A stretch of DNA of 64,000 nt from Haliotis cracherodii (Eukaryota): NCBI RefSeq assembly GCF_022045235.1, contig NW_027266285.1, positions 868,001 to 932,000 of the forward strand, in the 5' to 3' direction. Below are positions 1 to 64,000 of the stretch, piece by piece (positions within the stretch are counted from its first letter, which is position 1; the number at the start of each line of letters is the position of its first letter). Under the pieces are notes generated by a model. That model was not told the DNA's origin, did no database searches, and was given only the letters and a program-made list of their open reading frames with translations. The position numbers were made by a program, and so were the translations under genes.

Positions 1-273
1 ATAGTTGTATTGTGATGGTTCCGAGACTGTGGAAGACAATTACCTTAATTCTCTCAGCTAAAGTTGCCAGACAGTCAAAATGAAGAACGTGTAACCCGAA
101 TCAGCATGAAGTTATTATTTTGTCGATGTATGAATCTTACTAGTTTTACGATTTGTCAAATTCATTGTTAATTACACACGTATTCTGTCTCTTAAAACGA
201 TAGATAGGAATGTAATAATCTCTTTGTAAAAGCTACCCTTTATTTGAAGTGAAAAAGCAATCTCTTCTATTTG

Positions 274-322
274 GTGTGTGTGTGTGTGTTGATGGGTTGG
301 GGGTTGTGTGTGTGTGTGTGTG
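274..322. repeat. (GT)n microsatellite, interrupted
   Basis: Two GT runs separated by tgatgggttgggggtt. Confidence 0.9.
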
Positions 323-813
323 TCAAGTGGTGAACGCCTTTCCCTCCACGTGAAGCTTTCACTCACTTCTCATTTTCCCAGCTGGAACCACTACGTTTCA
401 TTAAATGCCATCGCGATGGCTATGTAGGGAAAAGATCATGTCTTTCAAAGTGACCTTGTATGTTACTAAATACAGTCATACGATTAGGAAATTTCGCTGG
501 GGAGAAATGTGTTCATAATAAATGAAAGAAAACTGTTTTGAAACGCCACATTGTGTGTTATTTATATATCCACCAGTAATTAATCACGCCAGGAACATAT
601 AGATTCCACTGAGTGATATGATCCACCGTATCACGTAGCGTGTTATTTGAACACAGGATATATTTCACCTGACATTCGTGTCATGGCCATTCTGAAATAC
701 AAGAGATAAAGTTCAGAAGTTGTTTGAAACGACGTTATGCAATTCTGTCTATTGCAGCCTATTATGGTCCAGATGCTGGATGAAGGTTGGCAGTTTCCGA
801 ACCTTGAATCGTT

Positions 814-867
814 GCCCTGGAAGCAGCCCTGGAAGCAGCCCTGGAAGCAGCCCTGGAAGCAGCCCTG
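814..867. repeat. 12-bp tandem repeat (gccctggaagca) x4.5
   Basis: Units read directly at 814, 826, 838, 850 and partial 862. Confidence 0.9.
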
Positions 868-880
868 AAACCGTAGTGAA

Positions 881-1145
881 ACATCACCTTTGACTTGGAA
901 TCCTTTGACACTGGTCAGTCAATGACAAGCACACATCACCTTTGACTTGGAATCCTTTGACACTGGTCAATCAATGACAAGCACACATCACCTTTGACTT
1001 GGAATCCTTTGACACTGGTCAGTCAATGACTAGCACACATCACCTTTGACTTGGAATCCTTTGACACTGGTCAATCAATGACAAGCACACATCACCTTTG
1101 ACTTGGAATCCTTTGAGACAGGTCAGTCAATGACAAGCACACATC
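881..1145. repeat. 52-bp minisatellite x5
   Basis: acatcacctttgacttggaatcctttgacactggtcagtcaatgacaagcac recurs at 881, 933, 985, 1037, 1089. Confidence 0.95.
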
Positions 1146-2227
1146 TTTCGCTGAACATGTATATATAAAGTACCATGCGCCATTTAACAAAATCAGCCAT
1201 TCAGGTAACAGTATTTTCATAGTTATAATTTCAACAGGCATATAATGGGTTAATGGCTTTGAACATAACCATAAGATTTCGCATAAATTGAACACATGGT
1301 AGGTAAAAACGTGTACATTTATATTACTCTAGTAAACATAAACCTACCTTGCTGCGTCAAAACTCCGGGCCGGGAACTATGTCAAACTATTTTGACGCAT
1401 TAGACATCCGTCCTAATTAAAGCTGTTTATCAAACAATGCTTTTGACAATGTGTTTGGTTTACACATCCAAATTTTGTTTGTCAGACATGACCTTTGTCA
1501 CGTATTTGACGAAATCCAATCAAATAGAAAAATAATTTAATTACGTTTACGAAGCATTTATATTTTGGGCACTCATTATACAAATAATGCATGCTGCCTT
1601 GCTCTACAGGGTTAGAAGCTAACAGTTTTTGTCCACTAGTTCTTATAATGATAACATATAGCAAAACCCTTAAAATGGACCAATTTCTACTAGTCCTTAT
1701 GATACCTTTACTATTGGGCAGTTTGGAAAGGACTACAGGACAAGTGCCAATTTCTAACGCTGCTCTAGCAGACCTTGAAAACATATGAAAGCTGTGACAT
1801 CACAATGTTACACCGTCAACATTTTGAAACATTGTTTACAACTTTTGTAATGAGCGAATGTCATTCGCAGTGCATTTGCCATTAGACTTGAGAAGAAAAT
1901 GCGAGATATGTACTGATTAAAGTTTATTATGATAATTATTGATTGAAAATTACTTTGAACCCTCAGAGATTGGAGCGGATAGTCTCACGGTTTGGGCAAC
2001 TGACCTTGGCCATTGGTGACCTATACATTTGTACTTAGATTACCATAAACTAAATCATGTTATCGAGGTGACGAAAGTTTTTACGATTATTTATAAATGT
2101 TTCGGTGTTTTGCCTTCCCTGGCTGGGAATCTATGCCAGACACATTTCCAAGTAAATATGGGATGTGTATCAAGGTATATCAACTCGGGTAAAAGCAGGT
2201 CTCTCTATTGCTTGTTTTCCTGACTTG

Positions 2228-2361
2228 TCTTCCTGGTCATCGTACGACGTTAGACATTGCTCACAATACTAACCAATGATTGGTCGACCCGACTCGATTA
2301 TATACAAACCGCCGTGATATAGCTGGGAGACTTCTGACTGAGCTGTTCGACAACAAACAAA
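2228..2361 (+). mobile_element. Degenerate 3' fragment of SINE family A
   Basis: gactcgattatatacaaaccgccgtgatatagctgg...caacaaacaaa resembles the copies at 6596-6846 and 7570-7711. Confidence 0.6.
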
Positions 2362-3395
2362 GAGACATTAAGTAAGAAGAAATCCGTAATGCACGTAGTT
2401 AGTCGATGGTTGCGGTGGCAGTAAAATTCAGACAAACATATGACACATTCGTGTTAAGTGTAACTAGCACTGCACATCGGGTGTTAATACAGACATTAAT
2501 GAGCACACGATATCGACCACCTCAAACATGACCACATTGTTACCATTAGAAAAACTATGGTTACCGTGTTATCAATCTTTATGGTCTTTCAAGTAACAAA
2601 GTGAACCTGTCCCTGAGAACCCGCCGCTCCAACATATACCACATGCTTGATAAAACAGGGCGCGAATGACCGCCACGGTCGCGTAAGAGGGGACGTATGT
2701 TTTGACAAATAGAATGTACGTGTAAATAACCATGGTCACGAATGTTTTCATTTCGCCAAGTAGTGTACTTTAAATGCAGAAACAAATCCAGTTTTATACA
2801 GTATATGATTGTGTGTTGAATCAAGTCGTCATGTACGGACAGAATCAATTACCAGAACAACAGGAGCGTTATCCCGTCGCCAGAACGAGACGCCCAACTA
2901 TCTGACACGATGTGATCCGGTGACCGGGGGCCATCAGACCTGACATTGGGTCCTCTTCCGGCTTCAGGACAGGGTCGTCGTGTATCAGTAGCTTTCCTTG
3001 TCCGACGATTGTTTAATGTGTAATCCTAGTCGTTTACAGCATCGGACTGTATAAATATAGCCAACTAAATCGTTCCGACACTGACTGTCCACGTGATATT
3101 TGTATGTCGCTACACAGCTTTAGGCATTGCTTGGAAAATGTGTTCAATACAACATTTTTATAGTTGTACACCACTGGTTTAATGTTTAAACCGACACGTG
3201 CGAAGATACTGGTAGAAGACTGCGTGATGGCAGCAACGGGAGACGTTCGGTGTAGCAGCTGGGTAGGCACGTGCTCTGTGGCATTAGGTCTATTAGGTTT
3301 TATCAGGCACTTGGAGCAGCATGGCAAGAAGATGGTGAAGATGAGGCTAGTCTTCCCTTCATGACTGCATGGGGAGATGGTGAAGATGATGGTAA

Positions 3396-5900
3396 ACCAC
3401 TATTGCAACTACCACCACCACATCCAATACTGCAACTACCACCACCACCGTCATTACTGCAACTACCACCACCACCACCACCACCACTACCACTACTGCA
3501 ACCACCACCACTAGCACACTGCAACTGCTACCACCACCACCACCACCACCATGACCACTGCTGCAACTACCACCAGCAACACCACAACTGCAACTACCAC
3601 CACTACCACTACTGCAACTACCACCATGACCACTACCACCACCACTACTGCAACTACCACCACTACCACTACTGCAACTACCACCACTACCACTACTGCA
3701 ACAACCACCATGACCACTACTGCTGCAACTACCACCATGGCAACTACTGCAACTACCACGACAACTACTGCAACTACCACCACTACCACTACTGCAACTG
3801 CCACCATGACCACTACTGCAACTACCACCACTACCACTGCTGCAACTACCACCATGACCACTGCTGCAACTACCACCATGACCACTACTGCAACTACCAC
3901 CATGACTACTTCTGCAACTACCACCACTACCACTGCTGCAACTACCACCATGACCACTACTGCAACTACCACCATGACCACTACTGCAACTACCACCATG
4001 ACCACTACTGCAACTACCACCACTACCGCTACTGCAACTACCACCATGACCACTACTGCAACTACCACCACTACCGCTACTGCAACTACCACCATGACCA
4101 CTACTGCAACTACCACCTCAACCACTACTGCAACTACCACCATGACCACTACTGCAACTACCACCATGACTACTTCTGCAACTACCACCACTACCACTGC
4201 TGAAACTACCACCATGACCACTACTGCAACTACCACCGTGACCACTACTGCAACTACCACCACTACCGCTACTGCAACTACCACCATGACCACCATGACA
4301 ACTACCACGACTACCGCTACTGCAACTACCACCATGACCACTACTGCAACTACCACCACTACCGCTACTGCAACTACCACCATGACAACTACTGCAACTA
4401 CCACCATGACCACTACCGCAACTACAACCATGACCACTACTGCAACTACCACCATGACAACTACCACCACTACCGCTACTGCAACTACCACCATGACCAC
4501 TACTGCAACTACCACCTCAACCACTACTGCAACTACCACCATGACCACTACTGCAACTACCACCTCAACCACTACTGCAACTACCACCATGACCAGTACT
4601 GCAACTACCACCATGACCACTACTGCAACTACCAACATGACAACTACCACCACTACCGCTACTGCAACTACCACCATGACAACTACCACCGCTACCGCTA
4701 CTGCAACTACCACCATGACCAATACTGCAACTACCACCTCAACCACTACTGCAACTACCACCATGACAACTACCACGACTACCGCTACTGCAACTACCAC
4801 CATGACCACTACTGCAACTACCACCATGACCACTACTGCAACTACCACCACTACCGCTACTGCAACTACCACCATGACCACCATGACAACTACCACGACT
4901 ACCGCTACTGCATCTACCACCATGACCACTACTGCAACTACCACCACTACCGCTACTGCAACTACCACCATGACCACTACTGCAACTACCACCATGACCA
5001 CTACCGCAACTACAACCATGACCACTACCACAACTACCACCATGACCACTACCGCAACTACAACCATGACCACTACTGCAACTATCACCATGGCCACCAC
5101 TGCAACTACCTCCACTGCAACTACCATCATGACCACTATTGCAACTACCACCATGGCCACATCTTCCCGAGGCAAGAGAGTTAACTGACTATAAAAGTCC
5201 AGTTTCCACCCATACCATGCTAGAATTCCTGGGCTCGATCGTAGCGCCACCAGTGGCTATTACGAGTTGTGTCCCTTCTGTGCCTCTCCTATGGACCAAT
5301 CAGATTCCACCTCTCGTATCACTTGCATTTGCTTCAAACAAAACGGCGGCGCCCAGTCAAGACGATCTGATCGATAATCAAGATCTATATATTGTGATAA
5401 AACGAGTCTTACATCGCGAAGTGCGTCAAATAAAGTGAGCACCTTGATTAAAATCATGAAAAGATTTAGAAAATATCTGTTGACAACGAGTTAGCGGTGC
5501 ACATGTTTTGCAAATCCTGCAATCGACCGAAATCTGCATGACTGACTATACGAACCGGATTTCGATTTCGGAGCACAACTTTGATTGGACTATGCATAGA
5601 CTAGTTAGTCCAGCCAAAATGTAACTCTATAATACCAGCCTAGTTCGGCAAGGGTGGAAACTGGACTTTTATAGTCAGTTAACTCACTTGCCTCGGGAAG
5701 ATGACATGACCACTACTGCAACTGTAACTATAACCCCCTACTGTAACTACCACTACTGCAACTACCACCATGGCGACTACTGTTACTACCACCATGACCA
5801 CTACTGCAACTACCACAATAGCAACAACTGCAACTGCAACTATAACACCTACTGTAACTACTACTATAACCACAACTGCTTGTGTTGCTTGCAATAATAA
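3396..5900. repeat. Cryptic ACY-triplet array (core 24-mer actaccaccatgaccactactgca); reads as poly-Thr (mucin-like) in one frame; split by a MITE
   Basis: ORFs 3551..5188 (Thr), 3271..4203 (His/Tyr/Cys) and 3511..5250 (Val) all come from the same repeat; array resumes after 5704. Confidence 0.9.
5160..5703. mobile_element. MITE-like element with 52-bp terminal inverted repeats
   Basis: 5160-5211 catcttcccgaggcaagagagttaactgactataaaagtccagtttccaccc is the reverse complement of 5652-5703 (1 mismatch); no coding capacity. Confidence 0.85.
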
Positions 5901-6263
5901 TACCACCACGTCAACTATACTGCTAGTATTGCAACTTTTCTCGAAATTCAAACAAGGAATAAGTCTACGATCAATATGGTCCATGCACACATGTTGCCAG
6001 TGATCAATTCAGTTCTCTTCCTTTACAAAGCAGCTCAATTTACAAGCCTTTGTTGTTGGAAAAGTTGTAACAGCAGTGTTCGTTAGTCACGATCTCATTG
6101 TCGCGCCATAGATTTCCGAATAACCTGTGGATTGTACGCGCGTGAACTTGACACTATCCGTCTCATATTGGAGAATCTGGCACATATTTAACTGCCTCTA
6201 CCTCAAAACTGGCCTGGTTTTATTGAATTATATTTGTCCTACTCATGCACTTTCAAGAAAATT

Positions 6264-6428
6264 AAGGAGCTGTCGAGTAGCCTATAGTTGTTAAAGCGTT
6301 CGCTCGTCACGCCGAAGACCAGGGTTCGATTCCCGACATGGGTACAATGTGTGAAGCCCATTTCTGGTGTCCCCCGCCGTGATATTCCTGGAATATTGCT
6401 AAAAGCAGCGTAAACCCTTACTCACTCA
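6264..6428 (+). mobile_element. tRNA-derived SINE (family B), full length
   Basis: A-box-like tagcctatagttg, B-box ggttcgattcc, (actc)n tail, flanking duplication tcaagaaaatt at 6253-6263 and 6426-6436. Confidence 0.88.
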
Positions 6429-6595
6429 AGAAAATTGATAGCTTGCTATGTGACCTGAGTGGAAATGAGACAAGAGGAAATATAAAAACAATATATATTC
6501 AGTGCCAAAAAGTAGGGGATAGTGGGAATCAAGACATATCTTCTGATCTATAAGGTATTGACAAATGGAAATATTATGATCATATCTGCTGGGAA

Positions 6596-6846
6596 GTTTG
6601 TTTGTTGTTTAACGCCGCACTTAACAATATTCCAGCTATATTACGGCGGTCTGTAAATAATTGAGTCTGGACCCCACAATCCAGTGATTGACATCATAAG
6701 CATCGGTCCACGCAATTGGGATACGATGGCATGCATCAACCAAGTCAGCGAGCCTGACCATCCGATCCCGTTAGTCGCCTCATACGACAAGAACAGTCGC
6801 CCTTTGGGTTGCTGAAGACCTATTCTACCCCTGATCTTCACGGGTC
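6596..6846 (-). mobile_element. SINE family A (non-tRNA structured head, (aaac)n tail)
   Basis: Related copies at 8231, 36568, 38052, 40438, 43464; ends in gcggcgttaaacaacaaacaaac. Confidence 0.85.
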
Positions 6847-6919
6847 GATCAGATGTAATGGATTCTAAGGGTTGGTGTGATGAGATCGTGGTGCTCTAGC
6901 TTGCTAAAGAGGTCGGGGG

Positions 6920-8200
6920 TACAAAATGTGCGAAATGTGCATTTTGCAGCCCACGTCACTAATATCTCGTAAAACCCCCTCTGTTAGCCAGACATGCACG
7001 ATTTCTTCGAGGTATGCCTCTAATAAGTCGACCAATGTCAGCTTGACTCATGTTGTTCCACTCATAAGTGAAAGCAACGCCGAGTTCATTGAAAGTAGTG
7101 GAGGGAGTTTGACGTTGACGTATATACGTCTGCCAATGACGTCCCAGACGCGTTCAGTGAAGGAAAAGCTCAGGACTGAGTGCTGATCATGGTATGACAT
7201 GAATGTTTTGTTGTTGGGGGAATTGGGTCACAATCCTGGCAAGATGAGCACGTCCATTACCATTTTGAAAGTTTGTGCAAATGGCTCCACGTGTGGTGTG
7301 ATGATGTTGTCCCGATAGTATTGACCTGTTACCCTGTCGTGGCCAATATGGAGCGCATTTCGGCCAGTCATTGTGATACCACCTCATGCCATTATGACCT
7401 AAACTGTTCATGCTGTACGACGTTAACGTCCATAAAACGGCCATTTGTAGGAGCATGGATGTCGAGAGTGAACATCGATCGTTGGAAACATGACATTAGC
7501 CCAACGTCGATTATCCAAGTGCTGTACATCGTGAACGCAAATGTCATCTGTGAAGACGATTTCGCACCGTCTGGGCATGGACTCGTATCCCAACTGCGTG
7601 GATCGATGCTCATGACGTCAATCACTGGATTGTCTGGTCCATACTCGATTCCTTTCAAACCGCCGTCATATAGCTGTAATAATGCTGAGTGCGGCGTAAA
7701 CAACAAACAAACATCTCACACCAGTTGCCTCTTACAACTGGTCCCTCACCTTAGTGGCAGTTTGCAACCGATTTCTTAATACCATCATTCTGACGAATCT
7801 GTCCTGGGCTGGAGTTTTTGCCCCTGGGCGTCGGTTTACAATCGAGTCTGAGTGACAATGGTAAATCTGGCATACCACCCCATTGCACGTGCTGTCCGAG
7901 GTCACGGAAGCTTTATTTCTTCGGAAATGTTCTGCACAAATCACTTACTTTCATTGCCAGACATTGGTGTATTTTCCTGTAGTCTCACCTCAAAACGAAA
8001 TAAGCCTAACTATTTTTGCATGGTATATATCAATAGATTTATGTATAAATAAAGAAGGTATTTGTAGCATGAATACAAGGATGTATAAGAGATTTGTTGT
8101 TATTAATTTCACATGATTTACAACAGTTGTAACTAATACAAGATCTCTCAAACTCGGGATACAAATGTGCAAGCGCTTTCGTCACGCCACTCTCAATCGG
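6920..8200 (-). mobile_element. Degenerate Tc1-like transposon remnant, interrupted by a SINE A fragment at ~7570-7711
   Basis: Minus-strand peptides FQNGNGRAHLARIVTQFPQQQNIHVIP (cf. FQQDNARPH) and GAKTPAQDRFVRMMVLRNRLQTAT (Tc1 HTH region); boundaries approximate. Confidence 0.75.
7570..7711 (+). mobile_element. SINE family A 3' fragment nested in Tc1 remnant
   Basis: cgtatcccaactgcgtggatcgatgctcatgacgtcaatcactggattgtctggtcc...gcggcgtaaacaacaaacaaa. Confidence 0.8.
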
Positions 8201-8409
8201 ATGTTAAAGCACATCACTTTATTCTATTCACCTATTCTACCCCGGATCTTCACGGGTCCAATCGCGGATGCATTCATTATACACCCGTGTTTAAACATAA
8301 TAACGGAAACATGTAACTTCATACAGTTATGTTAATGTTATGTTATTAAAGATAACAACATAATATTTGGTCATTCGCGTGAACGATGTTTTATAACAAA
8401 TTCTTACCC

Positions 8410-9417
8410 CATACCTGGTAACAGGGGGAGAGGTCTGGAGAAACTGTCTCAAAAACGTCTGTTAGAATACAACACGTGCAATATGTGGGCAGCCTTTGCA
8501 CAAAGGGAAGAACATGATCTCGAACGATGTCGTCCCGGTAGCCCACCCCATTCTAATTGCCATTAACAATGAGAGTTGTGTTGCCCCACCTAATGGTATG
8601 CCACCTCATACCATTTCAGCTCCACCCCAAAACTGACGACGTTCAGTAACGCAAGCGTCGCTAAAATGTTCTGGGCGCCTGTAAAGTCTGGCACGACAAC
8701 CGGAGCTGTCCAAAGGAAATATGGACTCATCTGTGAACGTTATACTGTCCCAGTCTTGTCTTCTGAACCTCAGATGCTGTCGACACCAAACTCGGCATGT
8801 TTGACGGTGGCGTGGTAGCAAAAATGGACCTATCGCTGGACGTCGGGGCCCGGTGTTGTGCTCCCTCAACCGGCTGCGTTAGATTATGCCACCAATTCTC
8901 CACCCAGGAATAGTCCGAGCCAGTAATGTGGCAGTTTGGCATCGGTTCCGTAGATGCACCAACCGAAGATTGTTGTCTTGTTGACGTGAAGTCACACGTG
9001 GACGACCGACCCGTGGCAAGTCATGGGTGTTGCCCTGCTGTGTACACACAACGTCTCCAAAGAGATTATATTGTGGTGTCGATGAACATAAATGTCGGGC
9101 AACTTCGTTTAACGCCCTTCCTGTTTGCAGCACTCCTACGGTGTTGAGTTTTTTTAGTTTGTTTTTTTAGCACCTTATAGCTAAACAATCATTGTGTACT
9201 GTTCGCATTAAAACAAAACACGCGAGTATCATGCTCCCAACAAACACGCAAAAGTCCAATTTGTGTGCGTATATTAACATGCACATGCAAATTGTGAATA
9301 ACGACTTTATAGTCGAGATGTCTTAATGAATATGTATTTAAAAGATGCGTTTATTCAATTTCATGACATGTTTTTATTGAACTTTACATGAAACAAAGTT
9401 ACTTGTTTCCGTTAGTA
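8410..9417 (-). mobile_element. Degenerate Tc1-like transposon remnant
   Basis: Peptides GRPRVTSRQQDNNLRLVHLRNR and DWDSITFTDESIF (first catalytic D); TA-flanked terminus tactaacggaaac at 9417. Confidence 0.8.
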
Positions 9418-9844
9418 TATATATAACACTTTACTTACATGCATGCGCCTTGTAACGATAATCGTGTAGAGCGTGAACATATCTTGGCTTGGCTTATAAA
9501 ATGTGGTTTCAACGGAAACTACATAATTGAGAACCATCACTTTGTTTTTTGTCGTGATCGACAGAGTCATTTTCAACACAGAATCGTTTATTCAATGACA
9601 CAATTCTTTTGAATCTTATGGAGCTTTTTTGAAGCTTTTACAGACGCTTGGCAAAATTCGTATCGGGAAGGGAACTGAAACGACATTGCGTTACGTGCAA
9701 TAAAAAGCCATTCTAATTGTAGCACAACCATAACTAGCTGATACGCTGTGGTGGAATTAAATTCATAGTGTTCATTGTGGCGTCAACTTGATCTATGACT
9801 CGAAAATATATTGAAGGCGTCAATGTTTGTGTTGATATAGATTG

Positions 9845-9930
9845 CGTAAGACGCATGCGCAGATACTGATGTCACGCGTGCTGCACGTGCAACAAGCAGA
9901 AGGCAGCTGACATGGACGCCATAGGTAAAC
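9845..9930 (+). promoter_or_regulatory. Putative promoter and first exon with splice donor
   Basis: CpG-rich patch with NRF1-like cgcatgcgca and E-box cacgtg, then atggacgccatag|gtaaac (intron would start at 9925). Confidence 0.4.
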
Positions 9931-11374
9931 TCTAAACGTTTGCGTTCGAATGAAAAAAAAACCCACACACCTAATTAATGCGTTTGTTCAAATATTGTGA
10001 AGATTGTAGGTATTGTGTGTTTGCAGCTATTGCAGAGACTGACGACATAAAACTTTTGGCGTTTTTTTAGTCTATAGTAGGTCTGTCGGGCTGTGCAATT
10101 TGTAGATTTCCACAAACACAAATAATGAGATCGTACGTAAATCAGTGTATTTCTTTACATCAACATTCTTTAAATGTTGGTGTCAAACTCTCAACAGCTG
10201 CTGATTATCAAATGATTCACAGAAGGACTCGATCCCAATATCCCCATGCTTGCGAGTCGACCAATGAGTATCGGGTGGTCACAGTCTGGTATCTGGCTGT
10301 TTGTGTCATGGCTCCAGTGCTTGGATCGTTGTTCATGCTGTCGAACAAAGGTTTGTCTCACCAAGACTCAATGACTGACTTGCGCTATGACGAACCTGGA
10401 ACATTTTGGCCTAAAAGAATGTTCACTCATTCTTATCATAAAAGTGTATGCACTATATGCATATGGTTGTGGCATTAAATCACATCTATCATCTGTTCTT
10501 AGTTGCTCTAAAATTGTAGTTCTATTGTTCATTTATAACAAACATTTGGTGGTTACTAATGGTTAGGAGAGAAATATCAATAATGTTGGATTCTGGTAAC
10601 GGCAGTCCCTACATATTTATGATTTCACAGCTCCTGTACTTATATGCTTAATTAGTTGTAGATACACGTTATTGATGCAGGTTATTGAATGAGTGAGAAA
10701 ATTGCAATGTGAAGACTTCCCACTAGGCCTCCCCATCTTCATGATATATTTTAGTTGAAGCCAATGTCATTCCATGAAGAGTTGTCTCCCTTTGACTGTT
10801 ATCATGGTCAGTTAATTCACAAGATCAGTTCTATTATTTTTTGTAAAAATGAAGTTGACTCCCTTCAGTAGAGCAAACGGGGAGACAATGAAGATAAGCA
10901 TAGCACTGTACAAGTTGTCACCACAACTGATGACTGTAAGTATATGCCACCCTGGCCTTAAGTTGTAGCTGTCATCTACATACAAACCTTGTACATTCTT
11001 TACCACCCTTAACTTAAAAAAACCTATGAATGACTAAAAAATTTCTGGTTGTCAAATTAGGAGAAAAACCTTCCGCTACTGTGTCTTGAAATTTGAAGTA
11101 GTCCCACTGTATACCTCTTATTTCATTTTGAAACCAAGCACTTCAGCGAGCATCACAAGTCTCACAATTCTCCATCCCACAATGTTTCGTGCGCCATGGC
11201 CGTCTCGTCACAGAGTGTATAACAATAGACATCGATCTCCCCAGGCTTATCAATCTGATGAGCACCAAATTTGATATTTAGGAGGAGACCTCATTGTGGC
11301 ACTCCCGGGACCAGTGAGGGCTGCGACATGGTTCATTGACACATGATTTTGGCACTACCGGTACCAGGCAAATA

Positions 11375-12704
11375 TACTCAACAACAAACGTTCCTGTGAC
11401 AACCAATATTTTAGTATAATTTTCAAACAAGTAAAGTTTGGTTTTAATATTGCAGTACATGTATGGAATCAAGTCACAAAAACGCAACTGCTACAGAAAA
11501 CCATGCATTCCATGCAAAGGTTGACTTTTATGCAAGCCCCATGCATTTCTCTACCCAAGAATGGCTATAAAAACATGTGCGTTAACTGGATTCCATATGC
11601 ATTGTTTAGCATCGTGCTGACAACAACCACTCAGAAAAACAACACAATTACGCAATTATTCAACATTATGAAATGCCACGCCTGTCCGAAAATGAGCGTC
11701 TGCGAGCCATTGGTATGCGTGAAGCAGGATCGAGTCAACGTGATGTTGCTAGACAATTTAACGTCTACAGAAACACCATTTGATGTTGATGGCAATGTTG
11801 GCAACATACGAATGCAGTCAGAGACCATCCTCGGAGTGGCAGGCCATGCGTAACCAATAATCGACAAGACAACTAGATTCGAACAACACACCTACGAAAT
11901 AGATTCCAGCCAGCAACAGTGACTGCAAGACGCGTCCCTGGCCTTCGACGAACATCATCACAAACCGTTAAAAAAATTCACTGACGAGTCTCGTTTTCAC
12001 CTCAGCCACAGCGATGGACGGATTTGAGTGTACCGACGTCGAGGTGAATGTTACGTCAATCATTGTGTCATGGAAGAAGATCGGTTCGGGGGCGGCAGTG
12101 TTATGGCATGGGGTGGGATTACAGCAAGACAGAGGACCCGTTTGATAGTGGTAGAGGAAATCTCAATGGACAGCGCTACCGCGACGAGATCATCGACCCT
12201 GTTGTTCTACCGTTTTTGCGTCGTCATGGCCCAGGCATTGCCTTCCAATATGACAATGCCCGGCCTCATATTGCTCGACTTGTTCAGGATTCTCTTCAAC
12301 AAAACAACGTGAATGTCATCCCCTGGCCGGCTCGCTCCCCTGATCTCTCACCAATCGAGCACATGTGGGATGAGATGGATCGGCGCCTTCGACGTCAACC
12401 ACGTGTTCCACAGACACTCCAGGAACTTCGAAACATGCTTCAGCAGATATGGACAGATATCCCACAGGACTTTGTGTGACGCCTGGTCCATTCCATGAGA
12501 CGAAGATGTGTTGCTTGCATTGCAACCAGAGGTGGACACACGCTATTGATTTGTAAATTTTGAAGTCAGTATGGCAAATTAAACCATTTGAACACTTACA
12601 GGAGTCATTTATCTTTTGCAAACCGAAATTGTTTCAGATTTGGTAAAAAACATAACTCTGCATTAAATCTTATTCAATGTCACAGGAACTTTTGTTGTTC
12701 AATA
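11375..12704 (+). mobile_element. Tc1 (DD34E) DNA transposon with both TIRs and TA target duplication; internally deleted
   Basis: TA|tactcaacaacaaacgttcctgtgaca ... tgtcacaggaacttttgttgttcaata|TA; transposase motifs MPRLSENERLRAIGM, FTDESRF, FQYDNARPH-x-SPDLSPIEHMW (34 residues between D and E). Confidence 0.92.
11673..12549 (+). pseudogene. Tc1 transposase pseudogene (frameshifts, stops, deletion)
   Basis: Motifs are spread across frames (ORFs 12028..12312 and 12048..12479). Confidence 0.88.
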
Positions 12705-15700
12705 TAGAACAAGTACAGAGGAGTATCACTCGTCAATTTCTTAACCGTAGTTCGTGTTTAATTAATGCATGTTAAGTTAAAACGTTTTAATGTTAAAATG
12801 TATATATTGATGTCAATGTTCAGTCCAGGTGAAGTAGTTCAGACTGAACTGAAAACAATATTACATTGTCAAAAACCTCTTTCCCGAGCATTCAGATCAG
12901 GTACATAACACAACAGAACATTTGTACAAACATTTATGAACTAGTCTTTCCAGGTTTAAAAACTTTAATGATAATTTTAGACAACTTAGATAATTTTCTC
13001 AATGTGCCTAATCTTTGGCTATTAAAAAGTAAATTCATTTTGTACATGTTAGGTTTAATGTAGAAATATTTATGAGTGAGTTGTTTCTCCTCTTGCTTAA
13101 ATGAAGGACGCATAAACAAATGGTGAAATTCGTCACTTGTTTTACAATTGGCAGAGTGGGCACGTTACCAGAATATATATATATAATTTGTTAATAAGGT
13201 AAATTAATTCTCTTTATCTCATTTTCCGTTAAGTCTTCAGGAAACTTCATCCCGACAACCGTAGTATTCACTGGCAACTGCCTTTTTGTTCAATTCATTT
13301 GACAAAAACACAGTCACTTCTTGGAATTCAGTACTTCCAATTTCTTTTGAGTTTTGGACACTACGTTCTATCCGTTTCTGTCATAATTACATGTGTTCAC
13401 ATTTGCCTTTATCATTAATTAACTATCGGGATTTGTTTCATGCTTTCCTTTTTCATCATATTCTTTTGATTTTCTTTCAGATTATGTTTATTTGTATTTT
13501 AATTGTAGGTCTTATAGTATCCTTGTTTTTCATGTTGCACAGTAACAATAAACAGGAACATCACTCATAAACACACCCAAATATTGTCACAACAAGGTCG
13601 GAACATTTTCACTGCAATTTTATGTATTTAATCCTGATGTTTTTTCTGGGTCGGAACTCAATTTGTGTAGAACAAAAACATGCTTACACAGTATTACGAG
13701 CCCTTAAAATGTCCATCTACTGAGATGCAAGTCGAGATGGCCAGGTTCAAAGATCTTGACACTGTCAACAAGCAGATGTTAAATATCCTTACCTTCATCA
13801 GTAGGTTTGCTGCAGGCATTAGAACAGTCCTTCCCACAACGTGGTAGGGAGGCCGAGGCAGTGGCGCCCCTAAATGCTTTCAAATGCTTCTCCAAAACCT
13901 GTTGACCTGGCTCTTCTCAAGGACATCAATTGCAGACTACCGAAACACAACACCAACCCCAGGAGCTCCAGCTTAATGCAGTGCAATAGCAAAAACAATT
14001 GAAAATCCAATGTGTATGTCTTATTATGAATGTCCTGAGCCTTGAGGTGGCTGTACATGTCCACTAGCAACTTAGAATTAACAGAAGCAGTCATAAAATC
14101 TGTTTGCATTGTCCACGATTGATAATGTGCCCAGACGCTGCTCTATTGCAATACAGAGTTAGATGACGTACATTACATATCTGTGTACAGAAAATACTAC
14201 ATTCGTTCTCTTAAGATACCATAGACGTTTTGAAAGTTATGTAACAATGCTATCTATTGAGAGTAGATCTAAAAAAAATATCTACAATGTAACGTAATTT
14301 TTATTTTTTTTAAATTTTCTGAAGCATAAATATTTTTTCTGTGAATTTTGGGGGGGATAAAATCCCAGCCCCTTCAAATATGAAATGGTATGTCCTTAAT
14401 CACACTATAACTAAAATCTTCAGATTTTGAACAGAATTCCTCTTCACTGTCAACTATACATTTAGTGGTGGCCTTAATAGCACAAAGCAGCGTACAGCTC
14501 TTCTGTGTGCAAAACATCAACCAACTAAATGCATATGATTGGGGAGGTGGGAGGGTGTACTTCTGATGTAATAGAGATAGTATTCTAAGAATAATTAACA
14601 GTGATCACTTTTAATTTGATAATTCTTGCAAATAACAAACAATACATCATTGCCAGAATATACCATGTGGATAGGCAGGTGCTGCCTCTAGTAAGCTCAG
14701 TGTACAGTTGACAGTATAGCATTGATTCCTTGTGATTCTACCCTCTTATAGTTGTGTAATAGGTGCCCTCTAAAGCCTGAAGAAAGGCGCCCAGTGATAG
14801 TAGAATTACGTAAATTGAAGACAAAAGGTCGGATGTTTTACTGCGGTGCTTTGAGTTGTTCTCTTTTCCCTGCGCAGTATTGTGTTGTCAAATCGTTCGA
14901 GGAGGCTCCTAACTGGATTATCAATTCTGATTATAGATAAAACACAAAGAATGAAGTTTGATTTAAAGTTTCTTATAACACCAAGGGGGCAAACCTTTAT
15001 CGACCTAATTTTTAGAAAAATCCTGAAACTCGCCCTTATAATCACCCCTCTAACTTAATTCCAAAAGTAAAATGTCCCCAAACAAAAAAAAAATCTGACA
15101 TCTAGTGAAAAGTGGAGAAAGTTTCTTTATTCAAGATGCTGGGGTAGACTACATACTTTGCCAGATGCTGGTGAAAGGATAACAAACATTTCCCTACCCA
15201 GGGTAGGCTTATATAGCCGACATGTGGATCATGTGAGCAGGAAAACAGACACAACCAAAGAACACACCCTTTACATCTTGGCTCTTAATCATGGCTTCTG
15301 CCTAGCCAAGCATGCAAGGAACGTGACATCATCTTGTCTTCCCAGTCACTATGCTGGCGTGGGCATTAGCTTCTACAAAAATGACTTCAAAGGTAGGTAC
15401 TATCTCAGCTGCCCAAATCCCCTTAAACTAACCCATCCGCTATATTTCTAAGTATTTTAATTTACCCCACAAATCCAAAGCCGACCACATTCTCTTGCTC
15501 TCAGTTGCTGGTCTTTGTCTTCACGCCTCAGGTGTCTCTGGGGCAGCTCAGATCCAGCCTGAGCTGCCAGATCCCAGGCCACAATCCTTGACTGTGTTAC
15601 CAACAGTTACCGAGGAAGGAGTCAATCTCCGGGATCAACCTATGTATGATTACTCTTCTTTACAGTAGTAACGATGCCCGGTAAAGAGTGTTTGGCTGTC

Positions 15701-15929
15701 TAAGTGGTAACCTCCCAAAACCCCTACATCCCATTTCCCCTACAGCTTAAGACAACAAAGTTCACAGTCAATGGCACTGCTAATCCCTGTCTGAACAACC
15801 CAAGAAACATGAATGGATTGAGATAGATATTTAATTACGATTACGATATTATTCAAAATTCATAATACATTATAATAAAATGTTCATATTTAAAAATTCA
15901 TAATACATTATGATAAATTTCATCTCAAA

Positions 15930-16700
15930 TGTTCAATTCACTCTTTATCCCAGCCTGAGGAGATGGCCAACCGCATCTAGAAACTGCATTGGGGATTTCA
16001 CCTCTCTATTCAACTCGTCCTTCAGGCGGCAGAAACGGTTCTCCACCTCTCTGTACAAAGTCGAACTGTAAAATCTCAGCTCGTTCTGCCTGTTCCACCT
16101 TCCTGACTACCTCCACAAATCGGTAGATGTTTGGATGTCGGTGAGGGAGACCTTGGTTGAGTCGGTTATGAAAGCCTTCCAGGTTGTTGTTCGTCCTGGG
16201 ACCTGTTGTACCGTGATGGTTCCACAGTGGTAGGGGGAATCGTGCTCCGTGGTCGGCCAAGGTAGGCGATGTAGTCGTTGAAGGCGACAGCTCTTGGTAC
16301 ATCTGGTGTGTTGTCCATTGCGTCAACCCACGTGTCCTTGATCTTGTTCTGGGGGAGTAGGGGTAGGCCAGCTGCTCTTGTTATCCATTTGCAGACTTCA
16401 GGATCTTCTCGATACGCGACAGCTAGTCCCAGATCCTGGACCTTCCGCCTGGCAGTAATGGAAGAAACATCCCTTCACAAACCGAACCTTCTGGCTATCC
16501 TCAGGGGCATAGTTATGCTCTGTAGCATTCCTCATCACGGTTCCTACTGTCGTGAGTCTTCCTCTACATGTGGACTTGACACACTTCCAGTGTACGCAAG
16601 TCAGTCTCTCGACGTTCTTAGTGTGAAGATAATCATCAAATAGGACTTTGGGCTTTCCTCTCTGTGACATAACAAACTCAACATTGCGAAGACCAGCCAT
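15930..16700 (-). pseudogene. MULE (Mutator-like) transposase remnant with N-terminal FLYWCH zinc finger, internally deleted
   Basis: SQRGKPKVLFDDYLH...WKC...CRGR...HNY (FLYWCH), VKGCFFHYCQA (MULE CxxH), WNHHG...PRTNNNLEGFHNRLN (catalytic E region). Confidence 0.85.
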
Positions 16701-16717
16701 GTTGATGTCATGTTAGT

Positions 16718-17714
16718 TACTTACTTACTTACTTACTTTGGAGATTTAACGTGCGCTTTCCGACTGACGCGTATTTCGCACACGGGCCCGGCCAGGCCAT
16801 TTAATGTGTTTCCGAAAGGGGCGAGGGTGGTCTGTGCAACCCAAGAGGGGGCTTTAGGGGTTGCTTATATAGAATTTGGGAATTTTGAGATTTGGAATAG
16901 ATGCCGATGGGGTTGGGGAGGAGAACTAAGGGAGCTGGGTATGGTGGATGATTGTTTGTTTTTGTGATTTTGATTTGGTAGGTTATTATGGTTTTAGATG
17001 CGTTTTATTAGTTCCGTTTTTATTAAGAATACGCCTAAGGCCTTGAAGTTTTCTAGTTTATTTTGTGGGTTTAGTATTGCTTCTAGAGTGAGAGCCTTGT
17101 TTAGATTGAGGGTGGTTTGTAATGCGGTTCGATGTGTTAGGTAGTGTGTGCAGTGGATGAGTGCGTGTTCTGGGGTTTCTGGTTGTTTGCAGTGTGGGCA
17201 GTTACCTGTAGTGTGTTTTTTAATTTTTTTTAGGTGGTTATTTAGGTTGGTGTGTCCTGTTTGGAGTTTAGTGATTACTCTGTCGATTTTTTTGGATGGA
17301 TGGAGAATTTTTGGTTTGGTTAGTGGTTTGCTGAGCACTCTTTTGATTTGGCTATTTGAGTTTAGATATAGGTTATGCCATTTTTTTGTGATTTTTTGTT
17401 TGTTTACACTTTTAATTTCTGATTTTGAGATGGGTAAGTTTAAGCTTATTTCTGGGATTTTGAGGGATAGTTTAGCTGCTTTATCGGCGTTTTCATTACC
17501 GTATATTCCTACGTGGGCGGGTATCCACAAGAAGGTTATTTGTTTGCCTGCTTTTGTTAGGTCGTTGGAGCTTTTAAGTATTTGATTTATTAATTTAGGT
17601 CGGTTTTTGGTATTTTTGTTTTGGAGGGCTTGTAGTCCACTTAGGGAGTCAGTAAGTATTAGGATTTTTTGGTTGTTTTTGGATTCTTGATTGTGGAGGG
17701 CTGAGGCCATGCCC
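16718..17714 (-). mobile_element. 5'-truncated non-LTR retrotransposon (I-group/Nimb-like) with (TAAG)n tail and 13-bp TSD
   Basis: TSD atgtcatgttagt at 16705-16717 and 17715-17727; tail reads (ttac)n on the plus strand. Confidence 0.9.
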
Positions 17715-17716
17715 AT
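16994..17716 (-). CDS. LINE ORF2 C-terminal fragment: RNase H plus CCHC zinc knuckle
   Basis: ILTDSLSGLQAL, FLWIPAHVGIYGNENADKAAK (RNase H), LQTGH, CPHCKQPETPEHALIHC; open for 240 codons, but a truncated fragment. Confidence 0.85.
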   Translation of the reverse strand: MGMASALHNQESKNNQKILILTDSLSGLQALQNKNTKNRPKLINQILKSSNDLTKAGKQITFLWIPAHVGIYGNENADKAAKLSLKIPEISLNLPISKSEIKSVNKQKITKKWHNLYLNSNSQIKRVLSKPLTKPKILHPSKKIDRVITKLQTGHTNLNNHLKKIKKHTTGNCPHCKQPETPEHALIHCTHYLTHRTALQTTLNLNKALTLEAILNPQNKLENFKALGVFLIKTELIKRI

Positions 17717-19478
17717 GTCATGTTAGTCAGTTTCAAGTATCTATATACTAAACCTAGCCATCTCAACTGTAAATCGTCTCATCTCAGTTTCTCAGTGTAA
17801 TAATTGTTTCTTCCTATTGTTATTTTTGTAATTTCTAAAAATTGTCTCCTCATCATACAGGCATCTTTCATTACACTTACATTAATTCTTTTTTTTTAAA
17901 AACTTTCCTTTAAGCCCCCTAATCCCCTAAAGCCCTACCCTTTTCATACTACCTCTACTCCAGACCTTAATCTCTCCTTTAGGTCAGTTCATAATGCCAG
18001 ACAGGTAAATGCCGCGTGTTGTTTTAACTAATTGTAGGGGAGCTGGGTTGTAGGGGAAATGGGATGTAGGGGTTTTGGGAGATAACCGTTTAAGTCTCTG
18101 CACTAGGTTTCCTTTGGAGAACTTGCTTACAAATGGAACACTGTCAAAGGTTATGCTGAGGGAGATGGAATCGAACCCAGTGGTCTGCAAGACTCTGATA
18201 CTTAGTAAAGTGATTGGTGTCGCATCTGGGCACTGGGCATGCCATGCCTTCTTCTGGCCTTATAGGCCTCTCTGCCTCTGTATATTCCACCATTTCAGAT
18301 TCTGCCAGATGAATTTGAAAGGCCATTTGAAAGCAGAATTCTTATAAGCACAGGAAAATTCTTCCCAGAACAGCAAAAAACCAAACCCATGAAGGTTTGC
18401 TCCCAAGATGAAAAGGAAACAAACCAACAACAAATTAAACTATGGCTTATCCATTCCCCCATCTAGCTTGGACTAAACCTAACCCACGGTTTAACAGTTC
18501 GTCCCGCACGAGTTCTAGTAGTCACTGGTGTTTTATTTGCCCCTTCTGAATGTGACAGCTCCATGTCCGAAAGTTTGAGTTCTTGGACCTCCACAGCTGT
18601 GGGGTCATCCTCTGGGTTGATTCAACCAGTTCCTGAGACATGGAGTACCCTCAAATGGTTTTAGCTGATCAACTTTGACGCTGATGACTGGCTACTTTTG
18701 TTTCTTCATGATTCGGTATGTTTTAGGGAACAGCTGACCTACTACAAGTAGGGTCCACCCAATCCTTACCCTAGTTTCAGATTGGCTTTAGGCGGATACC
18801 ATCTCCAGACATAAGTTCATACAATCTTGCCTTCAACATGTAGTCATAGTTTCTCTTTTGTATTTGTGCGACTCTGCGCAGTTGTTCATTTGCAAACTAA
18901 AATTTCCCCTGCATAGTCTCCCTCAACCACTTCACATATTCTATTGGGCAACGGTCACTATCAGTTCTATAGGTAGGCTCACTTCTCAACCCAGCATCAT
19001 TAGGTTAGGTGAGCAGTGAGTGCTCTTGTGCTCAGAAGTTCTTTTATGCCATGAGTAACTAGCATATGGTTGTCCCAATCTAATGGTTCCTCAATAAGAA
19101 TAAATGCTAAGCATCTGCTTTAAGGTCCTGTTAAAGCATTCAACTAAACCGTCTGAGTGAGGTCTGTAAGGGGTGGTTCTAGTTTTATTAATCCCCAGTA
19201 AACAGCACACTTCTGTGAATAAATGGGATTCAAACTCTCTCCCCTGATCAGTGTGAATCTGCTCTGGAAATCTAATCCTACAAATGACCTCAAACACTAA
19301 TTTGTCGACAACAGTCATTGCTGTATGATCTCTCAAAACATATGCTTCCTGCCATTTGGTGCAATAATTTCCAACCACCATAATGTACTCATTACCATTT
19401 CTACTTATAGGTTAAGGACCAAAGATATCTACGGCCATACACTCAACTGCTGTCCTACAATAAACTGTTGCAAAGGAG

Positions 19479-19753
19479 TAAGACGAGTTCTATGGATGAA
19501 CAACTTCTTTATTACAATTAGTGCATCGTTTCGGTGTAGATCCTAACACCTTTATCAAGCAATTGATGGATAGTGCTAAAAAACATAGGTATATATACTT
19601 ATTAACATCAATGTTTATACAGTAAATTGATTGATGGACACAGAGAGCTGATTAAGATAATCGAAACGTCGCACAAATTGTAATAACGAAGTTGTTCATC
19701 CATAGAACTCATCTTACTTCATCACACCAACTTCTAAAGGCCACTGAAAGAAG
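19479..19753. mobile_element. Penelope-like element remnant with inverted pLTR arms, inserted in the Gypsy integrase region
   Basis: Arms 19476-19533 and 19662-19720 are reverse complements; flanked by tgttgcaaaggag (19466-19478) and tgttacaaaggag (19754-19766); removing it restores Gypsy frame GPGPGRSPLQQFIVGQ. Confidence 0.7.
19516..19564 (-). ncRNA. Minimal hammerhead-ribozyme-like motif (U3-A8 variant, degenerate cleavage triplet)
   Basis: Minus strand: aattgc TTGATAA a ggtgt-taggatct-acacc GAAAC gat gcac. Confidence 0.5.
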
Positions 19754-21959
19754 TGTTACAAAGGAGACCTGCCTGGTCCTGGACCTGGTATAACTGTGTG
19801 CACACAATTCACATGATTTTAACCTTTGTTTTATGTCCTTAGACATTCCTGGCCAATAAAATATGGTTCAGTTTCTTCTCGACCAAATTGCCCAGCTGTA
19901 CGCGAAGTATGCAAACATTAAAAAATTGATATACGTACAGCTGTACACTGCCAGAAGCTAATGTTTAGTTGTGCAGTAGTTGCGTTGTGACTGTCTCAGA
20001 GTACATCTTGCATATGAAAGAACTTTTTTGTCTCCTTCCCGCACTTAGGGTAATACCGCACATATACTGAACCCACTAGCATCCGTATCAAACGCATAAA
20101 GTCCTTCATCTTGAGGAAAAGCGAGTAATGCAGCAGTTACGAGACATGGCTTTAACTGATCAAGTGCCTTCTCATAATCCCTTGTCCAATTAAGTGGAAT
20201 AGCCATTCAAGTGAGTTGCACCATAGAAGAAGTGATCTCTGAGATGTTTGGTACGAACTGCCTATGGTAACCCATAAGACCCAGTAAACTCTGAATATCT
20301 GCCCGGGTTTCTGGTCTAGGCCAACTTTTGACACATCTAAGACCACTTGCTGAGACTAGAAAAGCAACTTCAGGTTGAAAGAGTTACACTTTTTAGGTTT
20401 GAGTTTTAAATGAGCTTTTTATGACCCCAAAACGATGACATCGTCCAGGTAGCACAGAAACTTTTTCCACTTCAATTTTCCCAGTACCTTTTCCATTATT
20501 CTCTTGAAAGCAGCAGGAGCTTGTCTTTTACTTGCACAGACCAAACACTACTTCTTTGTTCTATAATGTTTTTGTAACATCCTCTACCAGCTGTTTCTGA
20601 GTCAAAGATCCGATAGATCAGTGTTCAGTGACTGCAAGTCATTTGTCAAGTCCTGGCTTTCAGAATCAGCAGTAGCAACATCATCATAACAAGCAAACAC
20701 ATGTTCTACCATGCCAACTGCACCCATTACTGATGAGCTATCTGTGGTCACTCTCTTGCTATTCATATTCAGCGCTGAAATGACAACTACATCCTTTTAA
20801 GGTTGGACTAGACTAGTAAATGAAATTCACTTGTTTCTCCAATAATTGTTTGGCTCAACCAAACACGAATCAGCCCCAAATGAACCCTTAACAGTACTTT
20901 TGATTAATTTATCAGAATTTTCAGGATAAATAACTTTATCAATAATTCTGACTCAGGCACAATTGCTTGTGTTCAGTTTGTACAACTTAACCGACCTCTA
21001 GATGTAGACAGTGTCATTCGTCTCACATATACCTCACCATCATAATCCTCCAGGAAACTTATAATGTTTTCTAAAACTCTGAACGGAGAAACTGAGTATT
21101 CATGATATTTTTTAACTTATCCTGCATTACTCCGTATTGCATCTACTGCTGTCTTGTGACAGAGAGACGAACTGTGTGAGATCCAGCTGCTGAAGAAAGT
21201 TGTCCCAACCACTACAGGAAGCAGCGCCCTCTCACAGTCGGCATGTGACCCGGAAGTCATGACGTCACACCAAAACACATAACTGCTTTGTCACCTCCAC
21301 GGACGGACGTACTGTGTATCCCTTGTGGAAATTAAAGTTACATTTATGTATTTTGTTTTTGGTGTGCTTAAAGCCTTGCCTTTTCGCTACCTTTTAGCGT
21401 CATTGTTTGCTATCATAAACTTCAATAAAATACAAAGTTTTGAGTTATATTATGTTTCCCGCACTTTGTGGTTTTGCCACATGGTTATGTGTTTGCTTAA
21501 AGCTATGCCTTTTCGCTACCTTTTAGCGTAATTGTTTCCTCTCATAAAGTTCAATAAAATACAAAGTTTTGAGTCACATTATGCTTCCTGCACTTTGTGG
21601 TTTTGCCACATAGTTATGTTTTGCTTAAATTCCAGATTTTCTGCCTCGCTGCACTTGTTGCCGCGGGAATAAATCTGGTCGGGGCCGCCCCTTTTGCCGT
21701 GATTGTACGACGCCCTGTACTTTCACAAGGCAGTGCCGATGTTGCAGTCATTCGTCGCTGTGATCCTTCAGCTCATACGAGTATCCAGGACACACCTCGC
21801 TCAACGTGCTCGTCGACCCCCATCTACGTTGACAGCAGCAGCGCTCAGCCGAGCTTCGCAGTGCTCCCAACACCACTAGGGGCTCCGGCGCTCCCAACGT
21901 AGAGTCTGCCTCCCATGGCATGACATACGACCGTTCATGGTCTCCTACACCATCTACGT

Positions 21960-22335
21960 TGACAACGCTGATGTCTCCTGCGCTCCCAGCGCCTCTGATG
22001 TCTCTGGCACTCCCGGCGCCTCTGATGAGTCCGGCGCCTCTGATGTCTCCGGCGCCTGCGGTTCACAGTCTCCTACACCATCTTTGTCTCCGGCGCCTCT
22101 AATGAGTCCGGCACTCCCGGCGCCTCTGATGAGTCTGGCGCTCCCGGCACCTCCGATGAGTCCGGCACTCCTGGCGCCTCTGATGTCTCCAGCGCCTCTG
22201 ATGTCTCCGGCGCCTCTGATGTCTCCGGCGCCTCTGATGTCTCCGGCGCCTCTAATGTCTCTGGCACCTCTGACTACTCCGGCGCCTCAAGAGTTACTAC
22301 ACTCACGGCGCCTCGGATGTTCCAGCGCCTCATGA
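21960..22335. repeat. GC-rich 18/27-bp tandem repeat (ccggcgcctctgatgtct) inside DIRS
   Basis: Gives the APLMSP repeats in the ORF track. Confidence 0.85.
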
Positions 22336-24479
22336 CCTCCCACGCCCAGATCAACAAGCTTTATCAAGCTCAGATCAACGAGCCGAGTATCTCATCCCAT
22401 CTTCTGCTTCGGCATAAGGGGCACCATCGCAATCGGCAATCGCCACCCAGGCGCCACTGCCCTCTACTTCTATTACTGACGTCTCATAGCTCGTCACACG
22501 GAGAAGCATGGTGAAACAACTGTCGCCGCTCCTGTCGCTACTCTCCCGTCGGTCTTCGTGATCGTGACTATTGTTCTACTTCCTGGGTGGAATCTTTTCA
22601 ACCAATAGACAGTTTGCCTGATTCAACTTGCCCACTGAGACGTTATCCTTTATCCCGTCGTTTACGGCGCTATGGTTCCGGAGAGATGACCTGCGGGTTT
22701 TCCATCGAAACAAAGCGTCTAGTGGACAGCGTCTATCAGATTCGATGACGACATCCACTAAAAAAGAGTCTACTTCGTCGACATCACCGATACCAACGCT
22801 GTTCTACCCTGCCCTAGCGCCAGCGTTCCTGAAAGAGACTCGTCCTCGGCGCTCCCTGGGTTTTTCCTTGACGACCCCGGGGCTTCCATGTTTTTTCTCA
22901 AAACTCGGGTACACCACTTGTTCGTCTCTGAAACAGTTCATTGAGGATTGTCTGTGTGTGGAGTTTGCACCTCAGTTCCGACTCCAATGCGGCTTTCTCG
23001 GCTACCGCGCAGAGTGATTTACATGTCACGTGTCAAGTACTCGGACTGTCAACAACTCCGACCGGAATTAGGTCAACTTACCATGGCAAGGGGTGCCATG
23101 TATTTCTACAGACTGGCTTATATGTTTACCTGTACGCTTGGTGCATCCACTCAACCAGGCGCCTGTCGCAGTTCATCCATGCACGGTTGTTGGAAACAAT
23201 AGACCTCCTCTACCAACACGGCTGTCACAAGGAACCTTGTTTCATCAGCCCCTCGTTATAAGAACGATAGCGCCTATAGGCATTCAAGGGATGATCTTTT
23301 AGACTACAACACCTTCCTATCTTCCGCCCTTGACTACCGGACACAGTCTCGTTTTGATACTTCGTCCCTCGGCCGTCCCACTGACCCCTGTTGCATACCT
23401 GCCTCGTATCGTGTTGTAGTCCTTCATTGTCACCTCGATATAAGAACAGGAGTGCTTATACGCCGCTTCGGGGATGGAAACGATCTCATTACTTCGTGCA
23501 ATGGACACATTGCCTCGACTTCCTACTACCCGGTTACGTCGATGCCCCGGCAGTCGATTGTGAAGCTGGTTTACTTCGTCTACATGGGGTTGGTTCGCAG
23601 GCGAGAATACCTCTTTCTGAATCGTCGCGATGGTACGCAATCGCAGACCCCTGTTGCTGGCTTCTCCATTTTGCAATCTTGTAGACGCTCGCTCTTCCCA
23701 CTCTTCCACTGCCACTTTGTCGGTGGCTAGTGGCCCACACCAGCCCACATTGTGACCACCTGTGATCCGGAGATCAACACCAATGGCACAGCAACAGCCT
23801 CGAGATAAAGGCTTATCCAGGACGTCACTTGCTGACAGTGCATTCTCGGTCATGCTCTGTTGATCGTGTCCACTGACGACGTCACCGTAGTGTGGTGTTT
23901 GAGGACCCAGAGTACTCCCCCCTCTCCTGGCGCTACCAACTCGACCGGCGCCCCCGAGAATCAACATCTCCGGCGTTCCCGGCGCCTCAAGCTCTCTGAC
24001 GCCTCACGCTCTCCGGCGCCTCTGGCCAGACTATGTCACATGTTCGACACCCCAACCCTAGATCGGTTTGCCTCATCTATGAATGTTGCCAGCTGTCGTC
24101 TTCCATTCCACCAGTGCCGGATATGGCCGCTGTGGCAGTCGACGCCTTCCGTCGTTCCTGAGGAGGATTACGCGCGTACGCTTTTCCGACTCCGGTTCTC
24201 CCTCCCACGGTTCTTCAGAGATCCAGGCCACTCGGCCCCTGACATTGAATTTGGTCTCGCCTTCTTGGCCAGCCAGAAGTTGGTTTATCAACCTCTGAAA
24301 CATAGCCAGAGACCACCCCTGGAACTTCCGTGTGGTCCAACCTTCTGCTCCATCCACACGGTCTGTTGCCACACCCTTATATCCGCATGTTATCGTCTGC
24401 ACGCCTGACACAACTGCAGAGAGCCCCATGAGCCAAGGGCTATTCGGCTAGAGCAACCAAGGTTATTGCTTCAGCCCAC

Positions 24480-25400
24480 CGACCATCTACAGGGGGACTG
24501 TATGCTGATAAATGATGCTCGTTCCAGGCATTTTGTTCAGACAAACACCAGGATCCGATGACAGCGTCACCGCAGTTCCTGGATCAGTTCCTTCTGTACT
24601 TGCGCAGCGCCCGTTGGTTGATTGGCTTTAGCACCCCCACATACCTGGTCGCCATCTACTCCGTTCTGGCCATCCCGGCCGATCGGAGAAAGACAAAAAT
24701 TACTGACCTACGTGTCTGGCTGCGCTCGTTCAGCCTTGGAAGAACCGGGAAAGGCCAGGTTCAGACCGCATGCGTTGGATCTGAATGTGTCTTCAACGCC
24801 CTTCGAACCACTCCCCTCGTCTTCCTTCTACGACCTAAAGAAGAAGACGGTGTTTCTACTGGTTTTGGCTACTGCCGCTCGAGTCCATGTACAGCACGCC
24901 CTTGTGGTCTCCCATGACCGGTTCGAATGCGGTACCCAGGGCGCCGTTCATCATGGACCATATTGGGACTTCAGCGTAAAGACTCAACTCCCAGGACAAC
25001 CGGATAGATCATTCTTTGTCCCATCCCCCCTCGTCCATTGTGGGTGCCAAGGATGAGGAAGAGCGTCATTATGCTCAGTAAGGGCACTGAAGGTTACGAC
25101 GATCTAAAAGCCTGCCGCAAGTCTAGGAAACACCTTTTTTTCTGCCGGTCTCCCCTTCGTCGCAGTCGTTGGTCAGCCGGAATACTTTTCCCTGTGGCTC
25201 CGGGCGGTCATCCTTAAAGCTTATGAAGCTGCCAGATTGGACCCTCCCCCCAAAGGCTATCATCCGTCACGAGATCAGGGCGATCGCATTTCCAATGGTT
25301 CTTCACAGTATACTGTTCCATCCAGTCGTTCAGGGAAGCCTGTTCTTGGCGATCGGACACCGCCTTCACCAACCACTACTTCAGTGATGTAGCCTTGAAA
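24480..25400 (+). pseudogene. DIRS tyrosine recombinase pseudogene
   Basis: Catalytic R (ATAARV), HxxR (HEIR) and W...HY motifs spread over several frames. Confidence 0.8.
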
Positions 25401-26540
25401 GATGTCGCCGGCGTTCACAGTTTTAGTCCCTGGTTGTAGCCCAACAGGTCATCTATCACCAACGCCACTGATTCTCCGATACCCTGAGCGGGGCCCCTCG
25501 ACCTCTCTGGTGTTTATCACCCCAGACAAGACGGCTCTCTTGCGTTCCGCATTCGCTCTTAGGTCAGTTTTAGTTTTTGGTTACCCGCCTCATTCTATTT
25601 CTGTCACCTATCCGGGTTTTACTTTTTGCATCAACTCTCGTTTCCTGACGACAGGAATGGTAGTAGATGTGGACACCGGCGCCGACGCCAACGCCGCTGC
25701 TTCTCTGATACCTGAGCGATGCCCGTCGACCTCTCCAGTGTTCCTTGCTTCCAGACTAGAGGGCTCTCCTGTGTTTCGCATTCGCTCTTGGGATTGGTCG
25801 TAGATTTTGCCGCGGACGCCGCTGATTCTTCGATACCCCGAGTTGAGCCCGTCGAACTCTCTGGTGTTTATCACCTCAGGTTAGAGGGCTCTACTGCGTT
25901 TCGCTTTCGCTCTTCGGTAAGTTCTATATTTTGTCTACACGCCTCATTGTATTTCAGTTACCTATTCGGGCGTTTCGTTTTTGCATCGACTCTTGTTTCC
26001 TGAAGACATGAATGGTCGTAGATGTTCCAGTCATCAATTGTATGCGGTGCGGATTCATCGGACCTTGACGTGGGTTTATTATGGTTCACATCTGAAGGTA
26101 TGCCCACCGACCATGCCATCTGATAAAGATGCAATACGGAGTAAAGTTAAAAAAATTAGTAAAATCTAAATATTTTTTACATTTGTATACTTATCCTGCA
26201 TTACGAAGTCTAAGTGCCCTCCCTTTCGCTACGCTACCTCCCCACGAAGTTTCAGATGTTATGTTTAAAGCAGTTATGTGTTTTGGTGTGACGTCATGAC
26301 TTCCGGGTCACGTGCCGACTGTGAGAGGGCGCTGCCTCCTGAGCTGGTTGGGACAACTTTCTTCTGCAGCTGGATCTCACACAGTTGGTCTCTTTGTCAA
26401 AAGACAGCAGTAAATGCAATACGCCCATCGTGGCCATGACTGTAAGGGTTTCCCAATCATTATGTTCCGGGATATTTCAATCTGTATTTGTTGGATGATT
26501 TTTTTTACATCATCAAAACTTTATCCTTATCAAACTTGCA

Positions 26541-26630
26541 ATGGTATGGTATGGTATGGTATGGTATGGTATGGTATGGTATGGTATGGTATGGTATGGT
26601 ATGGTATGGTATGGTATGGTATGGTATGGT
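26541..26630. repeat. (ATGGT)18 microsatellite
   Basis: Perfect pentamer run. Confidence 0.97.
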
Positions 26631-26802
26631 GAGCACAGCATTGTTTCACACAAGGTCAAATAATTTAGTGAACACAGTGTTGCTCCACACAGTTGAAGTT
26701 GAAGTCTTCCTCAAAGTATAGACTAAATGTCCTCGATGCATGCACATGTTCCTGTCATACAGAATTGTGTCCAACTGTCAGTTGAAGACCATAAGCAGGA
26801 GA

Positions 26803-27060
26803 AGGTGAGGTGAGGTGAAATTGGGTTTAACGTCGGGTTCAATATTATTGCACTTATATAGCGACGTGTATACACGTGTATGTGTGTGTGTGTGGCTGCT
26901 TGTAACTAGTCCGGACTGATGCCGATTTATAGTGCTAGCACACTGAGATACCATGCCGCAGTTTAACATGAATACCCCACTCAGACACAGTTTACTGACT
27001 CCGAGCCGACCAGTCCTTGTTTTAGCCCCTTAATGCCGAGCGCCAGACAGTAATAAGCAG
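26803..27060 (-). mobile_element. SINE family C 3' portion (core resembling mollusc Meta-type SINEs), (cacct)n tail
   Basis: tactgactccgagccgaccagtccttg...cccttaatgccgagcgccag core and gggtttaacgtc terminus; family assignment from memory, not searched. Confidence 0.6.
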
Positions 27061-27442
27061 GAGAAATACAAATACCGTAATGAAAATATGTACAAACTAG
27101 CCACTTGGTCACAACTATCATGTATTCATTTCAAAACACCTCTATCAATACAACAATGCATCAACATTCCCATTTGGAAAGAAAGGAACAGATAATACTG
27201 TGGTTTCCACAATGGACAATCCCTTTGGTAAAACAAATCTTATGTTATACACATTAACACAAAGTATCCTTTCTACATATTTATCCTCATTCAAAGTAAC
27301 AAAATATTTTACTCACAAAGGCTTTCTTCTTAACTAGGCCTCACAACAGTATGAAATTTAACTGTGTTTTAATCTCTATGACATGGCCTCATATGATAGA
27401 GCCACAAACATTAAAACATGCTTTGCATGTGAAGAGAAGTTG

Positions 27443-28315
27443 TGTATCAGACATGTCCAGTACTGTAGACTGAGAACACAGGGTGTATCAGACATGTCCA
27501 GTACTGTAGACTGAGAACACAGGGTGTATCAGACATGTCTAGTACTGTAGACTGAGAACACAGGGTGTATCAGACATGTCCAGTACTGTAGACTGAGAAC
27601 ACAGGGTGTATCAGACATGTCCAGTACTGTAGACAGGGAACACAGGGTGTATCAGACATGTCCAGTACTGTAGACTGAGAACACAGGGTGTATCAGACAT
27701 GTCTAGTACTGTAGACTGAGAACACAGGGTGTATCAGACATGTCCAGTACTGTTGTAGACTGGGAACACAGGGTGTATCAGACATGTCTAGTACTGTAGA
27801 CTGGGAACACAGGGTGTATCAGACATGTCCAGTACTGTAGACAGGGAACACAGGGTGTATCAGACATGTCCAGTACTGTAGACAGGGAACACAGGGTGTA
27901 TCAGACATGTCCAGTACTGTAGACTGGGAACACAGGGTATACCAATCATGTCCAGAACTGTAGACTGGGAACACAGGGTGTATCAGACATGTCTAGTACT
28001 GTAGACTGGGAACACAGGGTGTATCAGACATGTCCAGTACTGTAGACTGGGAACACAGGGTGTATCAGACATGTCCAGTACTGTAGACTGGGAACACAGG
28101 GTATACCAATCATGTCCAGAACTGTAGACTGGGAACACAGGGTGTATCAGACATGTCCAGTACTGTAGACAGGGAACACAGGGTGTATCAGACATGTCCA
28201 GTACTGTAGACTAGGAACACAGGGTGTATCAGACATGTCTAGTACTGTAGACTGGGAACACAGGGTGTATCAGACATGTCCAGTACTATAGACTGGGAAC
28301 ACAGGGTGTATCAGA
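27443..28315. repeat. 41-bp minisatellite, about 21 copies
   Basis: gtgtatcagacatgtccagtactgtagactgggaacacagg. Confidence 0.95.
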
Positions 28316-29089
28316 AAAGTCAAGTAATGTTGATGGAGAACACTGGGTTTATCAGACAAACGACATCTCCAAATGCATGTTTGTTTAAGTAAGCATACAA
28401 TATGAGTCTTGAAGTTCTATAACTCTCATGATTTAAATGATTTTGATTATAGTATACAGTGATTTAAGCACTGCTGTCTTGGGAATTGAACCAATGGTTC
28501 TGTCTCAAATATGCAAAATGGTGGGCGACCAGGTACGGGTTAGAAACATGTTAAAAAGTGTCAATCCATGTGCACAGAAGAGACAGCTTGGTTTCCAATG
28601 TTGGGACCCGAAACGTGATATATATTTTCAATTATGACTGATGTGCTCGTATTAATTAAATGTCACATTTTGTGACTGATGTGATTAACGTTGCAATATA
28701 CTAGTATAAAACCACAAAGAGTGTCGTGCAAATTTAAATTTTCTCCTGTATTTCTCATAACATATCATGAAACTCATGCCTTTTATGGCTTAAACAGATT
28801 GTCAATACATGATACCAGTAAAATGAGTAAGGGATGTTTTGTTAGTTATTTAAACTTGAAATATTTGTATAACAGCAAAAATACTTATACTTTGTAATGA
28901 ATGTTAAACATTCATTACCAATTATGTAATATTATGTAACTTGGCCACAAATAAGGCAACCCAACATTGGAGAACCATTTAAATGACTACACTGCTATTT
29001 TCCCCTGGGTTTGGCGATCCAAGAAGAATCAGGAGCATCAGGACATATGGTAAGTATACTAAATGCTTTTCAGTGTTCACATTATAAGA

Positions 29090-29255
29090 GGCGCGGTCGG
29101 GTAGCCTAGTGGTTAAAGTGTTCGTTCGTCATGCTGAAGACACAGGTTCGATTCCTGACATGGGTACAATGTGTGAAGCCCATTTCTGGTGTCCCCTTCT
29201 GTGATATTGCTAGAATATTGCTAAAAACGGCATAAAACCATACTCACTCACTCAA
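29090..29255 (+). mobile_element. tRNA-derived SINE (family B), full length, 9-bp TSD
   Basis: A box tagcctagtgg, B box ggttcgattcc, (actc)n tail; attataaga at 29081-29089 and 29256-29264. Confidence 0.9.
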
Positions 29256-31136
29256 ATTATAAGACTTCTTTTCATAGAAGAAAAGTCAAACATCTATATA
29301 CTTGCTAATAAAGCACACAGTATGTGAATACATGTGGATATATTGATTTTTGATTCAGCATAAAGCACTTTATGAAGTACTACTATTGGTCATACCTACC
29401 GAGTTTAATCTCCCTTGTTCATCTTCCACATGGTACTGGCAGCTTGATGTCGGGGGGCTGTGTCTGATGCCACACTTGGCGGTCTCAAATAGAAGTTATT
29501 TGCATCTCTCTGTGTCAGGATAATTATCTGGCCAATATTCATGTATTCAAAGAATCTTGTCACTGACAGTTGTCATTGTGGACGTGACCAAATGCTGGTA
29601 GTACATCTCCCAGTCGCAAGCAATCTACTTGGACTAATCAATTGCTGATCCTTTGACATGAAAATGTTTGCTGTATAGAGATATATTTCAAAATATGGTG
29701 GACATTAATTCTTAAGGTAAGATTTATATATTTCAACAAAACCTTGACTTCGACAATGAGGAAAATGTTTAATAGTAAATGCGTTATTGAACCTTATTGA
29801 AGATACTAATTCCAACCAGATATGTTTTTGTATATAAATTTCATGAAGTTGGTGTTTGGTTTAACTGTCTTTTGCATGAAATCACTTAAGTCTTTCAGTT
29901 AATGTGATCTGGGGCAATGTAAATTCACTTTGAAGGTAATATCCATGACAAACCCTCTAAGAGCAGTCAGTTGTCCTTGTCAGGTATGCTGATTGTATTT
30001 ATAGAATACAGAATGAACCACATCAGTAATTGTTCAATTAAGGGACATTAAATGCTTCACATGATTAGACTGTTGACACAGAGAACTGACATTATTCAAT
30101 GATATTGATTTATTCTGATTTGAAAAACTGTGGCATTCATTATTGTGCATTTGTCTGAAGATATCTGGTGGAAATATCACAAGAAAATGTTCTCTGTTAG
30201 TGTAACAGAACTATTTGATTGTATAATTTCTTCTTTTCAGAGGAGATGTTCTAACTTGATCCAGGCAAAGAGGATCTTTATACACTGAAGTAAATAATAT
30301 TTTGACCATCTTAGGGCTTCAGAAACGTTCTTCCTTTTATAAAGCTGACACTAATATGAAAATGATTGTGGATTGCTGTTTGTGTTATTTAAGATGAGTA
30401 TGTGTGACACATCACATACAGGATTTTCAGTGAAGATTATAACCCACTTGGTATTTCAGGACTGAGTACGTAAGTAGGTGATTCAATTTCTTTGGACTAT
30501 TCTTTTTTTGCACAACATTCATAATGAACAAAATGATAAAGGATTAGTAAAGAATGTAACTCTGTTCTCAAAGATAAAGTGAAACACTTTAGTTTTCTTC
30601 ATATGTTTCTTTTCCAAGTTGTGGAAGCATGTCAATGGTAGTGATTAAATTAATATGATTTCAGCAGTCTTTGGTGGGTTGTTTGTCAAAAACAAATGGG
30701 CAAATAGACCAATATTAGGTCACCTGGACTCACTTTCTGACTATCTTGCATCTATTTTTATCAAATTTTAACTTTTCTCTTGGCACTGGCTGAAGGAATG
30801 ACATGCACACTGTAATGCCATTAAAAACAATATTTAAAGAGCTGAAATAATCAGATTGGGGGACCTCTTCATCTCAGAAACTTTCAAGTCCACAGCTTGT
30901 GAAATAGAAATGAAAATATGTTTTTGGTAAAGGATATAGGATCTTCATCCACACTCAACTTTGTCATTGTTGCAATTATTACTAAATTATATATCATACA
31001 TTTCAGAAACCATTTTTCCATACAATTACCATATAGATACTTTAAATGAATATCATTACCATAACAATGTTCTTTAAAGGTTAAAAAATCTTACAGTGAG
31101 ATTAATTACTCTATCTTTTCAGATCACACATACAAT

Positions 31137-31820
31137 TTATTCTTTCTACCATCGATTTGGAAATATTTAATTCTGATTGGTCAATCAGAGGTTGTCAAAT
31201 CACAATAAAACCCCTCTGATTGGTCTGCATCACTGTGGAAGCCAATATTCATAGAAAGTACTTTTTTCAGTCATTGTTGGTAGGCATATTTAAATATTTA
31301 TATCTAAAATTATAGATTAGCAAATGCAAAGTTGCAGTCACTACAATATTCAAAGGATGTGTGCAATACATATCGTGCAGAAAACATGATATAAATCTAC
31401 AAAGAGAATGTATTTTGAGTTTTGAGGACAACAGAAAATTTGGAATTTGGTGCTTTTCTCTATATGACTGTGATGTCATATCTTTTGCATCACAATGAGT
31501 GATATATAGCCTTGTAGAACGAAAGCTTTGCAAGGCTTGCTTGGTTTTCTTTGAGCGTGTCCACCTCATGTTAACTTACGAAGTTGCCATGCTTATATGC
31601 TTTCAATGCCTGTCATATGTTCGAGTGATGTATTATGGTGTAAACAAAATGCTCGAGGATTTAGAAAAACATATTTTGTTTGAAGGCTGTTTTCAGTGAT
31701 TCCGTAATTCAGATCGACAACCCACTCGAAATACTGGACTCAACCCATGCCGCTTGACTCATTATAGTTCCAAACTCCAAAGAGTTTGCGTTTTGTTAAG
31801 TCATGGTAGAATGGAGATAA
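31137..31820. mobile_element. Possible non-autonomous DNA element with imperfect inverted ends
   Basis: ttattctttctaccatcgatt ... aagtcatggtagaatggagataa; internal ctgattggtc repeats. Confidence 0.4.
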
Positions 31821-32689
31821 ACATTCTGTGTTTTCAATGTAGAGCTAAATAACCTGTAGACTTGACTGCGCTAAATTTATGTTTGATATATTTATGTTTT
31901 ATATATTTATACTTTCAACCTAAAGGATGTGGAACACTTTTTTTCTGTTCCATTGTATATCTAATATTTTGTAAGATTTTGTTAGAGCACTACAAACACA
32001 TAAGGCCTGCAACCGGTTGTATGAAAACTTCATGTAAGGATTGACTGTGTATTTTTTTGGTTCATTGAGGTATGAATCGAAAAAACAATGTGCAAACTGT
32101 ATGAAGCTGAAAACTGAAAAATACACAGTCAATGCTTATAATTAAATTTGACAATGTAAAACATGTTTTATCTTCAATAGTTAAACCAAAAGCAGTTGTA
32201 TATATCACAACAGACAAAAATGACGAGATTGATAAACATTCCTGGTGTAGGAATACATACTGTGGCGTGACATAAATCAGGGGATCGTTTAATTTATGCA
32301 CATAATTTGACACATCTACAAAGTCAGTAGCCAATCAACGTAGAGTAGGATCAAAACAATGTTCATAGGACCTGTCAATAAGGCAAAAGGTGAGAAGAAC
32401 TGCAACAGTCAGACTAACGAACTGGAAGAAATGTGTCAGGGAGAAGGCGGCTGTTTCGAATGACATGGTCAGTTACCTCCAAATTCAAGCATTAGTTCCC
32501 TGTTAACGGGAAAACACAGTTGGAAAAATGCTAGTTAGAAATGAAACCCGAAGACATGAAAGTTGTGGAACCGAGGCGAGCGGAAAAGAAAACAGGCGAA
32601 CGATTGAGCCTGCACGTTTGCTGTTTCATTCCTCCTCGGCCTTCCGTTTCAAAGGGTAGTTTGGACAATGAATATGTATGAGTTGACGT

Positions 32690-34905
32690 ACAAAGATAAC
32701 AAAATGATGATGAAGCCAATATGATAGGATTAATGTACAAAGGTAACAATTTAATGATGAAGCCAAGTTGATAAGATTAATTTACAAAGGTAACAATATA
32801 ATGATGAAGCCAAGTTGATAGGATTAATGTACAAATTAAGGTAACAATATAATGAAGTCAATTTGATAGGATTAATGTACAAAGGTAACAATATAATGAT
32901 GAATCCAATTTGATAGGATTAATGTACAAAGGTAAGAATATAATGATGAATCCAATTTGATAGGATTAATGTACAAAGGTAAGAATATAATGATGAATCC
33001 AATTTGATAGGATTAATGTACAAAGGTAAGAATATAATGATGAATCCAATTTGATAGGATTAATGTACAAAGGTAACAATATAACGATGAAGTCAATTTG
33101 ATAGGATTAATGTACAAAGGTAACAATATAATGATGAATCCAATTTGATAGGATTAATGTACAAAGGTAAGAATATAATGAAGTCAATTTGATAGGATTA
33201 ATGTACAAAGGTAACAATATAATGATGAATCCAATTTGATAGGATTAATGTACAAATTAAGGTAAGAATATAATGAAGTCAATTTGATAGGATTAATGTA
33301 CAAAGGTAACAATATAATGAAGTCAAGTTGATAGGATTAATGTACAAAGGTAAGAATATAATGATGAATCCAATTTGATAGGATTAATGTACAAAGGTAA
33401 CAATATAATGATGAATCCAATTTGATAGGATTAATGTACAAAGGTAAGAATATAATGATGAATCCAATTTGATAGGATTAATGTACAAAGGTAACAATAT
33501 AATGATGAATCCAATTTGATAGGATTAATGTACAAAGGTAACAATATAATGATGAATCCAATTTGATAGGATTAATGTACAAAGGTAACAATATAATGAT
33601 GAAGTCAATTTGATAGGATTAATGTACAAAGGTAACAATATAATGATGAATCCAATTTGATAGGATTAATGTACAAAGGTAACAATATAATGAATCCAAT
33701 TTGATAGGATTAATGTACAAAGGTAACAATGTAATGAAGTCAATTTGATAGGATTAATGTACAAAGGTAACAATATAATGAAGCCAATTTGATAGGATTA
33801 ATGTACAAATGTAACAATATAATGATAAATCCAAGTTGATAGGATTAATGTACAAAGGTAAGAATATAATGATGAATCCAATTTGATAGGATTAATGTAC
33901 AAATGTAACAATATAATGAAGTCAATTTGATAGGATTAATGTACAAATGTAACAATATAATGATGAATCCAATTTGATAGGATTAATGTACAAAGGTAAG
34001 AATATAATGAAGTCAGTTTGATAGGATTAATGTACAAAGGTAACAATATGATGAATCCAATTTGATAGGATTAATGTACAAAGGTAAGAATATAATGAAG
34101 CCAATTTGATAGGATTAATGTACAAATGTAACAATATAATGATGAATCCAATTTGATAGGATTAATGTACAAAGGTAAGAATATAATGAAGTCAATTTGA
34201 TAGGATTTATGTACAAAGGTAACAATATGATGAATCCAATTTGATAGGATTAATGTACAAAGGTAAGAATATAATGAAGTCAATTTGATAGGATTAATGT
34301 ACAAAGGTAAGAATATAATGATGAATCCAAGTTGATAGGATTCATGTACAAAGTTAAGAATATAATGATGAAGCCAAGTTGATAGGATTAATGTACAAAG
34401 GTAACAATATAATGAAGTCAATTTGATAGGATTAATGTACAAAGGTAACAATATAATGAGGAATCCAATTTGATAGGATTAATGTACAAAGGTAAGAATA
34501 TAATGAAGTCAATTTGATAGGATTTATGTACAAAGGTAAGAATATAATGATGAAGTCAATTTGATAGGATTAATGTACAAAGGTAAGAATATAATGAAGT
34601 CAATTTGATAGGATTAATGTACAAAGGTAAGAATATAATGATGAAGTCAATTTGATAGGATTAATGTACAAAGGTAAGAATATAATGAAGTCAATTTGAT
34701 AGGATTAATGTACAAAGGTAACAATATAATGATGAAGCCAATTTGATAGGATTAATGTACAAAGGTAACAAATCAATGTATAATGATGAAGCCAATTTGA
34801 TAGGATTAATGTACAAAGGTAACAAATCGATGTATAATGATGAAGCCAATTTGATAGGATTAATGTACAAAGGTAACAATTCGATGTATAATGATGAAGC
34901 CAATG
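32690..34905. repeat. 44/47-bp AT-rich satellite array, about 48 copies
   Basis: aatttgataggattaatgtacaaaggtaa(c/g)aatataatga(tga)a(t/g)cc. Confidence 0.95.
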
Positions 34906-36567
34906 GGATTAGCAGGAGAGGATTCAAGTTCACTGGAGGTGTAGTGATGACAAGGTGCTGGCTGTTGTGGCTGGCACTATGCATCCATTACTTCTGACTT
35001 TTATATGTTTGAATAAAGATAAAGCTTCAGTCAACTTCCAGATTAAGACCAGATCGTTTTATAAATACTTTTGGGCAGCTGCAGTAAAACAATACTTAAA
35101 TCAGACATTTTGTACCCAACTTTTGAGACCTACAGCGGGTACCCGGGGTAGGGTCAGGTAATGGGATCGGGTACCCGGGTATTAAATGTGGACTCCTCCC
35201 AGCCCTGGTGACATGTGATCTCATACATGGAATTGGTCACAGAAATCCCCTTCAACACTAAGTGCAGTACTTCTGTGAGGCATGCCCCAGTAAAGGTACA
35301 CCAGTCTTCAGATCAGGCTGTTGGAATTGGAGTCTGTGATGTAGTCAAAGGCTGAAGACTTGCTAATGTGATGTAGTGTTATTTACTGGTAGTCAATCCT
35401 TGGGGGAAGCCCATAAAGTCATGTACAATAATCAGTGAGGAGTGACGACAGCTGTCCGTAGTTACAGGAGATTTATGAGATGTTGATTTCTCATCTTCCA
35501 CCCTCCGACTCCCACTCACTCACATCTGAGAGAATGGTGAGGGAAACAGTTTTAGAAATAGATGCAATCAGCCTCCCCTAAAGCATACCTAAAGATCTGT
35601 CGAAGTTGGTTCTTGTATCCATTTCTCTCCTCCCTAAATTTGCTGTCAGTGTTGGAGATACAGAGTTTGTTTAGAGATGGGGCTTTGATTTCATGGTGTT
35701 GATAGCTTTGTTCTGTTTTGTCAGTGGTTGGCATGGCACAAATTGTCCAAAGATAAGTTGAATCCGATATGTATGTGTATATGTCAGTGCAGGTGTTGAT
35801 ACAGGTTTTTTATGATTAATAGGAGGTGCATATGTTTCATAATTTCCCATGTTCTTTTCATGTCATTAATCTTGTTGGCTTTTGACAATAAATAAAAACA
35901 TGATGCCTAATTTGTAGAGGTTTTGTTGATGGACACTGCTGCCACTACGTACTCATATATATATATATATATGTTCATATGTCAATGGAGCCATTCTGTT
36001 TTCCAATGTACTGCCAGTAAGTTTTGATAATCCATCAAAAGTTGAACAGATAATGAGGCAATTTTGTTCTTGCTTGAATCAGATTTATTTAGGTGAGACT
36101 CTGAAGTTGGAGGATGAAGATAAAACAAAAATAAACTAGGCTACAGCCAACAAATTAATTGCTTTAGGTTTTTTCCCCCATACAGGACATAAGGCCAAAC
36201 ATTAAACACTCTTCCTTAAGACACAAACAGTATTCCTATGTTTTGTGTCCAGCCTTAACACTTCAAGAGATCCTGACAGGGTATTATTTATCCCTTTTTT
36301 AGTGAGCCATATATTTTTTTCTGTAATTTTGGAGTTGTCCAGTCACATGTTCCAGTGATGCAAAGTGGCTTACCTCATTAGTGTGCCATATTTGTAGTAA
36401 CTAGAATTATAACACTTTAAATAAGATTTGTGTTGTAAGTTGTCTGTCATCCTATTAAAGTAATATGGAAACAATAAATGCTGCATATTTGAAAAACCTT
36501 AGTACCTATCTGAAAATAGGAAAATATTTTCTTTTCAGAGACTAGATGTTAGTCTACCCGTGATTGT

Positions 36568-36796
36568 GTTTGTTTGTTTGTTGTTTAACACCTCACTCAG
36601 CAATATTCCAGCTTTACGACGGCGGTCTGTAAAATAATCAAGTCTGGACCAGACAATCCAGTGATTGACATCATGAGCATCAATCCACACAATTGAGATT
36701 GATGACATGCATCAACCAAGTCAGCGAACCTGAACACCCGATCCTGTTAGTCGCCAAGGGTTGCAGAAGACCTATTTTACCCCGGATCTTCACGTC
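36568..36796 (-). mobile_element. SINE family A copy
   Basis: Colinear with 6596-6846; small deletion in the head. Confidence 0.85.
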
Positions 36797-38051
36797 TCCC
36801 TGTAATTGTGACATTACTCATTTGTGTATGGCCGGAGCACACTTCATATGGTTTGTTGCTCACGATCATACATGGTTCTTTCCATGTGATATTATTCAGT
36901 CCATAGCAGTAAAACCATTTTACTCATTCTCTTTGTTTTTTGTGTGTCACAATAACTTTTGCCTTTGAGAAAATAATATATAAGTGGGTAAAGTTTTATT
37001 GGAACATAATTTCATTCTGTTAGTTTGTAACAGTAAAATTCAAACATTTCAATACATTTGGACACTTTGAGATGTATATTATGAACAAATTGTACAAGAT
37101 GGACATATTTGTGTGACCTTATACCTTTGTGCTATTCCAGTGATAGTTTCATAGCTTGAATGTTGTACATCTGAGAGCAGGCATTACGCTAGAGGAAAAT
37201 CATAATAAACTTGGCAAAGGAAAATATTTACAAAGACTTGAATGTCAGGATGATGTTGTGTTTGAGGCTCTGCTTCCATGTTTGTGATGCTAGTGCGGCT
37301 ATGTAACCAATCCTAAGAAGTAAGGTAGCAAAATAACAACATCGTTACAGGTGCACACACACGTTTTTCTGAAACATGTATGTGCTCTGCTTTTGATGTC
37401 AAGGTTCTTCATAGGGACTTGGGTTAAATTAGGTCCCTAGCATCGCATTTCTGCCCTCAGCAGCCACAATTTGCTTTGCAGTGCATTGTGATGGTCGGTT
37501 TGAATCCTGGTTCGCTCCAATTATGTTTCTAGGTTTGTCAGCCATACCCATGCTCGTGGGTTACACCAAACTGGTAAACATCTAAGCTCTGGATCACTTC
37601 AGGAGTTCCCTCACACACTAAGCTAACATGCCGTGATTGAACAGGAATACTGTTCACAGCAGCATTGAGCCCGACCTGCTGGATCACTCTGTAGATGCTC
37701 CAGATTTGAAATCAAACTTTTTACTTCATGTAAAGGTCTACACAGCAAAATAATCTTTTTGTGTAAAAAAATTCTCTCCAAATTTGTGATTTCCAATTTT
37801 TTTGACTTATTTTAGTCAAAATCTGGCTTGAATGTAGGATGTGGGTGCCTGTTGAAATGTTTAGAATGTAGAGGGGAAGTCCCACAACCTTTTGTTGGCT
37901 GGAAATTGAATTCTTGAAGAATTATAGTAAATGCAAAGAAACGGTTTAATCTGACTAATTATGAGATATTAGATTCAATGTACATTATAAACATTACTTT
38001 CATTAATATTTGATTATTCAGTTCTGTACAAAAGAATCTGATATGTGTCCT

Positions 38052-38452
38052 ACCTGTGAAGATCTTGGTTAGAATAGGTCGTCAGCAACTCATTCTTGTC
38101 GTAAGATGCGACTAACGGGATTGAGTGGTCAGGCTTGCTGACTTGTTTGATGCATATGTAGCAGGGCGTGGAGTCATCCCACAGATGACATCCTTACCTT
38201 GTCAACTTGCTGACAGGGTTAACCTCTTTGGTCATGTGGACAAGGCGTCCGACCTCTAATCAGAAGGTCTGTGGTTCGAATCCCATCACGGGACTCGGAA
38301 ATTGGATACATGTCATCATATCCAAATTGTGTAGATCGATTCTCATGATGTCAATCACTGGATTGTGTGGCCCAGACACCCATTGTTTACAAACTGCCAT
38401 CATATAGCTGGAATATTGCTGAGTGTGGCGTTAACCAACCAACAAACAAAAA
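38052..38452 (+). mobile_element. SINE family A copy with nested tRNA-like insert
   Basis: Head at 38052-38155, body resumes at ~38300, (aacc/aaac) tail. Confidence 0.8.
38222..38293 (+). pseudogene. tRNA-Arg(TCT)-like pseudogene or SINE head
   Basis: tggtcatgtggacaaggcgtccgacc-tct-aatcagaaggtctgtggttcgaatccc; acceptor stem imperfect. Confidence 0.55.
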
Positions 38453-38639
38453 AATTATTTTTCTGTAAAGAGTTGACACCCCAATGTACATTTTGAAAAG
38501 TCACGATATCTGTACACATGTAACTGATGATGCAGCACTTATGTTGAACAAGCTGTGTGTTTATCTGAAGAATAAACACGAACATTCATAAGACATCTGA
38601 GAAATACGCTTTTGTCAAAATAATGTAAGTAAACAAAGC

Positions 38640-39640
38640 AGAGATGATTCCATGCAGATTTTCCTTGCAGACTTGGTGCAACTGTTTGATGATGTGAAGT
38701 AAACAAACCTACTTTCTAAGAATAGTCTCCCTGTGCTCAGACATTGGTGTTCAGTGTATGTGAAATTAAGCAGTGTAAATTGTGTAGTTGTGTGTCAGGA
38801 ATCACACAGAAACCCACATCAGGTGGGCTGTGCTTGCCTGATAGGGAGGGGCATACGCTTCCCACCTAATGTCAAAAATACCTGGCTAACTGATTGATAT
38901 ACCACTCGCACTGCTTAAAAACTCATACACATTTCGATGGAGGTTTACCCAGTGGCTCACAGCACAAGGTATTTAATGCATGGATATGTACATTCTATAA
39001 GCTATCTAGTCTCCTGCCATACTTTGCCAGTTGCTTAGTTTGGGGAGTTTCAATGTTTAGGGGTTTAGTTTGTAGATTACTTTTGAGAAAGATGAGTTTA
39101 GGCAATGATATGGAAAAACCCTTAGTGCAAGGTCATTGGATTAACAAGTATGTGGTAGAGTGTTCCACAAATATACATCCTTTTTTACTTCATGTAAGTG
39201 AGGTGGCATCGGTTACTGGAAGCAGCTCACACCATGACAATGTCGGGGATAGCTCTGCTAGAGGCCAGCAGATCACTGCAAGTGTAATGCCCATTTTAAA
39301 TATTAAAGCCTGTAGCGACCAGTGACTGGAATCTTTACATGGAAATTTGGTGTTGACCAGTGGCTTCGACTTTGTCATGATGAAAGATATTTTTCCATAT
39401 TTTCAGTATTTCATCTGCCAGTATTTAAATGCCAGACAACGTCATGTTTTCATCTTCACATATAACAAAACATCATCACTAATTATATGCTTTGATGAGT
39501 CTACTACATTTATAACCTGTTGGTGATCCATTCATATAATTTTCACCGCTATTTTGTCTTTTATGCCTAATGGAATCTAATTTGAGATAATATATTAAAA
39601 CTGGTAATTCTCTGGTGTTGATGTTTTATTTTTATCAATC
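38640..39640 (-). mobile_element. Ancient L1/Tx1-like ORF2 remnant
   Basis: Degraded minus-strand similarity to the RT C-terminal region; many stops; recognised by eye only. Confidence 0.35.
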
Positions 39641-40437
39641 AAGCTGTCAACTGCAGACGTTTTTGGATTTTAATGTCTTTTATATTTTTTTCTTATTCCA
39701 CTGAAACAAATGGAAAATCCATGATAACTACTTCTCCCAGGGAAATTCTCATAGTAACGCCACCCTGCTGAGAGAATACAGATACCAGTAATCTTGCAGC
39801 CATTAATCAGTTTCTGATTCAGTGTCACTGACCCTTTAGAACATGTTCCAGGCAGCTCTTGTGGTCAGTGGCTTCATCCTTGCACTCAATAGAACATATA
39901 ATTAGTGGAGGATATGAGAATTTCATGCTTGTTAAATTACTTACTTGTGCTATGTATTTGCACAAGTGGAAATATTGACCTTCCATTGAGAAATATATTG
40001 ACATGATGCAGATATAATAGTAAGATATAGTGAACATTGGCATAACCAATTGCCTACTGTCTTTTTCCCCTATCATCTTAACACTGTTGATTGTTTGTTA
40101 AATGAAATCTATTATCCATTTTACTATAGCAGGTGTAAATGTATTAGAAGTTAGATTTGTTTTAAGAAAACCCCATTTTAAACCTGAAAATATATCTGAC
40201 TCTATGGATATAATGAGTTTCAAGGTATGACTTAGTGAAGCAAGAAAGAGTTACAATAATACAGGCAGCATCCTTTGATAACATCACATGAAAATAATGT
40301 CCTATCTATCATGCTGGTTCGAGTCCCTTGATTATATGGATGGTCCTTGGTCTGTCCGCATCATACCCTTTTCTTTGGTCCTCACCAAGTGGTAAACGTC
40401 TGCAATGGTCATCACTTTGGTATTTCTTCCCACGTAC

Positions 40438-40590
40438 GTTTGTTTGTTTGTTTGTTTAATGCCGCACTTAGCAATATTCCAGCTTTTTGACAGCAGTCTG
40501 TAAAGAACGGAGTCTGGACCAGATAATCTAGTGAACATTGATCTGCACAGTTTTGATACAATGAAATGCATCTACCAAGTCCATCCAAGT
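40438..40590 (-). mobile_element. SINE family A 3' fragment
   Basis: gtttgtttgtttgtttaatgccgcacttagcaatattccagc...gagtctggaccaga. Confidence 0.8.
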
Positions 40591-42699
40591 GTCCCATCTC
40601 TTTGTGATTGTAGAGATGTATTGATAGTTTCCAAAGGTGTGTTCTGTTTGAGTTGCCCTCTCATAACATGTTATATTGTTCTTGTAGGCCTCCTTAATCA
40701 CCATGCCATGTTGTCGAACGGTGGGAGAGCGGATGAAGTCATGCTGGTCATCCGTTGTCTTCATGTTTCTGTGGCTGCTAGGAAAATCTCAGGTAGGTGT
40801 TTTCATTTTACGTTGTTTATCTTATTACAAGGGATATAGGTGGCCCAGTGTTGTTGATGCTGTGCAGAGTTACCTCCCTCACCTACCAGGATCTGCTGAT
40901 CTGCTAGTCATCGGAAGAATCCCAGAGGCTGACCTTTCACATTAATTAAGCTGACATGCTCTGATAAATAATGTAACATTGTTCAAAGCAGTGTTAACCC
41001 CAAGTCAATTCATTTGTCAACACATGATGAATTTATATAATGCAAGTATTAGTACAGATCGTCAAAGAGATTGGCCTTAATATGTAGGAATGTGCTGTTA
41101 CTAATCTAAAGGCTAACTCTTATTTTGATGGTTGATTCCTTGGAACAGGAAATTGCAGTGCTAACTCATGTACACTGTTTATAATATAGTGGTGCGCCTG
41201 GCTGGCAATTGGTTCTGTATGCAGGAACTCCCTGCTGCAATGGTTTGGAATGCTTCACACATGAAGTATACCACATGACTTGTCCTGTGTTTTGACCTGA
41301 GGGTTAATACTCCAAGTATGATCTAACTCTGTGTCTGTCTTTGAGATGTATTATATAATGATTACTGATTTTATAAAATCTGAATTTAAGTGATCAGAAA
41401 ACCATGCTCATTCTTATCTCAACTAATCATCTGTCTGTTTATATGATGTACCCCTGTATCTTTAACCCTTTTGTATTCTCAAGTAAGATCTCGTAAGTTA
41501 GTTTTATCAAGATAATGTTCATACATATGGTTTTTTTTAGATTTGATTATGTTTTTGTTTTAGTGATGAACTCATCAATATTCCAGATATGACAGTGGCC
41601 TGTCAATAACTGTTTCTGCACCAAACCAATCAGTGATTGGTATTATTAGCAATAATCCACACCACTGGGCACAATGACATGCAAACAGCCAAATCACCCA
41701 GCCTGACCATACAACCAACATAGGCTGATAGAGACCATCACTAACCCAGAATCTCTAAGATGATAGCTTTCTGGAGGAGGATATCAGTGATATTTTCCTT
41801 CTCAGAATATATGACCACAAAGCTATCTATCTTTCTATCTAGCTAGCTATCTCTGGTCTCTGTAAGTGCAGATGTTATGCCAGCTTTAGTCTTGTCCCAA
41901 GGAACAGGACCCAGCGTGCCATGTACATGTATGTTTATGCTGTAACAGCCAGAAGCAGTATTTCACTGAAAATGATAAACTGATCAATAAATGAAATTCT
42001 ATCTGATCACTTATTTTATCTTGTATGAGAATCATGTAGAAATTATTCATCATGTTGGGTGCACTTAGTGCGGCAGCATGATCCAGTGTTGGACCTTACA
42101 GGCAGGTAATTTATAGCAAGGTAATCTCTGAATTACAATAATTACACAGAGAAATATCATTATTTATGATGGGAATAATGCTGTCAGTCAGACAGGTTAG
42201 TCTCACGGATCTCTCATGCCAGTGTTGTTGATACTGGACATAAAATCAGTTGTCTTTGTTTCCTCATTACTGAAAGGTGTTTTCAGTAGAGGGCACAACA
42301 GAAGCTGATACATCTATTGTTTCAAATTTTATTTTCTGGCTTTTTTGTTTTTAGATATATTTATGTTTATGTAGAAACAAGGAACACCATAGAAAGGAAC
42401 TGGTAAATTGTTAGCTTACCACAACCATGAGGATTTTTTGTGCTTACTCACAACATAATGATGAGCTTTTGCTGTAAATAAACGTGACAAAATACATTTC
42501 ACCATAATCATAAGAAATCTCTACATAAAGCAATGTCTATACAATTGTACAATTCCAACTATTTCTTAAGCATGTGTTTATGAATCACTATCAAATAATG
42601 TTTGATGCAAGATCTTTGTGAAAAGGTGAGCATATTCTGCCACACTGGTGGAACCCATCTCAAACACATGCAAAGGCAAGTCAGTTATTCACCTGAGAT

Positions 42700-42970
42700 A
42701 ATATGGGAATATATGGTACAAGTAAAAAACTAGAGAATTGCATCAGACATAATTTTTGTCACAGTTGCATCATATTTGAAATTTTTCTCGATATGTTTAC
42801 CATAAAACATTCTGAAAGCTTTACTGAGGCCTTGAATATTGTAACCTTGATCAAACAACTTTTGAACAAGAATCAAATAACGATCTTTGAAATCTGTGTT
42901 GAAAGAGCATGCTCGATTGTGCCACAATAGTTGTGAAATGTAGACACCAAAGGCTGTTCCACTGATCATC
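42700..42970 (-). pseudogene. Penelope-like element RT thumb-domain fragment
   Basis: AFGVYISQLLWHNRACSFNTDFKDRYLILVQKLFDQGY matches the PLE pattern AYGVYISQLxRYxRACS...L..QGY. Confidence 0.75.
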
Positions 42971-43463
42971 AGTCACAAGAGTCCATATAAATATCCTTTG
43001 TCGATCATCCTATAATCTGTAGTAGAATATGTGTATGTCAAGTTGGTGTTTGTTTGTTGAAATCTTCTCCTGTTGCATCCTTTCAAGGCTATGTCACAAC
43101 GGATTGCTGGTATCAAAATAGTCATGGTGATGCCATCTTAGCAGGCTGATTTTGTACAGAAGTTTTTGTGAGGTGATAGATGTGCTAGCAACATGTTACC
43201 AGGTGAGCTACAATTCAGTTTCAGTATATAATTTATGATGCAAATTCGCATTTCATTCAGTATCAGGTAGAAGAACTTGTATCTTCAGTTCTAAAAGTAG
43301 GGTTGGGTAGCCCAGCCCATGTTCCCCTATCTGATACTTATGTATGGTACAAGCTTAGTAGTTTGGTATGATTCAACACATTTGGGTATTTCTTGTGTGC
43401 AAGGAATATCTTTGAAATTGTTGCAATACTGATCAAAGAGGACTATGTGCTTAGTGATGTTAA

Positions 43464-43883
43464 ACCTGTAAAGATTCGGGTTAGAATAGGTCTTCAGCAA
43501 CTCATGCTTGTCGTAAGAGGTGACTAACGGGATTGGGTGGTCAGGCTTGCTGACTTTGTCCAATGGTATGGATCGACTTAATTTCTAACACACTATTATA
43601 ATAATAATGATGATAGAGTATTTCTGACTATGATGAGTTAACAACATACATACACTCACTAGGGGGCACGGGTGGCCCCATCGTCTTAGCTGCCACCATT
43701 TGCTGTGCTGTGCTGTGCATCCCTCATGCATGCCCAACACCTATGATTGTGCATTTGAATCTCAATTGTGTTGATGGATGCTGATGATGTTAATCACGGG
43801 ATTGTCTGGTCCAGACTTGATTATTTACAGACTGCCATCATAAAGCTGGAATATTGCAGGGTTTGGCGTAAAACAACAAACAA
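43464..43883 (+). mobile_element. SINE family A copy split by other sequence, including a family D head at ~43661-43762
   Basis: Head 43464-43560; 3' part 43765-43883; middle matches the 5' part of 63322-63597. Confidence 0.7.
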
Positions 43884-44035
43884 AGTTATGTTAAGCGTGA
43901 ATACTTTTATAACACAGCATTTGACTGATACAGATCCTGGCCAGGGATGTCCAACTTCCAGCTGATCCTGTGTTATCGGTAGTGTACTACAGATAGCCAG
44001 GATATAGCTGCTGTGCTATAGTAACCAAGTTACTA

Positions 44036-45151
44036 CCGTATTTTCTTGAGTATAGTGCGCACTTTTTTTCGAAAAAACACAGCTGTGTAGAAGGGGGTGC
44101 GCATTATACACAAATTATGAGTTTGGATGGTTTTTTTCCCCCATGGAAAGACATTACCGTGAGCACGTAACACCGGAAATACCATGTCAACAAATCCATA
44201 CTGAAGTATGCAAAATAATCATGTAATTACACTGTCTGGCTATAAAAAGTGTTCTTTGTATATCTGGACTTATGTTTGTAACTTATTTCATTAATTTTAT
44301 TCAAAGTTCCTTGTAATATTGTTTTTATTAATTTCGGCGAAATTGTGTGTGAAGCAATCGGAAGATCGCACAACTCAGCGTTATTAACAGCAACCACGGT
44401 CAGAATACCGCTATTGACGCCTTGAAACAAACTTTAGTTGACAGAGAATGGATACATATATCATAAATGACATACTTTGACTCATTAAAAGTCATAAAAG
44501 TTTTTGTTTGACGATTCTATGTCAACATGAAATTCTCGCGATCACGCGCTCACGTGCGCGTGAGCCTTGACGGTGACTGGTCAGACTGGTTCCATGTAAA
44601 AAATAATACCCGGCAATAGCGATCTGCTGCTTCGCTTAGGGTTATTATTATTTTAAATATGTTTAGTAAAGGCTGCATATAATAAGGAAAATAATGGAAT
44701 ATATTATTCCTGATAAAAAAAAATAGTTTCAGATACAATTGTTGCCGATCCTTGCATTAAAAATCCTATAAAGTTATATCATTGGGTGTGTCTTGACCTA
44801 ATCACCGGTCGATTCCAAGAAAACGTGTGTACAGCTGATTGCTGTTTCCGGCTTAGTTTACGAGAAAATACACAAGGTAATCTTAATCCCTAGATATAAA
44901 ACAATGCCTAGCAGAACAATAAATACTATTTAAACGGTAAATAAACATGCCTGGTGATTTTTTATCTCAAATTTTGAATTTGTACTGGCGAAGTTTCTCA
45001 GCACCCGTTCGTTTGCCGGAAATCGCTGAAAGGGTACGGTGTAAATTTTTTCTGCGCATAATATTCAAATTTCTTTTTTTCCAAAATATTGAACCCGCTA
45101 GAGGGGGGTGCGCATTATACATGGGTGCACACTATACTCAAGAAAATACGG
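44036..45151. mobile_element. Non-autonomous Tc1/mariner-superfamily (pogo/Tc2-like) element
   Basis: TA|ccgtattttcttgagtatagtgcgcac ... gtgcacactatactcaagaaaatacgg|TA; subterminal ggggtgcgcattatac near both ends; no transposase. Confidence 0.88.
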
Positions 45152-48100
45152 TAAGTCAGCCAGATAAAATGGCAATTGCTGAAGAAAAATCCTTGTGAAA
45201 AAATCATTCATACATCATTTGTATCTGAAATATATCTTATGGTTGTAGAAATAGTGAGCATTATTCCTGACAATTGTCCAAAAGAATCTGGATTTTGTTA
45301 AAGATAAAGATAAAGATATCCCATGCTGGAAGATTGTGCACATTTGTTTCAAGTGGTTCCAGTATTGATGAAGATGACAGAGGTGCATGATGGAGGAAGA
45401 TGAGTGGTAGAGAAGCCTTACTCCAGGATGAAGTCTCTGGTGAGGCTGTCGTAACCCTGGAGATACAAGGCTTGAGATTGCTATCGGGTTGCAGATTTGC
45501 CTGAATTCGGACCACACTTAGACTTGCACAAGTCTGTAAGGCAGTAATTATTAACTTAAATCATAATTTCTAGATTGTGTGAATAATAAGAACAAGTTGT
45601 CCCTATAAGAGACTGGAATCCTTACCGTCCACATATCTAGACTTGCCTATTAGGAGGATAGAACTACTACTTATCTTTCAGTACTGCCTTGGAGTAAGGC
45701 TAGACCAGGCTCTGTGAGCGTGGTCACTGTGTTTACAGAAACAACTTTTCACCATGCCTTGGATGTGGAGTGAGCAAGGCAGTGGTTATTGTAGTCATAT
45801 CATGAGCAGCGATCAATAGACTGGTGTCTATATATACCCCCTTGTGTTTCCTCAGTGCCAAATTGCTTTGGATTGTTTTCTTCTCAAACTTTGACATGTA
45901 AAGAGTTAATGTATCTTTTCCCAATGGATGATTTTTTATGAAGAGCAAAATTTGTTATCTAACTGTGAAACATGCTGACTCCATTATTTTTGATATGGAG
46001 AAATAGAGTAGATTAGGGATAAGAGATTAGTTTCTCCAACACACACTCAAAGATATTCAAAATGTTTCAGATAACTTTGTAAATCATTTTGTTCAAATGG
46101 CCAATGCAAGTTTGTTCTGACATCATGATTTGTATTTGTATCAGTATATTGCAGAACTTGTGTCAGTTACACTCAATATTCTTTTTTCAGACATGTATCA
46201 ATACAGACTGAATCAGACTCTCTATTTTGACACTTATCTTTTCCAGCTTCCCAGTAATAAGATCATGTGTATGACTTAAAACACTTTTAAATGTTGTGAT
46301 GTACCCCATGGGACAAGTTCTGTTGATAAATGCATTTCAATATTTTTCCTTGTTTTCAAAAAGTTCTCTGAATAAGCCATCTCAGTTAATGTTTGTCAAA
46401 CTTTTCTCATCGCTCTTGCTGTTTAATGAAAGGGACTCACACTATTTTGATGAGCTATGAAGGTTTGTATTTTGAAGAATTAAAAAGTAGTAATTTTCAA
46501 ATTTTATACTTTTCAATTTTAGTTTTATTAGGTTGGTAAAAGTACAGAGAAATACATAACACAAAACAATTTTGTTACAAACACTAAATTAGGAGTGCAG
46601 GTACCCTTGTATTAAAGTAATCAATTTAACCTTGTCTCAATCCTATCATAATTTGAAAAATACAATGCAAATTAGATTTGCAGATGCTCATAATGGTGTC
46701 AAATTTGAATTTACATTTGTAGTTTTTATCATTTTAGAAGTTTTTGTACATAGTGTGATGATCTTATCAGATTCAGCAATGTGCCATCTCAGTCAGAAAC
46801 ACGCTGGTCAAGGAGAATGCTAAATCAGCATTTATTGTGAACAATCAGAAGTCCTTGTTACATAAGCGAGATGTTGAAATCTGGCAACAGTTACTGTCCT
46901 CGGTTGACCCTTTATCCTGCAGGGCAGAGGTCAGCTGGGTAATGTATTGCTGTTGCTCCAGGCTCATCAGCAGAAATGATTTGGAGGTGTCATATTCATG
47001 CCTGCTGCTTGCTACAAGATCCGCCTGTGCCACTGCTGCCCATCTGGACAAACAGTCCGGGGATTAGAACAGCACACCATGCAAGCTTCAATCTCCGCAA
47101 ATAGTCTGATTGGGGAAAGTTTTGGATCACAGTGACTTTGCCAAGATCAACTAGGTCATTCAATTATCAGTAATGTTACTTGTTGCCCGTTTCCACAACT
47201 GCATCCAGATTTAACCCTTCTGGAGTAGGAACAATATTATTTATTAATTTTCTGCTTTAGTCTGCCCTTCCGATAAAGAAATATAGAAATCTAGACATTT
47301 TAACTGAAAGCAAATCTTGTCAGAATTTGTAAATCTCAATTCATGTTTCCAGTATATGGATTTTGTCTGCCACCAAGCCCTGGTGCCAGAATACACAATC
47401 CCTCCCAGATGATAACTGAATCCATCTCATTCAGAAGTCTACATCTTTCAGTGGTACCCACTTGTCCTATGTTGATCCTTCCAGTTCTGCCTTCTTGAAT
47501 CTTCCAGACTGTATGGATATAGGGCCCTGGTGAATAATTCTTGATTAATGTGTCTTCTAACTGTCCATCACATTATGTAGAGCCCCCAAGTTGGTCAGAC
47601 TCGATGGTATTGATCAGGACATGGTCACTTTCTGCAAAGATTCTCCTTTTGTCCTCAAAGTGTTAGCCACTTTACCGTTGATAGTAAGGATGAACATGGA
47701 TATGATGAAACATCTCTAGATGCTACATGCTGAGTCTAGGAACCTACTGATTTATTCAACCTTATAAACCTGAGCATTGCAAAATTGTCTGCCTTAACCT
47801 AGTTGAGTAATGTAACACTGGGTTACACCATTGAATGTTGTATCATAAAATGTGCAATTTTGTATTAAGAGTGTAACTATTAAAAGTTAAGTTTCAAGAA
47901 CAAAAATTAAAATCCTTTAAAAATCCTTAATATTATTTAACTGTAAAATGCAGTTAGAATAAAACAGTAAAGATCTTAGTCAGAATGTACCAGTAGGGTT
48001 TATTTGATATTTGAAAATAGATCAATTTCTGTAGCAATTTAGATATGCACATGAAAGTACAGCAATGATTAGTGATATGATGCGATTCACTCTCCCAGAG

Positions 48101-48979
48101 TAAACATGATGCGGCTGATACTCCTATGTCCCTCAACTTGTTGCTTCTTCTGCAGTATTGATTGCGTGGGTTGGAACAGAAGAACTTGTCTCTTCAGAAG
48201 ATGAATGTCTTAAGGCCCCAAACCTTCCACAGTCATGTCTTAAGAATCGAGGATTTGTATAGCCTTGATTACATTTTGGATAATCCATTAAGTTGATTAA
48301 ATCTGGAAACTGAGATAAAAAAACATGTCCAAACATGTCAGTGTAGCATCTTGCTGGGCAGTCTATGCGTATGCTGTCATTTCGGCCCTTCTCTATACAT
48401 GATTTCCATGAGGAACCTGGAACAGAATGGGCCCTTGAAGACATCTAAGATGGAGCAGCTTGGGTGGATCTTTTTGTATTGGAGACCATTTCAAAATTCC
48501 GTCTTTTAGCTGTATCTTGTTGATAGTTATATATACCCTGTTGCTTCATTATGATAGGTAAAATTCACCCAATCATTCAAATGAATGTTAGTGTTCTTTT
48601 CTTTTTTAATGGTGATAGTCTACTTCAGGCAAAGCTAAAATAACAAAAACTGTTATCTGCTTACTCTAATGTGATCAATCAGCCAAGGATGTTATAATGT
48701 AAGATCCCAACTTGAGATATATTGTAAATTGTGATAATAGGGAACTTAAACAGGCTATCCAGTGGATTCCATCAGGTGAAATGGTGAGTCTCCAGGTAAG
48801 AGTCATAATAAATATAAAGTGCTTTTGCATTTTGTCTTTTCAGGGAGGGTCATGAAAACAATGTACAAGGACATGAGGAGGGTCAACCCAAAATATTACA
48901 ATCATTAGTGGAGGGTCAATATTTTCTGTTCATCAGTGCATCAAAAACCTACAGTAGTCTAGCTGACATTTTGCAACAG

Positions 48980-49235
48980 TGGTCTGGTGTCCACCTTGAG
49001 TTCAAGATACACTGAGCCTTGAGGGTATGAAATTGAAAGGGTTAACATATTGGTCTGGTGGTCACCCGGAATCCAAGACACACACTGAGCCTTGTGGGTA
49101 TGAAATTGAGAGGGTTAACATATTGGTCTGGTGGTCACCCCGAATCCAAGACAAACACTGAGGCATGTGGGTATGGAATTGAAAGGGTTAACATATGGCA
49201 ACAGTGGTCACCTTGAGTCCAAGACACACTGAACA
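48980..49235. repeat. ~72-bp tandem repeat x3.5
   Basis: tggtctggtg recurs at 48980, 49051, 49124. Confidence 0.85.
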
Positions 49236-50693
49236 CTCAGTTGTCAGGACATATTTACTGTATGGTTTGAAGTTGTATGTCAATAGAATGGAGAGAAGAT
49301 AAAGAATGTTATTAATCTTGGATGATTTATCTTTTGAACTAATCTTGTATTTGTTGTAATATCTTTAGACAGTGACTTATGGACATATGTAATAGTATAA
49401 TAGTACTATAATATATAAGGACTATAATGAAATAACTCGCTGCATATTGCCATGTACCAGTCATTCTAACATGTGGCTATTTAGTACGCCATGTATTGCA
49501 ATTTAGCAAACACAAAAACAATTCAATTACCTGACACCAAATAGAAGAACTATTCTTCTGCAATTAAAACCAACAGTAGCATCTGTTGATACAATTGTAT
49601 TTCAACAAATTATATTAATGCCATAATCTAATAATTATTTGCATTTATCAAATTAGGCAATTAAAAATCTCCATCAGCAAATTAAATCTTACAAATAAAA
49701 CCAATATTTGGACCAGTTGTTTCACTCTGCTTGAGGAACAGTGGCTTGAGTAAATATTGAGGAAGTGCAGCTGTAGGGCTGATTCCTTGATAGCCACAGA
49801 TTATGCTTTAGCCACAGACAAATTACACCAAGTCATATCCTGCTGACCTCATTGATAAGTCTTTTGTCTTTGACAGCAGGGAATCCATACTTGGGAGCAA
49901 GTTGTTTTTATTTAAACAGCACCATAATTTTATTCCATGATCTCTGTGGTCCATATACTTGGCAGTGTCAGGGTTATATAACAAGCTGTACCCATCATTT
50001 TGAGAGCCAATGATTATTGATTAGCAAACTACAAGCGGGCGTATTACCCCAGGATGGCTTGTTAGAAACGGTACGAGTTTTGTCCAACTTTGGCGTCGAT
50101 AACGTCCGAGGAGGCGAAAGAGGTGAAGGACTGCATCAACAAATACAAGCAATATTCTCACAATTTTCCAGCCTTGGATTCTGGCTTTATAGATGGACAC
50201 CAATGACGGCTTGGGACTGAGCTAATGGAATGCAGGATGATTGTATATAGACATAAATGTCAAACAGTTGTGAAAATGGATCCCATAGTGGCCAACTCAG
50301 CAAAATCTACGCTCGATAATAAATGACTGTTATGTATGATAAAGCACTTGAACTTGCAGCTTTGTATGCAAGTACTGAGTAGCCTGTGTCGTTTCTTCTG
50401 GACTCCTATTGCTTGCTTGCAGCTGACAAAAGTGATGAGAGGAGGCAAGGATTGAACTTTCTTCTTATACATGATTCCTCGCTTATAGTGTAATATCAGC
50501 TGAATATCTACAATAATGTTACACAGTTTGTGCTGCTTTCTCAAGGATGGTGGGATGTATGTGAAATCGATGCAGGTTTATTGCTGTGCCACTGTGCAAT
50601 AACTATGTATGTGTCAGTCTAGTTCCTCAGTTAACACCCTGACAAATGTTGGATAGTATGTATTGATGTAAATTGTCTGATTCTTGTAAATAG

Positions 50694-50873
50694 TTGTTGT
50701 TTCAAGGTATTAGTAAAATGTCGTACAGTGACATTCACACGGATGCAAGTGGCTATAGCCTGAAGAACATGGCAGCTTCCAGCATTTCGTCCATTTCGAC
50801 CAACGTGAAGGAAGGCGTGAAGGAAATTGCAAAGTTTCTCTATGTTCCATTCCAATGTTGCAAAAGGAAGCTG
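50694..50873 (+). CDS. Probable coding exon of an unidentified host gene (LFQGISKMSYSDIHTDASGYSLKNMAASSISSISTNVKEGVKEIAKFLYVPFQCCKRKL)
   Basis: AG at 50692-50693, GTAAGT at 50874, 180 nt open and phase 0/0, non-repetitive, in-frame ATG at 50718. Confidence 0.5.
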
Positions 50874-51480
50874 GTAAGTTGTTCATCATGACTTGAAATG
50901 TCTGTCACTGTTAAATAGTGTCTGAATCTGGTCAAGATATTTTAATAATCACGAGAGTTGTGTTGATGTCGGAGAACTGCAGTGAACAGTGATAGTATGT
51001 TTTATATAAAGCAGTGTGGGACTTCATTTTCAAGAAAATAGAACATAGCCTTATAAACAAACACCTATTTTTTGTCTTCCGATGCGGGCATAAACTTCAG
51101 CCTCTTGATACATGTGCTTCACTTGAAATTTAAGAGTGATAAAAACTGTCACCTTGTACAAGTGGATTGTCTGGTTTAAGTATGCTATAAACATGCTGTA
51201 AATCTATATCCAGAGTATATAAAGTCTCATTGGAAAAAAGCCTCTATAAATTTTGTAGAATTATAGTCCACTGTGCAATAATGATGTATATGTCAGTCAC
51301 CATGAGTGAATGCTTGTTACAGACAACCAAATGAGGATTGGGTGACACATGTCACTGCAGATGATTGCCTTTTGAATGTATGGCCACCTGGGAACCCACA
51401 TGTCAGCATTTGTGTGACATCAGACTTACATTATCGTCATCACTACTTGCAATGTTCTACCTGGTTGCCAGCATGCTCTA

Positions 51481-52940
51481 GACCTGATGTCAGTTGCTTG
51501 GTGTAGCCAAGACCTGATGGCAGTTTCTTAGTGTAGCCAAGTCCTGATGTCAGTTTCTTAGTGTAGCCAAGACCTGATGTCAGTTTCTTAGTGTAGCCAA
51601 GTCCTGATGGCAGTTTCTTAGTGTAGCCAAGACCTGATGTCAGTTTCTTAGTGTAGCCAAGTCCTGATGGCAGTTGCTTGGTATAGCCAAGACCTGATGT
51701 CAGTTTCCTAGTGTAGCCAAGACCTGATGTCAGTTTCTTAGTGTAGCCAAGTCCTGGTGTCAGTTTCTTAGTGTAGCCAAGTCCTGATGTCAGTTTCTTA
51801 GTGTAGCCAAGACCTGATGTCAGTTTCTTAGTGTAGCCAAGTCCTGATGGCAGTTGCTTGGTATAGCCAAGACCTGATGTCAGTTTCCTAGTGTAGCCAA
51901 GACCTGATGTCAGTTTCTTAGTGTAGCCAAGTCCTGGTGTCAGTTTCTTAGTGTAGCCAAGTCCTGATGGCAGTTTCTTAGTGTAGCAAAGTCCTGATGG
52001 CAGTTTCTTAGTGTAGCCAAGTCCTGATGGCAGTTTCTTAGTGTAGCCAAGACCTGATGTCAGTTGCTTGGTGTAGCCAAGACCTGATGGCAGCTTCTTA
52101 GTGTAGGCAAGTCCTGGTGTCAGTTTCTTAGTGTAGCCAAGTCCTGATGGCAGTTTCTTAGTGTAGCCAAGACCTGATGGCAGTTGCTTGGTGTAGCCAA
52201 GACCTGATGGCAGTTTCTTAGTGTAGCCAAGTCCTGATGGCAGTTTCTTAGTGTAGCCAAGACCTGATGGCAGTTTCTTAGTGTAGCCAAGTCCTGGTGT
52301 CAGTTTCTTAGTGTAGCCAAGTCCTGATGGCAGTTTCTTAGTGTAGCAAAGTCCTGATGGCAGTTTCTTAGTGTAGCCAAGTCCTGATGGCAGTTTCTTA
52401 GTGTAGCCAAGACCTGATGTCAGTTGCTTGGTGTAGCCAAGACCTGATGGCAGCTTCTTAGTGTAGGCAAGTCCTGGTGTCAGTTTCTTAGTGTAGCCAA
52501 GTCCTGATGGCAGTTTCTTAGTGTAGCCAAGACCTGATGGCAGTTGCTTGGTGTAGCCAAGACCTGATGGCAGTTTCTTAGTGTAGCCAAGTCCTGATGG
52601 CAGTTTCTTAGTGTAGCCAAGACCTGATGGCAGTTTCTTAGTGTAGCCAAGTCCTGATGGCAGTTTCTTAGTGTAGCCAAGTCCTGATGACAGTTTCTTA
52701 GTGTAGCCAAGACCTGATGGCAGTTGCTTGGTGTAGCCAAGTCCTGATGGCAGTTTCTCAGTGTAGCCAAGACCTGATGGCAGTTTCTTAGTGTAGCCAA
52801 GACCTGATGGCAGCTTCTTAGTGTAGCCAAGTCCTGATGTCAGTTTCTTAGTGTAGCCAAGACCTGATGGCAGCTTCTTAGTGTAGCCAAGACCTGATGG
52901 CAGTTGCTTGATGTAGCCAAGACCTGATGGCAGTTGCTTG
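51481..52940. repeat. 30-bp minisatellite, about 48 copies, with higher-order duplications
   Basis: g(a/t)cctgatg(g/t)cagtttcttagtgtagccaa in exact 30-nt register. Confidence 0.97.
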
Positions 52941-53814
52941 GCCACACCAGACAAGCAACTGTCATCAGTTATGGGCAAGCCCATGTAGCCACCATCAGGT
53001 CTTCGTACTGCCCAGATCTGATGTTAATTGCTGAGTGTGGCACAGACCTGACAGCAGGTGCCTGGTGAGGATGAGATGTGCGGGCGTGTGAGGGAGGGGT
53101 GGGGGGGGGGAGTGAGAGAGAGAATGAAGGAACTGTTTTCTATCATTCTTCTAAAAAACAAAACAACACTGACATACATCCATTAGTGTGTTATTGATGA
53201 TCATAAAACACTTGTGCAATTGAGAAATCCCGATCTAAAATTGATTGCCAGTTGTTTCTGTCACATGAAAAGGATGCATGATATGAAATAAGTAGTACTT
53301 GAATAATTGAGCTTATGACAACACAGTGCATCGTGGATCTTTAACAGGAACAATATGTCTGTCACAAACATCTGAAGCCAGGATGTAGTGTTTAACATTA
53401 AGAAGACACAAGATTCATCAAAGGTGGAATTATTGAACAACCTAAAGTAAGCTTTGATTGTGCTTGTTAGAGGTGCTGGTTATTACTGATATACCACAAT
53501 TTGAAATGCTAAAGAATATGTATCACAGTATGTTTTGAAAATACCGGTATTTTGAGTTTCAAAATCATGAATATTTTCATGTTGTTGCCAAAGTTTACCT
53601 AAATGACAGGTCAAAAATGTGCGGGAGAAGTCTTAAGTGATCAGAAAATTGCAGATTCAAGTATGCAGAAGCTTTTACTCGCAAGTGATATATGCAGGGG
53701 GGAACGACACTTTTTGCTATGCAGGTTCATAAAAAATTACAGATGAAAGAACTGCAGAATAAATTGCAACACGAAAGTCAGGCCAATACCCATCACAAGT
53801 GCTTGAATTGGAGA

Positions 53815-55735
53815 AAGACTGCAGTCTGTCTCTTTTGAGGCTGCTGAAGTGTGTTGTGAGGCTGCAGTCTGTCACCTATAGTCTGTTCTAAGGCTGCAGT
53901 CTCTCTGCTATAGTCTGTTGTAAGGCTGCAGTCTGTCTGCTACAGTCTGTTGTGAGGCTGCAGTCTCTCTGTTGAAGTGAGTTGTGAGGCTGCAGTCTCT
54001 CTGCTATTGTCTGTTGTGAGGCTGCAGTCTGTCTGCTATATTCTGTTGTAAGGCTGCAGTCGTCTGCTACAGTCTGTTGTGAGGCTGCAGTCTCTCTGCT
54101 ATAGTCTGTTGTAAGGCTGCAGTCTGTCTGCTACAGTCTGTTGTGAGGCTGCAGTCTCCCTGTTGAAGTGAGTTGTGAGGCTGCAGTCTCTCTGCTACAG
54201 TCTGTTGTGAGGCTGCAGTCTCTCTGTTGAAGTGAGTTGTGAGGCTGCAGTCTCTCTGCTATAGTCTGTTGTAAGGCTGAAGTCTCTCTGCTATAGTCTG
54301 TTGTAAGGCTGCAGTCTCTCTGCTACAGTCTGTTGTAAGGCTGCAGTCTCTCTGTTGAAGTGAGTTGTGAGGCTGCAGTCTCTCTACTATGGTCTGTTGT
54401 GAGGCTGCAGTCTCCCTGCTCTAGTCTGTTGTGAGGCAGCAGTCTCTCTGCTATAGTCTGTTGTGAGGCTGCAGTCGTCTGCTATAGTCTGTTGTAAGGC
54501 TGCAGTCTGTCTGCTATAGTCTGTTGTGAGGCTGCAGGCTCTCTGCAATAGTCTGTTGTAGGGCTGCAGTCTCTCTGCTACAGTCTGTTGTGAGGCTGCA
54601 GTCTCTCTGCTACAGTCTGTTGTGAGGCTGCAGTCTCTCTGCTATAGTCTGTTGTAAGGCTGCAGTCTCTCTGTTGAAGTGAGTTGTGAGGCTGCAGTCT
54701 CTCTGCTATAGTCTGTTCTAAGGCTGCAGTCTGTCTGCTATAGTCTGTTGGGAGGCTGCAGTCTCTCTGCTATAGTCTGTTGTAAGGCTGCAGTCTCTCT
54801 GCTGTAGTCTGTGGTAAGGCTGCAGTCTGGCTGCTATATTCTGTTGTAAGGCTGTAGTCTCGCTGCTATAGTCTGTTGTAAGGCTGCAGTCTGTCTGCTA
54901 TACTCTGTTGTGAGGCTGCAGTCTCTCTACTATAGTCTGTTGTAGGGCTGCAGTCTCTCTGCTATAGTCTGTTGTGAGGCTGCTGTCTGTCTGCTATAGT
55001 CTGTTGTGAGGCTGCAGGCTCTCTACTATAGTCTGTTGTGAGGCTGCAGTCTCTCTACTATAGTCTGTTGTGAGGCTGCAGTCTCTCTGCTATTGTCTGT
55101 TGTGAGGCTGCAGTCTGTCTGCTATAGTCTGTTGTAGGGCTGCAGTCTTTCTGCTATAGTCTGTTGTGAGGCTGCAGTCTTCCTGTTGTGAGGCTGCAGT
55201 CTGTCTCCTATAGTCTGTTCTAAGGCTGCAGTCTCTCTGCTATAGTCTGTTTTGAGGCTGCAGTCTCTCTGCTATAGTCTGTTGTGAGGCTGCAGTCTCT
55301 CTGCTATAGTCTGTTGTGAGGCTGCAGTCTCTCTGCTATAGTCTGTTGTGAGGCTGCAGTCTCTCTGCTATAGCCTGTTGTGAGGCTGCAGTCTTCCTGT
55401 TGTGAGGCTGCAGTCTTTCTGCTATAGTCTGTTGTGAGGCTGCAGTCTGACTGTTGTGAGGCTGCAGTCTTTCAGCTGTAGTCTGTTGTAAGGTTGCAGT
55501 CTGCCTGTTGTGAGTCTGCAGTCTTTCTGCTATAGTCTGTTGTGAGGCTGCAGTCTGCCTGTTGTGAGGCTGCAGTCTTTCTGCTATAGTCTGTTGTGAG
55601 GCTGCTGTCTGCCTGTTGTGAGGCTGCAGACTCTCTGCTATAGTCTCTTTTGAGGCTGCAGTATGTCTGCTGAAGTGTGTTGTGAGGCTGCAGTCTCTCT
55701 GCTCCAGTCTGTTGTAAGGCTGCAGTCTATAGCCT
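53815..55735. repeat. 32-bp minisatellite (22-bp variants distally), about 60 copies
   Basis: ctgcagtctctctgctatagtctgttgtgagg. Confidence 0.95.
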
Positions 55736-55839
55736 GTTGTCATACCCAGGTTACACATCAGACTCGAGTAGCTCAGGAACTAACTTAATGTTAAACCCAT
55801 CTCCCTCACTCATGTCTTAATACCACTAGTTTTCATGGT

Positions 55840-56652
55840 CCTAGCCAGCAGGAGTAAATACATTGTAGAACTCTGGTTTACATAGTCCTAGCCAGCAGGA
55901 GTAAATACATTGTAGAACTCTGGTTTACGTCGTCCTAGCCAGAAGGAGTAAATACATTGTAGAACTCTGGTTTACGTAGTCCTAGCCAGCAGGAGTAAAT
56001 ACATTGTAGAACTCTGGTTTACGTAGTCCTAGCCAGCAGGAGTAAATACATTGTAGAACTCTGGTTTACGTAGTCCTAGCCAGCAGGAGTAAATACATTG
56101 TAGAACTCTGGTTTATGTGGTCCTAGCCAGCAGGAGTAAATACATTGTAGAACTCTGGTTTACGTAGTCCTAGCCAGCAGGAGTAAATACATTGTAGAAC
56201 TCTGGTTTACGTAGTCCAAGCCAGCAGGAGTAAATACATTGTAGAACTCTGGTTTACGTAGTCCTAGCCAGCAGGAGTAAATACATTGTAGAACTCTGGT
56301 TTACGTAGTCCTAGCCAGCAGGAGTAAATACATTGTAGAACTCTGGTTTACGTAGTCCAAGCCAGCAGGAGTAAATACATTGTAGAACTCTGGTTTACGT
56401 AGTCCTAACCAGCAGGAGTAAATACATTGTAGAACTCTGGTTTACGTAGTCCTAGCCAGCAGGAGTAAATACATTGTAGAACTCTGGTTTACGTAGTCCT
56501 AGCCAGCAGGAGTAAATACATTGTAGAACTCTGGTTTATGTGGTCCTAGCCAGCAGGAGTAATTACATTGTAGAACTCTGGTTTATGTGGTCCTAGCCAG
56601 CAGGAGTAAATACATTGTAGAACTCTGGTTTATGTGGTCCTAGCCAGCAGGA
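55840..56652. repeat. 47-bp minisatellite, about 17 near-identical copies
   Basis: cctagccagcaggagtaaatacattgtagaactctggtttacgtagt. Confidence 0.97.
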
Positions 56653-57251
56653 ATGAATATCAAGAGATCTGAGTATATTAAAGGTGCAGAATTTTGAAAA
56701 GATCTGTTAGAAAGAAAGCAGTTTCAACTCATGTAGGTATTGAGGGCAGACTTTGGGGTTGGGGCTTAGATGTATGGAACAAACCTTAAATTTTAATTTC
56801 AGGCTTCAGGATCAGTGTGATCAATTATTACAAGATTAAACATTTTTATTGAGCATGCAGATGAAAATTCTATTGTTTATTAAAGCCACCCCAAAGATCC
56901 GTCCTTTTTCGTAACCTCTGAATCTTTATTGCCATATCTCATGTATATATACCTAGTTATGTATGCAGAAAAGTATCATGTATTGAGAAAAATCAATAGA
57001 CTCATGAGAAGAAAGGTGCATATTAATGTTGAATGTGATGTATCATATTTGTTTCTTAGTGGGATATAGTAGGATATGGAACTAATGATTATCATGGCCT
57101 TCTTTGTTATATCTTTATCTTTAGAGTGACCTTAGCATAAAGCAACTAAAGATTTCCTTCAGTGCTTGCCACAGCTGGATGAATGTTGCAGAAATGAACA
57201 ATAAATTCAGCTCTCTTCTTGCACAGTATAAACAGACCTGATTCTGTTAAT

Positions 57252-57307
57252 CAAGGGTGTAAACTTGACTTTTATGGTCAGTTAACTTCCTTTACCTCGG
57301 GAAGATG
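57252..57307. mobile_element. Solo diverged copy of the MITE terminus seen at 5652-5703
   Basis: caagggtgtaaacttgacttttatggtcagttaacttcctttacctcgggaagatg. Confidence 0.75.
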
Positions 57308-58734
57308 TGAGCAAGGCAGTGTTGGTGTAAATAAGTGTGACTGTTACGCAAGGACATCCACTGAGATATCACACAGGCAGTCTGCTTTCCTCATCTATGA
57401 AGCAGCTTCACTCATTTTATCATTTCCATTAGATAAACTGATATGTTCTGACACTGGTGAGAAAAATAGTTTACTTTCTTAAGGGATTGGGAATTTGTCC
57501 TCCTTCAGTTTGTAATTGTATTTTCCAAGGCCTTAATATCTGCAAGATACATATTCATCCTGATCATTTCAGATAGCAGAGGGAATATCGAGCCATTGGC
57601 CAGAATTACGCAATTCTAGGGAGATACTTTCCTGTCTGTGCTGTCATGTTATTTATGTATACAGAGCTGGTTAAGGATGAGATGGGGAATTGCGGAGGCA
57701 GCATTGAGGGACATAGTTTTGAAACATTTCCAATGAAACATTTTATCTGGGATTGATGCTGTCAAAAGAAGCTAATGTTCATTATTAGTGTTAGAATTAG
57801 TTGTGTTTTAGTGAATTTGAACAAATCACAGATTTGACTGTCCCGAGATCTTCAATCTAGGGAACTGGGTTTGTATTTTCAGAATAATGTAACACATAGA
57901 AGAGAATGCATTGTAATCAAAACAAAATTGTGTAATTTCTGCCAAGTCAGTATTCATTCATATCTTTTCACTAATTTGGGTATTGATATAAATTATGTGG
58001 TTGTTTATTTAAGACTTTGGGCCAAAAGGCAAGAGCGTTATGATGACATTGTAGATGTGTTGGGGCTGAAAACGAAAAATATTTCAATCAAGTACATAAA
58101 GCCACACATTTTTTATTTGCCTTTCATGGTCCTGCCTCTCCAAAATGAATAAATATTTGACATTTATTTTTATATTTATTTCAACCAACCTTGTGTGAAA
58201 AAACTGTTATTAAGTCTGTGAAACATAAAATTAAAAGTGTGGCCTAACATGGGTCTTTGAATTCATATTAAGCATTTGGGGCAGGTTCATACAACAATTT
58301 GCTTGGCCATATCTGCTCTTGAAACGAGCAGCTTTGTAATATTCTACAAAATATTGCACTTGTTACATGTTTGAATACTGTTTGAGTTAACAAAAGGTTT
58401 AGATGTGATTTTTTTTAACACATAAAAACATCTTATACTTGGAAAGTGCCTGAACACCTTTAATGTAAATGCTATGTTTGAAAAATTTAAGCATATAATT
58501 TTGTAATGTTTGAATTTGTTGAATTAAAGAAACTGGCTGGGGGTCTTCAGATGAATGTGTCTGTAAAACTGCAAAAAGTAGCTTAAATATCTACTGTTTT
58601 ATTCTCTCATATGGATGATCTCTGTCTCCTACTGAAGTCTTGTGGTATATCTATATTACTGCGTGTGTAAAGTGCCACATATTCCTGTAATGTGATGGCT
58701 TACAGTAGGCCAAGCACAGAGGCATTGTCTGTGT

Positions 58735-59125
58735 GACAATAGGTTGCTCCAGGTTGGGAGGGATGTGATAACAGATTGACTTTGTGATGATAGGTTGCTC
58801 CATGTTGGGTGGGACGTGATAACTGATTGACTTTGTGATGATAGGTTGTTCCAGGTTGGGAGGGATGTGATAACTGATTGACTTTGTGATGATAGGTTGC
58901 TCCAGGTTGGGAGGGATGTGATAACTGATTGACTTTGTGATGATAGGTTGTTCCAGGTTGGGAGGGATGTGATATCTGATTGACTTTGTGATGATAGGTT
59001 GTTCCAGGTTCGGAGGGATGTGATAACTGATTGACTTTGTGATGATAGGTTGTTCCAGGTTGGGAGAGATGTGATAACAGATTGTCTTTGTGATGATAGG
59101 TTGTTCCAGGTTGGGAGGGATGTGA
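58735..59125. repeat. 51-bp minisatellite x7.5
   Basis: gataggttgttccaggttgggagggatgtgataactgattgactttgtgat. Confidence 0.93.
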
Positions 59126-59199
59126 AGACAGAGGTCTAGGCATTTGTGGGTTGTTTTTGGATGGGTGATATGATGACAGGGTGTTACTGAGGGGTGGGA

Positions 59200-60100
59200 T
59201 ATCATGTCATCAGTATCTCATACATGTACTTGTTTTAAGAGTTGTCTAATATTGGGACCAGGTAGTGAGGCTCTTGGGTGATTCTGTGTTGGACACAGGC
59301 TTTCCTGGTGCAAACTCTGATGTCATTGGAATATTGCTGCTTGAACAACATCAACATGCTCTGTGTAGGTTTTGATAATAATCTGATGTAATGTATGTAC
59401 TTTCTACCAATGTAGTTCATATTTTGTCAGCAGGACCCATTTGCACATTTGGAGATACTTTGAAAACTTGTTAATTAATCAGGATCATTGAAAATGTAAG
59501 AAGTTGTTCATATTTCTAAATGAAAGACTGTTGATATTAGACAATAGTGTCAAAAGAGCTTCTTTCAAAACTGTAAAGCTCCAATCCACTGAGTTAATGA
59601 AAGGTTAATATAAATTGATAAAGCTATTCACATATGCTTACTCTCCTGTGATAACACTGATGATGAACCTCTAGCTTGTCATATGTTTGTCCACCATTGT
59701 GGACACATAAATTTGCCCAATAGTTTGATATATTTTTTCTTTATGGCCTCCATACCAGATGCATATTTCAATACCATGCAATCTTTAGTCTGACAATTTT
59801 TCAGATTTTAAGTTGCACTTTAAGTCTTCCATTACTTCACATGGACTGGCGGTTTACATTGATGTCATGCTGTCCTGTCCTATTAAGTAGACCACCTTGT
59901 ACTATAAACTTGATGAAACCATTTTTACTTCTCAAACAGACACTTTTCCTATTTATAGCTGAAAATATGACTGTATACAACCCTTTGCCAACAGACTTTG
60001 AACATAATCTACAGATATGCTGATAATGTTCATTGTTTCTGTGGGCAGAGAAGTGAAATATTGTGAATCTTTGCATACGTTTGGCTGGTTATAGGCGTCA
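59200..60100 (-). mobile_element. Ancient L1/Tx1-like RT remnant
   Basis: Degraded minus-strand similarity to RT N-terminal motifs; by eye only. Confidence 0.35.
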
Positions 60101-62869
60101 AACTATTTCTGAAGTCTGCTTCTGCATAATCGAAAAGTAAAACGTAATGTATAACATTGATAGGATGTTGTCTAGATAAATAATAAGGACTAATTCAAGT
60201 CTCAAGAGAATGAGATGTGGATGGAAATTTACAATTAATTACAGTCCAAGAAGCACAGGGATATGTGAAGGAAGCAGGGAGAGTCCGATGGGACAGCATT
60301 AAGCACAGCAATTGACCATGCAATGAAATGAAGCAGCAGACTGATGAGTGGGCAGATGTTAGTTTGATCGGCTCCGATACATGCATCTCTGGCTTGGTCT
60401 GTCTTGTGCATGAACCAGGGGGCTTATCTTGACTCCATGCATGCAGTCTCGTTTAGATGAATCCAAACAAGTTTATTATGCAGACAGTATCATGGGAATA
60501 GCATGTGCTGTGATAGTTTATACCTAATTTGAGCCCCTTTGTCATCAGGCATGTTGCAGAAGTTGGGATCTGTATTGTCTGTTCAGCCACGTGTGTTGAT
60601 TGTTGTTATTTTTATCGAAAAATAAGTAGATTGTTAAATGTGATTTGTGCATGATATTTGAAAGCTGATAGCCATTTACAAGTAACAACTCTTTTAATTA
60701 ATATTTAACATGTGAAATACATTTTTGTGTAAGGATGATAATTTGGGCATTGGAATAAATAAATATTATTGACACATGCACATGTTTTTAAACAATTTCT
60801 TGGGTTGTTCAATTTTCCAAATCACATGTTCTTCAACACACTAGTAGATAGATTGGCATTCAGACATAGTTTCTAAAAAAAGTATAAGAGTATTATAGAA
60901 TTGGGCACAACATTTATATGACTGATGGTGGTTGACTTGAGACTGCTTCCTGACAACTGATACGAAGCCTACAGTATGCCTCGAAAGCAGCTACTGACAT
61001 GCCCTGGCCAATTGTCTGTCAGTGCCAGGAAAGCACAATTGATTGCTTGATATCACATAACAAGCTTAACCCTTTATAGACCTACTACTTGGAAGCACAC
61101 CATCATCCCAGTGACCATATAGAATATACCATCATAATGAACACTATGCTTTAATTTGTTTGTGGTTTGTCAAGTCACGGGTGTCAAATATTTGTTTTAA
61201 GGTATCCTTTCACCAGTTGAAATTCATAGGGAAGCACCACTCACGAAAGTGTCAACCTTTCCAGGACACATGATGAGATGAATATTTCAGTCAACAAGAA
61301 AAGCTAAAAGTTCTCTTCTGTATTAGGATTTTAGTCTGAAAATCATAGGGTCATTGAGGTAAACTGAAAGGACTAATGACATGTGTTTTTAACAAATTTT
61401 ATAATTTTATCACAGTGCACAACAAATTGGGATATTTTATCATTGAAGTTAAAATATCGGAATTCAAAACATGATGAAATATTTGAAGCAGATTACATTT
61501 TATTTCAGGATGTGCGTAGTTGATTTTTGTTCAATTCAAATTTATTGAAATCTTGACATGGGGTCTAAGCTTGATGTCACTGAATGATGAGTTCTTCCTG
61601 TCACACTCATTCCCATGATAAGCAGGTTGCTTTGACAGATTTGGGGTATTGGTAGTGCGACAACCAGCGTTAGCTATTCTACTGTTGTAATTGTTTTATC
61701 ATGGAGAAGTATTAATTATTTTGACATAAAATAGTATTTTCTTTCTGCAGTGTTCTTGAAATGATATCTGCAGGACAATTTGCAACTGGCGATTATGTCC
61801 TGACAGTTAGTCAATAGAAACATAATGTGCAGTAATCAAATATTATCCCAAATACCCTGTTAATGTTATAAGAATTGAATTCAAAGCCTTCTCAGTAATT
61901 CAATTACGCGTATTGATAAATGAGTGTTTGGCTTTGTCAATGAAACTGTCAACAAAACCAACTTCATGAGTTTTCATTAATCTTATTACATTAATTGATG
62001 ACCGGCTGTTATTTGGCTGGTGATTTTCATTTTCAAGTTTTGTTTGATTTCAGTGAACAAGTAAATATGAGAAATAATGGAAATCATTAATAAGGTAATT
62101 TTGCTCATGCATTAACAGTGGACATAGCTGAGAGTGAATGTTATGGACTGTCCGTTCACAGCTGTTGTCATTGATTCAGGTGAAAACAATGTATGCTTGT
62201 CCAGAATTAAATTAACTTAATGTCCACATGGCATTTTTGCACACTTTTAGTTCACCAACCTTCTGGCTGAATTGTGATGTTTTTGTCCCAGGAAATATTG
62301 ATATTTTGTTTCTTTCTTCACAGATATTGATTTTTGCATTGTATTTGTATCTTTTTAGAATCCTTGTATAAAGGGAACATTTCATCTTTAATGAACTGAC
62401 ACCAATTGTACAATTATAGCTAAAATAGTTTTTGGTGTTGACAACAAAGTAAAGGTGTGGTCATCCTACACTTTCAGTGCCCAGATTCATTAACAATAGA
62501 CACCAAGTGGTTATTTCCTTGTAACTGTATAATAATGATTCTAAATGGTAGTTTGTTGTGACCACAAAGTAATATTTCCTTGAAAGGATGAGCAGAGTAT
62601 GACAATATGCTATTTTCCTGTTTTGAAGAGTTGAGGCTTGAAGAAACAAGACCTTTCAAAGAAATGAGAAAAAAAACCAACAGTTAAGTTTCACATATCA
62701 TGACTGTAAATGAGGCTGTGGTGAAACTTATTGTGATTCATGTTCTAGAACAAATCTTGTAGCCCGAAAATAACATAATCAGCACAACTTCCCGAATGGT
62801 AAAACCTCACTCAATAACACTATGAACACTGTTTTCAAGATTGTTCCATCTACAACACAGATGTACATG

Positions 62870-63056
62870 GCCCTAGTTACCTCCCCTATAACACAATAAA
62901 CACACCTCCAATGATGGAGAAGATTCCTCACTATAACATTATAAAGACACCTCTTATGATGGGGAAGATTCCTCATAATAACACGATAAACACACCTCCT
63001 ATGATGGAGAAAAATTCTCAATATAACACTATAAACACACCTCCAAAGGTGGAGAA
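62870..63056. repeat. 45-bp tandem repeat x4
   Basis: aaacacacctcc..tgatggagaag units at 62898, 62943, 62988, 63033. Confidence 0.85.
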
Positions 63057-63321
63057 GTAACTCGACATTCCCTTTGTCAACTAAACGCTCTGAGAAGGTA
63101 TTTATGTTGATAGTTTATCATTAAATATTGACAGAAATCATTACTTTGTGAGGATAGGGAAGATTAATTGGGACTTTGTTTCAAACAATATTAACAATGT
63201 GAGAAGCCCATTTCTGGAATATGGCTAGAAGCGGCATAAAAGCTCTCACTCACTCATGCACACACTCAAGCAACGTTGAAATGCAGTTTAATACACCCTT
63301 GTGTTAAATTATTACTGAGAG

Positions 63322-63597
63322 CGGGGCACTGGTGGCCCAGTCATCCAAGGCACCACAGTTTGCTGTGCTGAGTTGCGTCCCATGGATATACCAGAAACCT
63401 ATCATTGTGGGTTTGAATCCTAGTTCCCCTATTTATGTGTCCAAGTTTGTCAGCACCATGCCCATGTTTGTGGGTTCCATCTAAGTGGTAAATGTCCTGC
63501 ATCACTTCGGGCTTTCTACCCACATTAAGCTGACACACTGTGATATAACTGGAATACTGTTCACAGCCTTGTTACACCCAATTCACTCGCTCACTAC
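63322..63597 (+). mobile_element. SINE family D (tRNA-like head, V-domain-like core, (actc) tail), 9-bp TSD
   Basis: tactgagag at 63313-63321 and 63598-63606; A-box-like tggcccagtc, B-box-like ggtttgaatcc; relatives at ~37440-37670 and 43661-43762. Confidence 0.7.
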
Positions 63598-63628
63598 TAC
63601 TGAGAGGCTTTAAAAAAAAGTGTTCATG

Positions 63629-64000
63629 TAGTTGTAGCCGGGCATGGTAAAGGAGTGTCCAGCTAGTTGTAGCCGGGCATGGTAATGGATCATCCAGCTA
63701 GTTGTAGCCGGGCTTGGTAATGGATCATCCAGCTAGTTGTAGCCGGGCATGGTAATGGATCATCCAGCTAGTTGTAGCCGGGCGTGGTAATGGAGCATCT
63801 AGCTAGTTGTAGCCGGGCGTGGTAATGGATCATCCAGCTAGTTGTAGCCAGGCGTGGTAATGGAGCATCCAGCTAGTTGTAGCCGGGCGTGGTAATGGAT
63901 CATCCAGCTAGTTGCAGCCGGGTGTGGTAATGGAGAGTCCAGCTAGTTGTAGCTGGGCGGGGTAATGGAGTGTCCAGCTAGTTGTAGCTGGGTGTGGTAA
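63629..64000. repeat. 35-bp minisatellite running off the window end
   Basis: tagttgtagccgggc(a/g)tggtaatggatcatccagc. Confidence 0.95.

Follow-up and report, generated by a model that had tools for sequence, protein, structure and literature searches.

A pseudoknotted head shared by an abalone LP-type SINE, an I/Nimb-type LINE and viruses may mark where element RNA begins

Results

The window analysed here, a 64,000-nt stretch of the Haliotis cracherodii assembly (contig NW_027266285.1, positions 868,001 to 932,000), carries at 6596..6846 on the minus strand a copy of an LP-type short interspersed element (SINE) that runs from a non-tRNA head to a (CAAA)n tail, and is ~88% identical to the majority of its best relatives in the genome. 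The family recurs four more times: as a 29-nt head fragment (8230..8258, −) and a second copy whose head has an internal deletion (36573..36795, −), both recovered as profile matches, and as third and fourth copies on the plus strand, interrupted by a ~116-nt insertion carrying a tRNA-like B box (38052..38446) and by a ~195-nt insertion (43464..43884), respectively. In this order the five begin at profile positions 1, 1, 4, 2 and 2, within 0–3 nt of the same base, which bears out the shared start described in an earlier note on this DNA; a head 18-mer has three matches in the window against none in 100 shuffles. The copy ending at 6846 is an ordinary decayed insertion, having lost the top pair of its first helix and 11 nt within an internal duplication. 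That duplication, a 22-nt tandem repeat of a hairpin unit that 29 of the 30 best genomic copies carry completely or partially, had been overlooked in the consensus drawn by eye in the earlier note. At 6280–6440 (+) a tRNA-derived SINE lies tail to tail with the 6596–6846 copy and has the same LINE-type 3′ tail (6608..6650, −, in the LP-type copy). Long tandem arrays with open frames of 500+ amino acids occupy 3460–5250 (9-, 15- and 24-nt periods) and 51360–53000 (30-nt period).

The element is ~260 bp long, and its profile, built from the 30 best genomic copies, spans 261 positions. A DNA search of the abalone genome (G000, 1.18 Gb) returned 6,940 first-look SINE candidates, and the profile gave 146 matches, 52 of them with the head, over 40 stretches of 10 kb hand-chosen at round coordinates, which extrapolates to roughly 150,000 heads genome-wide. 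Copies terminate in (CAAA)n repeats, and target-site duplications (TSDs) scoring ≥8 flank 13 of 29; 6 of these abut the first base of the head (G1) exactly and 10 lie within one base of it. Scanned with the generally known A- and B-box patterns, the best genomic copies showed no tRNA head and no conserved Pol III boxes: an exact A box was absent from all 30, and a B-box-like word with one mismatch appeared at scattered positions in 6, unlike the clear B box of the neighbouring tRNA SINE. The earlier note's reading of the element as lacking a recognisable A or B box therefore stands. Elsewhere in the genome, the invariant hairpin unit alone forms minisatellites with ~34-nt and 22-nt periods (L421, G000:C23:27097500-27098800, and L311), and some copies carry the unit three or four times (L321).

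Both the SINE family and its LINE-derived head have been in print since 2016. LP (‘LINE promoter’) SINEs are known from Haliotis, Littorina and oysters, and over their first ~70 bp they correspond to the 5′ ends of Nimb-17_LMi, I-3_DR and RTE-9_CPB, making the head common to the 5′ untranslated regions (UTRs) of Nimb/I and RTE LINEs (Matetovici et al. 2016, PMC4758252). Our element has the Nimb-17-type head homology, the lack of a tRNA head or Pol III boxes, the TSDs and the short 3′ repeats of this class. With the published Hdi_LP, Hmi_LP, Lsa_2 and Sgl_LP it shares a ~70-bp non-tRNA head, the invariant run and TSDs, and the scallop rows of supplementary Fig. S2 show by eye the same invariant run and layout as the abalone head (PMC4758252). 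The abalone family Hdi_LP, a candidate counterpart, is given as 255 bp against our 261-position profile, and none of the hexamers named for LP-SINEs ahead of their terminal repeats occurs in the 6596–6846 copy (PMC4758252). In the accessible parts of that paper the head is presumed to be a DNA promoter, put forward as a proposal without an assay and with the L1Tc ribozyme as analogy only; no head structure or virus is given there, and the partner LINE was left unidentified (PMC4758252). The open-access and bioRxiv literature yielded no description of the head fold, of viral copies or of a LINE combining the head with an HDV-like ribozyme, and no match to the letters of the motif.

Four helices make up the RNA pairing pattern preserved in the head, an H-type pseudoknot followed by an invariant hairpin module, in the order P1a-U-P2a-P1b-loop-P2b-P3a-P4-P3b. 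Read along the minus strand of the 6846 copy, the first two bases are G and A (6845..6846), the G lying 6 nt 5′ of the loop-1 U and forming the family's 5′ boundary. There follow the P1 5′ strand CCCG (6841..6844), the single U of loop 1 (6840..6840), the 5′ strand of the 7-bp P2 (6833..6839) and the G-rich P1 3′ strand directly after it (6829..6832), whose first C is an A in this copy. Loop 3 with its conserved AGAAUA (6821..6826; AGAAU in the general layout) leads to the P2 3′ strand (6814..6820), the P3 5′ strand ACCC (6806..6809) and a remnant of the 22-nt tandem duplication (6793..6805). The invariant module at 6771..6792 comprises the GCNUG strand (its G altered in this copy), hairpin P4 and CUAA, and is followed by the P3 3′ strand CGGG (6767..6770).

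Support for this order comes from an alignment, made from sequence only, of 22 of 35 listed heads; decayed or redundant heads were dropped by eye, so that it leans towards well-formed copies. Within it 82.4% of cells are paired (P1 87.5%, P2 87–90%, P3 57.8% with register shifts, P4 100% and invariant), and covariation reaches 0.404 against 0.158 in shuffled alignments, a value attained by 0 of 500 shuffles. In a partner-swap test on 15 lineage representatives, 5 (P1), 0 (P2) and 164 (P3) of 20,000 permutations reached the observed score. A further 41 matches gave 77.7% paired cells under an alignment guided by the model and hence biased towards it. The loop-1 U is present in 20 of the 22 homologues, and the GCNUG strand is conserved at 18 (G), 16 (C), 21 (U) and 22 (G) of 22. 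Hairpin P4 formed part of the search patterns; it is invariant rather than covarying even with its pairs left free. Folding of single sequences, a method blind to pseudoknots, gave weak signals (z −2.3 to +0.1 for seven heads), and no compensatory P2 variant rose to 10–12% in any of five runs.

These tests sort the helices that the earlier note had proposed. Its 7-bp stem and GTCG/CGAC hairpin hold, whereas its outer helix and pseudoknot fail with their partners swapped: the 5′ CCCG pairs with the CGGG just past the first stem strand, and ACCC pairs with the 3′ CGGG. The outer helix as proposed, 5′ CCCG with 3′ CGGG, has 37.5% of its cells paired over the 22 homologues, with 17,104 of 20,000 permutations reaching its score; single-sequence folding yields it in 3 of 5 abalone copies, and covariation rejects it. 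The pseudoknot between loop GGG and ACCC shows no partner specificity (10,395 of 20,000 permutations), and the pairing tests lend no support to a three-way junction containing it. The same note's expectation of a structured RNA outside the HDV, twister and pistol helix orders is supported by the covariation-backed order. Its suggestion that CTAA is an HDV-type catalytic strand finds no support, since no HDV P1/P2/P3/L3 can be built. Rfam returned no gathering-score match in the window, none over the head at E ≤ 10 and none in 20 homologue loci at E ≤ 0.5, whereas it does pick up the HDV-like ribozyme of the LINE described below.

The 5′ boundary recurs across families at a fixed distance from the loop-1 U. 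In the abalone SINE a G stands at −6 in 41 of 61 copies, and conservation falls to 18 of 61 at −7; a first metagenome family has A at −6 in 26 of 41 (falling to 14 at −7) and a second has G at −6 in 20 of 23 (falling to 7 at −7). Two smaller families agree weakly with the −6 boundary and another, with five copies, is ambiguous, and among the scallop rows an A occupies the boundary position in 6 of the 7 copies having all five C's (PMC4758252). Because loop 3 varies in length by up to ~15 nt among families while the −6 end stays, the boundary is tied to P1 and not to spacing from the invariant module. In contigs of four other runs G1 is the commonest point of departure from the element (235, 193, 151 and 296 loose ends), which locates a DNA boundary rather than an RNA start; small-RNA reads, 50 in total over three runs, were too few to place RNA ends.

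Exact-motif scans recovered at least 122 metagenome loci, mostly SINE-like copies in animal DNA with differing bodies and tails; in two (L145, L152) the head directly precedes a tRNA-like segment, an arrangement shared with scallop MESC SINEs. The whole head also occurs on eight viral contigs, seven of them distinct, and a scan with the P4 pairs freed returned the same eight only. Four encode RNA-dependent RNA polymerase (RdRP) domains (L034, L036, L038 and L067), two overlapping contigs encode a tetravirus-type capsid (L032 and L037), one has a 949-aa open reading frame (ORF) without assignment and two tandem heads (L031), and a 212-kb contig has the head beside a DNA ligase gene (L033). On each of the seven small contigs the last long ORF precedes the head, which is found 5–201 nt past the stop codon (5–22 nt in L032/L037, L034 and L036) and 14–119 nt from the contig end. 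In L033 (2955–3031), a DNA virus contig, it is intergenic, 124 nt upstream of a 959-aa ORF, the sole viral case with a downstream gene. In the retroelement families the head opens with a purine, as do only 2 of the 6 viral heads aligned. Two further viral matches (L035, L039) and most loose-pattern matches lack the pseudoknot and were set aside as chance.

Contigs filed as prokaryotic gave 44 exact 17-mer matches. Those with a whole head sit in eukaryote-looking stretches (microsatellites, SINE tails) and the others lack the upstream part; we read these copies as probable host contamination. Nine contigs filed as bacterial or as metagenome-assembled genomes (L240, L256, L257, L258, L230, L233, L234, L243 and L246) carry the head on eukaryote-looking SINE or LINE pieces, probably through contamination by host DNA or chimeric joins.

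Searching by pattern for heads joined to a different body led to a second head-bearing family in the abalone genome, an autonomous LINE of the kind that the earlier note had proposed to look for. At full length it measures 6.1–6.2 kb, with an ORF1 of ~450 aa and an ORF2 of 1,231–1,235 aa whose endonuclease, reverse transcriptase and RNase H domains follow the I/Nimb-type layout. Over ~45 nt its 3′ end aligns with the SINE tail, which makes it the likely partner of the SINE. Together with the scallop rows of Fig. S2 (PMC4758252), the head on this LINE upholds the view of the SINE as a non-autonomous retroelement headed by a LINE 5′ UTR. The I-clade LINE first found through its RNase H (L295-L312) was rejected as a head carrier on account of its different 5′ end; it is a second young family with an ORF2 of 1,260–1,266 aa, a (GTAA)n tail and, in its 5′ UTR, an inverted piece of LP-type SINE tail between duplicated leader units.

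In 88 of 91 non-redundant 5′ ends of the I/Nimb-type LINE, ~58 extra bases precede the head and build a complete HDV-like fold: a 7-bp P1 with G1·U, P2, P3, P1.1 and the J4/2 C. This fold is paired in 96.1% of cells across eight copies, which are so close that there is almost no covariation, and RF02682 aligns to it over its full length at 27.5 bits (cut-off 44; E 0.099). TSDs abut the HDV G1 at offset 0 in 7 of 11 cases, a 5′-end precision similar to that of the SINE (6 of 13). With an HDV-like fold at its 5′ end and TSDs at its G1, the LINE likely depends on read-through transcription and self-cleavage. The family (L446-L465; for example L450, G000:C78:36476400-36486300) has an exact 5′ end and a compact ribozyme with almost no P4, and in some copies both ORF1 and ORF2 are open.

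Behind the HDV-like ribozyme the head has changed in a restricted way. Only 3 of its 22 module positions, 69, 85 and 86, have departed from the cross-family state (U69G in 66, U85C in 32, U85A in 9 and A86G in 15 of 86), and in two lineages the changes fall on both U's of one pair. Of 69 SINE copies, 68 retain U69 and 61 retain U85; since U85A also occurs in 7 of these 69, position 85 mutates often. Exact counts over the genome give 222 altered LINE heads against 22 with CUAA, GCUUG and CUAA are both intact in only 3 of 88 HDV-bearing copies, and the purine position of the head is a C. P2 compensatory changes nevertheless persist among these copies. The upstream HDV part was retained in 44 of 47 CUAA copies, a set enriched through the choice of queries, including three with fully intact heads; head-only copies showed no significant tie to CUAA (3 of 47 vs 0 of 28, p 0.29).

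Discussion

Viral placement and covariation argue that the function of the head lies in RNA, and the fixed boundary together with replacement by an HDV-like ribozyme argues that it concerns the making or keeping of a 5′ end. The head thus likely marks where the element's RNA begins. Judging from comparative sequence, we consider it most likely, at a probability of roughly 0.42, that it fixes the 5′ end of read-through RNA by blocking a 5′-to-3′ exonuclease of the Xrn1/Xrn2 type at the foot of P1. The SINE, having no Pol III promoter, would be transcribed within host transcripts; decay from upstream would stop at the fold and leave an RNA beginning 6 nt 5′ of the loop-1 U; and the shared 3′ tail would recruit the ORF2 protein of the I/Nimb-type LINE to carry out target-primed insertion. 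Within the 3′ UTRs of viruses this fold could yield stable 3′ fragments, like known exonuclease-resistant RNAs (xrRNAs).

We favour an exonuclease block, for which covariation provides the sign of selection on RNA, because it best accommodates where viruses carry the head, in the 3′ UTR, and the finding that CUAA heads were copied together with the HDV part: 44 of 47 such heads copied with what lies upstream count against an efficient cut or a transcription start at the head's edge. The tie of the boundary to P1 and the reliance of the LINE on read-through speak for it as well. Flaviviral xrRNAs occupy 3′ UTRs just as the viral heads do (PMC11702639; PMC8374639), and for the ST9a xrRNA the Xrn1 stop is reported at the base of P1 (PMC11702639). 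As far as the cited descriptions go, flavivirus class 1–2, class 3 (ST9a) and coremin xrRNAs share with the head a 3′ UTR start, tandem copies and a pseudoknot at the 5′ edge, and coremin also an invariant run of ~20 nt, but the head has no three-way junction or L2B/J1-2/AGY network, differs in sequence and also heads retrotransposons (PMC8374639, PMC11702639, PMC10321173). Assignment to class 1/2 fails on the three-way junction with PK1 and PK2 (PMC8374639), and to class 3 on a J1/2 bulge, L2B loop and AGY motif (PMC11702639) that the 22-head alignment lacks. Against a block, frameshift pseudoknots of the plain H type are reported to have failed to stall Xrn1, whether or not a hairpin came after them (PMC10321173). 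The model also gives no account of a purine first base in retroelement families against 2 of 6 viral heads, and the U·U losses in the HDV-headed LINE look more like the outcome of selection against an active cutter than of drift.

HDV and twister ribozymes free R2, RTE, L1Tc and Perere-3 from read-through RNA, and a new self-cleaving class is the strongest competitor, possible yet less probable than the block. The head would cut just 5′ of P1, with the invariant GCNUG/CUAA loop docking on the pseudoknot as its catalytic module, and so release the element. In its favour are the fixed boundary, where the purine at the first base often stands opposite U, and a 5′-end precision close to that of the HDV-headed LINE. 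In that LINE an HDV-like ribozyme was added directly upstream, the purine position is C, and the one U·U pair was repeatedly lost (U69G, U85C/A), U69 being kept in nearly all SINE copies. The loop moreover resembles the L1 loop of twister-sister and twister-sister-like ribozymes in setting G-C-N-U-G opposite C-U-N-A-A (PMC11620745). It differs from the twister-sister features described there in having no bulged G, an A for the C before the would-be cut and no SL4, with P3 weak or shifted in several members; the would-be cut would fall inside the head, where 0 of 185 matches start. A ribozyme sits poorly with the upstream HDV part kept in nearly all CUAA copies, the three fully intact ones included, with all seven small viral contigs running uncut through the head, with a hairpin that is invariant and not covarying even when its pairs are freed, and with U85A in SINE copies too. 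Ribozymes are, on the other hand, documented in linear RNA viruses, mostly in 5′ UTRs and a few in 3′ UTRs (PMC13725137), which counts against the block.

Known ribozyme classes do not accommodate the head. Like the HDV-like ribozymes of R2, RTE and L1Tc it forms the very 5′ end of non-LTR elements (PMC3774820, PMC6765202). It has no nested double pseudoknot, 7-bp P1 or P3/L3/P1.1, and the C of its CUAA is paired in P4; with the nested P1, P2, P3, P1.1 and P4, L3 and the J4/2 C absent, we rejected it as HDV-like. Twister, pistol and hatchet differ from it in helix order and gave no Rfam match. The broader proposal is a hitherto unrecognised ribozyme class, a pseudoknot scaffold with a docking hairpin, that cuts retrotransposon RNAs loose at a fixed site; SINEs, LINEs and unrelated viruses would have captured it repeatedly, and in one abalone LINE lineage an HDV ribozyme would have taken its place before the key U·U pair was lost. 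This is possible in the same measure. Neither leading model explains why the pseudoknot is retained after the U·U loss, which hints at an additional role.

An internal Pol II promoter starting at G1, the ‘LINE promoter’ of 2016 acting in addition at the RNA level in the manner of the 77-nt L1Tc signature, is considerably less probable. Put forward as a proposal (PMC4758252), it would suit a head at the 5′ end of otherwise promoter-less SINEs and a +1 purine in every multi-copy family, but the same invariant bases occur in RNA viruses, where a DNA promoter has no use, the head has compensatory pairing, spacing from +1 to the invariant module varies and 88 of 91 LINE 5′ ends reach upstream of the head; a DNA promoter as the sole function is unlikely. 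Slightly less probable still is a cap-independent translation or protein-binding element, 5′ in LINEs and resembling a 3′ cap-independent translation enhancer (CITE) in viruses, the SINEs having gained their boundary through template switching: the 17-nt invariant run suggests a fixed partner, pseudoknot compensatory changes persist behind the HDV ribozyme and 5′ HDV-type ribozymes are thought to help translation (PMC6765202), but it leaves the renewal of a precise 5′ end in a non-coding SINE unexplained and no known 3′ CITE family was matched in Rfam.

The 2016 work did not settle how promoter-less LP-SINEs and Nimb/I LINEs come by a precise 5′ end. For the head there is now a fold backed by covariation, a one-nucleotide boundary and, in the HDV-headed LINE, a set of natural loss variants (U69G, U85C/A). 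At stake is a new ribozyme class or an exonuclease block used by cellular retroelements, neither of which we found described for the LP head in the open-access and bioRxiv literature. The s2m element offers a parallel as a small conserved RNA common to the 3′ ends of unrelated RNA viruses and to animal genomes, although in what is described of it sequence and fold are unrelated and Rfam gave no match. The same fold in the tails of unrelated RNA viruses points to a functional RNA module moving between host transposons and viruses.
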